This document shows, piece after piece, positions 1 through 64,000 of a stretch of DNA of 64,000 bases. Source of the stretch: Candidatus Bathyarchaeota archaeon (GTDB lineage: Archaea; Thermoproteota; Bathyarchaeia; TCS64); assembly GCA_963769425.1 (NCBI GenBank), contig CAVYLP010000006.1, positions 256,001-320,000 of the forward strand, written 5' to 3'. A model generated the notes under the pieces. The model did no database searches, was not told where the DNA came from, and was given only the letters and a program-made list of their open reading frames with translations. How positions within the stretch are numbered: the first letter of the stretch is position 1; every line of letters begins with the position of its first letter. A program made the position numbers and the translations under genes.

Positions 1-229
1 CCGGACCCTCGTCGACGAGGTAAAGAAGATGCCCGAGGCGACCCTCAAGCTCCGCCGGGGGATGGGCCACGTCAACGAGACGACGCTCCTCCAGGACGCG
101 GAGAGGTTCCTCAAGGCCGAGTTCGGCTGCGACGTCACAGTCTCGGGGGAGAGCGACCCTTGGATCGAGGACCCGGCGAAGAGGGCGAGCCGCGCAAAGC
201 CATACAGACCCGCCATCTACGTCGCCTAA
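1..229 (+). CDS. leuS: Leucine--tRNA ligase, C-terminal fragment (partial at window edge)
   Basis: Ends NETTLLQDAERFLKAEFGC...DPAKRASRAKPYRPAIYV, the typical C-terminus of archaeal LeuRS. Confidence 0.8.
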   Translation, partial: RTLVDEVKKMPEATLKLRRGMGHVNETTLLQDAERFLKAEFGCDVTVSGESDPWIEDPAKRASRAKPYRPAIYVA

Positions 230-253
230 ACCCAAAGAATTAAAAACTGATCA

Positions 254-315
254 GGTATTACACTTATTATTTCTCCTACGCAAGGAATAAGTAATACCAT
301 TTATCCTAGTAATAC
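254..315. promoter_or_regulatory. Putative autoregulatory operator of the vapBC pair
   Basis: Inverted repeat GGTATTAC (254-261) / GTAATACC (291-298), plus a third GTAATAC (309-315) just upstream of the antitoxin ATG. Confidence 0.45.
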
Positions 316-319
316 TGAT

Positions 320-586
320 ATGGCCGGTATCTACGTGGTCACCGTTACTAGTAAGGGACAAGCGACTATTCCCAAGGAGTTAAGGGATGAGTTCGGTATC
401 GAGCGTAAGGTGATATTCGAGGGAGGGGAAGGGGTCATACTATTGAAGCCCGCCCCCGAGCCCCTCAAAGACGTCGGGATGTTCCGCCACCTCGCCAAAG
501 GAAGGACCGCTGCACAACTTCTAAAAGCGGATGATAAAGAGGAAACCGACAGAGAACAGCGATTGACGAGGTCGCGCAGTCGATGA
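320..586 (+). CDS. AbrB/MazE/SpoVT-family antitoxin (VapB-like)
   Basis: VTVTSKGQATIPKELRDEFGI swapped-hairpin motif; 4-bp overlap with the downstream PIN gene. Confidence 0.9.
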   Translation: MAGIYVVTVTSKGQATIPKELRDEFGIERKVIFEGGEGVILLKPAPEPLKDVGMFRHLAKGRTAAQLLKADDKEETDREQRLTRSRSR

Positions 587-978
587 GTTACGTTTTCGAT
601 GCGGAGCCACTCCTAGCCTACTTCCTAGGTGAGAACGGGGCCTTCAAGGTAGCTGAACTTCTACATCAGGTGAGCAAAGGCGACATAAAGGCTTCAATCA
701 GTCTAGTCAACCTGACAGATTTCTACTACGCCTTGTATCGACTCGACGAAAAAGCACCTGAGGTCGCAGTCCAGAGGCTACGCGCATATGGGATGGGTTT
801 CATCCCAGTGGACGAAGGAGACATCTGGAGGGTAGCCGCCGAGATAAAGGCGACCCATAGATTGTCTCTTGGTGACGCATTTGCCGCCTCAACAGCCAAG
901 GTGAGAGGCGCTATATTGGTTGCAGGAAGTGATCCCGAGTTGGAAGACCTCGGGATAGAACTGCTAAGAATAAGGTAG
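583..978 (+). CDS. vapC: PIN-domain VapC-family toxin
   Basis: YVFDA N-terminus, LSLGDAFAASTA and GSDPEL acidic PIN motifs, 131 aa. Confidence 0.9.
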   Translation: MSYVFDAEPLLAYFLGENGAFKVAELLHQVSKGDIKASISLVNLTDFYYALYRLDEKAPEVAVQRLRAYGMGFIPVDEGDIWRVAAEIKATHRLSLGDAFAASTAKVRGAILVAGSDPELEDLGIELLRIR

Positions 979-982
979 AGTG

Positions 983-1605
983 TTAAGCCGTCTCTGCAAC
1001 TACTTCGACCGGTGCCGGGACCGCCCCAGCGATTGGTGCTGCGAGTGAGCTGAGCTCTTCCTGACGCCTACGTGGCGGAGCGCCGTCACGTTCTTCGCCT
1101 GGTTGTAGACGTCGCTGGCGAGCTTGCCGAGGACCATCTCGTGGGCGATCTGGTCGAAGGTGAGGGTCTTCGCCTTCTCGTTGACTATCGCCGTCATGAT
1201 GACGCGGATCTCGTGCTCCTGGCTCGACTTGATCCTCACCTGCGTCAGCGCGGTGACGATGATCTTTAACTTGTAGCCGTCGGTGGTGGTTATGCGGTAT
1301 ATCCCGTCGACCTTGGTGCTCCTGCGGCGGACGAGGCTGCGGAGGTAGTCGCGCAGGTACTCGTGCCCCTTGAAGATGGTGGTTGCCTTGTGGTCTTCGA
1401 CGCCGGTGACCTGGAAGTACATCTTGATGTACTCCTGGCTGAAGTCTCCGGTTATCTGTGCGAGCGTCGTCTCGAAGACGCGGCCGTTGAGGAGTGCATC
1501 TTCCTCGGCGGGTGTCTCGCCGACCTTGGTCTCGCCGAAGTAGCGGGGGAGGATGATGTCGTACCAGTCCTTCCTACGCCATTTATCCTTGACGGCCTTA
1601 GACAA
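983..1605 (-). CDS. rps3ae: 30S ribosomal protein S3ae (eS1); probable frameshift near 1050
   Basis: KDKWRRKDWYDI, GRVFETTL and DYLRSLVRRRSTKVD motifs. The ORF as given ends at 1000; a shifted frame continues LSSLAAPIAGAVPAPVEVVAETA to a stop at 983. Confidence 0.93.
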
Positions 1606-1682
1606 ACTTTCGAATCTCTCCTATTTTCAGCACCATGGAACTGCCCGGCGCTCATTTATACCTTTCTCTAAAACGGGTGGGG

Positions 1683-1941
1683 CTAGTCGAGTCCTTTGAG
1701 TGCCTTCTCCGCCGCGGCGAGGCAGCTGAGCAGGTCATCGAGGGTCGAGATGAGGCTCCCCACCCCCTTAGGGCAGCGCACCCTGATGGAAAATCTCGGA
1801 GTTCTTCTGCTCAACGTCGATTTTGAGGCCCTCAGGGGCCTGGAAGTTGTCGGGGCTCACGGCCTCGGCTACGGCCCTCGCGGTCTCCTCGTCGGGGTAT
1901 CGTAGGGTTAGCTCAGCTTCCGCTCCACTGTTTGGCGACAA
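1683..1941 (-). CDS. pcc1: KEOPS complex subunit Pcc1 (frameshift at the A4 run 1790-1793; not in ORF track)
   Basis: Manual translation MSPNSGAEAELTLRYPDEETARAVAEAVSPDN...SEI / SIRVRCPKGVGSLISTLDDLLSCLAAAEKALKGLD; sits in the conserved rps15-DHH-pcc1-rps3ae position; span is 3n+1. Confidence 0.8.
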
Positions 1942-3340
1942 GCTCGTCGACCCTCCTCATGAACTCGTCCTCCGCCCCCTGGGGTATGAATGCTCCGGCG
2001 GCGTTGTCGTGCCCCCCGCCGGCGCCCTTGACACCGCCTGCGGCCTCCTGCATGATCTTGCCGAGGTGGATGCCCATGTAGGCCGTGCCCTCCGCGATCC
2101 TTGATGAAATCTTGACTGTGCCGTCGTCGCTGTTGGCGGCGGAGACGATCGGCTTGGTGCTCTTGAGTATGCCCTGGCCGAGGAGTATGCTGGAGACGAC
2201 GCCGATTATGTTCTCGTCGATGTCGTTGCCCGCGCTGAGGACGTAGATGGCGCTCAGCTCCTTGATCCTGTCGCCGGTCCTGACCCAGTCGAGGTAGCCG
2301 CCTATCTTTCGGCGGTAATCGTCTACCGTCTGCTCCGCGTCCTTCATGGCCTCGCCGCGGTCTCCGAGGCAGATGCCTATACCTAGGCTGGGTCGCCTCA
2401 TGCGGGCGCATGCGTTGAGGAGACTTGAGTACTCTCGCCCGTCGCGGAGGGGCGTCGTCGCCTCCTCCTTCTTGAAGGTGTAGACCGTGCCGATGAGGTT
2501 GTGGACGGTCTTGGCGTCGCAGCCCTGGGCGACCATGTGGCTGCTGAGGGCTGAGAAGAGCTTCCTCTTCTCCTCCTCGTCTAGGTCGCTTAGGCTCCTC
2601 ATCCGGTCCCCCGTCTTTAGGGGGATTCCTATGTGGTCGAGGAAGGCGACGCAGCTGTCCTCCCTGCCGCTGAGGCCAGGGATAAATGGAGTCGTCGTGT
2701 TGGCGATGGCGCGTGCTATTGGGCGGGTCTCGTGGCCGTAGAAGATGAGGTCCACGTCCTTTGAGAGGAGCCCCGCCGCTGTTGCCTCCTCCTCGATGAG
2801 GGTGTTGACCCCCTTGAGGCTCTTCTTCTCACCCTTGTCCTGCTGGTCGCCGAGGGCGCCGACGAGGCCGAGGGGGGAGAGGTCGACGTTCCTGGGGTCG
2901 AGTTCCTTCGCGAATAGGTAGCAGACGCCGGAGGCGGCGATGTCCCGCGAGCCGTCGATGCCGTGCAGGTGGGGGTTGACCTGTATGACCCGAGCGGGTT
3001 GATCCCCCATCGGCATGTGGTGGTCGAGGATGATGACGTCGATGTTCGGCAGTGCCTTGCCCACAAGCTCGAGGTATCCTGAGCCGAAGTCGGTGAGCAC
3101 GACGAGTGAGGGCTTCTCCTCCGCGACGCCCCTGAGTATCTGCTCGTCGAGGCGCTTCTCGACGGTTGTCTTGAAGGGAGCGCCCACTCTCTTACAGGCA
3201 TTGCTCAGAATGCCACCTGAGGCAACGCCGTCAGCGTCGTTGTGGGTTAGAATACGGATGACTGCGCCCTCGTCGGAGTGTGTTTTGAAGAGATCGATTG
3301 CTGGCTTGAAGGAGGATAAAAACTCCTTTGGGGGCTCCAA
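1913..3340 (-). CDS. DHH-family phosphoesterase / RecJ-like nuclease with DHHA1 domain
   Basis: HNDADG, LTDFGSG, ILDHH and GGGHDNAAG motifs; conserved neighbour of rps15. Confidence 0.92.
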   Translation of the reverse strand: MEPPKEFLSSFKPAIDLFKTHSDEGAVIRILTHNDADGVASGGILSNACKRVGAPFKTTVEKRLDEQILRGVAEEKPSLVVLTDFGSGYLELVGKALPNIDVIILDHHMPMGDQPARVIQVNPHLHGIDGSRDIAASGVCYLFAKELDPRNVDLSPLGLVGALGDQQDKGEKKSLKGVNTLIEEEATAAGLLSKDVDLIFYGHETRPIARAIANTTTPFIPGLSGREDSCVAFLDHIGIPLKTGDRMRSLSDLDEEEKRKLFSALSSHMVAQGCDAKTVHNLIGTVYTFKKEEATTPLRDGREYSSLLNACARMRRPSLGIGICLGDRGEAMKDAEQTVDDYRRKIGGYLDWVRTGDRIKELSAIYVLSAGNDIDENIIGVVSSILLGQGILKSTKPIVSAANSDDGTVKISSRIAEGTAYMGIHLGKIMQEAAGGVKGAGGGHDNAAGAFIPQGAEDEFMRRVDELVAKQWSGS

Positions 3341-3351
3341 TTCGGGTCAGA

Positions 3352-3795
3352 CTAGATGGTGACGATCTCGTCCCTGTAGTTCCAGTCCTTGGGTAGGATG
3401 CCCTTGCTCTTGTAATACTTCGTGACCCTGTAGATCATGGACTCGGTTAGGTGTAGGCCCCTCTTGTTCCCGTAGTCCTTTGCGTTACGCTCCATGTGGC
3501 GCTTCATCCTCGTGGCGCGTATCATGAGGTTGTATAGGTCCTCGGGGATGGTCGGCGCGATGCCTGCCTCGGTTAGTACCTTGCGTATGCCGTAGCCGAC
3601 TATCGGCTTCACGAGCGGGATGCCGTGCTCGTCGCGGAGGGTGTTGCCGATCTCGCTCTCCTTGCGCCCCTCTCTCGCTAGGTTGATTATGAGCGCCTTG
3701 ACCTCGTCTGGCTGGTAGACCACCCAGGTTGGGGGCCTCTTGGAGACGGGTCTCTGTGAGAGTGAGCGCCCCTGCATGCTTGATAGCTTGACCAT
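3352..3795 (-). CDS. rps15: 30S ribosomal protein S15 (uS15/S13e)
   Basis: SEIGNTLRDEHGIP, IPEDLYNL, KDYGNKRGLHLTES and YYKSKGILPKDW motifs. Confidence 0.96.
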   Translation of the reverse strand: MVKLSSMQGRSLSQRPVSKRPPTWVVYQPDEVKALIINLAREGRKESEIGNTLRDEHGIPLVKPIVGYGIRKVLTEAGIAPTIPEDLYNLMIRATRMKRHMERNAKDYGNKRGLHLTESMIYRVTKYYKSKGILPKDWNYRDEIVTI

Positions 3796-4067
3796 TTGTT
3801 TTTCGCCTTGCCCGGGTGACCCGGAATGCGTCAGTGATAGACCCGGGGTTGTTTAAAAAACTTTACTGAAAAAAAACGTTGGGATAACAAAATAATACCC
3901 TAATTTTGAGGCAAAAACCATCTCTAAGCTAAAACTCGGAAAATTAGGGGCCCCCAACCTTAGATACTATATACCCCATGCCCCATCCTGTTTCGATCGA
4001 GTAGACCTCACCTGTCGATGGATCAACTTTAGCTATACTCAACCTAAAGGAAAAACCACTGATGCGT

Positions 4068-4255
4068 GGAAAAAACGTTATCCTAGCGTAGCCGGAACAA
4101 GTTCAACCCTACTAGGAACAATTTGTGCCACCCTACACGGAACACGTTCCACCTACCCCGGAACACATCACCCCGATCAGAGGGCTGCGTGTTCCACCCT
4201 AGAGGGAACAATTCGTTCCAGGCATCACGGAACATGTACCACCGTACATGGAACA
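4068..4255. repeat. Degenerate tandem array A of 19-bp palindromes GTTCC-N9-GGAAC with linkers of 2 or 5 nt
   Basis: GGAAC at 4094, 4115, 4139, 4160, 4205, 4229, 4250 (spacings 21, 24, 21, 45, 24, 21); preceded by GGAAAAAACGTTAT at 4068-4081. Confidence 0.8.
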
Positions 4256-4317
4256 CTGAACCCATGCCTCTACGACAGGGTAGATAGGGATCGGCGACTT
4301 GAGTTACGGGTCTCGAT

Positions 4318-4575
4318 GTACCGCTGCATGGAATCCGTATGGCGGAAAAACGTTATACCATGCTACCAGGAACCCGATTCCTAGCCACATGGAATTAAGT
4401 CGCTGCTACCAGGAACAATGTACCTGCTACTAGGAATAAGTTGTACCAGCTACAAGGAATTGGTATACCAGCTACTAGGAATTGAGTTCCTGTTACTAGG
4501 AATACGATGTACCCGCTGCTAGGAACAATGTTCCAGCTACTAGGAATAAGGTCGTTATAAGGAACACCAATTCCC
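4318..4575. repeat. Degenerate tandem array B of about 22-bp units RTWCC-NGCTACYA-GGAAY
   Basis: GGAAY at 4369, 4391, 4412, 4433, 4456, 4478, 4499, 4522, 4543, 4561; GGAAAAACGTTAT at 4344-4356 precedes the regular run. Confidence 0.85.
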
Positions 4576-4763
4576 TCCGACTGATTACCAAGTTGCACGA
4601 TTCTGTGTGCGTTTACCCTTCAAGTGGCTACAAGGTTCACGTTTATTGAGGATAACTATTTGCGATGTAGTTGCTTCATGTCGTATCCTCATCAATGTTG
4701 AGAATAAGGGCCTAGAAATCTATTGCTAAGTGCTAGAAGAATGAGCGACTATTGATGAATCAG

Positions 4764-5321
4764 TCAAGCTTTTATCAGCCACTCGGCGAGTGCCCGGAAG
4801 GCTCTGGCACGGTGGCTGATTCTATTCTTTGCATCGGGCTCCATCTCCCCGAATGTTTGCCCCTTGCCCTCAGAGGGAATAAATATTGGGTCATAGCCGA
4901 ATCCGTTTGTGCCGCGGATGCTGCGAGCTAGCTCACCGTCGACGGCGCCGCGGAAGATGTGAACACCAGATTCGTCACGGTATGCGATAGCGGAGACGTA
5001 GTTAGCGCTCCTATCCCTCTCGCCGTCCATGAGCTTGAGTATGCCGGGGTTGCCGAGGCGTTCGAGGACGTAGCTGCTGTAGGGGCCGGGGAATCCTCCC
5101 CAGCGGTCGATGGAGACGCCGGCGTCCTCGACGCATAGGGGTCTATCATCTTTAACCTGTGCAAGGCTGTATGCTGCGATATCTGCTGGGTCGTCAGCCT
5201 GTATCTCGACGCGTTCGAGGGGGTAATGTTCAAGGGTGATGCCGTAGGGGGCTAGGACCTCCGCCGCCTCCTTGAGCTTGTGCTTGTTTCCGGTGGCGAA
5301 CCAGATCTTACTCTTTGTCAA
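4764..5321 (-). CDS. rdgB: XTP/dITP diphosphatase (Ham1/RdgB)
   Basis: FATGNKHKLKE, EDAG, GFPGPYS, GFGYDPIF and ISHRARAF motifs. Confidence 0.96.
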   Translation of the reverse strand: MTKSKIWFATGNKHKLKEAAEVLAPYGITLEHYPLERVEIQADDPADIAAYSLAQVKDDRPLCVEDAGVSIDRWGGFPGPYSSYVLERLGNPGILKLMDGERDRSANYVSAIAYRDESGVHIFRGAVDGELARSIRGTNGFGYDPIFIPSEGKGQTFGEMEPDAKNRISHRARAFRALAEWLIKA

Positions 5322-5946
5322 TGTAGCGTCCCCTTCGCCTGATCTCGTCTGCGCGCTGGAATACCTCCTCGGCCTCCGGACCCATAGTGGCCCTGTAGCC
5401 CTCCTTGAATGATTCGAGGAGTGGCTCCATGATGGTGTAGTGGGTACTGGCGAGCATCCTGACCATGAGGTTGAAGTCTACGCCGCGCTTCTCGACTTCC
5501 TTGCTGATCTCGCCTAGGCCGAAGTCTATGAAGACGATGCGTTCCCCGGACTTGATCATGTTGCTTGTCGTGAGGTCGCCGTGTATGAGGGCGGCGCGGT
5601 GGAGCCTGCCGGATTCCTCGCCGATGAGGCGGAAGAGGGCGCGGTTCTCCTCGAGGCTCAGCTTGGGTACGGCATCCCTGACCTTCGTGCCCTCGATGAA
5701 CTCCATGACTATGGTTGCGTCATCGGGGTCGAGCTGATAGATGAGGGGGGTGGGTACGCCGGCCTCCTTGGCGCGGTGAATGAGGTCGGCCTCGTGGAGG
5801 GTTCGGTACCTGCGTATTTCCCGGTCTATCTGGGGGTGGCGGTACTTCTTGACACCTCGGCGCTTGAGGAGCGCCTTTCTCCCGTTCCAGTCCGGGTCTA
5901 GGAGGAGATCCGCCTCGGCACCCTTCGCTATGAGTGTCAGCGCCAT
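5308..5946 (-). CDS. bud32: KEOPS kinase Bud32
   Basis: KGAEA, IHGDLTTSNM and FIDFGLG motifs; start placed at the ATG of MALTLIAKG, overlapping the kae1 end. Confidence 0.93.
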   Translation of the reverse strand: MALTLIAKGAEADLLLDPDWNGRKALLKRRGVKKYRHPQIDREIRRYRTLHEADLIHRAKEAGVPTPLIYQLDPDDATIVMEFIEGTKVRDAVPKLSLEENRALFRLIGEESGRLHRAALIHGDLTTSNMIKSGERIVFIDFGLGEISKEVEKRGVDFNLMVRMLASTHYTIMEPLLESFKEGYRATMGPEAEEVFQRADEIRRRGRYIDKE

Positions 5947-6950
5947 GGTATCTCCACCTCGTCGAGCCTCCACCTGGGGTCGACGTAGCTCGTCTCTATC
6001 GGGGTCCTGACGCCGTGGGTGTAGGCAAGTATCCCGGTCCACGCTATCATAGCGCCGTTGTCCGTAGCGAGACTGATGGGGACGTAGTAGGGCTTGGCGC
6101 CCTGCTCCTCCGCGATCTCCTTGATGACACTTCTGAGCCTCTTGTTTGCGCCGACGCCCCCCGTGAGCAGCAGCTCTGGCTTCTTCGTGTGGGCTAGAGC
6201 CCGCTCCGTGACTTCCCCGAGCATCGCGTATCCTGTCTCCTGCAGACTGTAGCAGAGGTCGGGGATGCTGTGCTTGCCTGATCTGAACTCGTTGCTGACG
6301 GCAGTGAGCAGGCCGCTGAAGCTCATGTCCATGCCCTTTACGGCGTAGGGGAGGGGGATGAGCTTCGAGCCCTGGGCCGCGAATTTTTCTATGGCGGGTC
6401 CGCCGGGGTACTCAAGCCCTGCTAGGCGGGCGAAGGTATCTAGGCAGTTCCCGATGGCGATGTCGAGGGTTTCCCCGAAGACGCGGTAACGCCCCGACTC
6501 GAAGCCCGAGACGATCGTGTTACCCCCGCTGACGTAGAGTGTGAGTGGGTCCTTAGCCCCCGTGGCTAGGCGCCCGACCTCGATGTGGCTTATACAGTGA
6601 TTGACGCCGACGAGTGGGACCTTGAGGTAGCTGGCGAGCGCGCGCGCCCCGGTTGCACCAGTGCGTAGGCAAGGGCCGAGACCTGGGCCCTGCGCAAACG
6701 ATACGAAGTCTATGTCCTTCGCGGTTATGTGCGCCTTACCCAACGCGGCGGTGATGACCGCGCCGATGTTCTCCGAGTGGTGGCGCGCCGCCTCGCGGGG
6801 GTGGATGCCACCGAGATCCGGCACATGAACCTTAACCTCATTGGCCAGAATCTTGCCGTCGCTTGATGCTATGCCCACCCCTAGGTTGTCCGCAGTGGAC
6901 TCGATGCCCAGGCAGATGAGTGGATCTATCCCCGCCACCTTCAACAGCAA
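5937..6950 (-). CDS. kae1: tRNA N6-adenosine threonylcarbamoyltransferase Kae1
   Basis: LGIESTA, GGIHPREAARHH, GPGLGPCLR, VNHCISHIE, YVSGGNT and DNGAMIAW motifs. Confidence 0.97.
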   Translation of the reverse strand: MLLKVAGIDPLICLGIESTADNLGVGIASSDGKILANEVKVHVPDLGGIHPREAARHHSENIGAVITAALGKAHITAKDIDFVSFAQGPGLGPCLRTGATGARALASYLKVPLVGVNHCISHIEVGRLATGAKDPLTLYVSGGNTIVSGFESGRYRVFGETLDIAIGNCLDTFARLAGLEYPGGPAIEKFAAQGSKLIPLPYAVKGMDMSFSGLLTAVSNEFRSGKHSIPDLCYSLQETGYAMLGEVTERALAHTKKPELLLTGGVGANKRLRSVIKEIAEEQGAKPYYVPISLATDNGAMIAWTGILAYTHGVRTPIETSYVDPRWRLDEVEIPWR

Positions 6951-7020
6951 CGCGAAGAGAACCGATAAAAACCTTTAGAAAAAGTGGACTTAGCATCCCA
7001 GAGCCCAAATGTCGACTGAG

Positions 7021-8244
7021 CTACCTCACCTTTCGCTTGCTCTCTTGTATGAAGAGGAGGAGGGCGACTGAGACGAGAGCGGAGGCGGTGAGGAACCACC
7101 AGCCGACGGAGTATGAGCCCGTCGCGTCGGCCATCCAGCCGAATATTGGCGGCCCTAGGAGGTTCCCGACGAGGGAGATCATGGCGGCATACCCGACGGC
7201 GAGGCCCGCGTTCTCCCTCCCCGCGAACTCGGAGGCGAGGACGAGGTTCATCCCGCCCCAACCGATCGCAGTGAAGCCGAAGAGCACTATGACCCCGATA
7301 AGGAGCGGGTAGGGCGTCGATGCGCCGATCATCTGCATGAGGATGGAGAGCACGAAGATGGAGGCCCCAACGATGATGAGGGGCTTCCTCCGGCTCCCCC
7401 CGAAGACCCTGTCACTGAGGGCACCGAATATGGGCTTCCCGAAGACGCCCCCAAAATTCGCGAGGGCGAGGTACCCGCCAGCTAAGGCAACAGAGACCCC
7501 CACGGCCTCGGTCAGATAGATGACAAGGTAGCCCGTGAAGCTAAACTCGCAGACGCAGAGCCCCATGCACGCCAGGGCGACGAGTAGGATGTTCCTGTCG
7601 AGCACAACGCCTTTGACGCTGTTCCAGTTCGTGGGCCCACGCTTCGGCGCCTCGACCTCCTTCGCCTTGTGGGGCTCTCTGTAGAAGGTGTAGGAGAGTA
7701 TAGCGGCCGTGATTGGTATAATCCCCATGGAGGCTATTGCGACGCGCCAGCCGAAGTTGAGGGCAAGCGTGGGGAGCAGGGATGCGGTGATTATCCCGGC
7801 GACGTTGAGACTCGTCTGATTGATGCCGATCGCCGTCGCCCTCTCCCGGAGGGGGAACCAGTTGAGCACCGCCTTCGTCGCCACCGTGGGGAAGCAGCCG
7901 CAGCCGAACCCCGCCAGAACGAGGACCCCCATCGCCCCGACGAAGCCCCCGACCGCGTACATCCCGAGGATGAAACCCCCGGCGACGACAGGACCTATGA
8001 AGAGCATCTTCCTCACCCCGATCCTATCAACGAGCCAGCCGGCGGGCATCTGGAAGGCCATGTAACCGAAGGCGGAGGCGGAGACGAGCAGCCCCACCTC
8101 GAACTTGCTCAGGCTCAGGCCCTCGATGAGGAAGGGCGTGAGGGGCGCCACCGCCGTCCTGACTAGGTAGGCGCTCATGTACGCCATCCAAGTGATGCCG
8201 AGAACAACCCACCGGAACCTGCCGGAGCCCACGGAATCGCCCAT
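7021..8244 (-). CDS. MFS transporter
   Basis: About 12 hydrophobic segments; motif A GWLVDRIGVR and WFPLRERATAIG. Confidence 0.9.
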   Translation of the reverse strand: MGDSVGSGRFRWVVLGITWMAYMSAYLVRTAVAPLTPFLIEGLSLSKFEVGLLVSASAFGYMAFQMPAGWLVDRIGVRKMLFIGPVVAGGFILGMYAVGGFVGAMGVLVLAGFGCGCFPTVATKAVLNWFPLRERATAIGINQTSLNVAGIITASLLPTLALNFGWRVAIASMGIIPITAAILSYTFYREPHKAKEVEAPKRGPTNWNSVKGVVLDRNILLVALACMGLCVCEFSFTGYLVIYLTEAVGVSVALAGGYLALANFGGVFGKPIFGALSDRVFGGSRRKPLIIVGASIFVLSILMQMIGASTPYPLLIGVIVLFGFTAIGWGGMNLVLASEFAGRENAGLAVGYAAMISLVGNLLGPPIFGWMADATGSYSVGWWFLTASALVSVALLLFIQESKRKVR

Positions 8245-8281
8245 TTCCCAAGCGATGAGACTCGCAACTATATACCTTTAT

Positions 8282-9152
8282 CTAGCTATCTGCTAATCGG
8301 TGGATGACCACCTCGTCGCCGACGATGAACTCGGTGAGGTCGCCTGGCACAACGAGTCTGCCGCGGTAGGTCTTCTCGACGCGCTCTACGGAGGAAGCGT
8401 CCGTGCTGGAGTGGATTAGCGCGGCGACCCTGCACTTCGACCGGGTGAAGGTGTCCGCGGCCTCCTCGGGCGTCGCCATGAGGCTCGACCACGCCCTCCG
8501 CTTCGCACCGAGGTCGCTCTCCTCGCTCAACTCCTCCGCGGTCCAACCATACATTGCGTGGAAGAGAATATCTGCCCCAGCAGAGGCCCGTATCACGTCC
8601 TCCGAGTGTTTATCGTCCCCAGAGAAGACGACGGAGCGCCCGGCGAAGTCGACTCGGTAGGCGATCGAGGACCCGGCGGGGCCATGCTCAGCGTTGATGG
8701 CTGTGACCTTTAAGCCGCCGCTCCGGTAGACGACAGCCGGCGCCGACGTCCACGCCCGTGAAAGCGGCCGTGCTATGGAGGAGAGACTCGGGAGGACCAA
8801 CCCGCGTCTCGACGTCTACGGAGAACGCGGCTCGAAGATTCTCGACCATCGCACGCGTCCCTATAGGTCCTCGTGCCTCGAGAGGCGACGCTCTTCCGCG
8901 GAAGAAGCCACTGAGCCAGAGGTCGGGGATGTCGGTGACGTGGTCCGAGTGTAGATGGGTGAGGAAGATCTCGGTAATCCCCTCCGGCATGATGCCGATC
9001 TGAGCCATTCGCGTGACGACGCTGCGCCCACAGTCAAAGAGGAGACGCTCACCGTCCGCCTCAACGAGCATCCCTGGTCCGGCTACACCCGAAACGGGTG
9101 TCGGCCCTCCCCCCGATCCAAGGAGCACTACCCTCAAAGATGAATCGATCAT
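8282..9152 (-). CDS. MBL-fold metallo-hydrolase (RNase Z/AtsA-like), frameshifted near 8735
   Basis: LGSGGG, FDCG and THLHSDH in 8688-9152, continued by EHGP, AYRVD, FSGD and LIH in 8282-8800; removing one base near 8735 joins them. Confidence 0.8.
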
Positions 9153-9172
9153 GAACTAAACCCCATCTTTGA

Positions 9173-9787
9173 TCATTCTTCAACCAGTCCGAGCCTCGAC
9201 AGAAGCCTACTGAGTGTCCCCGACTTCTCCGCCTTCAACAGCATGCCGCTCTTCAGCTCGGCCCTGAGGGTCTCCGAGTATATCTTGATGAGCAGGTTCT
9301 CGCGGTCCAGCTTCGAGTCAGATAGAGAGTAGGTATCTGCTATCTTCGAGATTCGCTGCGCCGTAAGCTCAGCCATCGCCTCGATCTCAGCGCCGTCGAA
9401 GTCGAGCCTCTCGGCGTCGCCCTCCATGAGTTGAAAAACACTGAACATCCCCCGGAGGCGCTCCATGTGTGCGTGTATGAAGTACCTGCGCAGTTCAGGG
9501 GGTGTTGAGTCCCAGTCCTCGATGAAGAGCCTCGCCGTCGGCTCGTAATACTTCTGGAGGATACCGTACGGGCCCACCTCAGAATGGCTGACCTGGATCA
9601 ATCGCGCCTCGGATAGGCGGACGAGGTGGTGTGAGACCGAGGGCTCCTTCAGGCTCATCCTCTCGGCGAGCTGCTTCTGCGTCATAGGTTTCTCGGAGAC
9701 AAGTCGGAGTATCTGACGGCGGACAAGGTCCCCGAGTAATTTTATTGTCTCGGGGTCACGCACAACGAGGATTTCCCTCGACTCCAT
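9173..9787 (-). CDS. ArsR/HTH_20-family transcriptional regulator
   Basis: RRQILRLVSEKPMTQKQLAERM...SVSHHLVRL...QKYY winged-HTH pattern. Confidence 0.85.
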   Translation of the reverse strand: MESREILVVRDPETIKLLGDLVRRQILRLVSEKPMTQKQLAERMSLKEPSVSHHLVRLSEARLIQVSHSEVGPYGILQKYYEPTARLFIEDWDSTPPELRRYFIHAHMERLRGMFSVFQLMEGDAERLDFDGAEIEAMAELTAQRISKIADTYSLSDSKLDRENLLIKIYSETLRAELKSGMLLKAEKSGTLSRLLSRLGLVEE

Positions 9788-9823
9788 TCACCATTTTAAA
9801 GTATCTCAGAGCATGGTATAAAT

Positions 9824-9847
9824 ATATATCTAACCGATTAGACATAT
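9824..9847. promoter_or_regulatory. Palindromic operator between the divergent regulator and P-type ATPase genes
   Basis: ATATATCTAA-CCGA-TTAGACATAT (9/10 inverted match) next to the TATA-like TATAAATA. Confidence 0.5.
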
Positions 9848-9885
9848 CTTAGTACACAGTGTTATAAAAATAGAGGGCAAGGCAC

Positions 9886-12279
9886 GTGACTAACGAGGAC
9901 ATGAAGGAGAACGAGCCGACGAGCCTAGAGGGACTGACCTTCGACGAGGCGAAGCGTAGACTCGACGAGTACGGCGCTAACGAGGTACCCGAGAGAAAGG
10001 CAAACCCCCTCAAGAAGTTCGGTAAGAAGTTCTGGGGTATCACCCCCTGGATGCTCGAACTCACCGTGGCGATGGAGTTCATCCTTGGCAAGAACCTCGA
10101 GGCATATTTCATCGCCGCCCTTCTCTGCTTCAACGCCGTCGTCGGCTACCTGCAGGAGGAGAAGGCAAACAACGCCGTCGCCCTCCTCCGGAAGAGGTTG
10201 CTCGTGAACGCCCGGGTAAAGCGGGGCGGTGAGTGGGTGCTCCTACCAGCCCGTGAACTCGTCCCCGGGGACATCATCCGGCTCAGGGCCGGGGACATGA
10301 CACCAGCCGACGCGAAGCTCCTAGAGGGCCACCTAGACGTCGACCAATCCGCTCTAACCGGCGAGTCCCTGACGGTCGAGAGGAACGCGAGCGATACGCT
10401 CTTCTCGGGCTCAACCGTGAAGTCAGGGGAGGCCACCGGGGAGGTCACTGCAACCGGGCTCAAGACGTTCTTCGGGAAGACCGCCGAACTCGTCCAGATC
10501 GCTCGCCCGAAGCTCCACATCGAGGAGATGATCTCGAAGGTCGTCCGCTGGCTCCTCATCATGGTCGTCGCTGCCGTCGCTGCGGGGATGGGCCTCGCCC
10601 TGCTCAGAGGCATCGACCCCGCCGAGATAGCGCCCCTCGCAGTAATCCTCCTCGTCTCCGCCATCCCCGTCGCGATGCCCACCATGTTCACAATAAGCAT
10701 GGCCCTCGGCTCATTCGAGCTCTCCAAGAAGGGGGCAATCGTCACCCGCCTCGACGCCATAGAGGACGCCGCCACCATGGACGTACTCTGCGCCGACAAG
10801 ACCGGCACCATAACAATGAACCGGCTCGCCGTCGCCGACGTCCTCCCCGTTGGGCTCCACAAGAAGGAGGAGGTAGTCCTCTACGGCGCCCTCGCCGCGA
10901 ACGAGGCGAACCAGGACCCCATAGACCTCGCTTTTATAGAGAAAGCTAGGGAGCTCAAGCAACCCCTGGGGGAGTACAAGCAGCTAAGGTTCACCCCATT
11001 CGACCCGTCGACGCGTAGGACGGAGGCCCTAGTCGAGAAGGGAGACGTGAAGCTCGAGGTCTACAAGGGTGCCGTGAACACCGTCATCCACCTCTGCAAG
11101 GACTGCCACGACGACGTCGCCACCCTACACGAGAGCGTAGATGCCCTCGCCGCCAAGGGTTACAGGGTCCTAGCCGTCGCCGAGGGGCCCACACCCGAGG
11201 AGGCGGAACTCGTCGGCTTCGCCGCCCTCTACGACAGGCCCAGAGAGGACTCCCCCAAGCTCATCTCCGAGCTCAGGCGCCTCGGCGTCCGCGTGAAGAT
11301 GCTAACGGGGGACGCCCTACCAATAGCCCGGGAGGTCGCTGGCCAGGCGGGCATAGGCCAGAACATCACGGGGGTCAAGGACCTGAAAGAGCACTGGGGG
11401 GAAGCTGAGACCCTCAAGATGATGGAGGGGAGCGACGGCTTCGCCGAGATCTATCCCGAGGACAAGTACCTCATAGTCAAGGGACTCCAAGCCGGAGGGC
11501 ACCTCGTCGGGATGACGGGGGACGGCGTAAACGACGCCCCCGCGCTCCGCCAAGCCGAGGTGGGGATCGCCGTCAGCAACGCCACCGACATTGCGAAGCA
11601 GGCGTCGAGCGTCGTCCTCACCGACGAGGGCTTCGAGGGCATCCTCGACATGGTCATCATCGGGAGGATGGTCTACCAGAGGATAACCTCGTGGACCATA
11701 AACAAGATAATACGCACATTCAAGCGCGTCGTCTTCATAGTCCTCGCCTTCATACTCACGGGCCAGTTCGTCGTCTCCACCCTCAACATGATACTACTCC
11801 TCTTCCTAAGCGACTACGTCACCCTCAGCATCTCCACGGACCGCGTCCGCCCCTCCCGGACCCCGGAGAGGTGGAAGTCGACCTCCCTAGTGAAGCTCGG
11901 GGTACTGTACGCCTCCATGATCGTAGTGGAGAGCCTCGTGATCCTCTACATCGCGATGTACTACTTCGGCCTGAGCGGGAATCTAGCGACGCTACAGACC
12001 TTCGTCTTCGTCTGGCTCACACTCTCCGGCTACTACACGGTGCTCAGCATAAGGGAGAGGCGCCACTTCTGGGACTCCCGGCCGAGCGGGTGGCTGGGCC
12101 TCGCCCTAGTGTTGAACTCGATAATAGTGTTCGTGATATCCACGATCGGGCTGCCCGACCTCGCCCCGATAACCCCCGCCATGTACCTATTCATCGCGGC
12201 TTACGGCTTCGTGACCTGCTTGCTACTGAACGACTTCGTCAAGGTGCCGCTGGCGAAGGACCTGGACGTCTCACTGTGA
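9886..12279 (+). CDS. Proton-efflux P-type ATPase (P3A)
   Basis: LTGES, IPVAMP, DKTGT, MLTGD, GDGVNDAPAL motifs and the membrane Asp in LFLSDYV. Confidence 0.92.
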   Translation: MTNEDMKENEPTSLEGLTFDEAKRRLDEYGANEVPERKANPLKKFGKKFWGITPWMLELTVAMEFILGKNLEAYFIAALLCFNAVVGYLQEEKANNAVALLRKRLLVNARVKRGGEWVLLPARELVPGDIIRLRAGDMTPADAKLLEGHLDVDQSALTGESLTVERNASDTLFSGSTVKSGEATGEVTATGLKTFFGKTAELVQIARPKLHIEEMISKVVRWLLIMVVAAVAAGMGLALLRGIDPAEIAPLAVILLVSAIPVAMPTMFTISMALGSFELSKKGAIVTRLDAIEDAATMDVLCADKTGTITMNRLAVADVLPVGLHKKEEVVLYGALAANEANQDPIDLAFIEKARELKQPLGEYKQLRFTPFDPSTRRTEALVEKGDVKLEVYKGAVNTVIHLCKDCHDDVATLHESVDALAAKGYRVLAVAEGPTPEEAELVGFAALYDRPREDSPKLISELRRLGVRVKMLTGDALPIAREVAGQAGIGQNITGVKDLKEHWGEAETLKMMEGSDGFAEIYPEDKYLIVKGLQAGGHLVGMTGDGVNDAPALRQAEVGIAVSNATDIAKQASSVVLTDEGFEGILDMVIIGRMVYQRITSWTINKIIRTFKRVVFIVLAFILTGQFVVSTLNMILLLFLSDYVTLSISTDRVRPSRTPERWKSTSLVKLGVLYASMIVVESLVILYIAMYYFGLSGNLATLQTFVFVWLTLSGYYTVLSIRERRHFWDSRPSGWLGLALVLNSIIVFVISTIGLPDLAPITPAMYLFIAAYGFVTCLLLNDFVKVPLAKDLDVSL

Positions 12280-12849
12280 GGGCGGCGGAGACCCGCCCGA
12301 GTGCCTCTTCACGATCGCCTCTATCTCCGCCTGCATCCCCGGGTTCTCCTCTATTATCTCGTTGAGCTTGGCGACGTTGCTCCGCCACATCTCCTCGGAG
12401 GCTGAGTCCCACGCCCAGGCGAAGTCGAATAGCTCGGTGAGGCTCCGGATTGACGCCTTCATCGAGTCGAGGGCGGGGTCGAGGTTCCTCGCGATCTCCC
12501 GGTCCTGTATGAGCATCTCTAGTATGGGGAAGTAGGCTATCCTCGCGTCGCCCTCGATGGTTACCTCGACGCCGGCGTCGAGGGGCTTGATCTTCTCCTT
12601 GGGGATCCCCATGCCTGATAGGAACTCGACGGCGTTACCCATCGCGAGCTCCATAACCTCGGGGGGCAGGTATGTGAAGAACTCGCGGTAGACGAGAGAG
12701 CATGTCCCCGAGGGGGCGCGCTCCAGCTTCATCTCGAGCCTATCCGGTACGAAGCCGACTCCCCTCCCGACGCCGTACCTCTTGAAGACCTCGTTAATCT
12801 CCTTGAATAGTGAGCCGGCGTCCACTCGCCCGGATATGTCCATTGACAC
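12271..12849 (-). CDS. Hypothetical protein
   Basis: 192-aa ORF with host-like codon usage, co-oriented downstream of a wHTH gene. Confidence 0.7.
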   Translation of the reverse strand: MSMDISGRVDAGSLFKEINEVFKRYGVGRGVGFVPDRLEMKLERAPSGTCSLVYREFFTYLPPEVMELAMGNAVEFLSGMGIPKEKIKPLDAGVEVTIEGDARIAYFPILEMLIQDREIARNLDPALDSMKASIRSLTELFDFAWAWDSASEEMWRSNVAKLNEIIEENPGMQAEIEAIVKRHSGGSPPPSQ

Positions 12850-12879
12850 GCATACGCAGCGGACGCGATATAAACGAAA

Positions 12880-13158
12880 CTACTTGGGTAGCGCCATCGT
12901 GGCCTTTCGGAAGTACTTTAGGACGTTCATCCCCGACTCTGTTATCTGGTATCTCTTAACGTCCCTGTCTCTCTCCGCGAGTTCCTCATTCTCGTTGATG
13001 AGTCCCTGTGTTATGAGATTGTTGAGGACGTTCTGAAATACCTTCCAGGAGAGGTTCGCGCTATACATAATCCTCGTGGGCTTGGCCTCTCCCTTCATAA
13101 TAATCTCGAGGACCTCTATGTATATCTCAACTTTACCTCTCCGAGGCATATTGAACAC
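12880..13158 (-). CDS. Small archaeal winged-HTH regulator (HTH_45-like)
   Basis: RRGKVEIYIEVL...KPTRIMYSANLSW...YQITESG pattern. Confidence 0.88.
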   Translation of the reverse strand: MFNMPRRGKVEIYIEVLEIIMKGEAKPTRIMYSANLSWKVFQNVLNNLITQGLINENEELAERDRDVKRYQITESGMNVLKYFRKATMALPK

Positions 13159-13496
13159 ATGCTTACTGTGGCGGAGACATAAGGTTTTCTCAACTTATTC
13201 CTAATATTTGTTTTCGCTTTCGACTCACTCTTCGGGTTGGTAACTCTTGAAACAAGTTTGGAATCATCTGCAATATTTTTTTAATAAATCGAGGAGCGAC
13301 GTAACTCTGTAACCCGTTGTTGAGGTTTCCTGATGGCCTCAACTTGGGCGAAGACACTCATCGGTGATCCAGTCCCTTCTGCCTCAGAAAACACATGAAA
13401 GACGCTGAGAACTGCTAAAACCTTTATAAAATTTATGAATCATGGAACCACAATTGCTTTTATTGTCGACACCGGGATAGTTCTCGATCCCAAGTA

Positions 13497-14054
13497 ATGT
13501 CTCTAAAGGAGAAAATAGATGTCTTAGATTTTCTAATTAGTATACTCAAGGAGCACGAGGAGAGCCTGTACGAGATCACGCAGAGGCTCGAAAAACTCTC
13601 CGAGCGCCTCGAGTCAGGGGAAGTCAAGCCGGAGGACAAGAGGCTAATCGAGGAGGCGAAGAGGGAGGCCGAGGAGATGGTCTCAGGCAAGTCGAGCATC
13701 CTCATCGTCGACGACGACGAGTTCCTCACCGAGACATTCAAGGTAATACTCGAGACCGTGGGCTACCAGGTCGAAATAGCCGCTTCCGGCATGCAGGCAA
13801 TACACATGACGAAGGACAAGAACTTCGACCTGATTATCCTGGACATAAAGCTCCCCGACATCAACGGGGACGAGGTCGCCCGCATAATGAAGAAGCAGGG
13901 CAAGAAGACCAAGATCGTGATGATCACCGGCTACGAGAAGCTCGCCGAGGGGCTCAAGGGGGAGCAAGTAGACGTCAAGGAGGTCCTCATGAAGCCGGTT
14001 AGCCCGAATAGCCTCCTGACGGTCACGAAGAAGGTCCTCCAGGACAACAAGTAG
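13497..14054 (+). CDS. Response-regulator receiver protein with an N-terminal coiled coil
   Basis: ILIVDDD, LIILDIKLPDING, MITG and LMKP receiver motifs. Confidence 0.92.
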   Translation: MSLKEKIDVLDFLISILKEHEESLYEITQRLEKLSERLESGEVKPEDKRLIEEAKREAEEMVSGKSSILIVDDDEFLTETFKVILETVGYQVEIAASGMQAIHMTKDKNFDLIILDIKLPDINGDEVARIMKKQGKKTKIVMITGYEKLAEGLKGEQVDVKEVLMKPVSPNSLLTVTKKVLQDNK

Positions 14055-14098
14055 ACCGATTTTCAATCCCCCGATAGTAGGGGTTTAATCCCCCAGAC

Positions 14099-14710
14099 TT
14101 GATTCTGTTACTTGAATTGGGCGAGAGATCAAGCGTCGCCAGGGAGGCGGCGAGGCTCCTCTACAGCGGCGCGGCGGAGGAGTACATACAGGCCAAGGAG
14201 ATGGCCGCCGCGAGCCTCGACGTGAGGGCCACGCCGAGCAACTACGAGGTAGCTGTCGAGCTTGACCGCCTCGCAGACGAGATGGAGGGCGGTGAGAGGC
14301 AGAGGCGCCTCGCAAAGATGAGGGGGACCGCCCTCTTCGTTATGAAGAAACTCGCATCGTTCTCCCCCCGCCTCATCGGCAGCGTCTGGAGAGGAACTGC
14401 AAGAATGGGGAGCGACGTAGACATCGTCGCCCTAGCTAGTAGCCCCTTGGAGGTCGAGAAAGTCCTCATGGAGTACAAGATTGGGGAGAAGGGAGAAGTC
14501 AACTTCAAGGGCGGGGTCCGCGCCTACCACTTCAAGCTAGAGGTCGGCGGGGACGAGATCGAGGTCGTCGTCAGGAACCCCTCTGAGTACACCGAGGATC
14601 GATGCGACATCTACGGCGATGTGAAGCGTGGCATCACCCTACCGGAGCTGGAAAGGCTTTTGAGGGTTGACCCACTACGCAGATTCGTCCCCCGGAGGCG
14701 TTCTAGGTGA
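14099..14710 (+). CDS. Nucleotidyltransferase-domain protein
   Basis: LIGSVWRG...SDVDI Pol-beta NTase motif; EAARLLY...AKEMAA N-terminus. Confidence 0.82.
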   Translation: MILLLELGERSSVAREAARLLYSGAAEEYIQAKEMAAASLDVRATPSNYEVAVELDRLADEMEGGERQRRLAKMRGTALFVMKKLASFSPRLIGSVWRGTARMGSDVDIVALASSPLEVEKVLMEYKIGEKGEVNFKGGVRAYHFKLEVGGDEIEVVVRNPSEYTEDRCDIYGDVKRGITLPELERLLRVDPLRRFVPRRRSR

Positions 14711-16047
14711 AACTATTCGGCTCATCAGGAATACGCGGCGTCGCGAACACGGAGATCACCCCCATCCTAGCCCAGAGGCTTGGCTCGGCTCTCGCCACCA
14801 TCCACGAGGGGGGTGAATTCATCGTGGGGAGGGACGCACGTGTCACCGGCCCAATGCTCGAGGCTGCGCTGTCCGCAGGGATAACGGCCTGCGGGGGAGA
14901 CGTGAAACTCGTCGGCCTCCTACCGACACCCGTCATCGCGTGGCTCACGCGTGAACTCGAAGCCGACGCGGGTGTCGCCATCTCGGCGAGCCACAACCCA
15001 CCCCAGTACAACGGCCTCAAGGTCTTCAACGCCCGGGGGATGAGCCTAACCGAGAAGGAGCAGGGCCCCGTAGAGTCTCTCATGCAGGGAGGGGAGCTCG
15101 ACTACGCCCCCTGGGATGGTGTCGGTTCAGCCGACGCCACCGAGGCTGCTTGGATGTACCTCGACGCCCTACAGGAGGGGGTCGAGCTTGGTAAGGATTG
15201 GAAGATCGCCTGTGACCTATTCTGTGGGGCGACTGGCACGATTGCTGCTGATGCCTTCGAGGCGGTCGGGCTTCGCGCGACACTAATCAATGGTAACCCC
15301 GACGGCCATTTCCCAGCCGGTGACCCTGAACCTACCACCGAGAACCTACGCAGGCTCGGCGCCTACATGAAGGCGACCGGGGCTGAGGTCGGATTCGGGT
15401 TCGACGGCGACGGCGACAGGATGATGGCTGTCGACGAGACGGGGACCCCCGTCGGCGGGGATAGGCTTCTCGCCGCCTACGCTGGCCATGTCGTCGGGCG
15501 TGAGGGAAAGGGTGTCGTCGTGACTCACGTCGGCGCCTCGATGTGCGTAGAGGATATGGTCGAGGCGGCCGGAGGTAAGGTTGTCCGCGTCAGGGTCGGG
15601 GACACCTACATTACGGAGGAGATGGAGAGGCGGAGGGCCGTCTTCGGCGGCGAACCGATTGGCGCCTGGGTCCTCCCCGAGGTCCACATGTGCCCGGATG
15701 GCATCCTGAGCGCACTCAAGCTCCTAGAGGCACTCGAGGAGAGCGAGATGACACTCTCACAGTTCGCATCAGAGGCACCAGAGTATCCAACTAAGAGTGC
15801 CAAGGTCGAAGTGAGCGACAAGGCTCGGGTCATGAAGGGGGTCGAGGGAGGATATCGGCGCGCCTTCGGGGAGGCGGAGGTGAACCGCGTCGACGGCGTC
15901 CGTCTCCAGCTACCCGAGGGGTGGATACTCATACGCGCCTCAGGCACCGAGCCCCTCATAAGGATCACAGCCGAGGGAAGGGATGAGAAAGCGACCACTT
16001 CCCTCCTAGAACGCGGGAGGGAACTCGTCAGGGAGGCATCAAGGTGA
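14707..16047 (+). CDS. glmM: Phosphoglucosamine mutase / phosphohexomutase
   Basis: LFGSSGIRG, SASHNP, DGDGDR and RASGTEPLIR motifs; coupled to a glmU-like gene. Confidence 0.9.
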   Translation: MKLFGSSGIRGVANTEITPILAQRLGSALATIHEGGEFIVGRDARVTGPMLEAALSAGITACGGDVKLVGLLPTPVIAWLTRELEADAGVAISASHNPPQYNGLKVFNARGMSLTEKEQGPVESLMQGGELDYAPWDGVGSADATEAAWMYLDALQEGVELGKDWKIACDLFCGATGTIAADAFEAVGLRATLINGNPDGHFPAGDPEPTTENLRRLGAYMKATGAEVGFGFDGDGDRMMAVDETGTPVGGDRLLAAYAGHVVGREGKGVVVTHVGASMCVEDMVEAAGGKVVRVRVGDTYITEEMERRRAVFGGEPIGAWVLPEVHMCPDGILSALKLLEALEESEMTLSQFASEAPEYPTKSAKVEVSDKARVMKGVEGGYRRAFGEAEVNRVDGVRLQLPEGWILIRASGTEPLIRITAEGRDEKATTSLLERGRELVREASR

Positions 16048-17312
16048 AGGCAGTAATCATAGCAGCGGGGAAAGCGGAGAGGCTCAGACCTCTCACCTCG
16101 ACGAAACCTAAGCAACTCATACCTATAGCGGGGAGGCCACAGTTAGAGTGGCTTCTCAAAGGGATCGCCGATGCAGGTATCGAGGAGACCCTCATAATCA
16201 CCCACTACATGGAGGACAAGATCAAGCAAAGGTTTGGCAATGGCTCCGAACTCGGCCTCAAGCTGAGTTACGCCACCCAGAAGGAGATGAGGGGGACCGC
16301 GGACGCCTTCAGGTACGCCGAAACATTCGCCTCGGATGAGGACTTCGTAGGCATGAACGGGGACCTCTACCTCAGCCCCGGTATAATTAGGGAGGTAGTA
16401 AACGCCCACAAGAGGGGCGAGCTGACAGTTACCGGATTGGAGAGGGACCCCTACCTCTACGGCGCCCTCAAGCTACAGGGAGACAAGGTCCAAGGGATCG
16501 TGGAGAAACCCGCCCCCGGAACCGCGCCTAGCAACGTCACAAATGCAGGCATCTACATCTTCCCGCCTAAGACATTCGACTCGATAAAGGCGACCAAGCT
16601 CAGCCCGCGTGGCGAGTACGAGGTCACCGACTCCGTGAACCACTTAATCGCATCAGGTGTTTCGGCGCGTGTCCACATGCTGGACGACGGTGACTGGCTA
16701 GACATCGGTCACCCGTGGCACGTCCTCGAGGCAAATACGAGGGCCCTATCACGGCTAGAGTCGAGAATGGAGGGTAAGGTCGAGGAGGGGGCACATATTC
16801 AGGGGCCTGTCTACGTCGCCTCGACCGCGAGGGTAAGGAGCGGAGTCTACATCGAGGGCCCAGTCTACATCGGCCCAGACTGCGACGTCGGCCCGAACAA
16901 CTACATACGCGCGGGCACAACCCTCGTTGGCGGTAACCGCGTAGGAGCGAGCTGTGAGATCAAGAACACTATCCTCATGGAGAAGGCCGCGGTCCCCCAC
17001 TTAAGCTACGTCGGCGACTCCATAATCGGGGAGCGCTGCAACCTCGGCGCTGGCACCATAACGGCGAACCTCCGATTCGACCATAAAAACGTAAAGATGA
17101 CCATAAAGGGTGTGCGTGTCGATACGGGCCTTCGGAAGATCGGCACCGTCATGGGGGACGACTGCCAGACAGGTGTCAACGTGAGTTTCCACCCCGGAGT
17201 CATCGTAGGTGCAGGCGCGTGGATAGCCCCCGGCGTCACCGTCGAGAAGGACGTCCCCGAGGGAATTCTACTCACCTCCGAGGGCACACGCGAGAAGCCG
17301 AAGACAAACTAA
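16044..17312 (+). CDS. glmU: Bifunctional sugar-1-phosphate nucleotidylyltransferase/acetyltransferase (archaeal GlmU-like)
   Basis: AAGKAERLRPLT...PK, EKP and hexapeptide repeats; HLSYVGDS, GAGTITANLRFD. Confidence 0.9.
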   Translation: MKAVIIAAGKAERLRPLTSTKPKQLIPIAGRPQLEWLLKGIADAGIEETLIITHYMEDKIKQRFGNGSELGLKLSYATQKEMRGTADAFRYAETFASDEDFVGMNGDLYLSPGIIREVVNAHKRGELTVTGLERDPYLYGALKLQGDKVQGIVEKPAPGTAPSNVTNAGIYIFPPKTFDSIKATKLSPRGEYEVTDSVNHLIASGVSARVHMLDDGDWLDIGHPWHVLEANTRALSRLESRMEGKVEEGAHIQGPVYVASTARVRSGVYIEGPVYIGPDCDVGPNNYIRAGTTLVGGNRVGASCEIKNTILMEKAAVPHLSYVGDSIIGERCNLGAGTITANLRFDHKNVKMTIKGVRVDTGLRKIGTVMGDDCQTGVNVSFHPGVIVGAGAWIAPGVTVEKDVPEGILLTSEGTREKPKTN

Positions 17313-17340
17313 TTAAAGAGGTTTACAGCGTCTTAGCCCG

Positions 17341-17679
17341 ATGGAGAAGAAGGACTTCAAGAGGCTCTTCCCGAACCTCGCTGACGAGATGGACTCGGGG
17401 ACCTCCAAGGTCGACCTCAACAAGGCGATCGAGCCGCCGCCCTCCACGGAGCCAAGTTATAAGGAGGACAGGAGATACGCCGGTTACCAACCCGGCGTCA
17501 TCGACTTCATCCGCAGATGCAAGAAGCCCCAGGAGGCCGATGAGATCATAACCTACCTCGAGAAGAGGAGCGAAGTCTCAGGCGACGAGGCGAAGACGCT
17601 CCGAAAGCAGCTCAAGGAAGGCGGTCTTCGGAGCTTCGGTCCCCCGAAGAAGATTGGCGACTACGAGAGATCGAGCTAA
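17341..17679 (+). CDS. DUF2095-family archaeal protein
   Basis: FKRLFPNLADE, GYQPGVIDFIRRC, GLRSFGPPK motifs. Confidence 0.8.
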   Translation: MEKKDFKRLFPNLADEMDSGTSKVDLNKAIEPPPSTEPSYKEDRRYAGYQPGVIDFIRRCKKPQEADEIITYLEKRSEVSGDEAKTLRKQLKEGGLRSFGPPKKIGDYERSS

Positions 17680-17744
17680 AAACATACCAACACCATTCAG
17701 TCGGGAATTTAAAAGACCTATAAGCGTCCGCCATACAGTATATA

Positions 17745-18074
17745 GTGATGTCTTTCTCAGAGCGCAGAGCGATTCTACTTAGAATACTCGAGATCGAGAC
17801 CAACATTAAGGACATCGAGCACAGCAAGGACTACCTAGTCACGAGGCGGGATCTCAAGGCACTCGAACACTTCGGGAGCGGCGGTGGAAGGATAACGATC
17901 TCCTCGCTCGAGGACCTAGACAGGACGGTTGAGGTCAGGAAGAACAGCCCCGAGCTCGGGGAGTATATTGCCCGATACAAGGAGAGAATGAGGGGTGATC
18001 TGGAGCGCCTCCACAGCCTCAACTCCGAGAAGACGAAGCTCAGGGCGGAACTCATGAGCACAGTGGTCCACTGA
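17745..18074 (+). CDS. Hypothetical coiled-coil protein
   Basis: 109-aa ORF behind a TATA-like element; helical termini flanking a short beta-rich core. Confidence 0.7.
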   Translation: MMSFSERRAILLRILEIETNIKDIEHSKDYLVTRRDLKALEHFGSGGGRITISSLEDLDRTVEVRKNSPELGEYIARYKERMRGDLERLHSLNSEKTKLRAELMSTVVH

Positions 18075-18187
18075 CCATCATAACCACTTTTAACGTCAGA
18101 AAAGCCCGAAAAATGCCCTTATAGGGGTGTTATTCATCGACCTCTTTTTAAGCGGCGGAGCCTGCTCACTGCTGAGAAGGTCGGTAT

Positions 18188-18496
18188 TTGGGAAAGAAGA
18201 AAGTGCTGAGCGAGAAGAACCTCCACACGATGGTCCTTCCATCGAAGAACGACGTACTGGGGATAGCCCAGAAGATGCTCGGCTTCGACAGGGTCAGCGT
18301 AAAGTGTCAAGACGGTAACGTGCGCATCTGCCGCATCAGGGGCAAGATGAAGCGCCGCACGTGGATACGCGAGGGCGACATCGTCCTCGTAAGCCCCTGG
18401 GACTTCCAGACGAACGAGCGCGGAGAGATATTCTGGCGCTACACGCAGGGGCAGGTAGAGGAACTCAGGCAGAAGGGCATCCTCCTCGTAGAGTAG
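18188..18496 (+). CDS. eif1A: Translation initiation factor aIF-1A
   Basis: CRIRGKMKRRTWIREGDIVLVSPWDFQ motif. Confidence 0.96.
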   Translation: MGKKKVLSEKNLHTMVLPSKNDVLGIAQKMLGFDRVSVKCQDGNVRICRIRGKMKRRTWIREGDIVLVSPWDFQTNERGEIFWRYTQGQVEELRQKGILLVE

Positions 18497-18622
18497 CCGG
18501 CGCCTAGAGCCAGAGATTCTGAATTAGCCATCAAGCTAAATATTTTTTTCGTTATTTACAGTAGCGTATGATAGCGGGCCGAAAAGGGTTTTAGACCCGC
18601 ACCCCAAGCAATAACGATACTC

Positions 18623-19831
18623 ATGCCGCCTCTCGTAGGACTCGTAGGCAAGGCAAACGTAGGCAAGAGCACGTTCTTCGCAGCCGCTACACTCAAACCC
18701 GTCGAGATAGCAAACTTCCCCTTCACCACCATCAAGGCCAACAGGGGGGTCGGCTATCTCCGCACCCCATGCGTCTGCAAAGAGTTCCACGTCCAGGACC
18801 AGCCGAACAACAGCGCCTGCATCGACGGCATCCGACTCGTCCCCATCGACCTCATAGACACCCCCGGCCTCATCCGCGGCGCCCACGAGGGAAAGGGACT
18901 CGGCAACCAGTTCCTAGACGAGGTCCGCCGAGCAGACGCCCTCATAGTCGTCTGCGACGCCGCTGGATGCACAGACGAGGCGGGGCAGAGCTGCGCCCCT
19001 GGCGCCCACGACCCCATAGATGACATCAAGCTCTTCGAGGAGGAGTTCGACGCCTGGCTCTACGGCATAGTAGTCAAGGATTGGGAGCGCCTCGCCCGCA
19101 CAGCCGAGATGAAGCACGAGGAGATATGGAAGCACCTCGACGAGAAGATAAACGGCCTCGGCATAACCCGCAACCACATACAGAGCGCCTGCGAGAGGGC
19201 GAAGCTCAACCCGTTCAAGGCCGCCCAGTGGACGAAGGCCGAGCTACGGGGCTTCTGCACCGAGCTCAGGAAAGTCTCGAAGCCCCTCATCGTCGCCGCT
19301 AACAAGGCGGACAAGGACCCGGCCTCGGAGAACATCGAGAAGATCAGGGCAGCTGGCTATAGGGTCGTCCCCACCTGTGCTGAGGCGGAGCTCGCCCTGC
19401 GCCGAGCCGCCGAGGCGGGCCTCGTCAAGTACACCCCCGGCGACAAAGACTTCACGATCCTTCAACCCGAAAAGCTCAACCCAAACCAGATCAAGGCCCT
19501 TGAGAGCATCCGCGAGAGGGTATTCAAGAAGTGGGGCAGTACTGGCCTGCAGGACGCAATAAATGAGGCGTTCTACAGCCTCCTAGACATGATAGTCGTC
19601 TTCCCCGTCGAGGACGCGGAGAAGCTCACCGACAGCAAGGGCAGGATCCTCCCCGACTGCTTCCTCGTCCCGAAGGGTACAACCGCCCGCCAATTCGCCG
19701 GCGTCATCCACACCGACCTCGCCAAGAGCTTCCTATTCGCCGTCGATGCACGCACAAAGAGGCGACTTGGAGAAGCTCAAGTACTCAAGGATAAAGACGT
19801 TATACAGATAGTATCAGCGAAGAAAGGGTGA
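18623..19831 (+). CDS. ychF: YchF/Obg-family ATPase/GTPase with TGS domain
   Basis: GKANVGKST, NFPFTTI, DTPGL, GLGNQFL and ANKAD motifs. Confidence 0.92.
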   Translation: MPPLVGLVGKANVGKSTFFAAATLKPVEIANFPFTTIKANRGVGYLRTPCVCKEFHVQDQPNNSACIDGIRLVPIDLIDTPGLIRGAHEGKGLGNQFLDEVRRADALIVVCDAAGCTDEAGQSCAPGAHDPIDDIKLFEEEFDAWLYGIVVKDWERLARTAEMKHEEIWKHLDEKINGLGITRNHIQSACERAKLNPFKAAQWTKAELRGFCTELRKVSKPLIVAANKADKDPASENIEKIRAAGYRVVPTCAEAELALRRAAEAGLVKYTPGDKDFTILQPEKLNPNQIKALESIRERVFKKWGSTGLQDAINEAFYSLLDMIVVFPVEDAEKLTDSKGRILPDCFLVPKGTTARQFAGVIHTDLAKSFLFAVDARTKRRLGEAQVLKDKDVIQIVSAKKG

Positions 19832-19833
19832 TC

Positions 19834-20763
19834 ATGATGAAGGACGTTAAGGTTCTGGTTTGCGACCCCATCGACGAGGTGGGGGTTAAACTGCTCAAGG
19901 AGGCCGGCTACCACGTTGACCTTAAGACGGAGATAACTGCCCCCGACCTCGTGAAGGTCGCCGGCACCTACGACGCCCTGGTTGTGAGGAGCCGCACGAA
20001 GGTCACGAAGGAGGTCCTGCAGGCGGGGAAGCCGAAGCTCAAGATAGTCGCCCGCAGCGGAGTCGGTCTCGACAATGTCGACATTGAGGCAGCGAAGGAC
20101 CTCGGCATCCAGGTGGTCAACAGCGCCGAGGCACCCAGCAACGCCGTCGCCGAGCTGGTCCTCGGCTACATGCTCAGCCTCAGCCGTAACATCTCCCGGG
20201 GCGACGCCTCGATGAAGCGGGGCGAGTGGGCGAAGAACAAGCTCACAGGCTTCGAGCTGAGTGGCAAGACGATGGGCATCGTCGGTTTCGGCCGAATAGG
20301 CTTCCTCGTCGGGAAGAAGACGAAGGCACTCGGGATGCGCGTCCTCTGCTATGACGTTCTCATCGACAAGATGATGAACTTCGTACAGGAGGCCGGCGCC
20401 GAGTCCGTGCCACTCGACAAGCTCCTCGCCGAGTCCGACTTCGTCACTGTACACGTCCCACTCCTACCCCAGACGAAGCACATGTTCAACGCCGCCACTA
20501 TCGCCAAGATGAAAAAGGGCGCCTACATCATCAACGCCGCCCGCGGAGGCATCATTGAGGAGAAAGCACTCGTCGACGCCCTCAAGAGCGGCCACCTTTC
20601 CGGTGCTGCCCTCGACGTCTACGAAGAGGAGCCAACGAAGAACATGGAACTCGTCAAGTTGGAGAGCGTCGTTTGCACCCCCCACATCGGCGCCGAGTCT
20701 AAGGAGGCGCAGCTCGGGAACAGCACAATCGTCGCCGAGAAGCTCGTCAAAACCCTCGGCTGA
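19834..20763 (+). CDS. D-2-hydroxyacid dehydrogenase (SerA-like, no ACT domain)
   Basis: RSGVGLDNVD, GFGRIG, INAARGG, LDVYEEEP and TPHIGA motifs. Confidence 0.9.
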   Translation: MMKDVKVLVCDPIDEVGVKLLKEAGYHVDLKTEITAPDLVKVAGTYDALVVRSRTKVTKEVLQAGKPKLKIVARSGVGLDNVDIEAAKDLGIQVVNSAEAPSNAVAELVLGYMLSLSRNISRGDASMKRGEWAKNKLTGFELSGKTMGIVGFGRIGFLVGKKTKALGMRVLCYDVLIDKMMNFVQEAGAESVPLDKLLAESDFVTVHVPLLPQTKHMFNAATIAKMKKGAYIINAARGGIIEEKALVDALKSGHLSGAALDVYEEEPTKNMELVKLESVVCTPHIGAESKEAQLGNSTIVAEKLVKTLG

Positions 20764-20824
20764 CCCACGCCAAGCTTAAGAGGACTCACGCCACCAATAA
20801 GGAACTCCACGCGAGTTGACTATA

Positions 20825-22105
20825 ATGAAGGTCATAATCGGGGCGGGCCTATCTGGGCTCAGCGCCGCATACCACATGGGCAACGGCTACAAAGTCCTCG
20901 AGAGGGAAGGCGAGGTGGGTGGCCTCTGCCGCAGCGTTACCACGAGGGGCTACACATTCGACCTCGCACCGCACATCTTCTTCACGGGCAGCCAGTACGT
21001 GAACGGCCTCGTCAACGAGCTCCTCAACGGCGACCTCATCAAGCAAAGGCGCCGCGCATACATCTACCTCCGCGGCACCTACGTCGAGTACCCCTTCGAG
21101 GTAAACCTCCACGGCCTCCCTCAGAGTGTCATCGACGAGTGTATAGAGGGCGCCCGCAACAGACCCAACATCAAGCCCCGGAACTTCATGGAGTGGATCA
21201 AGACCACAATGGGGGAGGGCGTCGCCAAGCACTACATGATCCCCTACAACGAGAAGATCTGGAAGTACCCCCTCGAGGAGATGAACCTCGACTGGGTAGC
21301 GGGGAGGGTACCGGCACCGAGCGTGGAGGAGATGGTGAAGGGGGCTCAGGGTAAGGTGGAGAGGGAGTACGGCCCCAACGCCTACTTCCAATACCCAAGA
21401 GTAGGTGGCATAGGCGCAATCCCAACCGCCTTCGCCAAGAGGGTCACCGACATCTCACTCAACTCGAACGTCCACGAGATACGCCACAACGGGAAGCGCC
21501 TCGACGTGCTCTACACTCGAAACGGGGAGCCGAAGAGGCTCGAGGCGGACCGAGTGCTATCCTCGGTCCCCCTCCCCGAGCTCGTGAAGATGATAAAGTC
21601 AGCCCCTGAGGAGGTCGTCAAGGCTTCTGAGAGGCTCGTCTACAACAGCCTTGCCTGCTTCAACATCGGCGTGGACCGCGAGGCCATCAGCGACAAGCAC
21701 TGGTTGTACTTCCCAGAGAAGGAGTACATCTTCAACAGGATCAGCTTCCCCATGAACCTCTCGCCCGAGACAACCCCCAAGGGTAAGAGCAGCATAGTGG
21801 TCGAGGTCACATACAGGGGAGCCAAACCCGACCCAGGGGAGACGAAGGAGAGGGTAAGGGAGGGCCTCGTCCGCGCCCAGATACTCCGCGAAGACGACGA
21901 ACTCGAGGTATTTGACACCTTGGACTTCAAATACGCCTACGTAGTATACGATATGCAGCATCGGGGAAACGTTAATCTGATCCAGACCTACCTAGAATCT
22001 CTCAGAGTCTCCTCCATGGGGCGGTTCGGAGAGTGGGAATACCTCAACATGGACAAGGCCATCCTCTCGGGGAAGAGAGCGGCGGAGGAAGAAAAAAGAA
22101 AATGA
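20825..22105 (+). CDS. FAD-dependent oxidoreductase (protoporphyrinogen oxidase / UDP-galactopyranose mutase-like)
   Basis: IIGAGLSGL, GGLCRS, YNEKIW and GRFGEWEYLNMD motifs; coupled to a GT2 gene. Confidence 0.85.
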   Translation: MKVIIGAGLSGLSAAYHMGNGYKVLEREGEVGGLCRSVTTRGYTFDLAPHIFFTGSQYVNGLVNELLNGDLIKQRRRAYIYLRGTYVEYPFEVNLHGLPQSVIDECIEGARNRPNIKPRNFMEWIKTTMGEGVAKHYMIPYNEKIWKYPLEEMNLDWVAGRVPAPSVEEMVKGAQGKVEREYGPNAYFQYPRVGGIGAIPTAFAKRVTDISLNSNVHEIRHNGKRLDVLYTRNGEPKRLEADRVLSSVPLPELVKMIKSAPEEVVKASERLVYNSLACFNIGVDREAISDKHWLYFPEKEYIFNRISFPMNLSPETTPKGKSSIVVEVTYRGAKPDPGETKERVREGLVRAQILREDDELEVFDTLDFKYAYVVYDMQHRGNVNLIQTYLESLRVSSMGRFGEWEYLNMDKAILSGKRAAEEEKRK

Positions 22106-22830
22106 TTACTGTAGTCGTGCCAACATACAACGAGGAGAAGAACATAGAGCGCTGCCTCCGAGCCCTGAACAATCAGAACATCCCGAGGGAATCGTACGAG
22201 ATCATAGTAGTCGACGGCGACAGCAAGGACAGGACGAGGGAGATCGCCTCGAAGTACGCGGACAAAGTTATCCAGCAGGTGAGCTCCGGGGTCGGCGGAG
22301 CCCGAAACGACGGCGCGATGGCCGCGAGCGGGCAGATAGTCGCGACGACCGACGCCGACTGCATCCCAGACGAGGACTGGCTGCACACGATTCTCGAGGA
22401 CTTTAGCGATGACGAGGTAGTCGCGGTCACCGGATACCTCGACCCGATGATCCCGGAGGAGATGGCGTGGATGAGGGGTGGGACCTACTACTACGCCTTC
22501 AAGGTCGCCAACGGCCTACGCTGGGCCGGCTCGAAGGTTGGCTACCACCACCTCTGCGGGGCGAACACGGCCTTCCGCAGGGACGCCTTCCTCAAGGTGG
22601 AGGGCTACAGGGACCTCGCCTACTCGGACGACGTAGAGATAGGCAGGAGGCTGAGGGCACACGGAAAGATGGCGATGGATGACCGCATACAGGTCGACTA
22701 CTCCATCCGCCGCATCCAGAAGCTAGGCATCGCTAAGTACACCTGGATGATTATGAAGAACGACTTTAACGTCATAATCCTCGGCAACAAGCCCACGAAG
22801 GGCAGCTATGCCAAGCAGAATTATAACTAA
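22102..22830 (+). CDS. Glycosyltransferase family 2
   Basis: VVVPTYNEE, VVDGDSKD, GARNDG, TDAD and SDDVE motifs. Confidence 0.92.
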   Translation: MITVVVPTYNEEKNIERCLRALNNQNIPRESYEIIVVDGDSKDRTREIASKYADKVIQQVSSGVGGARNDGAMAASGQIVATTDADCIPDEDWLHTILEDFSDDEVVAVTGYLDPMIPEEMAWMRGGTYYYAFKVANGLRWAGSKVGYHHLCGANTAFRRDAFLKVEGYRDLAYSDDVEIGRRLRAHGKMAMDDRIQVDYSIRRIQKLGIAKYTWMIMKNDFNVIILGNKPTKGSYAKQNYN

Positions 22831-23084
22831 AAGCGTGCGCGTCAGGTTGGATTGAGACTGAGATGTTATTATTGACGCGTTCAACTGCTGTCGGATATCT
22901 GACCGCGTCAGCTTTATGACTGAACTGACCAATTGCTTCGTATTCGGAGCTGATCTTTGCTTGACTATGATGAGATAAAAAGAAAATAATTAAAAGTTAA
23001 TTCTAAAATCCTGCGCTTTGCCTAGTAAGAACAGAGACGGGGAGCATCCGACGATTGAGACTTTGATTAACGAGATGTCTCAGT

Positions 23085-23276
23085 CTAATCCGCATCATCG
23101 CGGATGTTGTTGGCTTTCTTTCGTGGGTTCCATACAATCCCAACTAGAGCTAATATTATTCCTACGACTGGTAGTCCAACGAGAGTCATAGAAAATCCTT
23201 TTAGAACAAGAAGGATGGCGCCTATCACGATGAGTATGCAACCCATTAAGATGAGTCTCAGTTTCATACTATTCAT
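23085..23276 (-). CDS. Small two-TM membrane protein
   Basis: Two hydrophobic segments; GGAGGTGA ribosome-binding site upstream. Confidence 0.7.
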   Translation of the reverse strand: MNSMKLRLILMGCILIVIGAILLVLKGFSMTLVGLPVVGIILALVGIVWNPRKKANNIRDDAD

Positions 23277-23309
23277 AATTTCACCTCCTCTCCCTATTCT
23301 ATTGAATCG

Positions 23310-24056
23310 TTACTTCCATTTTGTTAATATCTCCTCTCTGCGGAATGTAGCCTTTGCAGCGTAAAGGAGAAACAAGTCAATTATCAAAAGAATCCCAGCA
23401 ATGATGAGCAGGTTGCCAGCATCGCCGAGATTAATTAGACCAAGTTCACCAGCGACGTATATTCCTCCGAAGGGGAGCACCAACAGAAATCCAAACTGCT
23501 GCGCGACGCGAACATCGCTCACCCTCGCAGAGATGATGACATTCCATTCGACACTCATTACAGCTGCGAGAGGCACCATCAGAAAAAGGATGATGCCGGT
23601 ATTCCAGTTGGGGAAAAAGTAGTAGCCCAAGGTGGCATATGTCGTCAGATCCATGAGAACCATGAAGAGTGCGGCTCCTCCTAAGATGGATGCTATCGGA
23701 GGTAGGAACGCCGAGATTCCCTTCCCAAGCAATATCTCCTCATCGGTCGTTGGGGTGGCCAGAAGCGGCTCTAGGCTCTTCTCGACTTTCTCACCGACGA
23801 TGCTGTATGAGGCGAGAGTTGTCGGAATCATGCCTGCGAGGATGAGGTAGAAGAAAGAAAATGCTGGTAGAAGTATCGTAAGCACCGATGCTGGGATCCC
23901 GCTTGAACCGTTTCTATGTCCGGCAAGCTCGATCACAGCCGGGAAAAGTAATGAGACAATGAGGGGTATGATGAGGATTGAGTAGATTATGTTCTTCTTC
24001 TTGAAGAATACCTTGAAGTCCTTCGAAGCGATGATCCATGATTTTGAGAGTCTCAT
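23310..24056 (-). CDS. ABC-2 type exporter permease
   Basis: SIVGEKVEKSLEPLLATP, LLGK motif and about 6 TM segments. Confidence 0.9.
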   Translation of the reverse strand: MRLSKSWIIASKDFKVFFKKKNIIYSILIIPLIVSLLFPAVIELAGHRNGSSGIPASVLTILLPAFSFFYLILAGMIPTTLASYSIVGEKVEKSLEPLLATPTTDEEILLGKGISAFLPPIASILGGAALFMVLMDLTTYATLGYYFFPNWNTGIILFLMVPLAAVMSVEWNVIISARVSDVRVAQQFGFLLVLPFGGIYVAGELGLINLGDAGNLLIIAGILLIIDLFLLYAAKATFRREEILTKWK

Positions 24057-24973
24057 TTGGTCTGCCTCACTAGTTTCAGATAGGCGTCCTCCAGAGTTGA
24101 GCCAACTACAGTGACAGTTTGAATTTGGCCACCAGCTCGAACTAGTGTATCCACGATTATGGGATTCTCTTTTTCTGGATTTGTTACGTCGATGATCAGC
24201 TTGTTGCCGTCAGCGGCGATGTTCCCAATCGACAGCCCCTTCAATGCAGCAATAATTGCATCGTTTACCTGATCCAGCTGAATTTCGGTCTTCCTACCGC
24301 TTACCGACCGCTCGAGTTCCTCAGGGGTGCCCACAGCCATTAGTTTGGTGTTCAGTATCGCAATCCTGTCGCAGATCCTCTGGGCCTCATCGAGGTTGTG
24401 GGTGTTCAGAAATATTGTTCTTTTTTCCTTCTTGAGTTCGACTATGAAGTCTCTGACTGTTTTCGAGGCCTCTGGGTCTAGGTTCGCCGTCGGCTCGTCC
24501 ATGAAAAGGACCTGCGGATCGTGCACAAGAGAACGTGCTATAGCGAGTTTCTGGCTCATTCCTTTAGAAAACGTACCTGCTGCGACATCCTTTTTCTCCC
24601 AGAGACCCAGCATCGTGAGCAAACGTCTGATGTTTTCCTTCCTTTGCCCTTCAGTGCAATCGTAGAGTTTCCCATAGAAGTCTAAGTTATCATATGCGCT
24701 TAATTCATTGTAGAGACCAACGTTGTCTGGAACGATTCCAATTAGCTTCCTGATCTTTAAGGAATCCTCCTTATTACTCACGTCGTAATCTGAGATCCTT
24801 GCCTCTCCGCCGGTCTTTGATATGAGGCAGCTTAGGATTCTCACAGTGGTCGTCTTCCCTGCACCGTTGGGCCCGAGGAAACCAAATACCTCTCCCTCTT
24901 TAACATTGAAGGTGAGTCCATCTACCGCCGTTATTTCGCCGAACTTCTTAGTGAGATTCTTTGTCTCGATCAA
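24053..24973 (-). CDS. ABC exporter ATP-binding protein
   Basis: GPNGAGKTT, FSKGM, MDEPT and THN motifs. Confidence 0.95.
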   Translation of the reverse strand: MIETKNLTKKFGEITAVDGLTFNVKEGEVFGFLGPNGAGKTTTVRILSCLISKTGGEARISDYDVSNKEDSLKIRKLIGIVPDNVGLYNELSAYDNLDFYGKLYDCTEGQRKENIRRLLTMLGLWEKKDVAAGTFSKGMSQKLAIARSLVHDPQVLFMDEPTANLDPEASKTVRDFIVELKKEKRTIFLNTHNLDEAQRICDRIAILNTKLMAVGTPEELERSVSGRKTEIQLDQVNDAIIAALKGLSIGNIAADGNKLIIDVTNPEKENPIIVDTLVRAGGQIQTVTVVGSTLEDAYLKLVRQTK

Positions 24974-25046
24974 TTAGTGTCATTCCTACGGGTGTGTCTA
25001 TTTAATTTGATAAAAGAGTCAAGGAACCATATAATCTTCATAGCAA

Positions 25047-25544
25047 TCATCTATCCCAAGGAAGTAAGTGCTTCCACTTTGTATCCTTGTAAACCAGCCA
25101 ATACCAGAGGTTAATCATAATCGGTACCATCGTCACAATAATGACCAATGAAACAAAATACCATGTCAGATCCTCTAGATGATTCATAATATGATGAAAT
25201 ACAATAATATCCGTTGCTGAAACCACTATGAAGATGATGATTACAAATCTCGCGAAGAGACCAGGCTTATGGGTTCCAGTTGCACTGATCCTTAGAGCTT
25301 CCTTTCCTTCATCAGTCAGTGTGTAAGCTCCATCCGAAGATTGGATTACTAAGCCCTGTAATTTACTTAGGTGAAACTGTAGGAGGCCGCTGCTCTCAAT
25401 ACCGAGGGCCTTCTTCATCTCAGAAAATTCTCGAGTGGAGTTGTTTAGCAGTTCAAGGATCCTGATTCTCGTGGGGTGACCTAATGCTTCGAAAAGCTCT
25501 GCCCTATCGACATTGAAGCTGTTCCCCGATCCTTCACTGCCCAT
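25047..25544 (-). CDS. ArsR-type winged-HTH regulator with two C-terminal TM helices
   Basis: FEALGHPTRIRILELL...LQFHLSKL...YTLTDEG followed by two hydrophobic segments. Confidence 0.82.
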   Translation of the reverse strand: MGSEGSGNSFNVDRAELFEALGHPTRIRILELLNNSTREFSEMKKALGIESSGLLQFHLSKLQGLVIQSSDGAYTLTDEGKEALRISATGTHKPGLFARFVIIIFIVVSATDIIVFHHIMNHLEDLTWYFVSLVIIVTMVPIMINLWYWLVYKDTKWKHLLPWDR

Positions 25545-25738
25545 GATTAGGAAGTTGCTCGGGCTGTTAATAATACCTCATTCATTGACCATATTAAAGA
25601 ATATTTGAATGTTTGAACTTCATGAAGTCAATGAAAGGCGATATCAAGTGAGACGCGCGCTATACACTCAATAAATAGAAAGAGAGAATCTCACCAATAA
25701 TAACTAGAAAAGACGGAGGGGCTAAGGACCTGGGGTTC

Positions 25739-26191
25739 TTACTTTCTGCAGACCCAGTTCAGGTCCTTGTCGGCCTTGATGTGTGGGCTCGCGGGGTCAA
25801 CCATTATGACCTCGTACCACTTGTTCACGCCGTCCTGCCAGACCCAGTAGCTGTTCAGCACTTCAAGGTTGATGAACTTCTTTGAAGCGCGCTGCTCGGC
25901 TATGAGTTGTATGCTCTTCGCGGGGGTGAACTTCGTCACACCCATCTTCTTTGGCCTGCGGCCTAGGATGGCTCTGAGCTTGTGTGCGCCACCGCGGCGG
26001 ACGCGTACGCGTACCACCACTATGCCTTTCTTGGCCTTGTAGCCAAGCCTGTGGGCGCGGTCTAGACGCGTCGGCTTATCGACCCTGTTGACGGCGGGCT
26101 GCCGCCTCCAGGCGACGACGCGCTGGCGCATGAGATCCTGCACGTAGCTCTTCGCCGGACGTTTCCAAGCCTCTTCGAGGTGCCGGTACAT
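25739..26191 (-). CDS. rpl15e: 50S ribosomal protein L15e
   Basis: PTRLDRAHRLGYKAK and LEVLNSYWV...WYEVIMVDP motifs. Confidence 0.96.
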   Translation of the reverse strand: MYRHLEEAWKRPAKSYVQDLMRQRVVAWRRQPAVNRVDKPTRLDRAHRLGYKAKKGIVVVRVRVRRGGAHKLRAILGRRPKKMGVTKFTPAKSIQLIAEQRASKKFINLEVLNSYWVWQDGVNKWYEVIMVDPASPHIKADKDLNWVCRK

Positions 26192-26257
26192 TGACGGATT
26201 CTCCTTTGCGAAGCCTTAGAGAAGTTCGCGGCCTAATAAATGTAATGGGGTACCGCT

Positions 26258-26674
26258 TCAACGGGTGATTAGTCCGTCGACGGCTAGGTGGCGTCTCTGG
26301 CGAAGATAGACAACAGGAATGCTCTTCTCCCTCAGCAGCCTCCTTAGCTCGGAGTCCGTCGTCGCCACAACACTGCCGCCACTGGCGGCGAGACGGATAA
26401 GGTGCTTATCCACCTCCTCCCCAGGCTTCAGTTTCTCGTCGAGGATGGTGATCCTCTCCGCAAAAGCCAATGCGAAATCTATCTCCTTCTCCTCACCCGG
26501 CTTCACCCGGGTCTTAAGCCACCTAAGTTCATCAACGATCGCTGTTGTTGTGGCCAGTTTGAAAGAGGACTCGATGATCCGGTTCAGCTCTGCCTCGACG
26601 TCGACGCCGAACCTTATGGATACCATCAGAAAGTTTGTGTCCAAAAGGACCAGGGTCGGCTCCCTAGTGGGCAT
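26258..26674 (-). CDS. PIN-domain protein (Fcf1/Utp24-like)
   Basis: LLDTNFLM, VATTDSELR and IPVVYLRQ motifs; conserved position after eif2g. Confidence 0.88.
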   Translation of the reverse strand: MPTREPTLVLLDTNFLMVSIRFGVDVEAELNRIIESSFKLATTTAIVDELRWLKTRVKPGEEKEIDFALAFAERITILDEKLKPGEEVDKHLIRLAASGGSVVATTDSELRRLLREKSIPVVYLRQRRHLAVDGLITR

Positions 26675-27918
26675 TAGCCGCTCAGGGCTCCGGCTCCGAT
26701 GAGTCGCCAGCGCCCGTCTATCCTTCTGCTAAGCGCCACGCGGTCCGTCTCCTCGCCGCAGATGGGTATGCTGAGTTTCGCCTCGAGGTAGTCCTTCTTT
26801 ACGAGTGTCACGTCCGCCATCGTCTTGGATGTGCCGACGTTGAGTAGAAGCTTCTCACCCTTGGCGATGCTCGCCACCTTCTCCTGCTCCTTGCTGCCGA
26901 CGACACTTCCGAAGAGCTTGACCTTCATGGACAACTCGTCCCTTACCGGGGGCAACGTCCCCGGCTTACCCAACATACTCCCTACTAGTCCGTCGCTCTT
27001 GCTTAGGCTTGGGTCGAGGAGGGTGCCGACGCCAACTAGACCGCCGGGTATAGCCTCCTCCACGGTTGTGCCGCCGATGTGGAGGCTCGTGATCTCGGTG
27101 ACCAGCTCCCTCATCTTGAGCTTGTTCTTGTCCCTGGTAGGGAGGCCGGGCTTTATCTCGACCTCGTCGCCAACCTTGAAGCTTCCCTGATAGATGCTTC
27201 CACCGAGAACGCCTCCACTCAGATCGTCAATGATCGTACCGGGGTTGTTTACGTCAAAGCTCCTGACTATGTGCATGCGCCCAGGCTTGTTGGGGTCCCT
27301 CTTCGGAGTGGGGAGGTATTCCTGTATCGCTTGGAGGAGCATGTCTATGTTGATGTTGTGTTGCGCGGAGACGGGGATTATGGGTGCCTCCTCCGCGACT
27401 GTGCCTTCGACGAACTTCGCTATGTCGTTATAACTCCGTATGGCGTCGTCGCGCTTAACGAGGTCGATCTTATTCTGTACAATGATTATGTTCCTGAGCC
27501 CCAGCGTATCGATGGCGGCGAGGTGCTCCCTCGTCTGCGGCTGTGGGCACTTCTCGTTAGCGGCGATGACGAGGATAGCCCCGTCCATGACTGCTGCACC
27601 GGAGAGCATTGTTGCCATCAGTATCTCGTGGCCGGGGGCGTCCACGAAGCTGATGGCGCGCTGGAACTCCGCCTTCTTACCGCATGCCACGCACTCCGTA
27701 GAGGTGCAGAAGCACTTTGGTTCCTCGCAGTCGGGGCACTTGAATATGGCGAAGTCAGCGTATCCGAGCTTGATGGTGATACCCCTCTTCAGCTCCTCGC
27801 TGTGCTTGGAAGCCCACTGCCCAGTGAGGGCCTGAACGAGCGTCGTCTTACCATGGTCAACGTGGCCGATCGTGCCTATGTTGACCTCGGGTTGCTTAGG
27901 TAGGCTAGGTATATCCAC
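26674..27918 (-). CDS. eif2g: Translation initiation factor aIF-2 gamma
   Basis: QPEVNIGTIGHVDHGKT, RGITIKLGY, DAPGH, QNKID and RWRLIG motifs. Confidence 0.97.
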   Translation of the reverse strand: MDIPSLPKQPEVNIGTIGHVDHGKTTLVQALTGQWASKHSEELKRGITIKLGYADFAIFKCPDCEEPKCFCTSTECVACGKKAEFQRAISFVDAPGHEILMATMLSGAAVMDGAILVIAANEKCPQPQTREHLAAIDTLGLRNIIIVQNKIDLVKRDDAIRSYNDIAKFVEGTVAEEAPIIPVSAQHNINIDMLLQAIQEYLPTPKRDPNKPGRMHIVRSFDVNNPGTIIDDLSGGVLGGSIYQGSFKVGDEVEIKPGLPTRDKNKLKMRELVTEITSLHIGGTTVEEAIPGGLVGVGTLLDPSLSKSDGLVGSMLGKPGTLPPVRDELSMKVKLFGSVVGSKEQEKVASIAKGEKLLLNVGTSKTMADVTLVKKDYLEAKLSIPICGEETDRVALSRRIDGRWRLIGAGALSG

Positions 27919-28077
27919 TTCCCCCGTGCAAACTCAAACAGTGATCCGCCTCCTCTTAAATACATTTATTGAACCTCACTGAGTCCCAAGACGCCTAGCG
28001 CAAAGGAACTTGCAGAAGAGGGGCGAACGAGAATGTTACAATTTTTTATAATAGCTATGCAGATCTAAAAGGAACTC

Positions 28078-29226
28078 TTGTTAGGTTTCTGGGAACTTGC
28101 GCCGAGGTTCGCAAACGCCTTCGTCACCATAGCGCTTGCTATACTACTCCTCAACATCTACAGAAAAGGTCGAAAAGACTTTTATCTGCTCTGGAGCCTC
28201 GGCTACCTCCTCTACGGGGCAAACATTTTCACGAGGACCTTCCTCCCCGAAGGGGGGGTAGTGCCGTTCATATTGCTAACGGGCGGCTTCACCCTGATCC
28301 TTGTAGGAATCGGCAGGCTCATAAACGGGGTAAAGAGGATGCTGATTCTCTCCGCCTCGATCCCGGTCGTCATGATCATTGTTTCCGTAACGACGGGATC
28401 CGAGAGGTTTGGCTGGCTGATATCAATCATACCATACCTGCTGGTTGGGGTCGGCCTGCTGATTATAAAGAATAGGCACCCAGTCGATTTTAATCTGCTC
28501 ATCGTGGGCTGGATGATTCTACTATTCATAAACTTGGCTCTCGCCTTCAACTGGATGAATGCGGGCTACGTCGATGTTATGGCAATCTTCGCTAAGCTGG
28601 TCATATTCTACGGGATGACAACGCCCCACTTCTCGTTCCTGGTAGACGACCTCAAGAGGTTCCTAATCATGGGGATGCCGACCAACTACAGCAATGGGCT
28701 CCAGTTCGATAGCTGCGTCCTGGTCACATCTACGAGGGGACAGAAGGCAAAGGAGATCAAGTGGATCGTTGACAGGGTGAACGACAACGTAAGACGTGGC
28801 GTAAGGAGTATTCTCGTGTCGACTTACGACCTCGTATCACCCACGGATGTGAAGACCGCAGGGATGGAGGGGGATAACATTTACCTGGTGCGAATGGTTA
28901 CTGGGAATCGCAGGGCTCCGAAGACGTTCGAGCAGCACGTGATGACCATCAACGACGACATCAATCAACTCGATCTACTCTTCACGGACGTAGTCAACTA
29001 CTCTATCGACAGGAAGATCTGCTGCGAAATAATAGTGTACTCGATTTCAAACCTCATACACACGCATGGCTGGAAGAGAGTCTACTCGTTTGCAATCTCA
29101 AAGATCCCGCAGATCAAGGGGAGCAGGGTCTCCCTGCTCTGCTTCTACTATCCCGAGACCCACGAGGACCCAACTGAGGCGTCGAAGTTCGAGAGGTTAG
29201 CGGACAGGATAGTGACGATCAGATAG
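28078..29226 (+). CDS. 7TM membrane protein with a C-terminal inactive KaiC-like (DUF835-type) domain
   Basis: Seven hydrophobic segments in aa 1-180; C-terminal IIVYSISNLI...FYYPETHE...FERLADRIVTI resembles a RecA/KaiC fold lacking Walker A. Confidence 0.7.
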   Translation: MLGFWELAPRFANAFVTIALAILLLNIYRKGRKDFYLLWSLGYLLYGANIFTRTFLPEGGVVPFILLTGGFTLILVGIGRLINGVKRMLILSASIPVVMIIVSVTTGSERFGWLISIIPYLLVGVGLLIIKNRHPVDFNLLIVGWMILLFINLALAFNWMNAGYVDVMAIFAKLVIFYGMTTPHFSFLVDDLKRFLIMGMPTNYSNGLQFDSCVLVTSTRGQKAKEIKWIVDRVNDNVRRGVRSILVSTYDLVSPTDVKTAGMEGDNIYLVRMVTGNRRAPKTFEQHVMTINDDINQLDLLFTDVVNYSIDRKICCEIIVYSISNLIHTHGWKRVYSFAISKIPQIKGSRVSLLCFYYPETHEDPTEASKFERLADRIVTIR

Positions 29227-29237
29227 ACTACAACAGG

Positions 29238-30719
29238 ATGATTGAGATGTTCACCGAGTCGCTGTTGAGGGTCATGAAACCACTGCTTGAATCGAATGCA
29301 CTCGGTTTTCTGCGCGAGGCAGACATCGCGGGAAAGCAGAGGACCCTAATTGAGAGGAGAGCTAGGGAGTTCGCCTCGTGTAGGATCGGAAAAAAGCTTG
29401 GAATACACTCAGGTGTTGACTGGGGGAAGATGCCCCTAACCACCTACAGCTTCTACTACCCCTACTTCAAGAAGCCCAGTTCAGGCGATCTCTTGTACCC
29501 GCTTGAAAACTATGTTCGGGCACACACGAGCGGGACGATGGGGCGCCCGAAGAGCTTCCTCCTCCCGAAGACGGCCCTGCAGGATAATCTCCGGAAAACC
29601 GGTCTGACGTTCATGCTCCTCTGCACCCACGACGGGGAGCGGATACGCTTCGAGGTGGGGGACGTCATATACCGAAACGCCCCTGGAGGCACCTTCCTAT
29701 CCGGATTCATGCACCAAGAGGCGAACTCGATAGCCTCGAAATGGGTTAAGTCGGTACCCTCGGATGAGCTCTCCTTCAAAGACAAGGTGGAGTACTTCAT
29801 CCAGCACTACAAGGAGGTGGACGTTGCCTACATGAACGTCCCTACGCTCCTCGAGGAGGTTTACCCTCGGATCGGTGAGGAGCTGCATCTCAAGGGTTTC
29901 TACACCCAGGACAGGTCGGCGGCGATAATGAAGGAGAAGATCAGGAGGGTGACGGGGGGCTACCCGAAGGTCATCTATGGGTCGACGGAGACAATGTTCT
30001 CGGCTCTCCCCTCGATTGAGCACCCGGGCGGGTTCTTCTTCGACTGGAGGGTGATCTACCCGGAGTTCATCCCGGAGGAGAAGGCTATAGTTACAGACGC
30101 AGGGAGGATAGACGAGCCCCCAGAGATGGTCAAAATGACCGATGTCGAGGTCGGTCATCGGTACCAGCTTGTCGCGACGCCCCTGAGGAATGACCTCAAT
30201 AGGTACGTCATGCCGGACATAATGGTGTGCATTGATTCTGGAGATAGTGTACTCGGTTCCGAGGCGCCCATATTCACCTACTACGCCCGCTGCGACAAAT
30301 TAATAATGCTGCATAACTTCACCAGAATCGCTGAGGAGGAACTCGTACAGATCCTTAGGGATTCAGGAGTCCCCCTCGTTGACTTCACGGCGAGGAGGGA
30401 GATGGAGGGGACGCGGGACTACATGAAGATCTATATCGAACTGTCGAAGCCTATGGAGGAGAAAGCTGTGAAGAAACTCATAGATGAGCAGCTGGTAAGC
30501 TTCGACAAGGATTGGAGGGACTTGAAGAGTTACTTGAAGTATGACCCGTTGAAGGTCCAGATCATACCTAGGGGTTCGTTTAGTCGCTATCTCGACGCCC
30601 GCGGTGGGCTGCCGAAGGTTGAGAGAATCGAGATGCGTGACGAGAATCTCAACCTCTTACTTGAATCATCGCAGAAAAAGAGCCGTAGGAGGGTTAGACC
30701 AAGACCTTCTCCGTGTTGA
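29238..30719 (+). CDS. GH3-family acyl-acid amido synthetase-like protein
   Basis: MPLTTY, TSGTMGRPK (motif I), YGSTE (motif II), EFIP, GHRYQLVAT...RYVMPD (motif III), C-terminal PLKVQIIPRGSF...PKVERI. Confidence 0.82.
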   Translation: MIEMFTESLLRVMKPLLESNALGFLREADIAGKQRTLIERRAREFASCRIGKKLGIHSGVDWGKMPLTTYSFYYPYFKKPSSGDLLYPLENYVRAHTSGTMGRPKSFLLPKTALQDNLRKTGLTFMLLCTHDGERIRFEVGDVIYRNAPGGTFLSGFMHQEANSIASKWVKSVPSDELSFKDKVEYFIQHYKEVDVAYMNVPTLLEEVYPRIGEELHLKGFYTQDRSAAIMKEKIRRVTGGYPKVIYGSTETMFSALPSIEHPGGFFFDWRVIYPEFIPEEKAIVTDAGRIDEPPEMVKMTDVEVGHRYQLVATPLRNDLNRYVMPDIMVCIDSGDSVLGSEAPIFTYYARCDKLIMLHNFTRIAEEELVQILRDSGVPLVDFTARREMEGTRDYMKIYIELSKPMEEKAVKKLIDEQLVSFDKDWRDLKSYLKYDPLKVQIIPRGSFSRYLDARGGLPKVERIEMRDENLNLLLESSQKKSRRRVRPRPSPC

Positions 30720-31410
30720 AGACTTGGATGCCCCTCGTCGTGATTGTGTAGCTTCTAGGCTGTTCATCGAACTGCACGCCTCTCATTTTATCAATCCTAA
30801 TCGTCTTGATGAGGTTGTAGTCTCTCAGGTCTTTTGTTAGGAGGATTACGCCGTCGGCGAGGAACTGCTCCATGTAGAAGTCACCCTCCTGTGGGGCAGC
30901 CTCCGAAGTCACAATCGAGCTGCAGCCGAGTTTTCGTAGCGACTCGAAGAGTTCACCGATGACGTAGCGCTTCCGCCCGGATCTCGGTTCGTGGATGACG
31001 AGGCTAGTAAGAGGGTCGATGAAGACCCACTTTGCCTTCAGCGAATTGGCGGCATCGATTACGGTCTTGATTGTGAATAGCTCGGTGTCGCCCGTTTCAC
31101 GGTCCCGGGCGTTCACCATGTTTGCTCCCGGGATCATGAAGAGGTCGAGGGTCTTCAGCAGCCCCTTCTTCTCCCACTCGTCGAGGTTCCAGCCGAAGTT
31201 CAGCATGTTCTCCTTGATGTTGGTTAGGGGCTCCTCGAGGGTCGCGAATACACATGGTTCCCCGCGGCTGAGGGCCTGCATCATGCATTGGATTGTGAGG
31301 ATGGTCTTGCCTGCCCCAGGGCCACCGCATGCGAGGACCACCCTACCTTCCTGTAGGCCCCCACCGAGCATCTCGTCGAAGCCACTAATGCCGGTCGCTA
31401 GGAGTTTCAT
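30694..31410 (-). CDS. Single-domain KaiC/RAD55-family ATPase
   Basis: TGISGFDEMLGGG, Walker A GPGAGKT, LEE, Walker B FIDP, ADGVI and KMRG motifs. Confidence 0.92.
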   Translation of the reverse strand: MKLLATGISGFDEMLGGGLQEGRVVLACGGPGAGKTILTIQCMMQALSRGEPCVFATLEEPLTNIKENMLNFGWNLDEWEKKGLLKTLDLFMIPGANMVNARDRETGDTELFTIKTVIDAANSLKAKWVFIDPLTSLVIHEPRSGRKRYVIGELFESLRKLGCSSIVTSEAAPQEGDFYMEQFLADGVILLTKDLRDYNLIKTIRIDKMRGVQFDEQPRSYTITTRGIQVFNTEKVLV

Positions 31411-31511
31411 CAGCGCTCCTCCTTGATGATAAATAGGGAGATGTGGACTTAAGCTTATGATCCGATAAATTGAAAGTTAATTATTTTAGCTGATGAAGAA
31501 GGGGAGTAGGG

Positions 31512-31925
31512 TTACTCTTTTTTCTCTTCCACGGGTTTCTCGGCGGCGGTCTCGGTTGCCTTCTCCGTCTTCTTCTTGCCCTTGGGCTGGCCCGCTATTG
31601 AGAGGTTGATGAATTTGGAGTCCAGGCTTATTGTGTTGCCGCGGATTACCTTCCTCCTCCTCTCCCCCTCAGCCTTTGGATGGAAGCCGACGCCGCCACT
31701 CAGAATGATGTGAGACTTCGCCGTGCCGTGTATGTCGGGGCGCATAGGTATGCCGTCCTTGTCGGTTCCCCCGGTGATCTTGAGCTTGTATCCTGCCATG
31801 TTGGCGACGGAGCCGTCGACTACCTCGCCTATCTTCTTGCCGATGAGCGGTGACATCCTGGCGTCCTCTAACTCGACCTTCTGGCTCTTCCCTGTCGAAG
31901 GGTCGGACACGATCAGCAGTGGCAT
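31512..31925 (-). CDS. rps6e: 30S ribosomal protein S6e
   Basis: KITGGTDKDGIPMR and GERRRKVIRG motifs. Confidence 0.96.
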   Translation of the reverse strand: MPLLIVSDPSTGKSQKVELEDARMSPLIGKKIGEVVDGSVANMAGYKLKITGGTDKDGIPMRPDIHGTAKSHIILSGGVGFHPKAEGERRRKVIRGNTISLDSKFINLSIAGQPKGKKKTEKATETAAEKPVEEKKE

Positions 31926-31938
31926 TGTTCTTCTTCTC

Positions 31939-33717
31939 CTATACGGCCCAGAGTGGGTCCTTCTTTCTCTTTACTTCTATGAGTTCCGAGAGGGCCTTGT
32001 TGGCGTTCTCAGTCAGGCGCGTGGCGAACTTATGCCGCAACGCCCTGGCATCTTTCTCTGGAACGTCCACGTAAAGGACATCTCGCTCTTTTATATGTCT
32101 ACCGACGATGGGCGCGGGCATCGAGACGGCTACCTCCTTGCCCTCCTCAGCCTTGCTGACGGCCGCGCCCTGGTCCTGAATCTGGGTCAGGCGCCCCAGC
32201 CCCTCGTTCTCCCTGTTGACCATGATGGAGTTGGGGATGAGAACGCCTGCCTCGACTCGAACGCCGAAGATGGCTGGCTTCGCTCGGCGGAAGATGTAGC
32301 CTTCGAGTATCTGGATCTTAGCGGGCTGGACGAGGGTCTCGAACTCCTTGCGTGCCTTCGCCTCGCGCTCCCCCTCCATCCAGTTGACATAGTCCTCCAT
32401 CAGGTTGTAGATTATGTCGTTTTGGAAGATCTTGATGCGCTGCTCCTCGGCCTCGGCCGCGGCGTCGGGGGGGAGCTTCACATTGAAGGCGAGGATGGCG
32501 CCGTAGAGGGGCTCCTCGTATCGGACGGACGCGGACTCCATGACGTCCCGGTGGCTTATGTCGCCGATGTCGGCGAGGCGGATTGGGATGTCCCTCGCCC
32601 TTAGGCTCTCTACGAGCGCCTCCAGGCTACCGAGGGTGTCGGTCTTCACTATGATGCCCGTCTTATCCGTCTGGACCTTGACGCTCTCCATCTCCCTCCT
32701 GATGTCGGCGAAAGCCTGCTCCTGAGTCATGCCTTCTCCGACGACGATGAGGGGGGAACCTGGCAGCGCGTCCTCGATGTTGGGGGCTGATATCTTGATG
32801 CCGGCCGCGGCGGGGACCTCGGTGATTGTCGTGAACTTCTTCTTGGGGTCTCTGATCTCGTCGAGCGGCTGGGGCATGAGGAGGGCGCGAATCTTTGTGG
32901 CTATCGGCCCGTTCTTGCCGCCGATGACTATCGTGTCCTCTGCCTTGAGGACACCATCGTAGATTATGGCGTTAAGGGTGTGACCGAGACCGATCTCCTC
33001 GCGGACCTCGAGGACGGTGCCCTGTGCACGCCCCTCGGTGACTGTGAGCTTGTCCTGCATATACTGCTGAGTGAGGCCGATGAGGACCGCGAGCAGCTCG
33101 CCGACTCCCTCACCCGTCTTAGCACTTACGGGCACGATGGCGACGTTCCTCGTGAAGTCGCGTACCCTGTCGAAGCGCTCGGAGCTTATCCCCTCCCTGC
33201 TGAGGACTCCCATCATGTTGTAGAGCCTGTTGTCGAGGTCCTCCTGGACGAGCTGCTGCTGCTCGGCGTATGTCTGTAGGAAGGCGATACCCTCCTTGGG
33301 GCGCCAACCCTCTATACGGTCGATCTTGTTGGCCGCGATGATGAATGGCGTCTTGCGGCTCTTGAGTATGCGTAGGCTCTCGTATGTCTGGTTCTCGAAG
33401 CCGTGCATGACGTCGATGACTAGGATGGCAATGTCAGCGACGCTACCTCCACGGCGGCGCAGGTTTGCGAAGGCCTCGTGGCCGGGGGTGTCGACGACGA
33501 GTAGTCCGGGTATCTGGATGTTGACGTTGAAGCCCTTCACAAGCTTCTGGGTGATGGCGACGAGGGTCTCGAGTGGGAAGTAACTGGCGCCTATCTGCTG
33601 GGTCATGCCACCTGCCTCGCGAAGCTGGACGGCCGTTCCCCTTATCTTGTCAAGTAGGCTCGTCTTCCCAGTGTCGACGTGGCCGAGCATGCAGACTATG
33701 GGTTGGCGGATCGGCAT
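31939..33717 (-). CDS. infB: Translation initiation factor aIF5B (IF-2)
   Basis: RQPIVCMLGHVDTGKT, DTPGHEAF, NKID and DTLGSLEAL motifs. Confidence 0.97.
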   Translation of the reverse strand: MPIRQPIVCMLGHVDTGKTSLLDKIRGTAVQLREAGGMTQQIGASYFPLETLVAITQKLVKGFNVNIQIPGLLVVDTPGHEAFANLRRRGGSVADIAILVIDVMHGFENQTYESLRILKSRKTPFIIAANKIDRIEGWRPKEGIAFLQTYAEQQQLVQEDLDNRLYNMMGVLSREGISSERFDRVRDFTRNVAIVPVSAKTGEGVGELLAVLIGLTQQYMQDKLTVTEGRAQGTVLEVREEIGLGHTLNAIIYDGVLKAEDTIVIGGKNGPIATKIRALLMPQPLDEIRDPKKKFTTITEVPAAAGIKISAPNIEDALPGSPLIVVGEGMTQEQAFADIRREMESVKVQTDKTGIIVKTDTLGSLEALVESLRARDIPIRLADIGDISHRDVMESASVRYEEPLYGAILAFNVKLPPDAAAEAEEQRIKIFQNDIIYNLMEDYVNWMEGEREAKARKEFETLVQPAKIQILEGYIFRRAKPAIFGVRVEAGVLIPNSIMVNRENEGLGRLTQIQDQGAAVSKAEEGKEVAVSMPAPIVGRHIKERDVLYVDVPEKDARALRHKFATRLTENANKALSELIEVKRKKDPLWAV

Positions 33718-33784
33718 AACAAGCTCCCGTCTAATTTCGCCTGTGGCTTTGCCTATTAACCTATCTGAGTTTAAAAAATGTGGG

Positions 33785-35968
33785 CTACGCGACCTTCATC
33801 GGTGAGGGGGGCGGGGTCTTCCCGAACATCGCCGACTGGAGGCTCGTGGGCTTCACCTTCTCGAAGGCCGCCTCGAAGTGGCGTGAGTAGACCTTCAGCT
33901 CCTCCTTGTGTTTCTTCGCGTCATCAGGGTTCGGGTGGGCCGCGAGGTGGTCGTTTATCGCGGCTATGCTCGCCGCGCTGCAGACCGCCGCTAGCTCGGC
34001 GCCGGTGTACATCTCCGTCTCCTCCGCGAGCCTGTCCACGCTCACATCCTCCGCGAGGGGCATCCCTTTTGTATGTATTCGGAGAATGGCCTTCCGAGCC
34101 TCCATGTCGGGGGGCGGGATGAAGAGCATCCTGTCGAAACGCCCGGGGCGGAGGAGGGCGGGGTCAACCATGTCGGGGCGGTTCGTCGCTCCCAACACAG
34201 TCACGTCCTTCAACTCCTGCAGACCGTCGAGTTCGGTGAGTATCTGGCTCACCATCCTCTCGGTGACACCGGAGTCGCCGAGGCTGCTACCCCTACCTGG
34301 GGCCATTGCGTCTATCTCGTCGAAGAAGATTATGCAGGGGGCCGCGGTGCGTGCTTTCCTGAATATCTCTCTCACACCCTTCTCCGACTCGCCGACCCAC
34401 TTGCTGATGAGCTCGGGGCCCTTAACGCTGATGAAGTTGACGCCACTTTCGGTAGCGACTGCCTTCGCGATGAGGGTCTTGCCCGTGCCTGGTGGGCCAT
34501 AGAGGAGTATCCCCTTCGGGGGCGTCGCGGCTGCGTGCTCGAAGAGCTCCCTGTACATGAGAGGCCACTCCACAGCCTCCCGCAGCTCGTCCTTCGCTTC
34601 CTGTAGGCCGCCAACGTCATCCCAGTGGACGTTTGGGCTCTCGACGAGCACCTCGCGCAGGCTGCTAGGGTGGACCTCGTGCATGGCATCTTCGAAGTCC
34701 TGCATGGTCACGATTATCTTGTTTAGTAGCTCGGCGGGTATGCTCGCCAGGCTGAGGTCGATCTCGGGGAGTATGCGGCGGAGGCTGCTCATGGCTGCCT
34801 CCTTGCTGACTGCCTCTAGGTCGGCTCCGACGAAGCCGTGTGTCCTGTCCGCTATAGCGTCGAGCTTAACGTCCTTCGCGAGGGGCATACCGCGGGTGTG
34901 TATCTGCAATATCTGGAGTCGCCCGTTGCGGTCGGGGAGCCCGATCTCGATCTCCCTGTCGAACCTGCCGGGACGGCGCAGGGCTGGGTCTAGTGCATTC
35001 GGGCGGTTCGTGGCTCCGATGACGACGACCTTGCCCCTCCCTTCTAAGCCATCCATGATAGTTAACAGCTGGGAGACGACGCGCTTCTCCACCTCGCCGC
35101 TGACCTCCTCTCTCTTCGGGGCGATGCTGTCAATCTCGTCGATGAAGATGATGCTGGGGGCGTTCTCCTGTGCTTCCTTGAAGACCTCGCGAAGCCTCTC
35201 CTCTGACTCGCCGTAGAACTTGCTCATAATCTCGGGTCCGCCGATGCTGTAGAAGTTGGCTTGGGTCTCGTTGGCGACCGCTTTCGCGAGCAAGGTTTTA
35301 CCTGTGCCCGGTGGTCCGTGTAGGAGCACGCCCTTTGGAGCCTCGACACCGAGGCGCTCGAATATCTCCGGGTGCTTCAGCGGGAGTTCTATCATCTCCC
35401 TGACTTTAGATATCTCCCTGTTCAGGCCGCCTATGTCCTCGTAGCTGATCTTGGGGACGCTGCCTTGTGTCTTCGGGGCTTTGTCGGTAAATTCTATCTC
35501 GGTGTCGCCGTCGACCACAACGGCGTCCGCCTGCGGCTGCGCGGAGGTGACGATTAGGTCGACGCGTCTCCCCATGATGTTCAGGGGGATGATGCTGCCC
35601 TTCGAGACGACGCGTCCCTCTAGTAGCTGGGCTAGGTAGCCCTCGCCTCCCTCGATCCTCAGGGGCTCGGTTGGGTAAAGGGTGAGCTTCTCAGCCGATT
35701 TCGCCTCAACGCGACGAACGGTTACGCGGTCGTCCAGACTGACCCCCGCGTCGTTGCGTAGGTTGCCGTCTATCCTGATTATGCCCTTCCCGTAGTCGTT
35801 CATCTGGCCAGGCCAGATTAGGGCGTACGCCTTCTTCTTGCCAGTTATCTCTATGACCTCGCCGGCGCGCCAGTCGAACCTGTTGACGAGCTCGGGGTCT
35901 ACGACGGCTATGCCTCTGCCCGCGACGTTCTGCGGTGCCTCGGATACTCTAAGTGTGATGTTCTCCAT
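33785..35968 (-). CDS. cdc48: CDC48/VAT-family AAA+ ATPase
   Basis: N-domain plus two AAA modules (GPPGTGKT twice, DEID, RPGRFDR). Confidence 0.96.
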
Positions 35969-36003
35969 ATTTATTCCTCCTCGAAAATCGTTAAAAAACA
36001 GGT

Positions 36004-36519
36004 CTACTTGACCTGAACGTTGACGCCCCTCGGGGACTCTGGGCCCTTCTTCTTGAAGATGACCTGTAGTATCCCGTTTGTGTAGCTGGCGTCGGCGGTG
36101 TCGGGGTCGACCTGTACACCGAGGGGTACCTCGGCGCTGTAGGGCTTCCCCGAGTTGTTGGCGGTTATTGTCACGTTCTCCTCGGTGGCGCTGACCTTGA
36201 TGCTCGACTTGTCCGCGCCGGGCATCTCGGCGACCACCTTCACGGTCCCCTCCTTCTCGTCGACTGAGACGTCTACGAGGGGCTCGCGGACGCCCAGCTG
36301 CAGGTGGCCTCCCCTCGGCTTGACGTTGCCGAACTCCTTCACGTGCGGCTTACCGTCTGGGCCGATGTTGACCTGGTATCCGTAGTACCACGTCCTCGCG
36401 TCGGGGTCTTTCTGCATCTCGTCCCACATCTTGCTCATGTTCTCGTCGATTCCCCAAAAGTCCCTGAGGATGTCGTCCCAGGGGGCTCCGAAGGGGCTTC
36501 TCCTGCTTCTCCACGTCAT
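36004..36519 (-). CDS. hsp20: Archaeal small heat-shock protein Hsp20
   Basis: [33 protein letters not shown] and ASYTNGIL motifs; start at MTWRSRR. Confidence 0.93.
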
Positions 36520-36650
36520 ATTTTTCACTGCCCAGGTGTATGTATGGCCCCCTAATAAATATTGTGGCATTTTGTCATATGTTTGACATAAGGTAATGTT
36601 TTAAAGGGGGTGTCATAAGGGTTAAATCGCCAACTACGTGTGACAGACAC

Positions 36651-37304
36651 ATGTCGGGGCACTCCAGCGTTCAGGACGTCGTGCGGGTGATCGTTACCCG
36701 CAACCCGTACCTCTACCGCGGGCTGAGGATGAGGGTTGTCAACTACAGCGCCCTCGCCCGCTACATCCAGGAAGAGGTGCAGAGCACCTTCGGCGACGAC
36801 GTCGACGCCAACACCATAGTCACCGCCATCATGAGGCTGAGCAACCAGCTCATGGAGCCGGAGGAGCCAAGGAGCCCACTTGCGGGGAGCATGATTAACC
36901 TCGTCACTGGCATATCGGAGGTGCTCATTAAGGCCCCACCGGTGAGGCATACAGAGATCGTTGAGCGGATCATGAAACTGGGCGTCTTCGACAGCTACAT
37001 GTTGAGCCTCCACCAGACTCAAGGGGGGATTAGGCTGTTCACAAACTCCCCTGACGCGGAGAGAGTCTCGGAAGAGTTGAGGAACGAGGGGGTCGAGGTT
37101 AGTGGCGGTTTCGCGGAGCTGCACCTCAGGATGCCCCCCTCCATGGACGGCGTCGAGGGCGTACTCACCATGATCATCGACGTCCTCTCCCAGAACGGGG
37201 TTCACGCGATTGACGCGAGCCTCTCAGGGGAGGATCTGAGCCTGATACTCAGGGAAGATGACGCGGGCAGGGCCTTCGAGTCACTGAGGGCACTGTCGAA
37301 GTAG
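36651..37304 (+). CDS. Archaeal HTH/ACT-domain regulatory protein
   Basis: GLRMRVVNYSALARYI N-terminus and a C-terminal ACT-like segment (LSQNGVHAI...LSLILRE). Confidence 0.75.
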   Translation: MSGHSSVQDVVRVIVTRNPYLYRGLRMRVVNYSALARYIQEEVQSTFGDDVDANTIVTAIMRLSNQLMEPEEPRSPLAGSMINLVTGISEVLIKAPPVRHTEIVERIMKLGVFDSYMLSLHQTQGGIRLFTNSPDAERVSEELRNEGVEVSGGFAELHLRMPPSMDGVEGVLTMIIDVLSQNGVHAIDASLSGEDLSLILREDDAGRAFESLRALSK

Positions 37305-37308
37305 TCGG

Positions 37309-38550
37309 TTAGGTCGCCTCGGGCTTCTGCTGGCGCCTCGATATGAATATTATTGCTATAATACCGATGGAGGAGACGACAGCGACGGTCTCGAACGTTG
37401 CTTGGAGTCCCCAGATTTGCGCGATCGCCCCGAGGATGAGGGGGCTCAGCACGTTGCTCACGTTCCCGAAGCTTGAGTAGACACCCATAGCAGCGCCCCG
37501 ATGCTCGGGCGACGCCTCCTGGGCTACGTAGACGTTCCCAGAGGTCAGGAAGACCCCGTAGACTATCCCGAGGAGGGCGAGGATTGAGATGAGGGCAGCG
37601 AGGGTGGTGGAGGCGGCGAGGACGAAGTAGAGGAGGGCGGAGAGGGCGAGACTCAGTGTCATGAGTCTAAGGGCGGTCCTCCCTCGTGACACTGCGCCGG
37701 CGGGGAACCTGATCGCGGTTGACACGAGTCCACGAACCGTGAAGCTGAGCCCGATATCCGAGGAGTTGAGGCCGACGAAGACACCGTAGAGGGGGTAGAA
37801 CGTCATGAGGGCCGAGTACATGAGTGTATTAACGAAGTTTGAGACGCCTGCGGCTAGGACGCGGGTGTCGCTGATCGCTTCCCGTAGGCTAATTCCGTGG
37901 GTCTCAAGCGCCCTCCTGGCTGGCTCCTTCCCGGAAAAGACAAGACAGATGAGGCCCACGAAACCGAGGAGGCTACTTATAGCGAAGGCAGCGTAGTAGC
38001 CCCAGCTAGTGGAGGCGAAGCCCCCGAGGATGGGGCCGAGGGTGAAGCCTGAGCCCATCGTCGTCATATAGAGCCCCTGCAGGAGTGAGCGCCTCTTCGC
38101 CGGGGCAGCCTCAGAGACCCAGATGAAGCCTATGCTGAACGTTGACCCTTGGGCGATGCCGAGTAGAAGGCGCGCGGCGAGGAGGTGTATTGGCGCCCGG
38201 GATATGGTGTAGATGAGTGGCACGGCGATGAATAGAACGTAGCCGAGGGCCATCACGCCGCGGCGCCCGATCCTGTCGGAAATGCTTCCTATCGGCACGC
38301 TGAGGAGGACCATGGCGACGCCGACGGCTGAGCCGTAAACTCCGATCATGGCGAGGTTGGCGCCGAGCCCTTCCGCGAAGGCGGGGAAGATTGGGATCAC
38401 GACGCTGTGGCTTGCGTCCGCGAAGAAGATGGCCACGCAGACGACGACGGCCCCCCAGAAGCTGCGCCTCTCCCCGGGGGACAGATCCGAGAGCATTCTC
38501 CTGAATGGTTGGGGATGGAGTTTAGAAGCCTTACCCCCGAGCCGAGACAT
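37309..38550 (-). CDS. MFS transporter
   Basis: GSISDRIGRR motif A; about 12 TM segments. Confidence 0.9.
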   Translation of the reverse strand: MSRLGGKASKLHPQPFRRMLSDLSPGERRSFWGAVVVCVAIFFADASHSVVIPIFPAFAEGLGANLAMIGVYGSAVGVAMVLLSVPIGSISDRIGRRGVMALGYVLFIAVPLIYTISRAPIHLLAARLLLGIAQGSTFSIGFIWVSEAAPAKRRSLLQGLYMTTMGSGFTLGPILGGFASTSWGYYAAFAISSLLGFVGLICLVFSGKEPARRALETHGISLREAISDTRVLAAGVSNFVNTLMYSALMTFYPLYGVFVGLNSSDIGLSFTVRGLVSTAIRFPAGAVSRGRTALRLMTLSLALSALLYFVLAASTTLAALISILALLGIVYGVFLTSGNVYVAQEASPEHRGAAMGVYSSFGNVSNVLSPLILGAIAQIWGLQATFETVAVVSSIGIIAIIFISRRQQKPEAT

Positions 38551-38769
38551 TCAAATCGATCGGGGAGTTTTCAAGTTAACTCACATTCTCAGAGCTCTGG
38601 TTAAGGATGTCGAGGACACTCAACGTCTTGCCATTGAATATGTTCGTCATTTCCTGGCATCAAACTTCTCAAGGTATGGTTCGACTAGACGGAAGCACCC
38701 ACGCGGTGGAGAAGTAACATACCAATAAAACGTGGATACCCGTAACTCGGTTTTTATCATGTCTGAGGG

Positions 38770-39669
38770 TCAGGTCGATCTCTGTAGGAAGGGTTCGAGC
38801 CCCGACTGACTCATAGCACCACCCGATGTGAACTCGACGATCCTTCCGAGGAGCGCCGACAAACCTAAAACGTAGAATGCCCCGCTGCTCCTCAGAAGCA
38901 GGGACGGCCCTTTCACCCCAACCACCTCCCCGGCCACCATAAGGTTATCCTCAACCCTGAGGTGGATGGGTCTCTGATTCATCGGCGGGATGTTGTAGTG
39001 AGAAGCTAATATCCAGGGATTTTCGGTAATACGCTGATCCTCGGAGGCTAGGGGATGCACCTTATCTCTTGTTGCTTCAAGCAGGGCCAGGGCCTGCTTC
39101 GTCTTATCTACGCCCCCAGGGACCGTGGTCTTGGCCTCGCCTCGGACAGACTCGGCCACTCCAAGCTGTGTGGAGATCATGTGCTCCAGCCTCCTGACCT
39201 CGGACCCGTTACCGGTGAGGACGCGGAGGGCAGCATCTGCCCCCTGCTCCACCCAGCGAGTTACGAACCTATCCTCACGCGTGACCCCAACTTTTAGTCT
39301 CGCGCCGAACACGGCGAGATAGACGAATGCCTTTGAGCTCATGCACGCTTCACGGACGGACTCCAACGCGGTGCAAGTATCACCCCTGCAGCGGAGGCAA
39401 GGCGTTGCTGTGTCCCTCGCCTGACAAGATGGACACTGTGAGTAACCGTGGGAGAGGGAGGACGTGGGGCAAGGCGTAAGTCTCCTCCACCCGTTCTCGG
39501 TGAGCTTGTGATAGCCGACGCATCGGCGCCCCGGTTGGACCTTAATGCTGAGCTCCGAGCCGCGTGTGAGGGGGAAGTTCATGTAGCCGTGGTCGTGTAG
39601 GAGGAGGTTGCAGGTGTAGAGCCCGTCGCGCTCCTTCCAATCGAGGGCGGAAACGAGGGAGGGACTCAT
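38770..39669 (-). CDS. DUF2797-family Cys-rich protein
   Basis: RCVG...CP...QCPSC...C..C clusters; VYLA...KVGVTR...RWVEQGA...G.VVGVKG pattern. Confidence 0.78.
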   Translation of the reverse strand: MSPSLVSALDWKERDGLYTCNLLLHDHGYMNFPLTRGSELSIKVQPGRRCVGYHKLTENGWRRLTPCPTSSLSHGYSQCPSCQARDTATPCLRCRGDTCTALESVREACMSSKAFVYLAVFGARLKVGVTREDRFVTRWVEQGADAALRVLTGNGSEVRRLEHMISTQLGVAESVRGEAKTTVPGGVDKTKQALALLEATRDKVHPLASEDQRITENPWILASHYNIPPMNQRPIHLRVEDNLMVAGEVVGVKGPSLLLRSSGAFYVLGLSALLGRIVEFTSGGAMSQSGLEPFLQRST

Positions 39670-39730
39670 GAGGATTGACTCAGCAAGCCTGCTAAAGTCT
39701 ATTACGATTGGATAATGCTCGACGAGAGCA

Positions 39731-40723
39731 TCACTTATCGGAGTACCTCTCCCTGAGATAAGACAGGGCGTGCCTCCCGAACTCCGCTATGAACTTCTCC
39801 TCGTCTGGGCTACTGCTCCCGATCTCCACCTCGGTGAAGCCGAGAGCGATGATCCTCTCGATCTTCCCTATGAGTCCGTCCATGTCAGTGTAGACGTTCC
39901 CCGCGAGCTTTCGCGGGTCGACGCCGACCCTTAGCCTGTCGAGCTCCCGCGGGTCCGGTATATCATTGCCGTTGTGGACGGGGAGCCACCTGCTGGTCGA
40001 GGCGAGTGCCTTGTCGTAGTCCTCGTCGTAGGAGGCGCTGACCTCGATCATCCTCGGCATATCCTGTGGGTTTCTCCCACTCTCCTTGACTGCCTCCTCG
40101 AACTGACTGATGATCTTGGGCAGGTGCTCCTCGTCGCTGTTTGTAAGGAGGCCGTCCCCTAACTGACCAGCCAACTTGACAGCCTTGGGGCCGGAGGCCG
40201 CGAAATAGAGTGGTATCTTACCCCTCGGCTTCGTGTAGAGCCTCGCCTGATTCAGCCTGAAGTGTTTCCCATCGTAGTCTACAAAGTTCCCTTCCCAGAG
40301 GGACTTGATTATAGTCACGGCCTCCGCCGTCATCTCAAGCCTCTCCTCGTGGGGAGGCCAGATGACGCCGGGGTTCGCCATTGGCATCTCGTTCATCGCC
40401 TCTCCAGTACCGATGGCGAGGAATATCCTGCCAGGGTAGAGCTCCCCTAGGGTGGCGAAAGCCTGGGCGACGATCGCTGGGTTGTACCTGTGGATGCATG
40501 TGGTGACCCCGGTTCCCAGCCCGACCCTGTCAGTCCTCGCTCCAGCGGCTGACAGCCAGATCCAGGCGTGCCCCGCGTGTCCGTCCCTATGGAACCATGG
40601 GTGGAAGTGGTCGTCTATGCAGATGAAGTCGAATCCCTGCACCTCTGCAAGGGCGGCAAAGTCTAGTAGGCGGCTCGGCTGATACATCTCGTCATCCGCA
40701 TGGTACCCGAATCTGACCGACAT
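39731..40723 (-). CDS. LLM-class F420-dependent oxidoreductase (G6PDH-F420-like subfamily)
   Basis: DDHFHPW, GTGVT, RYNPAIVAQAFATL, GTGEAMNE and AASGP motifs. Confidence 0.88.
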   Translation of the reverse strand: MSVRFGYHADDEMYQPSRLLDFAALAEVQGFDFICIDDHFHPWFHRDGHAGHAWIWLSAAGARTDRVGLGTGVTTCIHRYNPAIVAQAFATLGELYPGRIFLAIGTGEAMNEMPMANPGVIWPPHEERLEMTAEAVTIIKSLWEGNFVDYDGKHFRLNQARLYTKPRGKIPLYFAASGPKAVKLAGQLGDGLLTNSDEEHLPKIISQFEEAVKESGRNPQDMPRMIEVSASYDEDYDKALASTSRWLPVHNGNDIPDPRELDRLRVGVDPRKLAGNVYTDMDGLIGKIERIIALGFTEVEIGSSSPDEEKFIAEFGRHALSYLRERYSDK

Positions 40724-40936
40724 ACTGAATCAACTTAATGCTTTTATCCTAATTTATTAAAGAGAATCACCGGGTTGAACAGTGGCTAGGTAAATCTGGG
40801 ATAATCAAGCGTTCTTGGATGTCAGACTTTCACCGATGCGGCGTCCACACGCGACGCCTAAAGAAAGAACGTGTCCAACAAAGGACTTGATAAATAGTTG
40901 CGCGCGTATCGGAATCAGTATTCAGGGGAACTTTCC

Positions 40937-41941
40937 GTGAAGAAGCTGATCAACAGACCAGGTGATGAAGTTAGAGAGATGCTGGAGGGAATGGTCCTCG
41001 CCTATCCGGGGATCATTAGGAAGATCCCTGAGTGGAACACGCTTGTTAGGCCCGAGGCTCCAATAGTGGGTAAGGTTGCGTTGGTGAGTGGTGGTGGTAG
41101 TGGTCATGAGCCCGCCCACGCGGGTTACGTTGGCATGGGGATGCTGACCGCTGCTTGCTGTGGTGAGGTCTTCACTTCACCGCCTGTCCCCCAGATCCTC
41201 GCCGCGATAAAGGCCGTTGAGGGGGGTGTGGGTACGCTTCTGATAATAAAGAATTACTCGGGGGATGTGATGAACTTCAGGGCAGCCGCGCAGATTGCGC
41301 GGAGCAGTGGGGTAAGAATCGACTGGGTCATCGTCAACGACGACGTGGCTATCGATAAGCCAGAGCTACGTAGGGGTATCGCGGGGACAGTCTGCGTTCA
41401 AAAGTGTGCCGGGGCGAGGGCTGAGGAGGGCGCAACGCTTGATGAGGTAAAAGCAGTTGCTCAGAAGGTCATCGCTAACGTAAGATCCATGGGCTGTGCC
41501 ATCACTCCATGCATTGTGCCTAGGGCGGGAATATCAAGCTTCGACCTTGGGTCGGACGAGATGGAACTGGGGACAGGGATACACGGCGAACGCGGCGTGA
41601 AACGAGTAAAGATGATGACCGCTGACGATGTCGCCGACACCCTAACGAATGCCTGCGCCAAGGACTTGGGTCTGCAGTCAGGTGACGAGGTTGCAGTCCT
41701 CGCTCAAGGAAACGGGGGGACTCCTTACATGGAGAAGCTCATCTTCTACAGGCGGGTTCACAAGAACCTGATCGAGAAGGGAGTCAAGATCCAAACGTCT
41801 TGGATAGGCGAGTTCATGTCGTCACTTGAGATGGCTGGAGTCTCAGTCACCCTCCTTAAGTTGGACGACGAGCTGAAGAGACTCCTAGCGGCGCCGTCGG
41901 AGACGATGGCTATCAAACAGCCCGGCCCGATATTATTTTAA
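40937..41941 (+). CDS. dhaK: Dihydroxyacetone kinase subunit K
   Basis: KKLIN, SGGGSGHEPAHAGYVG, KNYSGD, RRGIAG and GIHGE motifs. Confidence 0.93.
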   Translation: MKKLINRPGDEVREMLEGMVLAYPGIIRKIPEWNTLVRPEAPIVGKVALVSGGGSGHEPAHAGYVGMGMLTAACCGEVFTSPPVPQILAAIKAVEGGVGTLLIIKNYSGDVMNFRAAAQIARSSGVRIDWVIVNDDVAIDKPELRRGIAGTVCVQKCAGARAEEGATLDEVKAVAQKVIANVRSMGCAITPCIVPRAGISSFDLGSDEMELGTGIHGERGVKRVKMMTADDVADTLTNACAKDLGLQSGDEVAVLAQGNGGTPYMEKLIFYRRVHKNLIEKGVKIQTSWIGEFMSSLEMAGVSVTLLKLDDELKRLLAAPSETMAIKQPGPILF

Positions 41942-41990
41942 ACCCTAACCCTTTCCTCTCGATGTGACAACGAGATCCTAGTGATGGACA

Positions 41991-42707
41991 TTGCCAGCGG
42001 AAAAGATCGATTCACCCATGCTTATCCGGATGATGAATAACATCCTCGGGGTGATGACGACGAACGAAGACTATTTGACCCGCCTCGACGCCGAGATTGG
42101 GGACGCGGACCACGGCATAAACATGGTCAGGGGATTCACGCTTGTGCACGAAAGGCTTGCGAGCCTCGTCGACCCGGATGTGGAAACGGTCCTCACCACG
42201 GTCGGGATGGCGCTGATGGAGGGGGCAGGTGGCTCAGCCGGAGCGCTTTACGGGACGTTCTTCGCCCAGGGGGGCCAATCTTTGCATGGGCTAAAGGGGA
42301 TGGATAAGAGGGCTCTCGCCCTCCTGTTCTCCTCCGGGTACGCCTCCTTGCAGGAGATGAGCGGCGGGACCAAGCCAGGTGAGAAGACGATGATCGACGC
42401 ACTTGACCCCGCGGTGAGATCGTTGAACGAATCGGCGGGGGACGATCGAGTTACACTCGGGGAAGCCCTCGATATGGCCGTCAGCGCAGCGAGGAGGGGG
42501 ATGCAGAGCACCATTGGGCTCGTGGCGACGAAGGGGAGAGCCGCTTACCTGGGTGAGAGGAGCGTCAACCACCAGGACATCGGCGCGACGACAACGTATC
42601 TCATGCTTCGGACTATGGATGATACCTTCAATGGAAGACCAGGTGTTAGGGTAACGAAGTATGGCACGAATGGGATGATTCTCGAAGAGGAAAATCTTCT
42701 GCATTAG
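41991..42707 (+). CDS. dhaL: Dihydroxyacetone kinase subunit L
   Basis: LDAEIGDADHG, GGSAGALYG, GEKTMIDAL, KGRAAYLGERS and DIGA motifs. Confidence 0.92.
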   Translation: MPAEKIDSPMLIRMMNNILGVMTTNEDYLTRLDAEIGDADHGINMVRGFTLVHERLASLVDPDVETVLTTVGMALMEGAGGSAGALYGTFFAQGGQSLHGLKGMDKRALALLFSSGYASLQEMSGGTKPGEKTMIDALDPAVRSLNESAGDDRVTLGEALDMAVSAARRGMQSTIGLVATKGRAAYLGERSVNHQDIGATTTYLMLRTMDDTFNGRPGVRVTKYGTNGMILEEENLLH

Positions 42708-42798
42708 AATCCGTCATCAGTTTTGCCCTCATAATGCGCATAAAACTGGCATATTGACTCAACCATCAATATCCGGTTTTTGACCTATTCAGAATAGA

Positions 42799-42875
42799 TG
42801 GTGGGCCGGGCCGGACTTGAACCGGCGACCTCCGCGGTGTGAACGCGGCGTTCCACCAAGCTAGACTACCGGCCC
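42799..42875 (-). tRNA. tRNA-Val (anticodon CAC), intronless, CCA encoded
   Basis: Reverse complement GGGCCGG...CCGCG-TTCACAC-CGCGG...GGTTCAAGTCC...CCGGCCCACCA forms a cloverleaf. Confidence 0.96.
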
Positions 42876-43753
42876 ACAGCACCACTAGGGAACCCGACGT
42901 AATAAAATCCTTTTCGCCCCCCAAACTAGACAATACAATAACGTTTAGAGAAAAAGTAAAAGTCGAAATAAAAGCAAAACGAAGGGCATAAACTAAAAAT
43001 AGTGTTCTCAGACGAGCGGAGGCTTGAAAGGAATCTTGAGAAACACGCGCTGAATCAAGCAAAAGACGTGCCCATACCATCAACCAACTAAGCTCAGTTT
43101 CTAAAAACCAACATTAGCGTGTAGAAAGGTGGTAGTTTTCAGGTCCCCTGTAACCAGTAGGGGGTATAACTAAAAAAAATTCAGCATTAACGATCCAATG
43201 CCCTGTCTTCTCCAGCCAAGCGGAGTCTCATAAAAGGAGCGATTATCAATACCCCTTGCTCAAGTAGTATATCATATCTAAAAAATCAGTTTCCTTTTTT
43301 AAAGCCTTGAAGTGTGTATAGAAAAGAAGCTGTTTTCAAATCTCCCTTGTCAATATGGCATATGATATTCAGAAAAAAACAATCAATCTATCCTCCGTAA
43401 ATTGATGTTTGTGGAAAGCAACTAGTTGGAGGTACAGCCTACAGATAAGCTAGCCAAGTACAGGCAGAACCTTGCAGTCCTTGGCCAGAGCAAAGTATAC
43501 CTCTACCGGCGCAGCGACTGCCTGGATTCCCAGCAGCTGAAGAGGGAGGGGAGGCTCATGAGGCGGGTGAGGCTACGATTCAGTATATTTTAGCCACATA
43601 AACAAACGGTGGAGAACATTGACTAAAATCCAGTCTGACCCAAGCTTATCCCATCAGTTAAACATGAATGATAGATCCGACCCACCTTTTATACTCAGAG
43701 GAATATCGTAGATAAGTTTAAAATATCCAGATGAGTTGCGCTATGAGAACAAC

Positions 43754-44032
43754 ATGGTCGTAAAAGTCGCAACCCCAGTCGAGATCGTCGATGGAATAAG
43801 CTTCCGCCTCAGGACCGACCAGATAGTCATCCTCGACGGCTTAACCGCACCCGCCAAGAACAGCGAACAGGAGAAGAAGGCGATGGCCAAGTTGGGTGAG
43901 CTGGTGCTCAAGAAGAAGGTATCATATGAGGGACACAGCATCGACGCATTCGGCCGCACGAAGGCTGAGGCGAAGCTGGAGGACGGAACGGACGTCAACA
44001 AGAAGATGGCCGAGTTTCTAGCCACACTGTAA
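43754..44032 (+). CDS. Thermonuclease (SNase)-fold protein, probably catalytically degenerate
   Basis: IVDGISF...ILDGLTAP...AMAKLGELVLKKKV...DAFGRTKA...DGTDVNKKM follows the SNase pattern. Confidence 0.7.
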   Translation: MVVKVATPVEIVDGISFRLRTDQIVILDGLTAPAKNSEQEKKAMAKLGELVLKKKVSYEGHSIDAFGRTKAEAKLEDGTDVNKKMAEFLATL

Positions 44033-44201
44033 AATCCACCACACCTTAAAATTATTACCCTCAAGTTTCTACCCGGAAACCATTAAACCCCCAAGCCGCA
44101 ACCATCCCCCCTATGAGCGACCGTTTTCTACACCCAGACCAGTGCGAGACCCTCACCAAGTTCAATAGGAACCTCCTCATGTACCCTGTGAAGGACTAGC
44201 T

Positions 44202-44552
44202 ATGGACCTCCTCGCCCCGACCACCATAGCAGGTGCCGTCCTCATAGCGCTTGGACTCTACTACGTCGTATTTTGGTGGAGTTATTGGAAGGTCAACTAC
44301 AAGGGGAAGCTGGTCACGGGCGGCCCGTACACGATCGTCCGCCACCCATACTACTTCGGCTTTCTACTCCTCACCACGGGCCTCGTTGTCATCCTCCCCA
44401 TGGTGGAGACGATAGGTCTCGCTCTCGTGTCGTGGGGCGTCATAGTGTCCCAGATAGGGAAGGAGGAGGAGGACCTCATCAAGAAGTACGGGAGCAAGTA
44501 CAAGGAGTATCAGAAGCGCGTCAAGTGGCGCCTTATCCCGGGTGTATATTAG
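44202..44552 (+). CDS. Isoprenylcysteine carboxyl-methyltransferase / PEMT-family membrane protein
   Basis: LVTGGPYTIVRHPYYFG and EEEDLIKKYG..Y.EY...V.WRLIP motifs. Confidence 0.88.
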   Translation: MDLLAPTTIAGAVLIALGLYYVVFWWSYWKVNYKGKLVTGGPYTIVRHPYYFGFLLLTTGLVVILPMVETIGLALVSWGVIVSQIGKEEEDLIKKYGSKYKEYQKRVKWRLIPGVY

Positions 44553-44589
44553 CAACCGATTTCTACCCAGCAGCCCCAATTCTTACGTC

Positions 44590-45243
44590 ATGAGCGAGTT
44601 AGTGGACTACTATAGGCAGAGGGCTAAGGAGTACGAGGACGTCTACTACTGGATGGACCCCCACCGCCAGGAAGAACAGACAATCATGGCGAACACAATA
44701 AAGGCCACCCTAGTCGGGCGCGACGTACTCGACGTTGCTTGCGGGACCGGGTGGTGGGACCGGATCCTGTCGGAGACGGCCAAGAGCATAACGGGGCTCG
44801 ATATAAACGAGGATGTTCTCGAGATAGCCAAGACGAAGGAGTATAGGTGCCCCACCCGATTCCAGGTGGGGGACGCCTATGAGCCACCCTACCCGCCCGC
44901 CAGCTTCAACGGGGTCATCGCCACCTTCTGGATAAGCCACATCCCGAAGGCGAAGCTCCACGTGTGGATCGATACCCTCCATAGAGTCCTGAAGCCCGGG
45001 TCGAGGGTCTTCCTCGCGGACAACACGAACATACCCGGTATCGGCGGCCCAGTTGTTACCAAGGAGGGGGACAAGAACACGTACAAGCTTCGCACCCTCA
45101 AGGATGGGAGCCAGCACATGGTCCTCAAAAACTACTACTCGACAAGCGAGTTAATCGATGTGTTCGCGAAGCATGTGAAGGGCTTCGGTGAGGAGAACAC
45201 CTTCAAAGGCAACTGCTTCTACTGGGTAAACTACCGGCTCTAA
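44590..45243 (+). CDS. Class I SAM-dependent methyltransferase
   Basis: [30 protein letters not shown] and LKPG motifs. Confidence 0.9.
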
Positions 45244-45401
45244 TTCTTCACCCTGAAGGCTTCCTTCGGAGCCCCGCAGACGGGGCAGACCCAGGTGTCG
45301 GGTATCTTCTCAAAGGGTGTACCAGGGGCGACGCCCGACGGGGGATCCCCCTCAGCGGGGTCGTAGATGTAGCCGCAGACCGTGCACTCGTACTTGTCCA
45401 T
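45240..45401 (-). CDS. Rubredoxin (below the ORF-track size cutoff)
   Basis: Manual translation [53 protein letters not shown]. Confidence 0.95.
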
Positions 45402-45487
45402 GGTATGGTTCCAGCAACGCCACGATTTAAATGGAGAGTGTAGGAGAGAAAAAGTCGGAGATTCTACTTTTAAAAAAGTTGGGAGGA

Positions 45488-46246
45488 CTACTCTTTGACG
45501 GTACCGATGTCCTTTGCCTCGACGGCGCCGAGGTACATCTCGTTAAGCTGCGGGTGGTTCGCAAGTGCGTCTGCCGCGCCTGAGAAGGTGAACCTTCCTC
45601 CGCGCATCATGTATGCCTTGTCGCCGACTTGAAGGGCGCGCTTCGCGCGCTGCTCGACGAGCACGATGGGAAGACCCGTCGTCTCGGCCATCTGTTCGAG
45701 CTGCTTCATGACATCGTTGACTAGCTTCGGCATGAGTCCGGCGGTCGGCTCGTCCACCATCATGAGTTTGGGGTCCCTCATGAGGACCATGCCCTCGGCG
45801 AGCATCTGGCGCTCACCGCCGCTCAGCGTACCAGCCGCGCGGGGCATGTACTCCTTGAGCCTAGGGAACAGGTTGAAGACGAACTCCAGTTTGTCGGAGT
45901 ACATCTTGGAGTTGTTCACCGTGTAGGCAGCCATCTTAAGGTTGTCCTCGACCGTGAGCTTGCTGAAGATGTTACCCGTCTGGGGCATGTAGCCTATCCC
46001 CATCTTCGTCCTCTCGTAGGGCGGGATGTTCGTGATGTCCTTGCCCTGGAAGATGACCTGGCCGGAGTAGACTGTTGCGAGTCCCATGATCGCCTTTAGG
46101 AGCGTCGTCTTACCCACGCCGTTGGGGCCTACGATGACGGTGACCTCACCATCGGGGACCTCGAAATCGAGATCATAGATGACGTGAATAGGGCCGTAGC
46201 CGACGTTCAATCCCTTTGTCTCTAGTATGTTACCCATTTTATTCAC
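45488..46246 (-). CDS. livF: Branched-chain amino acid ABC ATPase (LivF-like)
   Basis: [28 protein letters not shown] and LVEQ motifs. Confidence 0.88.
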
Positions 46247-46997
46247 CTAGGTATGCCTCGATGACTCGGGGGTCCTCGAATACTTCCTCTGCCGTCCCCT
46301 CGATGACTAGCTGGCCACGGTCCATTGCGAAGACGTGGTCAGCGTACTGGGCTGCGACCTCGAGTCTGTGCTCGATGACTAGGAAGGTGATGCCGAGCTC
46401 GTCACGGAGTCTGAGGACGTGGTTGAAGATCTGGTGGCAGAGCTTGGGGTCAATGCTGCCGACGGGCTCGTCTAGCAGGATTGTCTCCGCTCCCGACATC
46501 AGGGTTCTGCCAATCTCAAGTAGCTTTAGCTCACCACCGCTGAGGGTATTTGCTGGTTTATTCCAGACATGTTTTAGCCCAAGCACCTTTAGAAGTTCCG
46601 AAGCTCTTCTGACTGCGTCGATCTCGCTGTCGATCCAAGTGGGCTTAGCGAGGGACTTGAAGAGGTTCTCGCCTGCATTGTCCGGCAGTGCGACAAGCAT
46701 ATTCTCCAAGGCAGTCAATCTGAGGAATGGTGCAGCGATTTGGAAGGTTCTCACGAGTCCTCTACGAGAGATCCTGTACATCTCCTCATGAGTAATGTCC
46801 TCGTCTCTGTAGTAGATGTGCCCTTCTTCGGGGTGGAAAAGGCCTGAAATACAGTTGGTGAGCGTCGATTTACCACAGCCGTTAGGGCCTACGAGGAGGT
46901 AAATGCCTCCTTCCTTTAGGCCGATGCTGATGCCATCAACGGCTGCGAATCGACCAAAATACTTTCTGACGTTCTCGATTCTGAGAATCTCCGACAT
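46239..46997 (-). CDS. livG: Branched-chain amino acid ABC ATPase (LivG-like)
   Basis: GPNGCGKST, GLVRTFQ, IEH and [10 protein letters not shown] motifs. Confidence 0.88.
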   Translation of the reverse strand: MSEILRIENVRKYFGRFAAVDGISIGLKEGGIYLLVGPNGCGKSTLTNCISGLFHPEEGHIYYRDEDITHEEMYRISRRGLVRTFQIAAPFLRLTALENMLVALPDNAGENLFKSLAKPTWIDSEIDAVRRASELLKVLGLKHVWNKPANTLSGGELKLLEIGRTLMSGAETILLDEPVGSIDPKLCHQIFNHVLRLRDELGITFLVIEHRLEVAAQYADHVFAMDRGQLVIEGTAEEVFEDPRVIEAYLGE

Positions 46998-47119
46998 ACC
47001 AGCATCAACTAACGTATCAGTACCCTGTGAAGAGTTTAAATAGTTTTGCAGAGTCCTTTTTAAGGGTTATTTTTGATTTTAAAAAAAATGAAGAAAAGAG
47101 ACTAGGTAGGTTAGTGAGT

Positions 47120-48466
47120 TTATGGCCCGATGGGCGTGAATCCGAGGACGGCTGGGAAGAAGACTGTTCCTTCTCCTTCCTTGATCTCCTCGGCGTCAGG
47201 GTTGTACTGCGCCATGATTATACTCACCGAGGCCTTCGTGGCACTCGGGTAGAAGCCCCATACATCGTAAGATGGACCGATCCTGTCGCCGGTCGCGTCG
47301 AGGCGGCAAGAACCTGCGGAGCCGAACGTCTGGTCTGCAGTGGGCTTCTGTAGCGGGACTAGTACGGCACCTGAAGTGCTCTGAGTCTGATACATCGAGT
47401 TCGTCATCACCTCTGCAACGTCGAAAGCGTAAGCACTGTAAGCGCTGAACTGCTGTTTGGTTAGAGCCACATATCTGCTTTCGAGGCTATTGTATAGAGG
47501 GGTTAGTTCCTGACGTGATAGTAGGCTGTAGATGCCGATGTGGTTCGCCTCATCGGGAGCATCATCCATGGCACGCTGACTGATAGCGGTCCCGTCGCTG
47601 CCCCACCAGTGGACGTTGTAGATGTTCGGGTAGCTGCTCACCTGCTTGAGGATGACGGAGATCTCGTTGAAGGAGAGTATCACCACGCCGACCCTCTGAG
47701 TCTCGCCGCCGTTAGCTGCAACCGCAGCTGCTACCTGCTGGTCAGCGACCGTCAAGTAGTTCGAGAACTCCGTCGCCTCAGCCGCGTACCTGATCTTGTC
47801 ACCGGCGATGTTTCCGCCCTTCGCCGTCCAGGCGGGGACCAGGAGGTTGATGATGCCGTCACCCCAAGAGTCGCCGCGCTGGAAGAGGACGAGGCTCTTC
47901 ACGCCGGCCGCCCACATGATGTTCACCATCGCGGGTGCGAGGTGGCTGTCGGCGGTGCACATGCGGAAGAGGTTGTCGTTAGCGATCGCGAGCGTCGGGG
48001 AGGTGGAGGACGTGCTCCACATGAGCATGCCGTTTGAGTTGCAGTAGCTGAGGGCCGATTCGGCCTCGGCCGACCAGCCTCCACCCTCGAAGACGGTGAC
48101 TCCTGCTGACTTGAAGCCCTGAACCTTCTCGAGGTGGGTGTTTGCCTGACCCTGGGCGTCGTCGACAAGGTACGTGAACGTTGTTCCGTAGCCAAGTATC
48201 TGGCTATACGCGTTCATGTCGGTGGCGATTATCTGCTCGTGGTATGGTTTACCGACCTCTAGGGCCGTCGTGTCAGATGCTATGTAGCCGATCTTGACCG
48301 CAGCATCCTTCAGGGGGATCACCGTCTGAATCTGAACGGTGGGTACAATTATATTGCTTCCCGGAGTGGTCCCACCCTGTGGTGCGGCGAAGTATCCGAT
48401 GCCTCCGCCTACGATCAAGCCAGCGACTAATAGCACTATTGCTAGTGTCATTCCTTTATCTGCCAA
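47120..48466 (-). CDS. Liv-type ABC substrate-binding protein, membrane-anchored
   Basis: N-terminal TM anchor; SSTSPTL...DNLFRM, DSWGDG and YSAYAFD periplasmic-binding-protein motifs. Confidence 0.88.
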   Translation of the reverse strand: MADKGMTLAIVLLVAGLIVGGGIGYFAAPQGGTTPGSNIIVPTVQIQTVIPLKDAAVKIGYIASDTTALEVGKPYHEQIIATDMNAYSQILGYGTTFTYLVDDAQGQANTHLEKVQGFKSAGVTVFEGGGWSAEAESALSYCNSNGMLMWSTSSTSPTLAIANDNLFRMCTADSHLAPAMVNIMWAAGVKSLVLFQRGDSWGDGIINLLVPAWTAKGGNIAGDKIRYAAEATEFSNYLTVADQQVAAAVAANGGETQRVGVVILSFNEISVILKQVSSYPNIYNVHWWGSDGTAISQRAMDDAPDEANHIGIYSLLSRQELTPLYNSLESRYVALTKQQFSAYSAYAFDVAEVMTNSMYQTQSTSGAVLVPLQKPTADQTFGSAGSCRLDATGDRIGPSYDVWGFYPSATKASVSIIMAQYNPDAEEIKEGEGTVFFPAVLGFTPIGP

Positions 48467-48708
48467 GTTTTACACCTTTGTTTGTCGCGTTAGTAAACTT
48501 CGTCATATTATATTTAAGACTTGACATAATATATGAGAAAATGAATTATTTTTCGATTAATAGAGGAAATATATATTAAGGGAAAAATATGTATGATTCT
48601 TGTTAATTATATCGAATTAATTAGTACATTTTTAAACGTTATTGTAATATATTCTGGTTTTATGACAAATATTATAAATGAAATAAGTGTGAAGTTTTGC
48701 GGAGAAAA

Positions 48709-49668
48709 ATGGACCTAACGATTATTTATATGGCCATCACGTACGCAAGCGAGTTAACCCTTCTAAGCATCGGTTTTACTCTCACGTACCTCACTGCTAA
48801 AATACCAAACTTTGCTCACGGAACATATGCCGGCTTCGGTATATATGTGAGCTACACATTCGCCAAGTTCTTCGGAATAAACCCATATCTTGGTTTCCCA
48901 ATCGCCTTTATTGTAGGCGGTATAATTAGCGTAGTCGTCTTCAAACTCGTAATCAGCACGCTAACTAAGATGGGTAGTGGTTCCATAGTCTTAACAATCG
49001 CAACACTTGCTATTCAGATATTCTTGGGAGCGCTGCTAAACATATATGCGTATATGTTTATCAACTTCTTCAAGCAGTACGCGACTGCGTTCCTCCTCAA
49101 GGATTATGACTTCAAGATTGGAGATATCTCGGGCATATTCTTTGTATCGATCGGGATAAGCATCGCGACTGTTATCGCACTTCACTACTTACTCACTAGA
49201 ACAAAGATGGGCATCGCCATGAGGGCGACCGCCGAAGACACCGAGCTCGCCTCGGTACTTGGTATCAACATCAACAATGTACAGCTATTCTCTTGGTTCC
49301 TGACTGGTGGACTCGCATGCCTCGCGGGGGCCATGATCCCGTTCTGGCTTCAGAGTAGCCCAACGACGGGCTCAGGCATCATCACGAGCATCATGGCAGG
49401 AAGTCTATTGGGAGGCTTTGAGAGTATCTATGGAGCTATTATCGGAGGCTTCACCATCGGGCTGTCCGAGATACTGCTCACACTAGCTGGGCAGTTATTG
49501 CTCGGTAACTGGTTCGGTGAGTATAGACCACTCATACCAATGTTCTTCCTAATCGCTGTCTTGCTTATAGAGCCAAGGGGCATACAGGGCTTCTATGAAC
49601 GCTACCAGAGAAGAAGGAGCAAACCAAAAACAACGGAACCCGAGAAGAAAAAGGAGGATGAGAAGTGA
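48709..49668 (+). CDS. livH: Branched-chain amino acid ABC permease (LivH-like)
   Basis: IPNFAHG, TKMGIAMRATAED...GINI and LLGGFESIYG motifs. Confidence 0.9.
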   Translation: MDLTIIYMAITYASELTLLSIGFTLTYLTAKIPNFAHGTYAGFGIYVSYTFAKFFGINPYLGFPIAFIVGGIISVVVFKLVISTLTKMGSGSIVLTIATLAIQIFLGALLNIYAYMFINFFKQYATAFLLKDYDFKIGDISGIFFVSIGISIATVIALHYLLTRTKMGIAMRATAEDTELASVLGININNVQLFSWFLTGGLACLAGAMIPFWLQSSPTTGSGIITSIMAGSLLGGFESIYGAIIGGFTIGLSEILLTLAGQLLLGNWFGEYRPLIPMFFLIAVLLIEPRGIQGFYERYQRRRSKPKTTEPEKKKEDEK

Positions 49669-50858
49669 TGTACTCCAACATAGCTTTAGGAATTCTGAGT
49701 TCGCTACCAATGGCGATAGAGGGAACCAATAGACTCATCGTAGACATCGCGATGTTCTTTGGCCTCCTAGTCATCGTAGCTATGGCGCTCAACTTCCAGT
49801 ATGGTAACGCCGGCATCCCTAACATGGGGTGCGCAGTTCAGGTAATCATTGGAGCCTTCTCCGTAAGCGCGATTGTACTGAGAGTAATGTTTACCGTTGT
49901 AGCAGCAGCTGGAGTACCCCTTACGGATTGGACAAACGATTACAACTGGGTTTACGCTAATCCCTACAATGTAGGACTCACAAATAATTTCATTAAGACA
50001 AATGCACCCATCGCAATAGGCTTCTTCCTACTCAGCATCGGAACAGCACTACTACTGGGTGCAGTGATCGGATATCTACTAGCACTTCCAGCGATTCGTC
50101 TGAGGGCAACATACTTAATGATTGTACTAATCACAATGGCAGATGCTTCCCAGATCATTGGCCGGAACGTAGTTCCCATCTCGGGAGGCACGCTCGGTGT
50201 ATTCATACCTAATGTATTTGCATGGTACCCTGGAGACATCGGAGTCATCACCGCAGTCATTACTCTACTGATCGGACTAATCAGCTTCTTCATCTTCAGA
50301 ACGATGCTGAACTCTCCCTACGGCAGGCTCATGCGCTCCATGAGGGAGAACGAGGTAACACTCTCAAGCGTTGGAAAAAACGTGGTCGGCATCCGCAGGA
50401 ACATACTCATGTTCGCGTCGGGCATAACGGCGATTGCGGGGGTAATGAATGTCTACTACTTACAATTCTCTAACGAGTCCGGATACCAGCGCGCCTACTG
50501 GACTTACTGGCCATGGTTAATGCTCATCCTCGGTGGACCGGGCAATAACGCCGGCACCTTCCTTGGTGCTGCAATGATCATCGCCCTGAGACGTGTCATC
50601 ATCGTATTCAAATTCCAGATACAGCAGTATTTCTTCTTCCCCATCTCCTACCTGGAGGACATCATCCTCGGTGGTCTGCTGGTCTTCGTCATGATCTTCA
50701 GGCCCAACGGGTTGATCCCAGAAAAGTTACTCTATATCCCTGGTGTCAACTACACGAAGATGATCAATGAGGATGTAAAAGTAGACTGGCGCTCAGCACC
50801 TAAGGCGAGAGCGAAGAAGGGTGTAAAGCCCGAGGAGAAGAAGGAGGAGAAAAAGTGA
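49665..50858 (+). CDS. livM: Branched-chain amino acid ABC permease (LivM-like)
   Basis: [34 protein letters not shown] and RPNGL motifs. Confidence 0.9.
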
Positions 50859-51049
50859 TGAACGGATTAATAATCATGGCTAGCATACTAAGGATCATCG
50901 GACAGACGACGGCTGATCAGTATGATACCATCCTATTCTGGCTGATGATCGCCCTCTGGATCATCATGCCCATCTTCATCGTCTACGAGGAGCTTAACGA
51001 GCGCAAGGCCCTAAGGGAAGCCGAGAAGGCGACAACGGGCCAGGTCTAA
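50855..51049 (+). CDS. Small membrane protein translationally coupled to livM
   Basis: GTGA overlap with the livM stop; hydrophobic segment [19 protein letters not shown]. Confidence 0.65.
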
Positions 51050-51093
51050 TTCTAATCCCATCTTCAATTTTTATTTTTTCTCATCAACAAAAT

Positions 51094-51116
51094 GAACCCC
51101 AGTTGGAACTGGGTTC
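51094..51116. terminator. Inverted repeat between convergent genes (possible bidirectional terminator)
   Basis: GAACCCCAGTT-GG-AACTGGGTTC, preceded by T-tracts at 51068-51079. Confidence 0.4.
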
Positions 51117-51137
51117 TTAAAAATGATAGACAGGCGA

Positions 51138-51509
51138 CTACTCGGTCGTGAGGGTGTAGTGGACACCCACACCCTCGAGGGCCTTGTCGATCCTCTCGAT
51201 CAGGTTCTCGAGCTGCTTCATAGTGGGCTTCTTCTCGACCCACTCGAACATGAAGTCATGGTCACCTAGGAGCTGCTTCGCGTCGCTAATTATCTTCGCC
51301 GGCTCGTAGCAGTCGACGTAAGTGTTCTTGAGGTTGTTCAGGTAGTTGTTCCAATCGCGGTTGTCCGCCTGCATCCTCGTCGGGTATGGGATGCACTTGT
51401 GGCTGAACTTGACCTCCTTCTCCTTGGACATCTCCACTGCTACGCCCTCAAGTGCTTGGAGGGCCTTCATGAGCGGGGGACCGTAAATGCGAACATAAGT
51501 CTTAGCCAA
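51138..51509 (-). CDS. Hypothetical protein
   Basis: 123-aa ORF with host-like codon usage and its own TATA-like element upstream. Confidence 0.75.
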   Translation of the reverse strand: MAKTYVRIYGPPLMKALQALEGVAVEMSKEKEVKFSHKCIPYPTRMQADNRDWNNYLNNLKNTYVDCYEPAKIISDAKQLLGDHDFMFEWVEKKPTMKQLENLIERIDKALEGVGVHYTLTTE

Positions 51510-51563
51510 TCTAGTCGCCTAAGAATCCATGTAAACGATATAATATAAAATCTTTCACCGAAT

Positions 51564-51752
51564 CTATGATTCTGCGGCGTCTTCGCTCTTCTCTGACATC
51601 CTCTTCATAATGAGGCGGTACCTTCTGTACTTGTCGTCCATCGAGAACTTTGCGGGGTGAGGGGACTTTACTGGGCCGCCGCACTTTGGGCAAGCGTCCT
51701 CCCTGAGTGTATATGAGCCGCAGCGCTCGCATCTCCGTAGGAGCCAGACCAT
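51564..51752 (-). CDS. nop10: H/ACA RNP protein Nop10
   Basis: CERCGSYTL...CPKCG...PHPAKFSMDDKY motif; follows eif2a. Confidence 0.95.
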   Translation of the reverse strand: MVWLLRRCERCGSYTLREDACPKCGGPVKSPHPAKFSMDDKYRRYRLIMKRMSEKSEDAAES

Positions 51753-51760
51753 CGGGGTTT

Positions 51761-52552
51761 CTACTCCCTCTTGAAGGAGATGGTACCCTCGTGGGTGGAC
51801 CACTCCTTCTCCGCCTGCTTCACGATGCGGTCGAGTGCGAACTCGGCCTTCTTGTAGTCCTCGGAGGTGACCTCGACGCGGTACTTGGGGGAGCCGAGGG
51901 TGTAGATGTTGACCGTGGACTCGAGCTCGTCGCCGAGGTCTCGAACCATCCTGAATGCGTCCTTTATCTCCTCTACGCCCTTGTTGCCCATGGCGGTTAC
52001 CTCGAAGACGCCCTGGATGGTGACTCCCTTGACGACTATCTTGTCCTTAGCGATGTTTGCCAGCGCCTCAGCGGTCTTAGTTTTGATTCCGAGGTCGGTG
52101 AATACGGGCGCGCCCTTCTTTGCGGATTGCTCTAAGGCGTCGTAGAGGTTAACCTGAGCCTCGTTGAGCTTAGGGCTGATCTCGGCGAATAGGTCCTCGG
52201 GGGTCACCTTGAGGTCGGTGGCGGCCTGCTTGAGGAGGGTCTCCGCCTTGCGGGTCTTTTTCCACTGCTCGACCTTCTTCCTGCGGTCGTCCTTATTGAC
52301 CCTACGTAGGCTGAGATCGACCTGACCCTTCGAGGGGTCTACCCTGAGGACCTGTAGGACGACCTTCTGGTTCTCCCTGACGTGGTTGCGGATGTTGCGG
52401 ACCCAGCGTGAGCTGATCTCGGAGATGTGTAGTAGTGCTTCCTTGTTGTTGTATTCGTCTAGGGCGACGTAGGCGCCGTAGGTTTCTATTCGGCTGACGG
52501 TCGCTACGACCATCTCGCCTGTTTCCGGCCACTCGGCGTGCCCTAGGCTCAT
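51761..52552 (-). CDS. eif2a: Translation initiation factor aIF-2 alpha
   Basis: WPETGEMV, S1 domain LHISEIS, VDLSLRRV and GSPKYR motifs. Confidence 0.96.
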   Translation of the reverse strand: MSLGHAEWPETGEMVVATVSRIETYGAYVALDEYNNKEALLHISEISSRWVRNIRNHVRENQKVVLQVLRVDPSKGQVDLSLRRVNKDDRRKKVEQWKKTRKAETLLKQAATDLKVTPEDLFAEISPKLNEAQVNLYDALEQSAKKGAPVFTDLGIKTKTAEALANIAKDKIVVKGVTIQGVFEVTAMGNKGVEEIKDAFRMVRDLGDELESTVNIYTLGSPKYRVEVTSEDYKKAEFALDRIVKQAEKEWSTHEGTISFKRE

Positions 52553-52560
52553 GGGGTCGG

Positions 52561-52758
52561 TCACCCTAGAACTGCCATGATGGAGCCGTTTATCTCGGCC
52601 TTGCCACCGGTTGGCCTCGCGATGACCTCGCCGCATGTGCGGCACTTTATCTCGTGTGTCGCGTGGCTGAATACGATCTGCTCAGACTCGCAGCTGAGGC
52701 ATTTGACCCTTAGGAACCTCGATGTGGGCCTCGGGATTAGGTTGTCCCATTCCGCCAT
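52561..52758 (-). CDS. rps27e: 30S ribosomal protein S27e
   Basis: SRFLRVKC..C...QIVFSHA...C..CG...PTGGKA. Confidence 0.96.
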   Translation of the reverse strand: MAEWDNLIPRPTSRFLRVKCLSCESEQIVFSHATHEIKCRTCGEVIARPTGGKAEINGSIMAVLG

Positions 52759-52759
52759 T

Positions 52760-53035
52760 TTACTCCAACTCCGCCTTCTTGAGCCGTAGTCCCTCGCGCA
52801 TCAGGCTGTGCTTGCACTCCTTGCACTGGAGCATTAGTGTCGTCTTCTTGGTTACCTTGGCCTGGTTGTGCTGCATTGGGAACTTCTGGCCTCCGTAGCC
52901 CTGCTTGCGTATGGCCTGGTCCCGCTCACCCTTTCGGGCTCCGCGGCGTTTGCCGGCCTTGTATATGGTGACAGTGAACTCAGTGTGCGTCTTGCATTTT
53001 GGGCAGAAGGTCCTGAGTGTCTTGGGAACTTTCAT
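52760..53035 (-). CDS. rpl44e: 50S ribosomal protein L44e
   Basis: TFCPKCKTH, GYGGQ and AKVTKK...CKEC motifs. Confidence 0.96.
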   Translation of the reverse strand: MKVPKTLRTFCPKCKTHTEFTVTIYKAGKRRGARKGERDQAIRKQGYGGQKFPMQHNQAKVTKKTTLMLQCKECKHSLMREGLRLKKAELE

Positions 53036-53658
53036 GGCTCCGTCTCCACTAGCTTGGCTATGCCCTTCCTTATTAGGTTATCCGCGTTCTGGGTCGGGAG
53101 GCTGGCGACGTCCTCGGCCTTGAATGGGCCGTATGTTTTCATGTCTGTGCCCATTATTGCGGGTAGGGGTTGGGTGAATCGGACGACTTTGAGGGTTTGT
53201 TCGCCCTTCTCGTTGCGGGGGGGCTGCGGCGGGGACTGGGGACGAGGTGTTTGGGGCGGCGGGATCGATATTGGGGCCTCTGCGCTTGGTTCCCGACCCA
53301 TGAGTATCTGCTTCATCCCCTGAGTGTGTGCTGCGAGGAGGCGGCGGAGCTCGACCTGTAGCCGCTTTTCCTCAGCGGTGAGGTTGAGGGGCTCAACGGG
53401 GGCGCCGTTTAGCTCCGCTGTCACTAGCTTCTTCAGACGCAGCCTGTTGAGGTCTTGAAGCATCCTATCGACGTGATCCCGCTCCTTCTCGATGAGCCTG
53501 CCCTTGACAGAGGTCTTCTCTTCTGTCCGTTCCTGCTCCCTAAGCTTGGAGGCGTAGCCCGCCATGCTCGTGTAGAAGCCCTCATGGAGGGGCTGTATCT
53601 CCGGTCTCTGCCTCTCCCGCCTCCAAGAGTCGAAGAGCGTCCTGTATTCGTCGGTCAT
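53032..53658 (-). CDS. DNA replication GINS subunit (Gins51-type)
   Basis: Helical A domain plus B domain VRFTQPLPAIMGTDMKTYGPFKAEDVASLP; lies between priS and rpl44e. Confidence 0.85.
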   Translation of the reverse strand: MTDEYRTLFDSWRRERQRPEIQPLHEGFYTSMAGYASKLREQERTEEKTSVKGRLIEKERDHVDRMLQDLNRLRLKKLVTAELNGAPVEPLNLTAEEKRLQVELRRLLAAHTQGMKQILMGREPSAEAPISIPPPQTPRPQSPPQPPRNEKGEQTLKVVRFTQPLPAIMGTDMKTYGPFKAEDVASLPTQNADNLIRKGIAKLVETEP

Positions 53659-54914
53659 TTATCTATCCTGGCCCCCTTCTTGCACAGCAGGAATATCGCG
53701 GTAGCGAGTGGGACTGTGACTGATTCCTGCGTGTATGGTCCGTACTCAGCGTCCCCGATCCTCACCTTCGGCGCGTGTCTGACATATACCTTCGCCTCAC
53801 CAGTGCGGAAGGCTATGGCGCTGGTGAGAGGGTCGTAGTCGGGGAGGGAATCGAGCTTTATCGTCTGGACCTGCCAACCCGTCTTCCCGTGGAGGGTGTT
53901 CGGGAGGCGGATGAGGCGGTGTATGTCGGTGGTTACGACGGTGTCTATGTCCGCTGCTTGCTCCTTGACTGCTATTTCCATGATCTTCTCGATGTCCGCC
54001 ATGAGGCGGTCCTCATCCCCGACGCCCACCGCCTTGAGGAGTAGGCTTGGGTGGCTCTCCTCGAGGATGGCGAGGGCCTTGTCGCGGTCGTTGACTAGGA
54101 GGCTCGTTATCTTACGCCCGAGCTTCATAGCCTTGATCTCCTCGGGGGGCGTCGAGGCGATGAAGTCGTAGACGGCCCTCCCCGCCCTGCCCCTCCACCC
54201 CTCGTCAGCGAGTGTGGGCCTCCCACCCTTCGAGCGGGGGTTGAAGCCTAGATACTCCGACTTTATTCCTGTGCCGAGGATGTAGTCGACCACCTCACGC
54301 CGCCCCGACTGGTCTAGGTTCCGTATCCTCTGGTTTCGGACGTGTACATGGTAGCCGCGGTTGCCAGAGAAGTTTACAACGAGGTCGTTGGCGGGGCTGA
54401 AGCCTAGGTCCTGTATGAGTATGTCGAGTAGCTTCTGGGTCTCGTACTTCGCCGCTTGCAGGCACCGCTCGCAGAGCCACGTCTCCTCCTCGAAGGCTGC
54501 CTTCCCGCACTTGCATATCTCCGGGGGTTTCCCAGTGCCCTCCTCGCCGCAGCTCTTGCACTTCCACTTGTCGTGCTCATGCTGGCAGGGGAGGTCGAAG
54601 TGGTCCGCATCTATGTCGAAGACGAGGTCTGCGCCGCTCCACCCCTTCCCCGCCATGTCCGCCTCTGGGCGCGTATAGTAGCAGGAGCTATGGTAGCTGT
54701 GGGCTGGGCTGTTCTCGGAGAGGTATCTTCGGAAGGTGCCCTCGTCGGGGAAGCCTATGTGGCGATACATGGTTTTCCCGCCGAACTGGAGGAAGGCGAA
54801 CTCCCTCATCTTGATCTCTGTGGGGGCGGGTATCGTCCTCGCGTTTGTCATGTACCACCTATGGAACTGTTCGGCGACGAACCCGGGGCTGCCCCAGTCG
54901 GACTCCATAGGCAA
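53655..54914 (-). CDS. priS: DNA primase small (catalytic) subunit
   Basis: REFAF, LVFDIDAD, FSGNRGYH and IDTVVTTDIHRLIRLP..LHGKTG motifs. Confidence 0.95.
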   Translation of the reverse strand: MPMESDWGSPGFVAEQFHRWYMTNARTIPAPTEIKMREFAFLQFGGKTMYRHIGFPDEGTFRRYLSENSPAHSYHSSCYYTRPEADMAGKGWSGADLVFDIDADHFDLPCQHEHDKWKCKSCGEEGTGKPPEICKCGKAAFEEETWLCERCLQAAKYETQKLLDILIQDLGFSPANDLVVNFSGNRGYHVHVRNQRIRNLDQSGRREVVDYILGTGIKSEYLGFNPRSKGGRPTLADEGWRGRAGRAVYDFIASTPPEEIKAMKLGRKITSLLVNDRDKALAILEESHPSLLLKAVGVGDEDRLMADIEKIMEIAVKEQAADIDTVVTTDIHRLIRLPNTLHGKTGWQVQTIKLDSLPDYDPLTSAIAFRTGEAKVYVRHAPKVRIGDAEYGPYTQESVTVPLATAIFLLCKKGARIDK

Positions 54915-54964
54915 TCAGTTAGAAGTATTGTTCGTATTTTAAAACTGGTTTGGCTGGGAACCGG

Positions 54965-55090
54965 CTACTTCTTAAGGCCGTTGTGCGGGCACTTGCCGCA
55001 GAACTTTGGGTTAAACCTGACGAGGTTATTGTACTGGGTGCAGAAGTGGAGGCCCGTGTTTCTTACCTTGTCTTCTGGCGAATCTGCCAA
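54965..55090 (-). CDS. Small Cys/His-rich peptide (41 aa) between priL and priS
   Basis: TTG start behind AAGGA; MADSPEDKVRNTGLHFCTQYNNLVRFNPKFCGKCPHNGLKK. Confidence 0.55.
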   Translation of the reverse strand: MADSPEDKVRNTGLHFCTQYNNLVRFNPKFCGKCPHNGLKK

Positions 55091-55099
55091 ATCGGTCCT

Positions 55100-56179
55100 T
55101 TATTGGCTCGGCGTCGGTGTATTTGAGGATTGAGGCTGCGGCGGGGGTTTCTGGTAGGCTAGCCGCCTCGCCTTTATACGGTAGTAGCTGAGTGGGTGCT
55201 TGATCCGCTCGCAGATGTCGTCCTTGTTCCGGCAGATGCCGTGTGTCCGGAGCGTGTCGCAGAGCGGAGGCGTGTACTTCGTGCGATTCCCCCGTACTCC
55301 GGCTATGTGCTCAACCTGGTACTGGGTCATGGCGGGGTCGAAGTCGCTCACACTAGTGTAGAGGTCCACGAGACTATCCAAAGGCATGCCGACAGTGACT
55401 AGAAAGCTGGTAAGGGCGAAGCGCTCCATGTGGCTGGCCCTCCTGCCCGCGAGTAGTCCCTCCATACAGTAGCGGATGCATGGCGGGAATGCCTCGTTTA
55501 TGACCTCGGAGGGCAAGTCCTCGCCGCCTAGTCTCTTACGGTTCTCCTCGAAGACCTTGGAGACGCGGTCTAGGCGTAGCTGGAGTGGCTCCGGGAGTGT
55601 GATCTTGATGGGTTTAGAAACCTGATCTTTGATGAGGGTCTCGACCTCGCCCTGAATCAGTCGGGCAACCTCGCGCTGCGTGAGTTGGACGTACCCGCTC
55701 TTCACTATCCGGTTTACTAGCTTCCACTTGTCCTCGTGGAATGAGGAGGAGGATCGCAGGTAGTCGTAGAAGTAGAGGCGGAAGTCGTAGAGGACACCGT
55801 CGTAGGTCTCGCCCGAGTCTCTTAGGTCCCAGTCGAAGTCGTCTCTCGCCATCTGGGCGAGTTTGTCGCGGTCCTCCTCTTGAAGTAGGAAGTAGACTCT
55901 AACTGCCTCGGCGAGGGCGTAGCGCCTGCCTAGGAACGGCTCCCCCTTGACCGATGTGAACATAACGGCGATGGGGAAGCTGAGGAGCTCGGTCATGTAG
56001 TCGTCGAGGCGGTCGTCGACGGCGCCGTCCTCGATCGCTTGAACTACCCGCTCCGCGGCCCTGTCGAGGACCTTGGCGTATTGTGGGTCGGCGAGGTCGT
56101 CTAGCTGGAGGTTCAGGGCGTCCACTAGCTTCGCCGCCTCCTTTAGGAACGGATACTTGGCCGCCTCCCTCTCCAGCAT
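55100..56179 (-). CDS. priL: DNA primase large subunit
   Basis: AKYPFL, WKLVNR, FPPCI, RFALTSFL and YTPPLCDTL...C Fe-S motifs; an alternative GTG start exists at 56224. Confidence 0.95.
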   Translation of the reverse strand: MLEREAAKYPFLKEAAKLVDALNLQLDDLADPQYAKVLDRAAERVVQAIEDGAVDDRLDDYMTELLSFPIAVMFTSVKGEPFLGRRYALAEAVRVYFLLQEEDRDKLAQMARDDFDWDLRDSGETYDGVLYDFRLYFYDYLRSSSSFHEDKWKLVNRIVKSGYVQLTQREVARLIQGEVETLIKDQVSKPIKITLPEPLQLRLDRVSKVFEENRKRLGGEDLPSEVINEAFPPCIRYCMEGLLAGRRASHMERFALTSFLVTVGMPLDSLVDLYTSVSDFDPAMTQYQVEHIAGVRGNRTKYTPPLCDTLRTHGICRNKDDICERIKHPLSYYRIKARRLAYQKPPPQPQSSNTPTPSQ

Positions 56180-56287
56180 GTCCTTCAGCCCAAATGGGGG
56201 GCCGGCTGAAAAAAGGCTTCCCACCCCGCTCTGAGTTAGGTTTATTACAGGTGCGCGGACTAAACCAAGGTCTAAGATGTTTCAGGT

Positions 56288-56664
56288 TTGAAGGAGATCA
56301 TCAGGCTCGACTATCCACCGGATGCACACTACAACCCAGCCGTCAGGGCTGGCGACTTCATATTCACTTGCGGCCACATCGGGCTGGAGGATGAGTCGGG
56401 CAAGGAGCTAGCCACAATCGAGAAACAGACCAAGGTGACTATGGAGGACCTTAGGAAAACCCTCAAAGCTGCGGGAGCCTCGATGGATGATATAGTCATG
56501 GCGACCGTTTACATAACCACCCCTGACGACTATGGGAAGATGAACGAGGTCTACATTATCTTCTTCAAGGGTCCCGCGCCGGCTAGATCGACATCGTGAC
56601 GAAGCTGGTGATAGATGAGATTCTGGTGGAAATAGAGGCTGTGGCATACAAGCCACTGGTCTGA
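56288..56664 (+). CDS. RidA/YjgF-family protein (frameshift near 56592)
   Basis: YNPAVRAGDFIFTCG, MNEVY and PARST motifs; the shifted frame continues IVTKLVIDEILVEIEAVAYKPLV to a stop at 56664. Confidence 0.85.
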
Positions 56665-56665
56665 G

Positions 56666-57841
56666 TCACTTCAGGTTCTTATCCGTGAAGTGCTCGAGGC
56701 GGCGCAGCCCCTCGGGGACCCAGGTCCGCCCGTAGCTTATGCGGAAGTTGTTCCCAGGGTAGTTGAACACCATCCCGGGCCAGACCATGACGTGCTCCTG
56801 CTTGGCATACTCCTCTGTGAACTTCTCGACGTTCATCCCGATTAGCTCGGGGAACCCGACTGTGGCCCCCTTGGGGCGGACCCATTTGAAGTGGTCTGAG
56901 TAGTCCTCGAAGAACTCGTCGAGGAGGGGAAGGTTGTCGTCGATTATCCTGTGGCTCCGGGCGAGGATCTTGTCCCTGGCGCGGAGAGCGATGGTCGCGA
57001 GTAGCTCGCTTGGCGCCGGCTTACAGGGGGTGGCGAGGCCGTTTAGGTCTTCGAGTTTCTGGAGCATCTTAGGCTCCTTGATTGTGATCCACCCTATCCT
57101 GAGGCCTGATAGGGCGTAGGCCTTGGACATGACACCGAAGCTTACAGCGGATTCATCCGCTTCAACTGCGGGTGGAAGACGATACTCAGGCTTGTGTTCA
57201 AGGAGGTGGTAGACCTCGTCCCCGACGAATGTGACACTCTTCTCGTGGCAGAGGTCGATAAGGGCTTCATATGTTGACTTGTCTATGGTCGCACCTGTTG
57301 GGTTGTGGGGGAAGTTTGTGACGAGAAACCTCGTGTTGGAGCGGAATGCCCTGCGCACCTTATCCACGTCGACGCGCCAGCTATCTGGTTCGAGTGGTAC
57401 GAGGGAAACTTCCGCCCCGGCTAGGCTCGCGAGTTGATATAGCGCTTCGTAGGCGGGCCATAGGACGACTACATGGTCACCCGGCTTAAGCATAGCAGTG
57501 AAGAAGACCCAGATCGCCTCATCCGCTCCGGCGAAGATGACGACTTGACCTGGATCGACATCCCTGTAGAGCTTGGATACCTCGGTTCGGAGCTTGATGC
57601 CACCGGGTGTCTCAGTGTACTTTAGAGTCAGATTATTCCAGTCGCTTCTCAGCTCGTCGTCGGCTAGGGCGAGTAACTCGCTCATCTTCATAGGCTGGAC
57701 ATCAGACTCGTGCATCGTCATGTCGGTGTGTCTCTTCCACTCGGCCATCTGCTCCTCGAGCCAGAGTCTGTGTTCGAGGCGTTCCCTGCCCTTTCCCCCG
57801 CTTGGCTTGATTGACATCATTTCATTGCCTCTAGCTTGCAT
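56666..57841 (-). CDS. PLP-dependent class I/II aminotransferase (VioD/capreomycidine synthase-like subfamily)
   Basis: LEEQMAEW..., ESD, NFPHNPTG, DEVY, MSKAYALSGLRIGW and FRISYGR motifs. Confidence 0.88.
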   Translation of the reverse strand: MQARGNEMMSIKPSGGKGRERLEHRLWLEEQMAEWKRHTDMTMHESDVQPMKMSELLALADDELRSDWNNLTLKYTETPGGIKLRTEVSKLYRDVDPGQVVIFAGADEAIWVFFTAMLKPGDHVVVLWPAYEALYQLASLAGAEVSLVPLEPDSWRVDVDKVRRAFRSNTRFLVTNFPHNPTGATIDKSTYEALIDLCHEKSVTFVGDEVYHLLEHKPEYRLPPAVEADESAVSFGVMSKAYALSGLRIGWITIKEPKMLQKLEDLNGLATPCKPAPSELLATIALRARDKILARSHRIIDDNLPLLDEFFEDYSDHFKWVRPKGATVGFPELIGMNVEKFTEEYAKQEHVMVWPGMVFNYPGNNFRISYGRTWVPEGLRRLEHFTDKNLK

Positions 57842-57881
57842 CCTGTTTGTGAGTGCGAACTTGTAAGTTTTGAGTATTTAA

Positions 57882-58211
57882 CGCAACAACCACCTTATAC
57901 AGTGAAGAAGTTCTGTAACGGCCACCACTTACATACGCAACTGCTACTGTTACAAGCGCAACAGCCACCGCATACAAGGGACAGCTCCGCAACAGCCGCC
58001 ACTTATAAGGAAGACAGAAATAGACAGAATAAGACAGGAATAGACGGAAATAGACAAATATATACTAAAAAAGACAGATAAAGACAGGCGTCTAAGCGTT
58101 TTTATTGACCTGAATCGGTAAAGGGGCTTGGAAACGGCTCGGATGGGTAAGTTTTTGTGAGGAAAAACGGTATAAGTTGCAGTCGTTGCGGTATAAGTAG
58201 CCACTGTTGCG
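57882..58211. repeat. Composite phased repeat: five direct CGCAAC-N6-8-(C/G)TTAYA-like units, eight 10-bp WAGACAGAWA-like units, two inverted units
   Basis: YGYAAC at 57882, 57914, 57936, 57957, 57988; AGAC at exactly 58012, 58022, 58032, 58042, 58052, (58062 ATAC), 58072, 58082; inverted TATAAG-N8-GTTGCG at 58171 and 58192. Confidence 0.8.
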
Positions 58212-58347
58212 CGGAGGATGTGGATGAACTCAGATGGTTTTTCGGTGTTCTTTCCATCCCATTAAACTGTATTATGACTAAACTGATCTACAACTCTTTC
58301 TTAATAGTCCAAAATGCATATAAAATAAAGAAAAACTTGAAATTTGA

Positions 58348-58779
58348 CTAGTTTACGACGACGTTCTCAAGGCTGAAGTAACGCTTCGCGAGGAACCTGA
58401 TCTTCTTAATGTTCTCGCCGTTCTTACCAATGGCAATCCCCTTATCGTGAGGGTCTACAGTCACCATCGCGATCTTGTGCCCGTCCATCCGGTCCACGAG
58501 GCGAATATCCTTCACCTGCGCCGGCTTCAACGCGTTCCGGAGGAACTTGTCCGGGTCATCTATGTACTCGAAGATCTCGACCTGTTTGTTCGTCATGGCG
58601 CGGAACCGCTTGATCTTCTCCCCGCCCTTCCCAACTGCGAGGCCGACCTCCCCCTTCTTGACGGTGAAGATTAGGCTATCCTCCTCAATAATGCAGTCTA
58701 CCACAGTCGCCCCCGTCATGTTTTGGAGCAGCTGGATGAATTTCATCTCATTCTCCGTTATCTTGACGTTGCTTAGCAT
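58348..58779 (-). CDS. nusA: Archaeal NusA (two KH domains)
   Basis: GLAVGKGGEKI and GIAIGKNGENI KH motifs; follows rpl30e. Confidence 0.95.
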   Translation of the reverse strand: MLSNVKITENEMKFIQLLQNMTGATVVDCIIEEDSLIFTVKKGEVGLAVGKGGEKIKRFRAMTNKQVEIFEYIDDPDKFLRNALKPAQVKDIRLVDRMDGHKIAMVTVDPHDKGIAIGKNGENIKKIRFLAKRYFSLENVVVN

Positions 58780-58780
58780 C

Positions 58781-59083
58781 TTACTTCTTCACCAATTCGA
58801 GGATCTTGGAGTCGCCAGGCTCAAGGATCACCATGGCGCTGACCGGGAAAGGCTTTCCACAAAGCGTGCCCAGGTCAACGCTGTCCTTCGCGTGCTCCAT
58901 CAAGGGGATCTCGGAGAGTTTCCCATAGTTTTTAATCGTCTCCATCGCCTCGCGGGGGCAGTTACTGCTGACTATCGCCAGCTTCGCTCTTCCTCTGCGC
59001 AGCTCCCTCACCGCGGCCTTGGATCCGAGTTGGACCTTGCCGGTGGAGAGTGCGAGTCTCAGCTCCTGATCTACGCTACTCAT
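58781..59083 (-). CDS. rpl30e: 50S ribosomal protein L30e
   Basis: TGKVQLGSK, SSNCP and LGTLCGKPF...PGDS motifs. Confidence 0.96.
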   Translation of the reverse strand: MSSVDQELRLALSTGKVQLGSKAAVRELRRGRAKLAIVSSNCPREAMETIKNYGKLSEIPLMEHAKDSVDLGTLCGKPFPVSAMVILEPGDSKILELVKK

Positions 59084-62000
59084 CGCGTTTTCCACCCATT
59101 GTCATGAACAGCTCGACGCTGCCCGTACCGAGCGGCATCGACTGTCCGACGATGATGTTCTCGATGACACCTTTAAGCGGATCGGTTTCACCGCGGAGCG
59201 CCGCTGAGACGAGGTGCTGGATCGTCAACTCGAAGGCAGCCCTAGCTAGGACGCTGCTCTTCTCGCCGCTGATGCCGTGGCGCCCGATCTGCTGCACCTC
59301 ACCCATCTTCGTCATTATATCAGCTACCAGCATCACGTGCCTGACGTCGACGTCTAGGCCCTGCTCCTCGAGAACGTTGTGGGCTTCCTTGATGAGGGCG
59401 TTGCGAGCCGCCTCGATGCCGAATATCTCGGCGATCTCATGTATGTTGTTCGTCGTGGTCCTCATCGCATCGACGCCGTCGATCTTTATTACCTCCTCGA
59501 GGTTGCTGCCGTCGGTTCTGATGATCCACTCCCCCTCCTCCTGGAGGGTTAGGACACGCTTGATCTCGGGTATGCCCCTGATCTTCGCCTGCCCTACGGT
59601 CTGCGTTAGGACCTCAGGGTTACCGGATTTTTCCTCGTCGAGGCTGACGGTGTAGATGTGGTCCGACTCCTTCTCGAACTTCGTCGGGAATGCGCCCTCG
59701 ATCTCCTTCTCAGTGACGCTTAGCGACTCCATTCTGGCGGGGTCAATCTCGATCCTGACCAAGTTTGCATTGAAGTCTACGTTGACTCCGCTGACGACGT
59801 CGTCTAGGGTCGTGTATGTGAGTTTCTGGGCGACCTCGCGGGCGAGCTTCTCACTCTTCTTGTGCTTGTTATCGAGGTGGATCTCCATGACCGGGGTCGA
59901 TGGGGTCCTCCTCGCGTCAACGATCTCGATGAGACGCGGCAGGCCGAGGGTTACGTTCTGCTCAGCGACACCTGCGTAGTGGAAGGTACGTAGCGTCATT
60001 TGCGTGCCGGGCTCGCCTATGCTCTGCGCGGCGAGTATGCCTACTGCTTCTCCAGGCTCGACGAGGCTGTAGTCGTAGTTCTTCATCGCCGACTCGACCA
60101 GATGGTCAACACCCGCCTTCGGTAGACCCGAGACCTTGAGCAGCGTCTTCAGCTCGTTCATGAGGCTGAGGGGCAGCACGGTCATCTCTTCTACCTTCTT
60201 GTCGATGTAGTCCTCGGATGCAGCCGTGCCCTTCTTCTCGCTGAGCTTGGCGCGGTCGATGAGCTGAACGACGTTTACAGCCTTGCCGTGGTCGCTCTTG
60301 CTCGGGTCGATGCCGTCCTCGCCGTACTGGAACTGGATGATGTCGCCGATGCTGTTGCGGACCGTGCCGTCGTACTCGACGCGTAGGTGCTCGAGAGCGT
60401 TGATGAGCCTGCGCTGCATGTAGCCGCTCTGCTGTGTGCGTACAGCCGTGTCGACTAGGCCCTCGCGGCCACCCATGCTGTGGAAGAAGTACTCGAGCGG
60501 CGTGAGGCCGTCGCGGTAGCAGTTGTAGACGAAGCCCCTCGCCTGAGGAGTTGGGTCGCCGTCCTTGAAGTGGGGTAGGGTACGGTTCTCGTAGCCCCTC
60601 ATGATGCGTTTACCACGGATGGACTGCTGTCCGACGCTGCCCATCATCTGGCCGATGTTGAGGCTGCTTCCGCGGGCTCCGGTCCGGGTCATTATGATGC
60701 CTGAGTTACCCAGTCCGAGCCCCTGCTCGACTGTTTCACCCGCCTTGTCACGGGCCTGAGCAAGCTCATTCATGACCTTGATCTCGAAGGTCTCCGACAT
60801 CGTTTGGCCGGGGAGGCGCTCAAGCGTGCCTGTCTCGGCCTGATCTATGAGGTTCTCGACGCTCTTCTCCATCCGCCTCATGACCGAGTTGATTGTGTTG
60901 CGCTCCTTTTCCGCGATGTTTAGCTCGTCTATGCTGTAGCTGAAGCCGCGTATGGTGAGGAAGCCGTTAATTAGGCGAGTGATGCCGTTGAGGAAGTCGT
61001 GTCCGACGTCCGTGCCATAGTCCTTGATGATGCGGTGGAAGATGGTCTCCGCTCTCTCGGCTCCGATGCTGTTCTTGTCGATGACCCCGCTAAGGAGTTC
61101 ACCGTGCTGAATCATGACGTATGAATCATACTGGCAGGCCTCCTTGTCACAGGTCGGGCAGTGGCGGCAGACGTTGGCTCGACTTACGAAGTTGAAGTCC
61201 TTTGGTAGGAATAGGCTGAAGATCTGCTTGCCGCTCCACTGCTTCACCGGCTTCTCGATGATGGGCGTGGGTATCTCTCCACGGTAGTTGGCGTGTGCGA
61301 GAAGCTTGCCGACCTCCTTCGCCGTGAGGAGAGTCTCCTTCCGGGTTAGGAGGTAGGCGCCGCTGATGAAGTCCTTCGTCGCCCCGATGATTGGTGCGCC
61401 GTAGCGTGGGCTGAGGATCTGGTCCTGCACCTGCATGAGGAGCCGGGCCTCGGTCTGGGCCTCCTTGCTCTGGGGGATGTGAAGGTTCATCTCGTCCCCG
61501 TCGAAGTCAGCGTTATAGGGCGGGCAGACTGCGAGATGCATCCTGAAGGTCTTGTAGGGTAGTACCCTGACCCTGTGGGCCATGATGCTCATCCTGTGCA
61601 GCGAGGGCTGCCTGTTGAAGAGGGCGATGTCGCCGTCCTTGAGGTGGCGCTCGATTATGAAGCCGGGCTCCAGGGTGTCGGCTATTCCACTCCTGTCCTG
61701 GACGAACTCTAGCCTGATCCTCTTCTGGTCGGGGCGTACGACGTAGAGTGCCCCCGGGTGCTTGTATGGGCCGTTTAGTGTGAGCCTCTTCATCTCTTCG
61801 AGGTTCCTCGGCGTGACCACGTCGGGTACGGTGAGCCTGACGGCGATCGCCACCGGGACTCCGACCTCGTTTATGTCGATGTTCGGGTCGGGGCTGATGA
61901 CCGTACGCGCACTGTAGTCTACACGCTTACCGGATAGGTTGCCCCTGAACCTGCCCTCCTTGCCCTTGAGGCGCTGAGCTAGGCTCTTGAGAGTCCTGCC

Positions 62001-62949
62001 GCTCCTGTGGCGGGCCGGCGGGATGCCGGATACCTCGTTGTTGAAGTAGGTGGTCACGTGGTACTGGAGTAGCTCGGATAGGTCCTCGATGATGAGGGTC
62101 GGTGCGCCAGCGTCGATGTTCTCGCGCAGGCGCTGGTTGATCCTGATGATGTCTACGAGTTTGTGGGTGAGGTCGTCCTCAGCCCTGATGCCTGACTCGA
62201 GGATGATGCTTGGCCTGACGTCCACTGGGGGTACGGGCAGGACCTGTAGGACCATCCACTCTGGGCGCGCGACCTCGGGCTCGAAGTCTACGAGGCGCAG
62301 GTCGTCGTCGGGTATCCTCTCGAACCACTCCCTGATCATGTTGGCGGTGAGCCTGCTCGCGGCCTCCTCGCCCTCGACGGCGATGGCTTCGCCTCCCTCT
62401 TTAACCTCCTCTTCCTCCTCGCCGGCTGCTTCCGACTCGAAGAAGGTTGTTGGCTTCGCGAACCTCACGTTCGTCTGGGGCATGCCGCAGTGCGGGCACT
62501 CCTTGCCCCGCTTGTACTTCTTCGCGACCTTCAGAATCTCGTTGATCGTGTCGTCGGTGACCTTGCCGAAGAGCTTGAGGTCCTCCTCCCTCTTCCTCGT
62601 GAAGTAGGCGATGCTCTCATTCCCCTCGTTAGGGACGAGGATGCGGCCGCAGCCGCGGCATGTGGCGGTGAGGAGTCTGATAGATCTGTTTGGCGAATTC
62701 GACGTGTATAACGGGTACCGCGAGTTCGATGTGGCCGAAGTGGCCTGGGCAGTTGAGTGCGATGTTTCCGCAGGTCTGGCAGCGCTGACGGGGCTCAAGT
62801 GTGCCCAGACGGTGGTCCATTAGACCCCCAGCGATCGGCGCGCCGTCCTCGTCGTATGTGTCACTTGTCTGTATCTCAACCGCGCTGAGCTTCCTGACCT
62901 CATCCGGGGGGAGGATGCCGAACTTTATGCTGTCGATGATCTTGCTCAT
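59076..62949 (-). CDS. rpoA: DNA-directed RNA polymerase subunit A, unsplit A'/A'' (Rpo1); frameshift near 62680
   Basis: CQTCG...[10 protein letters not shown] (62629-62949 frame) joins CRGCG, NADFDGD, TAVRT and the A'' part [17 protein letters not shown]...ARAAFE in one reading frame. Confidence 0.95.
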
Positions 62950-62950
62950 T

Positions 62951-64000
62951 TTACTCGAACTCCTTTGTCAGCTGGAGGCTTGGGGAGAGGCAGAGGCTCT
63001 GCATCTCCTGCAGCAGCAGCTTGAACGCGTAGCTTATCGTCACGGGCTCTATCTCGCCCTTGCCCTCGCAGATGGGGCACACGTACTTGCGCTGTCTGAT
63101 GTCGTAGTAGGCCTGCTTTCCACATTTCTCGCAGACGTAGATGCTGTAGGCATCTGATTCCTCGAGGAGCCTGTCCTTGAGGAGCATGGCAGCTCCGTGG
63201 CCGACGAGACAGTCGCGCTCCATCTCTCCGAACCTGAGACCTCCGCCCCTTGCGCGGCCCTCGGTCGGCTGGCGCGTGAGCATCTGTACCTGACCGCGTG
63301 CGCGTGCGTGTATCTTGTCGACGACCATGTGGTGTAGCTTCTGGTAGTAGACGACTCCGACGAAGACATCGGCCTCGAACATACGTCCGCTCTGGCCGTC
63401 GAACATGATCTCCTTGCCGCCGGGGTGGTAGCCCATCTTTACGAGCGACTCGGCGAGGCTCTTCGCGTCCTCGTTGTCGAAGGGGGTGCCATCGACCGGC
63501 TCGCCGCGGAGGCTTCCGGTCTTTCCGGCGAGGCTCTCCATGAACTGACCTACAGTCATTCGGCTAGGGAAGGCGTGTGGGTTGATCATGATGTCTGGGA
63601 TGGTACCGTGGACGCTGAAGGGCATATCCTCGGGGTTGACGAGCATGCCGATGACGCCCTTCTGGCCGTGACGGCTGACGAATTTATCGCCCAGCTCGGG
63701 TACGCGGTTGCTGCGCACCTTGACCTTTACGAGCTGGCTGCCCTCAATGTCCTTCGTGATGAATATGCCATCGACGGTACCCTCCTCTGTTGGACGTACG
63801 CCGATCGACTGTGTCGCGGAGCTGTGGTCCCCTGACCTCAAGGCCACCGTACTCCTCCATGAACCTGGGTGGGCTTGTGCGACCGATGAGTATGTCTCCG
63901 CCCTTGACCTCGGCCTCGTCGGCGATGAGACCGTCGTGCTCAAGCTGGCGGTAGGCTTCTGCACCATGGTAGCCGCGTATGCCCTCCTCGGGGATGGTGA
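62951..64000 (-). CDS. rpoB: DNA-directed RNA polymerase subunit B, C-terminal part (partial; frameshift near 63810)
   Basis: [28 protein letters not shown] and [21 protein letters not shown] motifs. Confidence 0.97.

Follow-up and report, generated by a model that had tools for sequence, protein, structure and literature searches.

A Bathyarchaeial gene module that looks like an undescribed signalling device around a small-molecule-making enzyme

The window analyzed here, a stretch of 64,000 nucleotides from the genome of a Bathyarchaeial sediment archaeon, carries three ORFs between the genes for eIF2-gamma and ribosomal protein S6e, all of them present where the first-pass annotation had drawn them: a gene for a seven-helix membrane protein (TM7), a GH3-like ligase gene, and a KaiC gene (Table 1). 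The 11 bp that separate the TM7 and ligase genes (29227-29237) and the 26-bp 3' overlap by which KaiC converges on the ligase gene (30694-30719) were confirmed. The module had also been described as breaking a contiguous S6e/eIF2-gamma gene order; this holds for the closest relatives, and among 30 S6e loci the two genes are directly adjacent in 8, all from the genus of the window. The position of the TATA-like box, a putative archaeal promoter, suggests a putative TM7 mRNA with a short leader or none; the TM7 and ligase genes are probably cotranscribed, and the KaiC gene has its own TATA-like box and a GGAGG in its 5' region. Neither TM7 nor the GH3-type protein matched the PADLOC models of antivirus defence, and KaiC scored 24.9 bits against the PADLOC model mad8 with no stretch passing by itself.

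Table 1. Positions of the module, its parts, and its flanking genes in the window
Feature	Coordinates	Strand	Basis or remark
Translation initiation factor 2 gamma (eIF2-gamma), flank	26674..27918	-	Pfam GTP_EFTU + eIF2_C
A/T-rich TATA-like box, putative archaeal promoter	28042..28051	+	Read from sequence, ~27-36 nt 5' of TM7 start
TM7 gene	28078..29226	+	ORF; 382 aa, TTG start
7TM domain, residues 1-188	28078..28641	+	Seven helices in AlphaFold model
Inactivated KaiC/RecA-fold domain, residues 205-382, without P-loop	28690..29226	+	Foldseek, VIA, model
GH3/PaaK-clade adenylate-forming ligase gene	29238..30719	+	ORF; 493 aa
Basic C-terminal tail of ligase, residues 479-493, unconserved	30672..30719	+	Includes overlap with KaiC 3' end
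Single-domain KaiC-family ATPase gene	30694..31410	-	ORF; 238 aa
Ribosomal protein S6e, flank	31512..31925	-	Pfam Ribosomal_S6e 2.2e-36

Judged from its sequence, the ligase is an adenylating enzyme of the GH3/PaaK clade with intact catalytic motifs. Searches with the Pfam models of the GH3 family (PF03321, PF23571, and PF23572) detected GH3_M (30.9 bits, 2.9e-7) and GH3_C (27.9 bits, 4.1e-6), both above the curated cut-off of 23.6, and scored the N-domain at 17.6 bits, below its cut-off of 23.6; no AMP-binding Pfam match was found. The translation contains the three adenylation motifs reported earlier, TSGTMGRPK (residues 97-105), YGSTE (247-251), and RYVMPD (322-327); the 37 homologous sequences share T97, S98, G99, P104, T250, E251, R322, and D327 without exception, and conservation reaches 90% or more at K105, G248, and Y323. 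A PDB profile search with 37 homologues returned only plant GH3 chains (10 matches, best 1.5e-7), and public records call the homologues "GH3 auxin-responsive promoter family protein." Fold searches with the model (pLDDT 87.4) do not tell amido synthetases and CoA ligases apart, as BT_0428 (Z 24.8), HCL (24.6), and PaaK (24.1) score as high as JAR1 (23.0) and GH3.15 (22.6), with other ANL enzymes at 17.2 or below; Foldseek matched PaaK-type CoA ligases at 2.8e-20. Taken together, these searches favor a GH3-type assignment, and the product may be an acyl-amino acid. Alignments of the homologues mostly end at about residue 475 to 478, and residues 481 to 491 have pLDDT values below 50.

The AlphaFold model of TM7 (pLDDT 81) shows a 7TM domain that is followed by a juxtamembrane helix and then by an inactivated KaiC-fold domain, and together with the fold searches it bears out the earlier description of a 7TM protein with a KaiC-like domain lacking Walker A. 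Homologues start at the position that corresponds to the TTG start; 92 were collected, and the named ones are from Bathyarchaeota. No family was found in a Pfam search of the protein, even at E 10. The N terminus of the 7TM domain is placed outside and the C terminus inside because of the positive loop after helix 1. Its VIA matches to GPCR-like folds (8oyx, Z 15.2, rmsd 3.3, 185 aligned; GABA-B 9jqx, Z 13.8) have Z scores close to noise for helical bundles. Residues N13, T17, F35, W39, G42, G144, W145, K173 (in helix 7), G179, and F185 of the membrane domain are invariant, and the tail has conserved His and Asp residues. In all of the 50 clusters with this 7TM domain the proteins have at most 404 residues, and the output is always the dead-KaiC tail.

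The tail matched sso2452 (2w0m, 4.8e-4), KaiC (7s65, 6.3e-4), and FlaH (4yds, 7.3e-4) in Foldseek, and RecA (3cmu, Z 13.7), FlaH (13.5), PH0250 (13.3), PH0284 (12.5), and KaiC (9ofh, 11.7) by VIA. The P-loop position is occupied by an unconserved loop of four residues between a strand (213-218) and a helix (223-239), without GxxxxGK[ST], and the Walker-B strand ends without an acidic residue; with its KaiC/RecA fold and lost P-loop, the tail is an inactivated KaiC (iKaiC) in the broad sense. It had been classed as DUF835 (PF05763), an identity that we reject: the window protein has no match at E ≤10, none of 37 family members matches at E ≤1, and a PF05763 profile search of its own genome at E ≤1 found none. 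DUF7504 matched 10 of the 37 members, all below the cut-off (best 19.1 bits versus 27). The nearest named clusters in the atlas, KaiC-like, DUF7504, DUF7090, and DUF835 at 0.84 to 0.89, serve only as a lead, as does an atlas link of the TM7 domain to HisKA_7TM at 0.77; the HisKA_7TM model (PF16927) has no Pfam match in the membrane domain.

The KaiC product matches PF06745 over residues 5 to 234 (182.2 bits, 1.3e-53) and aligns over its whole length with the CI domain of KaiC, retaining Walker A (GGPGAGKT), the TLEE glutamates, and Walker B (VFIDPLTS); it is an intact single-domain KaiC ATPase, as the first-pass annotation had it, and the only strong KaiC match of the genome (the other four reach at most 31 bits). 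A clock KaiC of the cyanobacterial kind was considered and rejected, the protein having 238 residues, a single domain, and no CI-CII duplication; its scores against the NCBIfam KaiC equivalogs are far below the cut-offs (137 versus 408 and 90.6 versus 546).

The linkage of ligase and TM7 recurs across Bathyarchaeia. Of 52 related loci, 49 have TM7 next to the GH3-type gene, the three exceptions being cut by contig ends, and 27 have an adjacent KaiC; the three-gene arrangement is therefore not a matter of chance, and GH3 homologues do prove to be linked with KaiC and pseudo-KaiC genes, a linkage on which the first-pass annotation had staked its proposal. The two genes occur in four relative orientations (35, 12, 4, and 1 loci). 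Among 61 relatives they are patchily distributed and present in the identical 14 genomes, with decay of the module in places; among 401 genomes of the class, all 44 with this type of ligase also have TM7, and 4 of 48 TM7-bearing genomes show no ligase of this type, one of these being a contig-edge fragment. These locus and genome counts are not independent, because they come from mutually related metagenome bins. Nineteen genomes have two ligase-TM7 loci each, and G064 has TM7 copies that are unlinked from the ligase. The ligase and TM7 trees have 27 of 41 splits in common (mean 0.18 and maximum 2 in 200 label permutations), and pairwise distances correlate (r = 0.875, 44 pairs), a congruence for which physical linkage would by itself be enough. 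The ligase is always the middle gene, running in the same direction as TM7 or KaiC at gaps of 7 to 35 bp, and in one genome two loci have a split form in which a dead-KaiC gene, the ligase, and a 7TM gene follow in that order with overlaps of 4 to 14 nt. The 537 ORFs surveyed around the pair include no broadly recurring genes other than GH3, TM7, and KaiC.

KaiC is a looser associate. It had been taken as a part of the unit, but it is not an obligatory neighbor: of the 52 loci, at least 14 lack it although they have 1 kb or more of sequence on both flanks. Among the relatives, 10 of the 14 that hold the pair also have a close KaiC orthologue, versus 3 of the 47 that do not hold it, and orthologues stand alone where the pair has decayed or was not found (G010, G004, G002, and G006). 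In the window an active KaiC lies beside an iKaiC sensor, the arrangement of a hub module; no output component of such a module, for instance a DNA-binding protein, recurs broadly with the module of the window.

A second, distant GH3 subfamily of Bathyarchaeia has a sensor of its own. In 13 of 13 loci its ligase adjoins another membrane sensor with a common N-terminal domain, which in one member matches HisKA_7TM at 29.5 bits (cut-off 28.6) and in another scores 17.4. The C terminus of this sensor is HisKA plus HATPase_c in nine loci and a dead-KaiC-like domain in three, and is cut by a contig end in one. All three dead-KaiC loci, and none of the nine kinase loci, have a KaiC gene immediately upstream of the ligase. 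Histidine kinase and dead-KaiC outputs replace each other on one family of GH3-tied sensors, with KaiC present only when the output is of the dead-KaiC kind. A conserved receiver-domain protein is found in five kinase loci. At one locus of this subfamily (L117), an HTH_24-V4R protein precedes KaiC. The second subfamily strengthens the sensor reading; nevertheless, the kinase evidence applies to the window module by analogy only, because hhalign detects no relationship when the TM7 membrane domain (A1) is compared with the kinase-linked sensor alignment (A3) (probability 0.5%). Given these sensors and the strong linkage, we take TM7 to be a signalling receptor to whose input the ligase is linked.

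On this evidence, the module would be an accessory signal-transduction unit of Bathyarchaeia consisting of a receptor, a KaiC transducer, and a ligase that makes or inactivates the ligand, a proposal on which we regard the balance as even. Weighing against it are the tie between GH3 and CoA-ligase folds, the loci without KaiC, the stand-alone KaiC orthologues, the TM7 genes that have no ligase of this type or are unlinked from it, the lack of an output protein in the window module, and a 7TM domain whose only output is the dead-KaiC tail. That it serves signalling of some kind appears fairly probable; that the ligase acts on the ligand of the receptor is a tentative view, somewhat short of evenly balanced. 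The 7TM protein would be the membrane receptor, with the dead KaiC-fold domain as its cytoplasmic output; that domain would engage the neighboring active KaiC ATPase as transducer, and KaiC and pseudo-KaiC domains may form oligomers. The GH3-clade ligase would be the dedicated enzyme partner of the receptor, adenylating a carboxylic acid and joining it to an amine (or thiol), and most likely would make, or inactivate by conjugation, a small molecule read by the cognate 7TM domain; its product might be the TM7 ligand, the two proteins then working like an autoinducer synthase and its membrane sensor. Our account of the physical contacts within the module, of the acid and acceptor that the ligase uses, of which way information flows, and of the target downstream is inferential. 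A bolder extension, which we consider doubtful, is that GH3-type ligases of Bathyarchaeia are signal synthases, each making a distinct acyl-amide (N-acyl amino acid-like) for its cognate 7TM receptor, with transduction through KaiC or a histidine kinase; many genomes would then hold two or more orthogonal channels for cell-cell or autocrine communication by a chemistry like that of plant hormone conjugation.

Other readings assign the ligase a different place. It could be the output rather than the source of the signal, sitting on the cytoplasmic face of the receptor, where a bound ligand would toggle conjugation of a cytoplasmic acid and KaiC would act as the ATP-dependent switch. The overlapping genes of the split form, probably translationally coupled, suggest a stoichiometric complex of this kind, and the invariable middle position of the ligase, its short gaps to a codirectional TM7 or KaiC gene, and the window module, in which no DNA-binding or other output protein is found, fit as well; yet the same kind of ligase stands beside histidine-kinase sensors with a receiver protein of their own, which ties it to the sensor part that they have in common and not to one output chemistry, and we hold this reading to be unlikely. 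Less likely again is vectorial chemistry, for which acid uptake coupled to acyl activation and Dlt/Alm-type systems offer analogies: the 7TM protein would be a conduit or acyl-transferase in uptake, export, or envelope modification, with the ligase activating the cargo and KaiC possibly energizing the process via the dead-KaiC tail. Strict pairing of an adenylating enzyme with a polytopic membrane protein, CoA-ligase folds among the top matches of the ligase, the rank of KaiC-fold proteins such as FlaH, which anchor ATPases at membrane machines, near the top of the structural matches to the tail, and one lineage with an MFS transporter near 11 of 52 loci and an M20 amidohydrolase near 8 of 52 are in its favor. 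It is opposed by the bona fide sensor histidine kinase that is the analogous partner in 9 of 13 second-subfamily loci, by the lack of catabolic or envelope genes recurring with the pair among the 537 ORFs, and by receptor-like bundles as the best folds of the 7TM domain, although at noise-level Z scores.

Plant GH3 enzymes are established to form amides with amines, so the ligase might also place an acyl group or AMP on the receptor or KaiC, for instance on an invariant lysine, and thereby set or reset the signalling state. K173, the conserved His and Asp of the tail, the strict pairing, and the tight overlaps in the split form are compatible with such modification; K173, however, is predicted to lie inside the membrane, and we know of no precedent for GH3 enzymes acting on proteins, which leaves this reading very improbable. 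We give almost no credence to neighbors without a common function, inherited together by chance in an accessory island: the patchiness and local decay of the module would suit it, but the genes stay adjacent in four orientations, after gene fission, at many places in the genomes, and through ancient duplications, and the association has recurred independently in the second ligase-sensor family.

Signalling in archaea is not well understood, and hardly any inputs are known for the KaiC "hub" that has been proposed. The module offers a testable handle, a receptor, an enzyme whose product is accessible to standard assays, and a transducer, all three small and expressible, and its kinase-type and KaiC-type versions amount to a natural experiment on how a dead KaiC passes a signal to a KaiC ATPase. 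Should the ligase product turn out to be the ligand, one of the most abundant sediment lineages would have a chemical communication of a class new for archaea, and prokaryotic GH3 enzymes would, to our knowledge, gain their first assigned role.

Among known systems, the closest frame is the KaiC hub. KaiC-like ATPases of archaea were reportedly proposed as signalling hubs with iKaiC partners, DUF835 and MEDS among them, by Makarova, Galperin, and Koonin in 2017. Such hubs with inactivated partners (DUF835, MEDS) are described by Galperin et al. (2018; PMC5847659). As in these hubs, the window encodes an active single-domain KaiC beside a P-loop-less KaiC fold fused to a sensor-like membrane domain, and in the second subfamily a dead-KaiC tail replaces the histidine kinase, KaiC appearing only then; unlike in them, the tail is neither DUF835 nor DUF7504 by Pfam cut-offs, it is a GH3-type ligase that is strictly conserved as partner, and the window's module has no transcription factor. 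Our literature search found no description of this module or of a GH3-type ligase as a KaiC-hub partner. The best structural matches of the tail are the stand-alone KaiC-like proteins FlaH/ArlH and PH0284/SSO2452 (4yds, Z 13.5; 2dr3, 12.5; 2w0m, 12.2), which keep the nucleotide site, whereas the TM7 tail lacks it and is fused to a 7TM domain.

Plant GH3 amido synthetases (JAR1, GH3.12/PBS3, GH3.5, GH3.6, and GH3.15) are the sole PDB family matching the ligase profile, and the ligase shares with them the three nucleotide motifs, the GH3_M and GH3_C domains, and the fold; it is about 100 residues shorter, has a sub-cut-off N-domain and 14 to 18% identity, and is partnered with a membrane receptor, a partner that we do not know for plant GH3 enzymes. 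PaaK-type CoA ligases (PaaK1/2, BT_0428, and 2-hydroxyisobutyryl-CoA ligase) are similar in size and equal or better in fold (4r1l, Z 24.8, 398 aligned; 6hdw, 24.6; 6siw, 24.1), but the ligase has no PDB profile match to them, no AMP-binding Pfam domain, and no catabolic neighbors. HisKA_7TM kinases have the same kind of N-terminal 7TM sensor as the second-subfamily partner, and the TM7 domain of the window does not match it. In CqsA/CqsS and LuxM/LuxN, the synthase of a small lipophilic autoinducer is encoded beside a multihelix membrane sensor kinase, and matched pairs codiversify. These pairs serve as the working analogy for ligase and TM7, from which they differ in enzyme family, sensor fold, and transducer, KaiC taking the place of a kinase or serving as the alternative to it.

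The three open reading frames reported by the first-pass annotation lie exactly at the coordinates claimed for them (see the table). They encode TM7, a 7TM membrane protein with a KaiC-fold tail devoid of a P-loop ("dead KaiC"); the ligase, an adenylating enzyme of the GH3/PaaK clade; and a KaiC. The TM7 and ligase genes (the pair) are separated by 11 bp, the ligase and KaiC genes overlap at their 3' ends by 26 bp, and the complete module is flanked by eIF2-gamma and S6e, followed by aIF5B, as identified by Pfam. The names on homologues place the host in Bathyarchaeia; its assembly comprises 2.55 Mb in 6 contigs, of which the window is C6:256001-320000. An A/T-rich TATA-like box is found about 27 to 36 nt 5' of the TM7 start, and the KaiC gene has its own TATA-like box and an upstream GGAGG; judged from sequence, these are putative promoter elements. 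No RNA sequencing runs with this sequence were listed, and the best DNA runs share at most 0.25 of the sampled words, which has no bearing on expression. Elsewhere in the window, a PIN_9-domain protein is located between eIF2-gamma and L15e (a PIN gene follows eIF2-gamma in several relatives as well), a DUF7347 protein, which has a winged helix and hydrophobic helices at its C terminus, adjoins an ABC transporter ATPase/permease pair, and G+C falls to 0.46 at 24 to 26 kb, compared with 0.55 to 0.62 over most of the window.

Coordinates of the module genes and of other features in the window and in fetched loci
Feature	Location	Positions	Strand	Length
TM7 gene	window	28078-29226	+	382 aa
GH3-like ligase gene	window	29238-30719	+	493 aa
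KaiC gene	window	30694-31410	-	238 aa
PIN_9-domain protein	window	26258-26674	-	
DUF7347 protein and ABC transporter pair	window	25047-25544, 23310-24973	-	
Ligase remnant (residues 418-485)	L023 (G002:C34)	460-664		
TM7-ligase fused remnant	L027 (G006:C180)	101-556		
Peptidase_M20 amidohydrolase (cluster c8)	L066 and 7 other loci	1338-2765 (L066)	-	
KaiC/GvpD-like protein and ligase locus	L109 (G064:C37)	166-2847		
Orphan TM7 locus	L106 (G069:C32)	1049-3487		
Two small conserved proteins of kinase-type loci	L123; equivalents in L116, L119, L122, L125	7494-8191 (L123)	-	

In Pfam searches, the ligase passes the cut-offs for GH3_M and GH3_C and stays below that for the GH3 N-domain, and NCBIfam returned no match. 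A profile built from 37 homologues retrieved only plant GH3 enzymes from the PDB sequences (10 chains; best E value, 1.5e-7). The AlphaFold model (pLDDT 87.4) groups with the PaaK/GH3 branch of adenylate-forming enzymes, with Z scores of 24.8 for BT_0428, 24.6 for HCL, 24.1 for PaaK, 23.0 for JAR1, and 22.6 for both ClxA and GH3.15, against 17.2 at most for the remaining ANL enzymes, and Foldseek is in agreement. Since the three nucleotide motifs are also kept across the family, the ligase is an active-looking adenylating enzyme whose sequence is nearest to GH3 and whose acceptor may be an amine or CoA.

TM7 matched no Pfam family, even at an E value of 10. Its AlphaFold model (pLDDT 81) consists of seven membrane helices (residues 2 to 180), a conserved amphipathic helix (residues 183 to 198), and an alpha/beta domain (residues 205 to 382). 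The membrane part resembles GPCR-like bundles at Z scores of 13 to 15, which is near the noise level of helical bundles; identification as a PAQR/ceramidase or a rhodopsin was rejected, as those chains reach only noise-level Z scores of 11 to 12.3 and no histidine is invariant in the membrane part of the family. When the 7TM domain alone was compared with 1.84 billion representatives, only 50 clusters, all of at most 404 aa, were recovered, and no reuse with other outputs was found. The tail matches RecA, FlaH, PH0250, PH0284, SSO2452, and KaiC (Z scores of 11.7 to 13.7; Foldseek E values of 5e-4 to 2e-3), with just a short, unconserved loop at the P-loop position. DUF835 is matched by none of the 37 family members at E values up to 1; 10/37 touch DUF7504 and 13/37 touch DUF5985, all below the cut-offs. 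The nearest atlas neighbors of the tail are archaeal KaiC-like, DUF7504, DUF7090, and DUF835 clusters (0.84 to 0.89), which serve as a lead only. The earlier description of an inactive KaiC-fold tail therefore stands, whereas its label as DUF835-type in the strict sense does not.

The association proposed from the window recurs in a GTDB-wide scan, in which 52 ligase loci, nearly all labeled Bathyarchaeia, were fetched: TM7 adjoins the ligase in 49 (the other three end at contig edges), and KaiC does so in 27. TM7 is placed downstream and convergent (35 cases), upstream and co-directional, the arrangement of the window (12), downstream and co-directional (4), or upstream and divergent (1). When 537 ORFs from these loci were clustered, broad recurrence was confined to the ligase, TM7, and KaiC. 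Ligase and TM7 occur in the same 14 of 61 relatives, including G006, a genome that has remnants only. Of 401 genomes of the class, 48 have TM7 and 44 of these have this ligase type as well; no genome has the ligase type without TM7. The four with TM7 alone are G195 (a fragment at a contig edge), G069, G089, and G373. All genomes are metagenome bins related to one another, so that the relatives do not count as independent samples. The orphan TM7 of G069 has no ligase nearby; upstream of it lie genes for a TackOD1 output-domain protein and a glycosyltransferase of family 2.

Two ligase loci each are present in 19 assemblies, and in the 11 with both pairs at full length the paralogous ligases differ by 45 to 55% and the 7TM parts by 58 to 70%. 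FastTree trees of ligase and TM7 have 27 of 41 splits in common; when labels were permuted 200 times, the shared splits averaged 0.18 and never exceeded 2. Nearest neighbors are concordant in 32/44 rows, and pairwise distances correlate at r = 0.875. In the 22 three-gene loci, the correlations are 0.96 for GH3-TM7, 0.68 for GH3-KaiC, and 0.69 for TM7-KaiC. Correlations computed per domain do not discriminate (0.865 and 0.802 for GH3 against the N- and C-terminal parts of TM7; 0.649 and 0.704 for KaiC). These data show that ligase and TM7 are inherited as a unit; the tree congruence may stem from linkage alone and is not proof of co-adaptation.

M20 peptidase, MFS, metallo-beta-lactamase-fold, 4Fe-4S, and ProRS-like proteins were rejected as module parts because they are confined to one synteny block. 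The Peptidase_M20 amidohydrolase lies 2 to 3 genes from KaiC in 8/52 loci; plant IAA-amino acid hydrolases are members of this family, and the neighbor could reverse GH3 conjugation, with lineage synteny equally possible. Module contigs L064, L074, and L088 are found in bins labeled Patescibacteria, Krumholzibacteriaceae, and Desulfaltia; they are probably mis-binned archaeal contigs, and L064 also carries aIF5B and S6e.

The KaiC of the window, annotated earlier as an intact single-domain protein, bears out that description, as it matches PF06745 over its full length (182 bits) and aligns with the KaiC CI domain at the Walker A motif, the paired glutamates, and the Walker B motif. The genome has no other strong KaiC-family gene, the four further hits scoring at most 31 bits. 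In addition to the 27 loci with an adjacent KaiC, 14 with at least 1 kb of both flanks have none and 11 are undecidable, and close orthologues (at least 44% identity) occur in 10/14 relatives with the pair versus 3/47 without it; pair-bearing genomes that lack one contain other KaiC-family genes. KaiC is therefore a frequent partner of the pair, not an obligatory neighbor. Across the genus of the window, the eIF2-gamma/S6e site is found at every stage from empty to full module: the two genes are directly adjacent in 8 loci, G010 and G004 have KaiC alone, G002 has KaiC plus a ligase remnant (with an intact pair elsewhere, L005), G006 has an intact KaiC with TM7 residues 4 to 45 fused to ligase residues 367 to 475, and the loci beyond these exceptions hold the full module. 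In L109, a 405-aa KaiC/GvpD-like protein (PF06745, 4.3e-31, plus GvpD_bR2) lies directly 5' of an A2-type ligase, and both TM7 genes of that genome are on other contigs.

A class-level search identified 13 genomes with weak ligase matches only (54 to 72 bits) and with TM7 in none. All 13 loci were fetched; the ligase ORFs of this long GH3 subfamily span 535 to 592 aa where complete, and in 13/13 the gene directly adjoins a membrane protein with a common N-terminal domain of about 220 aa, one member of which passes the Pfam HisKA_7TM cut-off. The C terminus of this sensor is HisKA plus HATPase_c in nine loci and dead-KaiC-like in three (L117, L115, and L120), and one sensor is cut off by the contig end. 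The L117 tail scores 22.2 bits for DUF835 and 23.1 bits for DUF7504, both subthreshold, the L115 tail is 34% identical to it (E value, 3e-34), and the L120 tail scores 18.4 bits for DUF7090. A KaiC gene is directly upstream of the long ligase in 3/3 dead-KaiC loci and 0/9 kinase loci; in one of the former, an HTH_24-V4R regulator lies upstream of KaiC. Five kinase loci have, beside the ligase, a conserved stand-alone receiver-domain protein with two small conserved proteins in between (about 130 and 101 aa, without a Pfam family), which may be further module parts. The exchange of histidine kinase and dead KaiC on one sensor domain marks the second-family partner as a signaling receptor and ties dead-KaiC tails to KaiC ATPases. 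Because the ligase accompanies the sensor whatever its output, it is placed on the input side.

In the mechanism that we propose, the 7TM domain would read a small, probably lipophilic, carboxylic-acid-derived molecule, which the cognate ligase would make or remove via conjugation, and the dead-KaiC tail would relay the state of the receptor to the ring of KaiC ATPases; the TM7 and ligase structures involved are predictions. The rival explanations are that the genes are mere neighbors, that the receptor controls the enzyme, that the pair carries out vectorial transport or modification, or that the ligase modifies proteins. With regard to mere neighbors, G242 harbors two loci in which the receptor halves are separate genes and still lie beside the ligase (a 171- to 175-aa dead-KaiC gene, the ligase, and a 201- to 202-aa 7TM gene, overlapping by 4 to 14 nt), which argues for a three-part working unit of ligase, 7TM domain, and dead KaiC. 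Fused forms were absent among proteins of 670 to 2000 aa, which is weak evidence. A predicted complex of the ligase and the tail of TM7 (residues 200 to 382) scored 0.00 against a mark of 0.32, a result obtained without controls that carries no weight either way. No SWEET-type transporter folds were among the 50 fold matches listed for TM7, which does not argue against them. A reading of the module as an anti-virus defense system was rejected on the basis of a PADLOC defense-model search.

In the literature covered, we came across no account in which an archaeal GH3-type ligase is tied to KaiC, to dead-KaiC domains, or to 7TM sensors; the 2017 KaiC-hub paper, its supplements, and the PMC5847659 supplements may list the TM7-ligase architecture. 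In the portions of the Bathyarchaeal literature covered, "GH3" appears to mean glycoside hydrolase family 3. By hhalign, the TM7 membrane domain has no detectable relation to the second-family sensor domain (probability 0.5%), and the TM7 tail aligns weakly with that of the L117 partner (probability 12%; E value, 0.0024). The suggestion that TM7 acts as a sensor is thus one of parallel between two ligase-sensor families, not of homology, and this parallel with the kinase type, like the split form, is a result of the present analysis itself.
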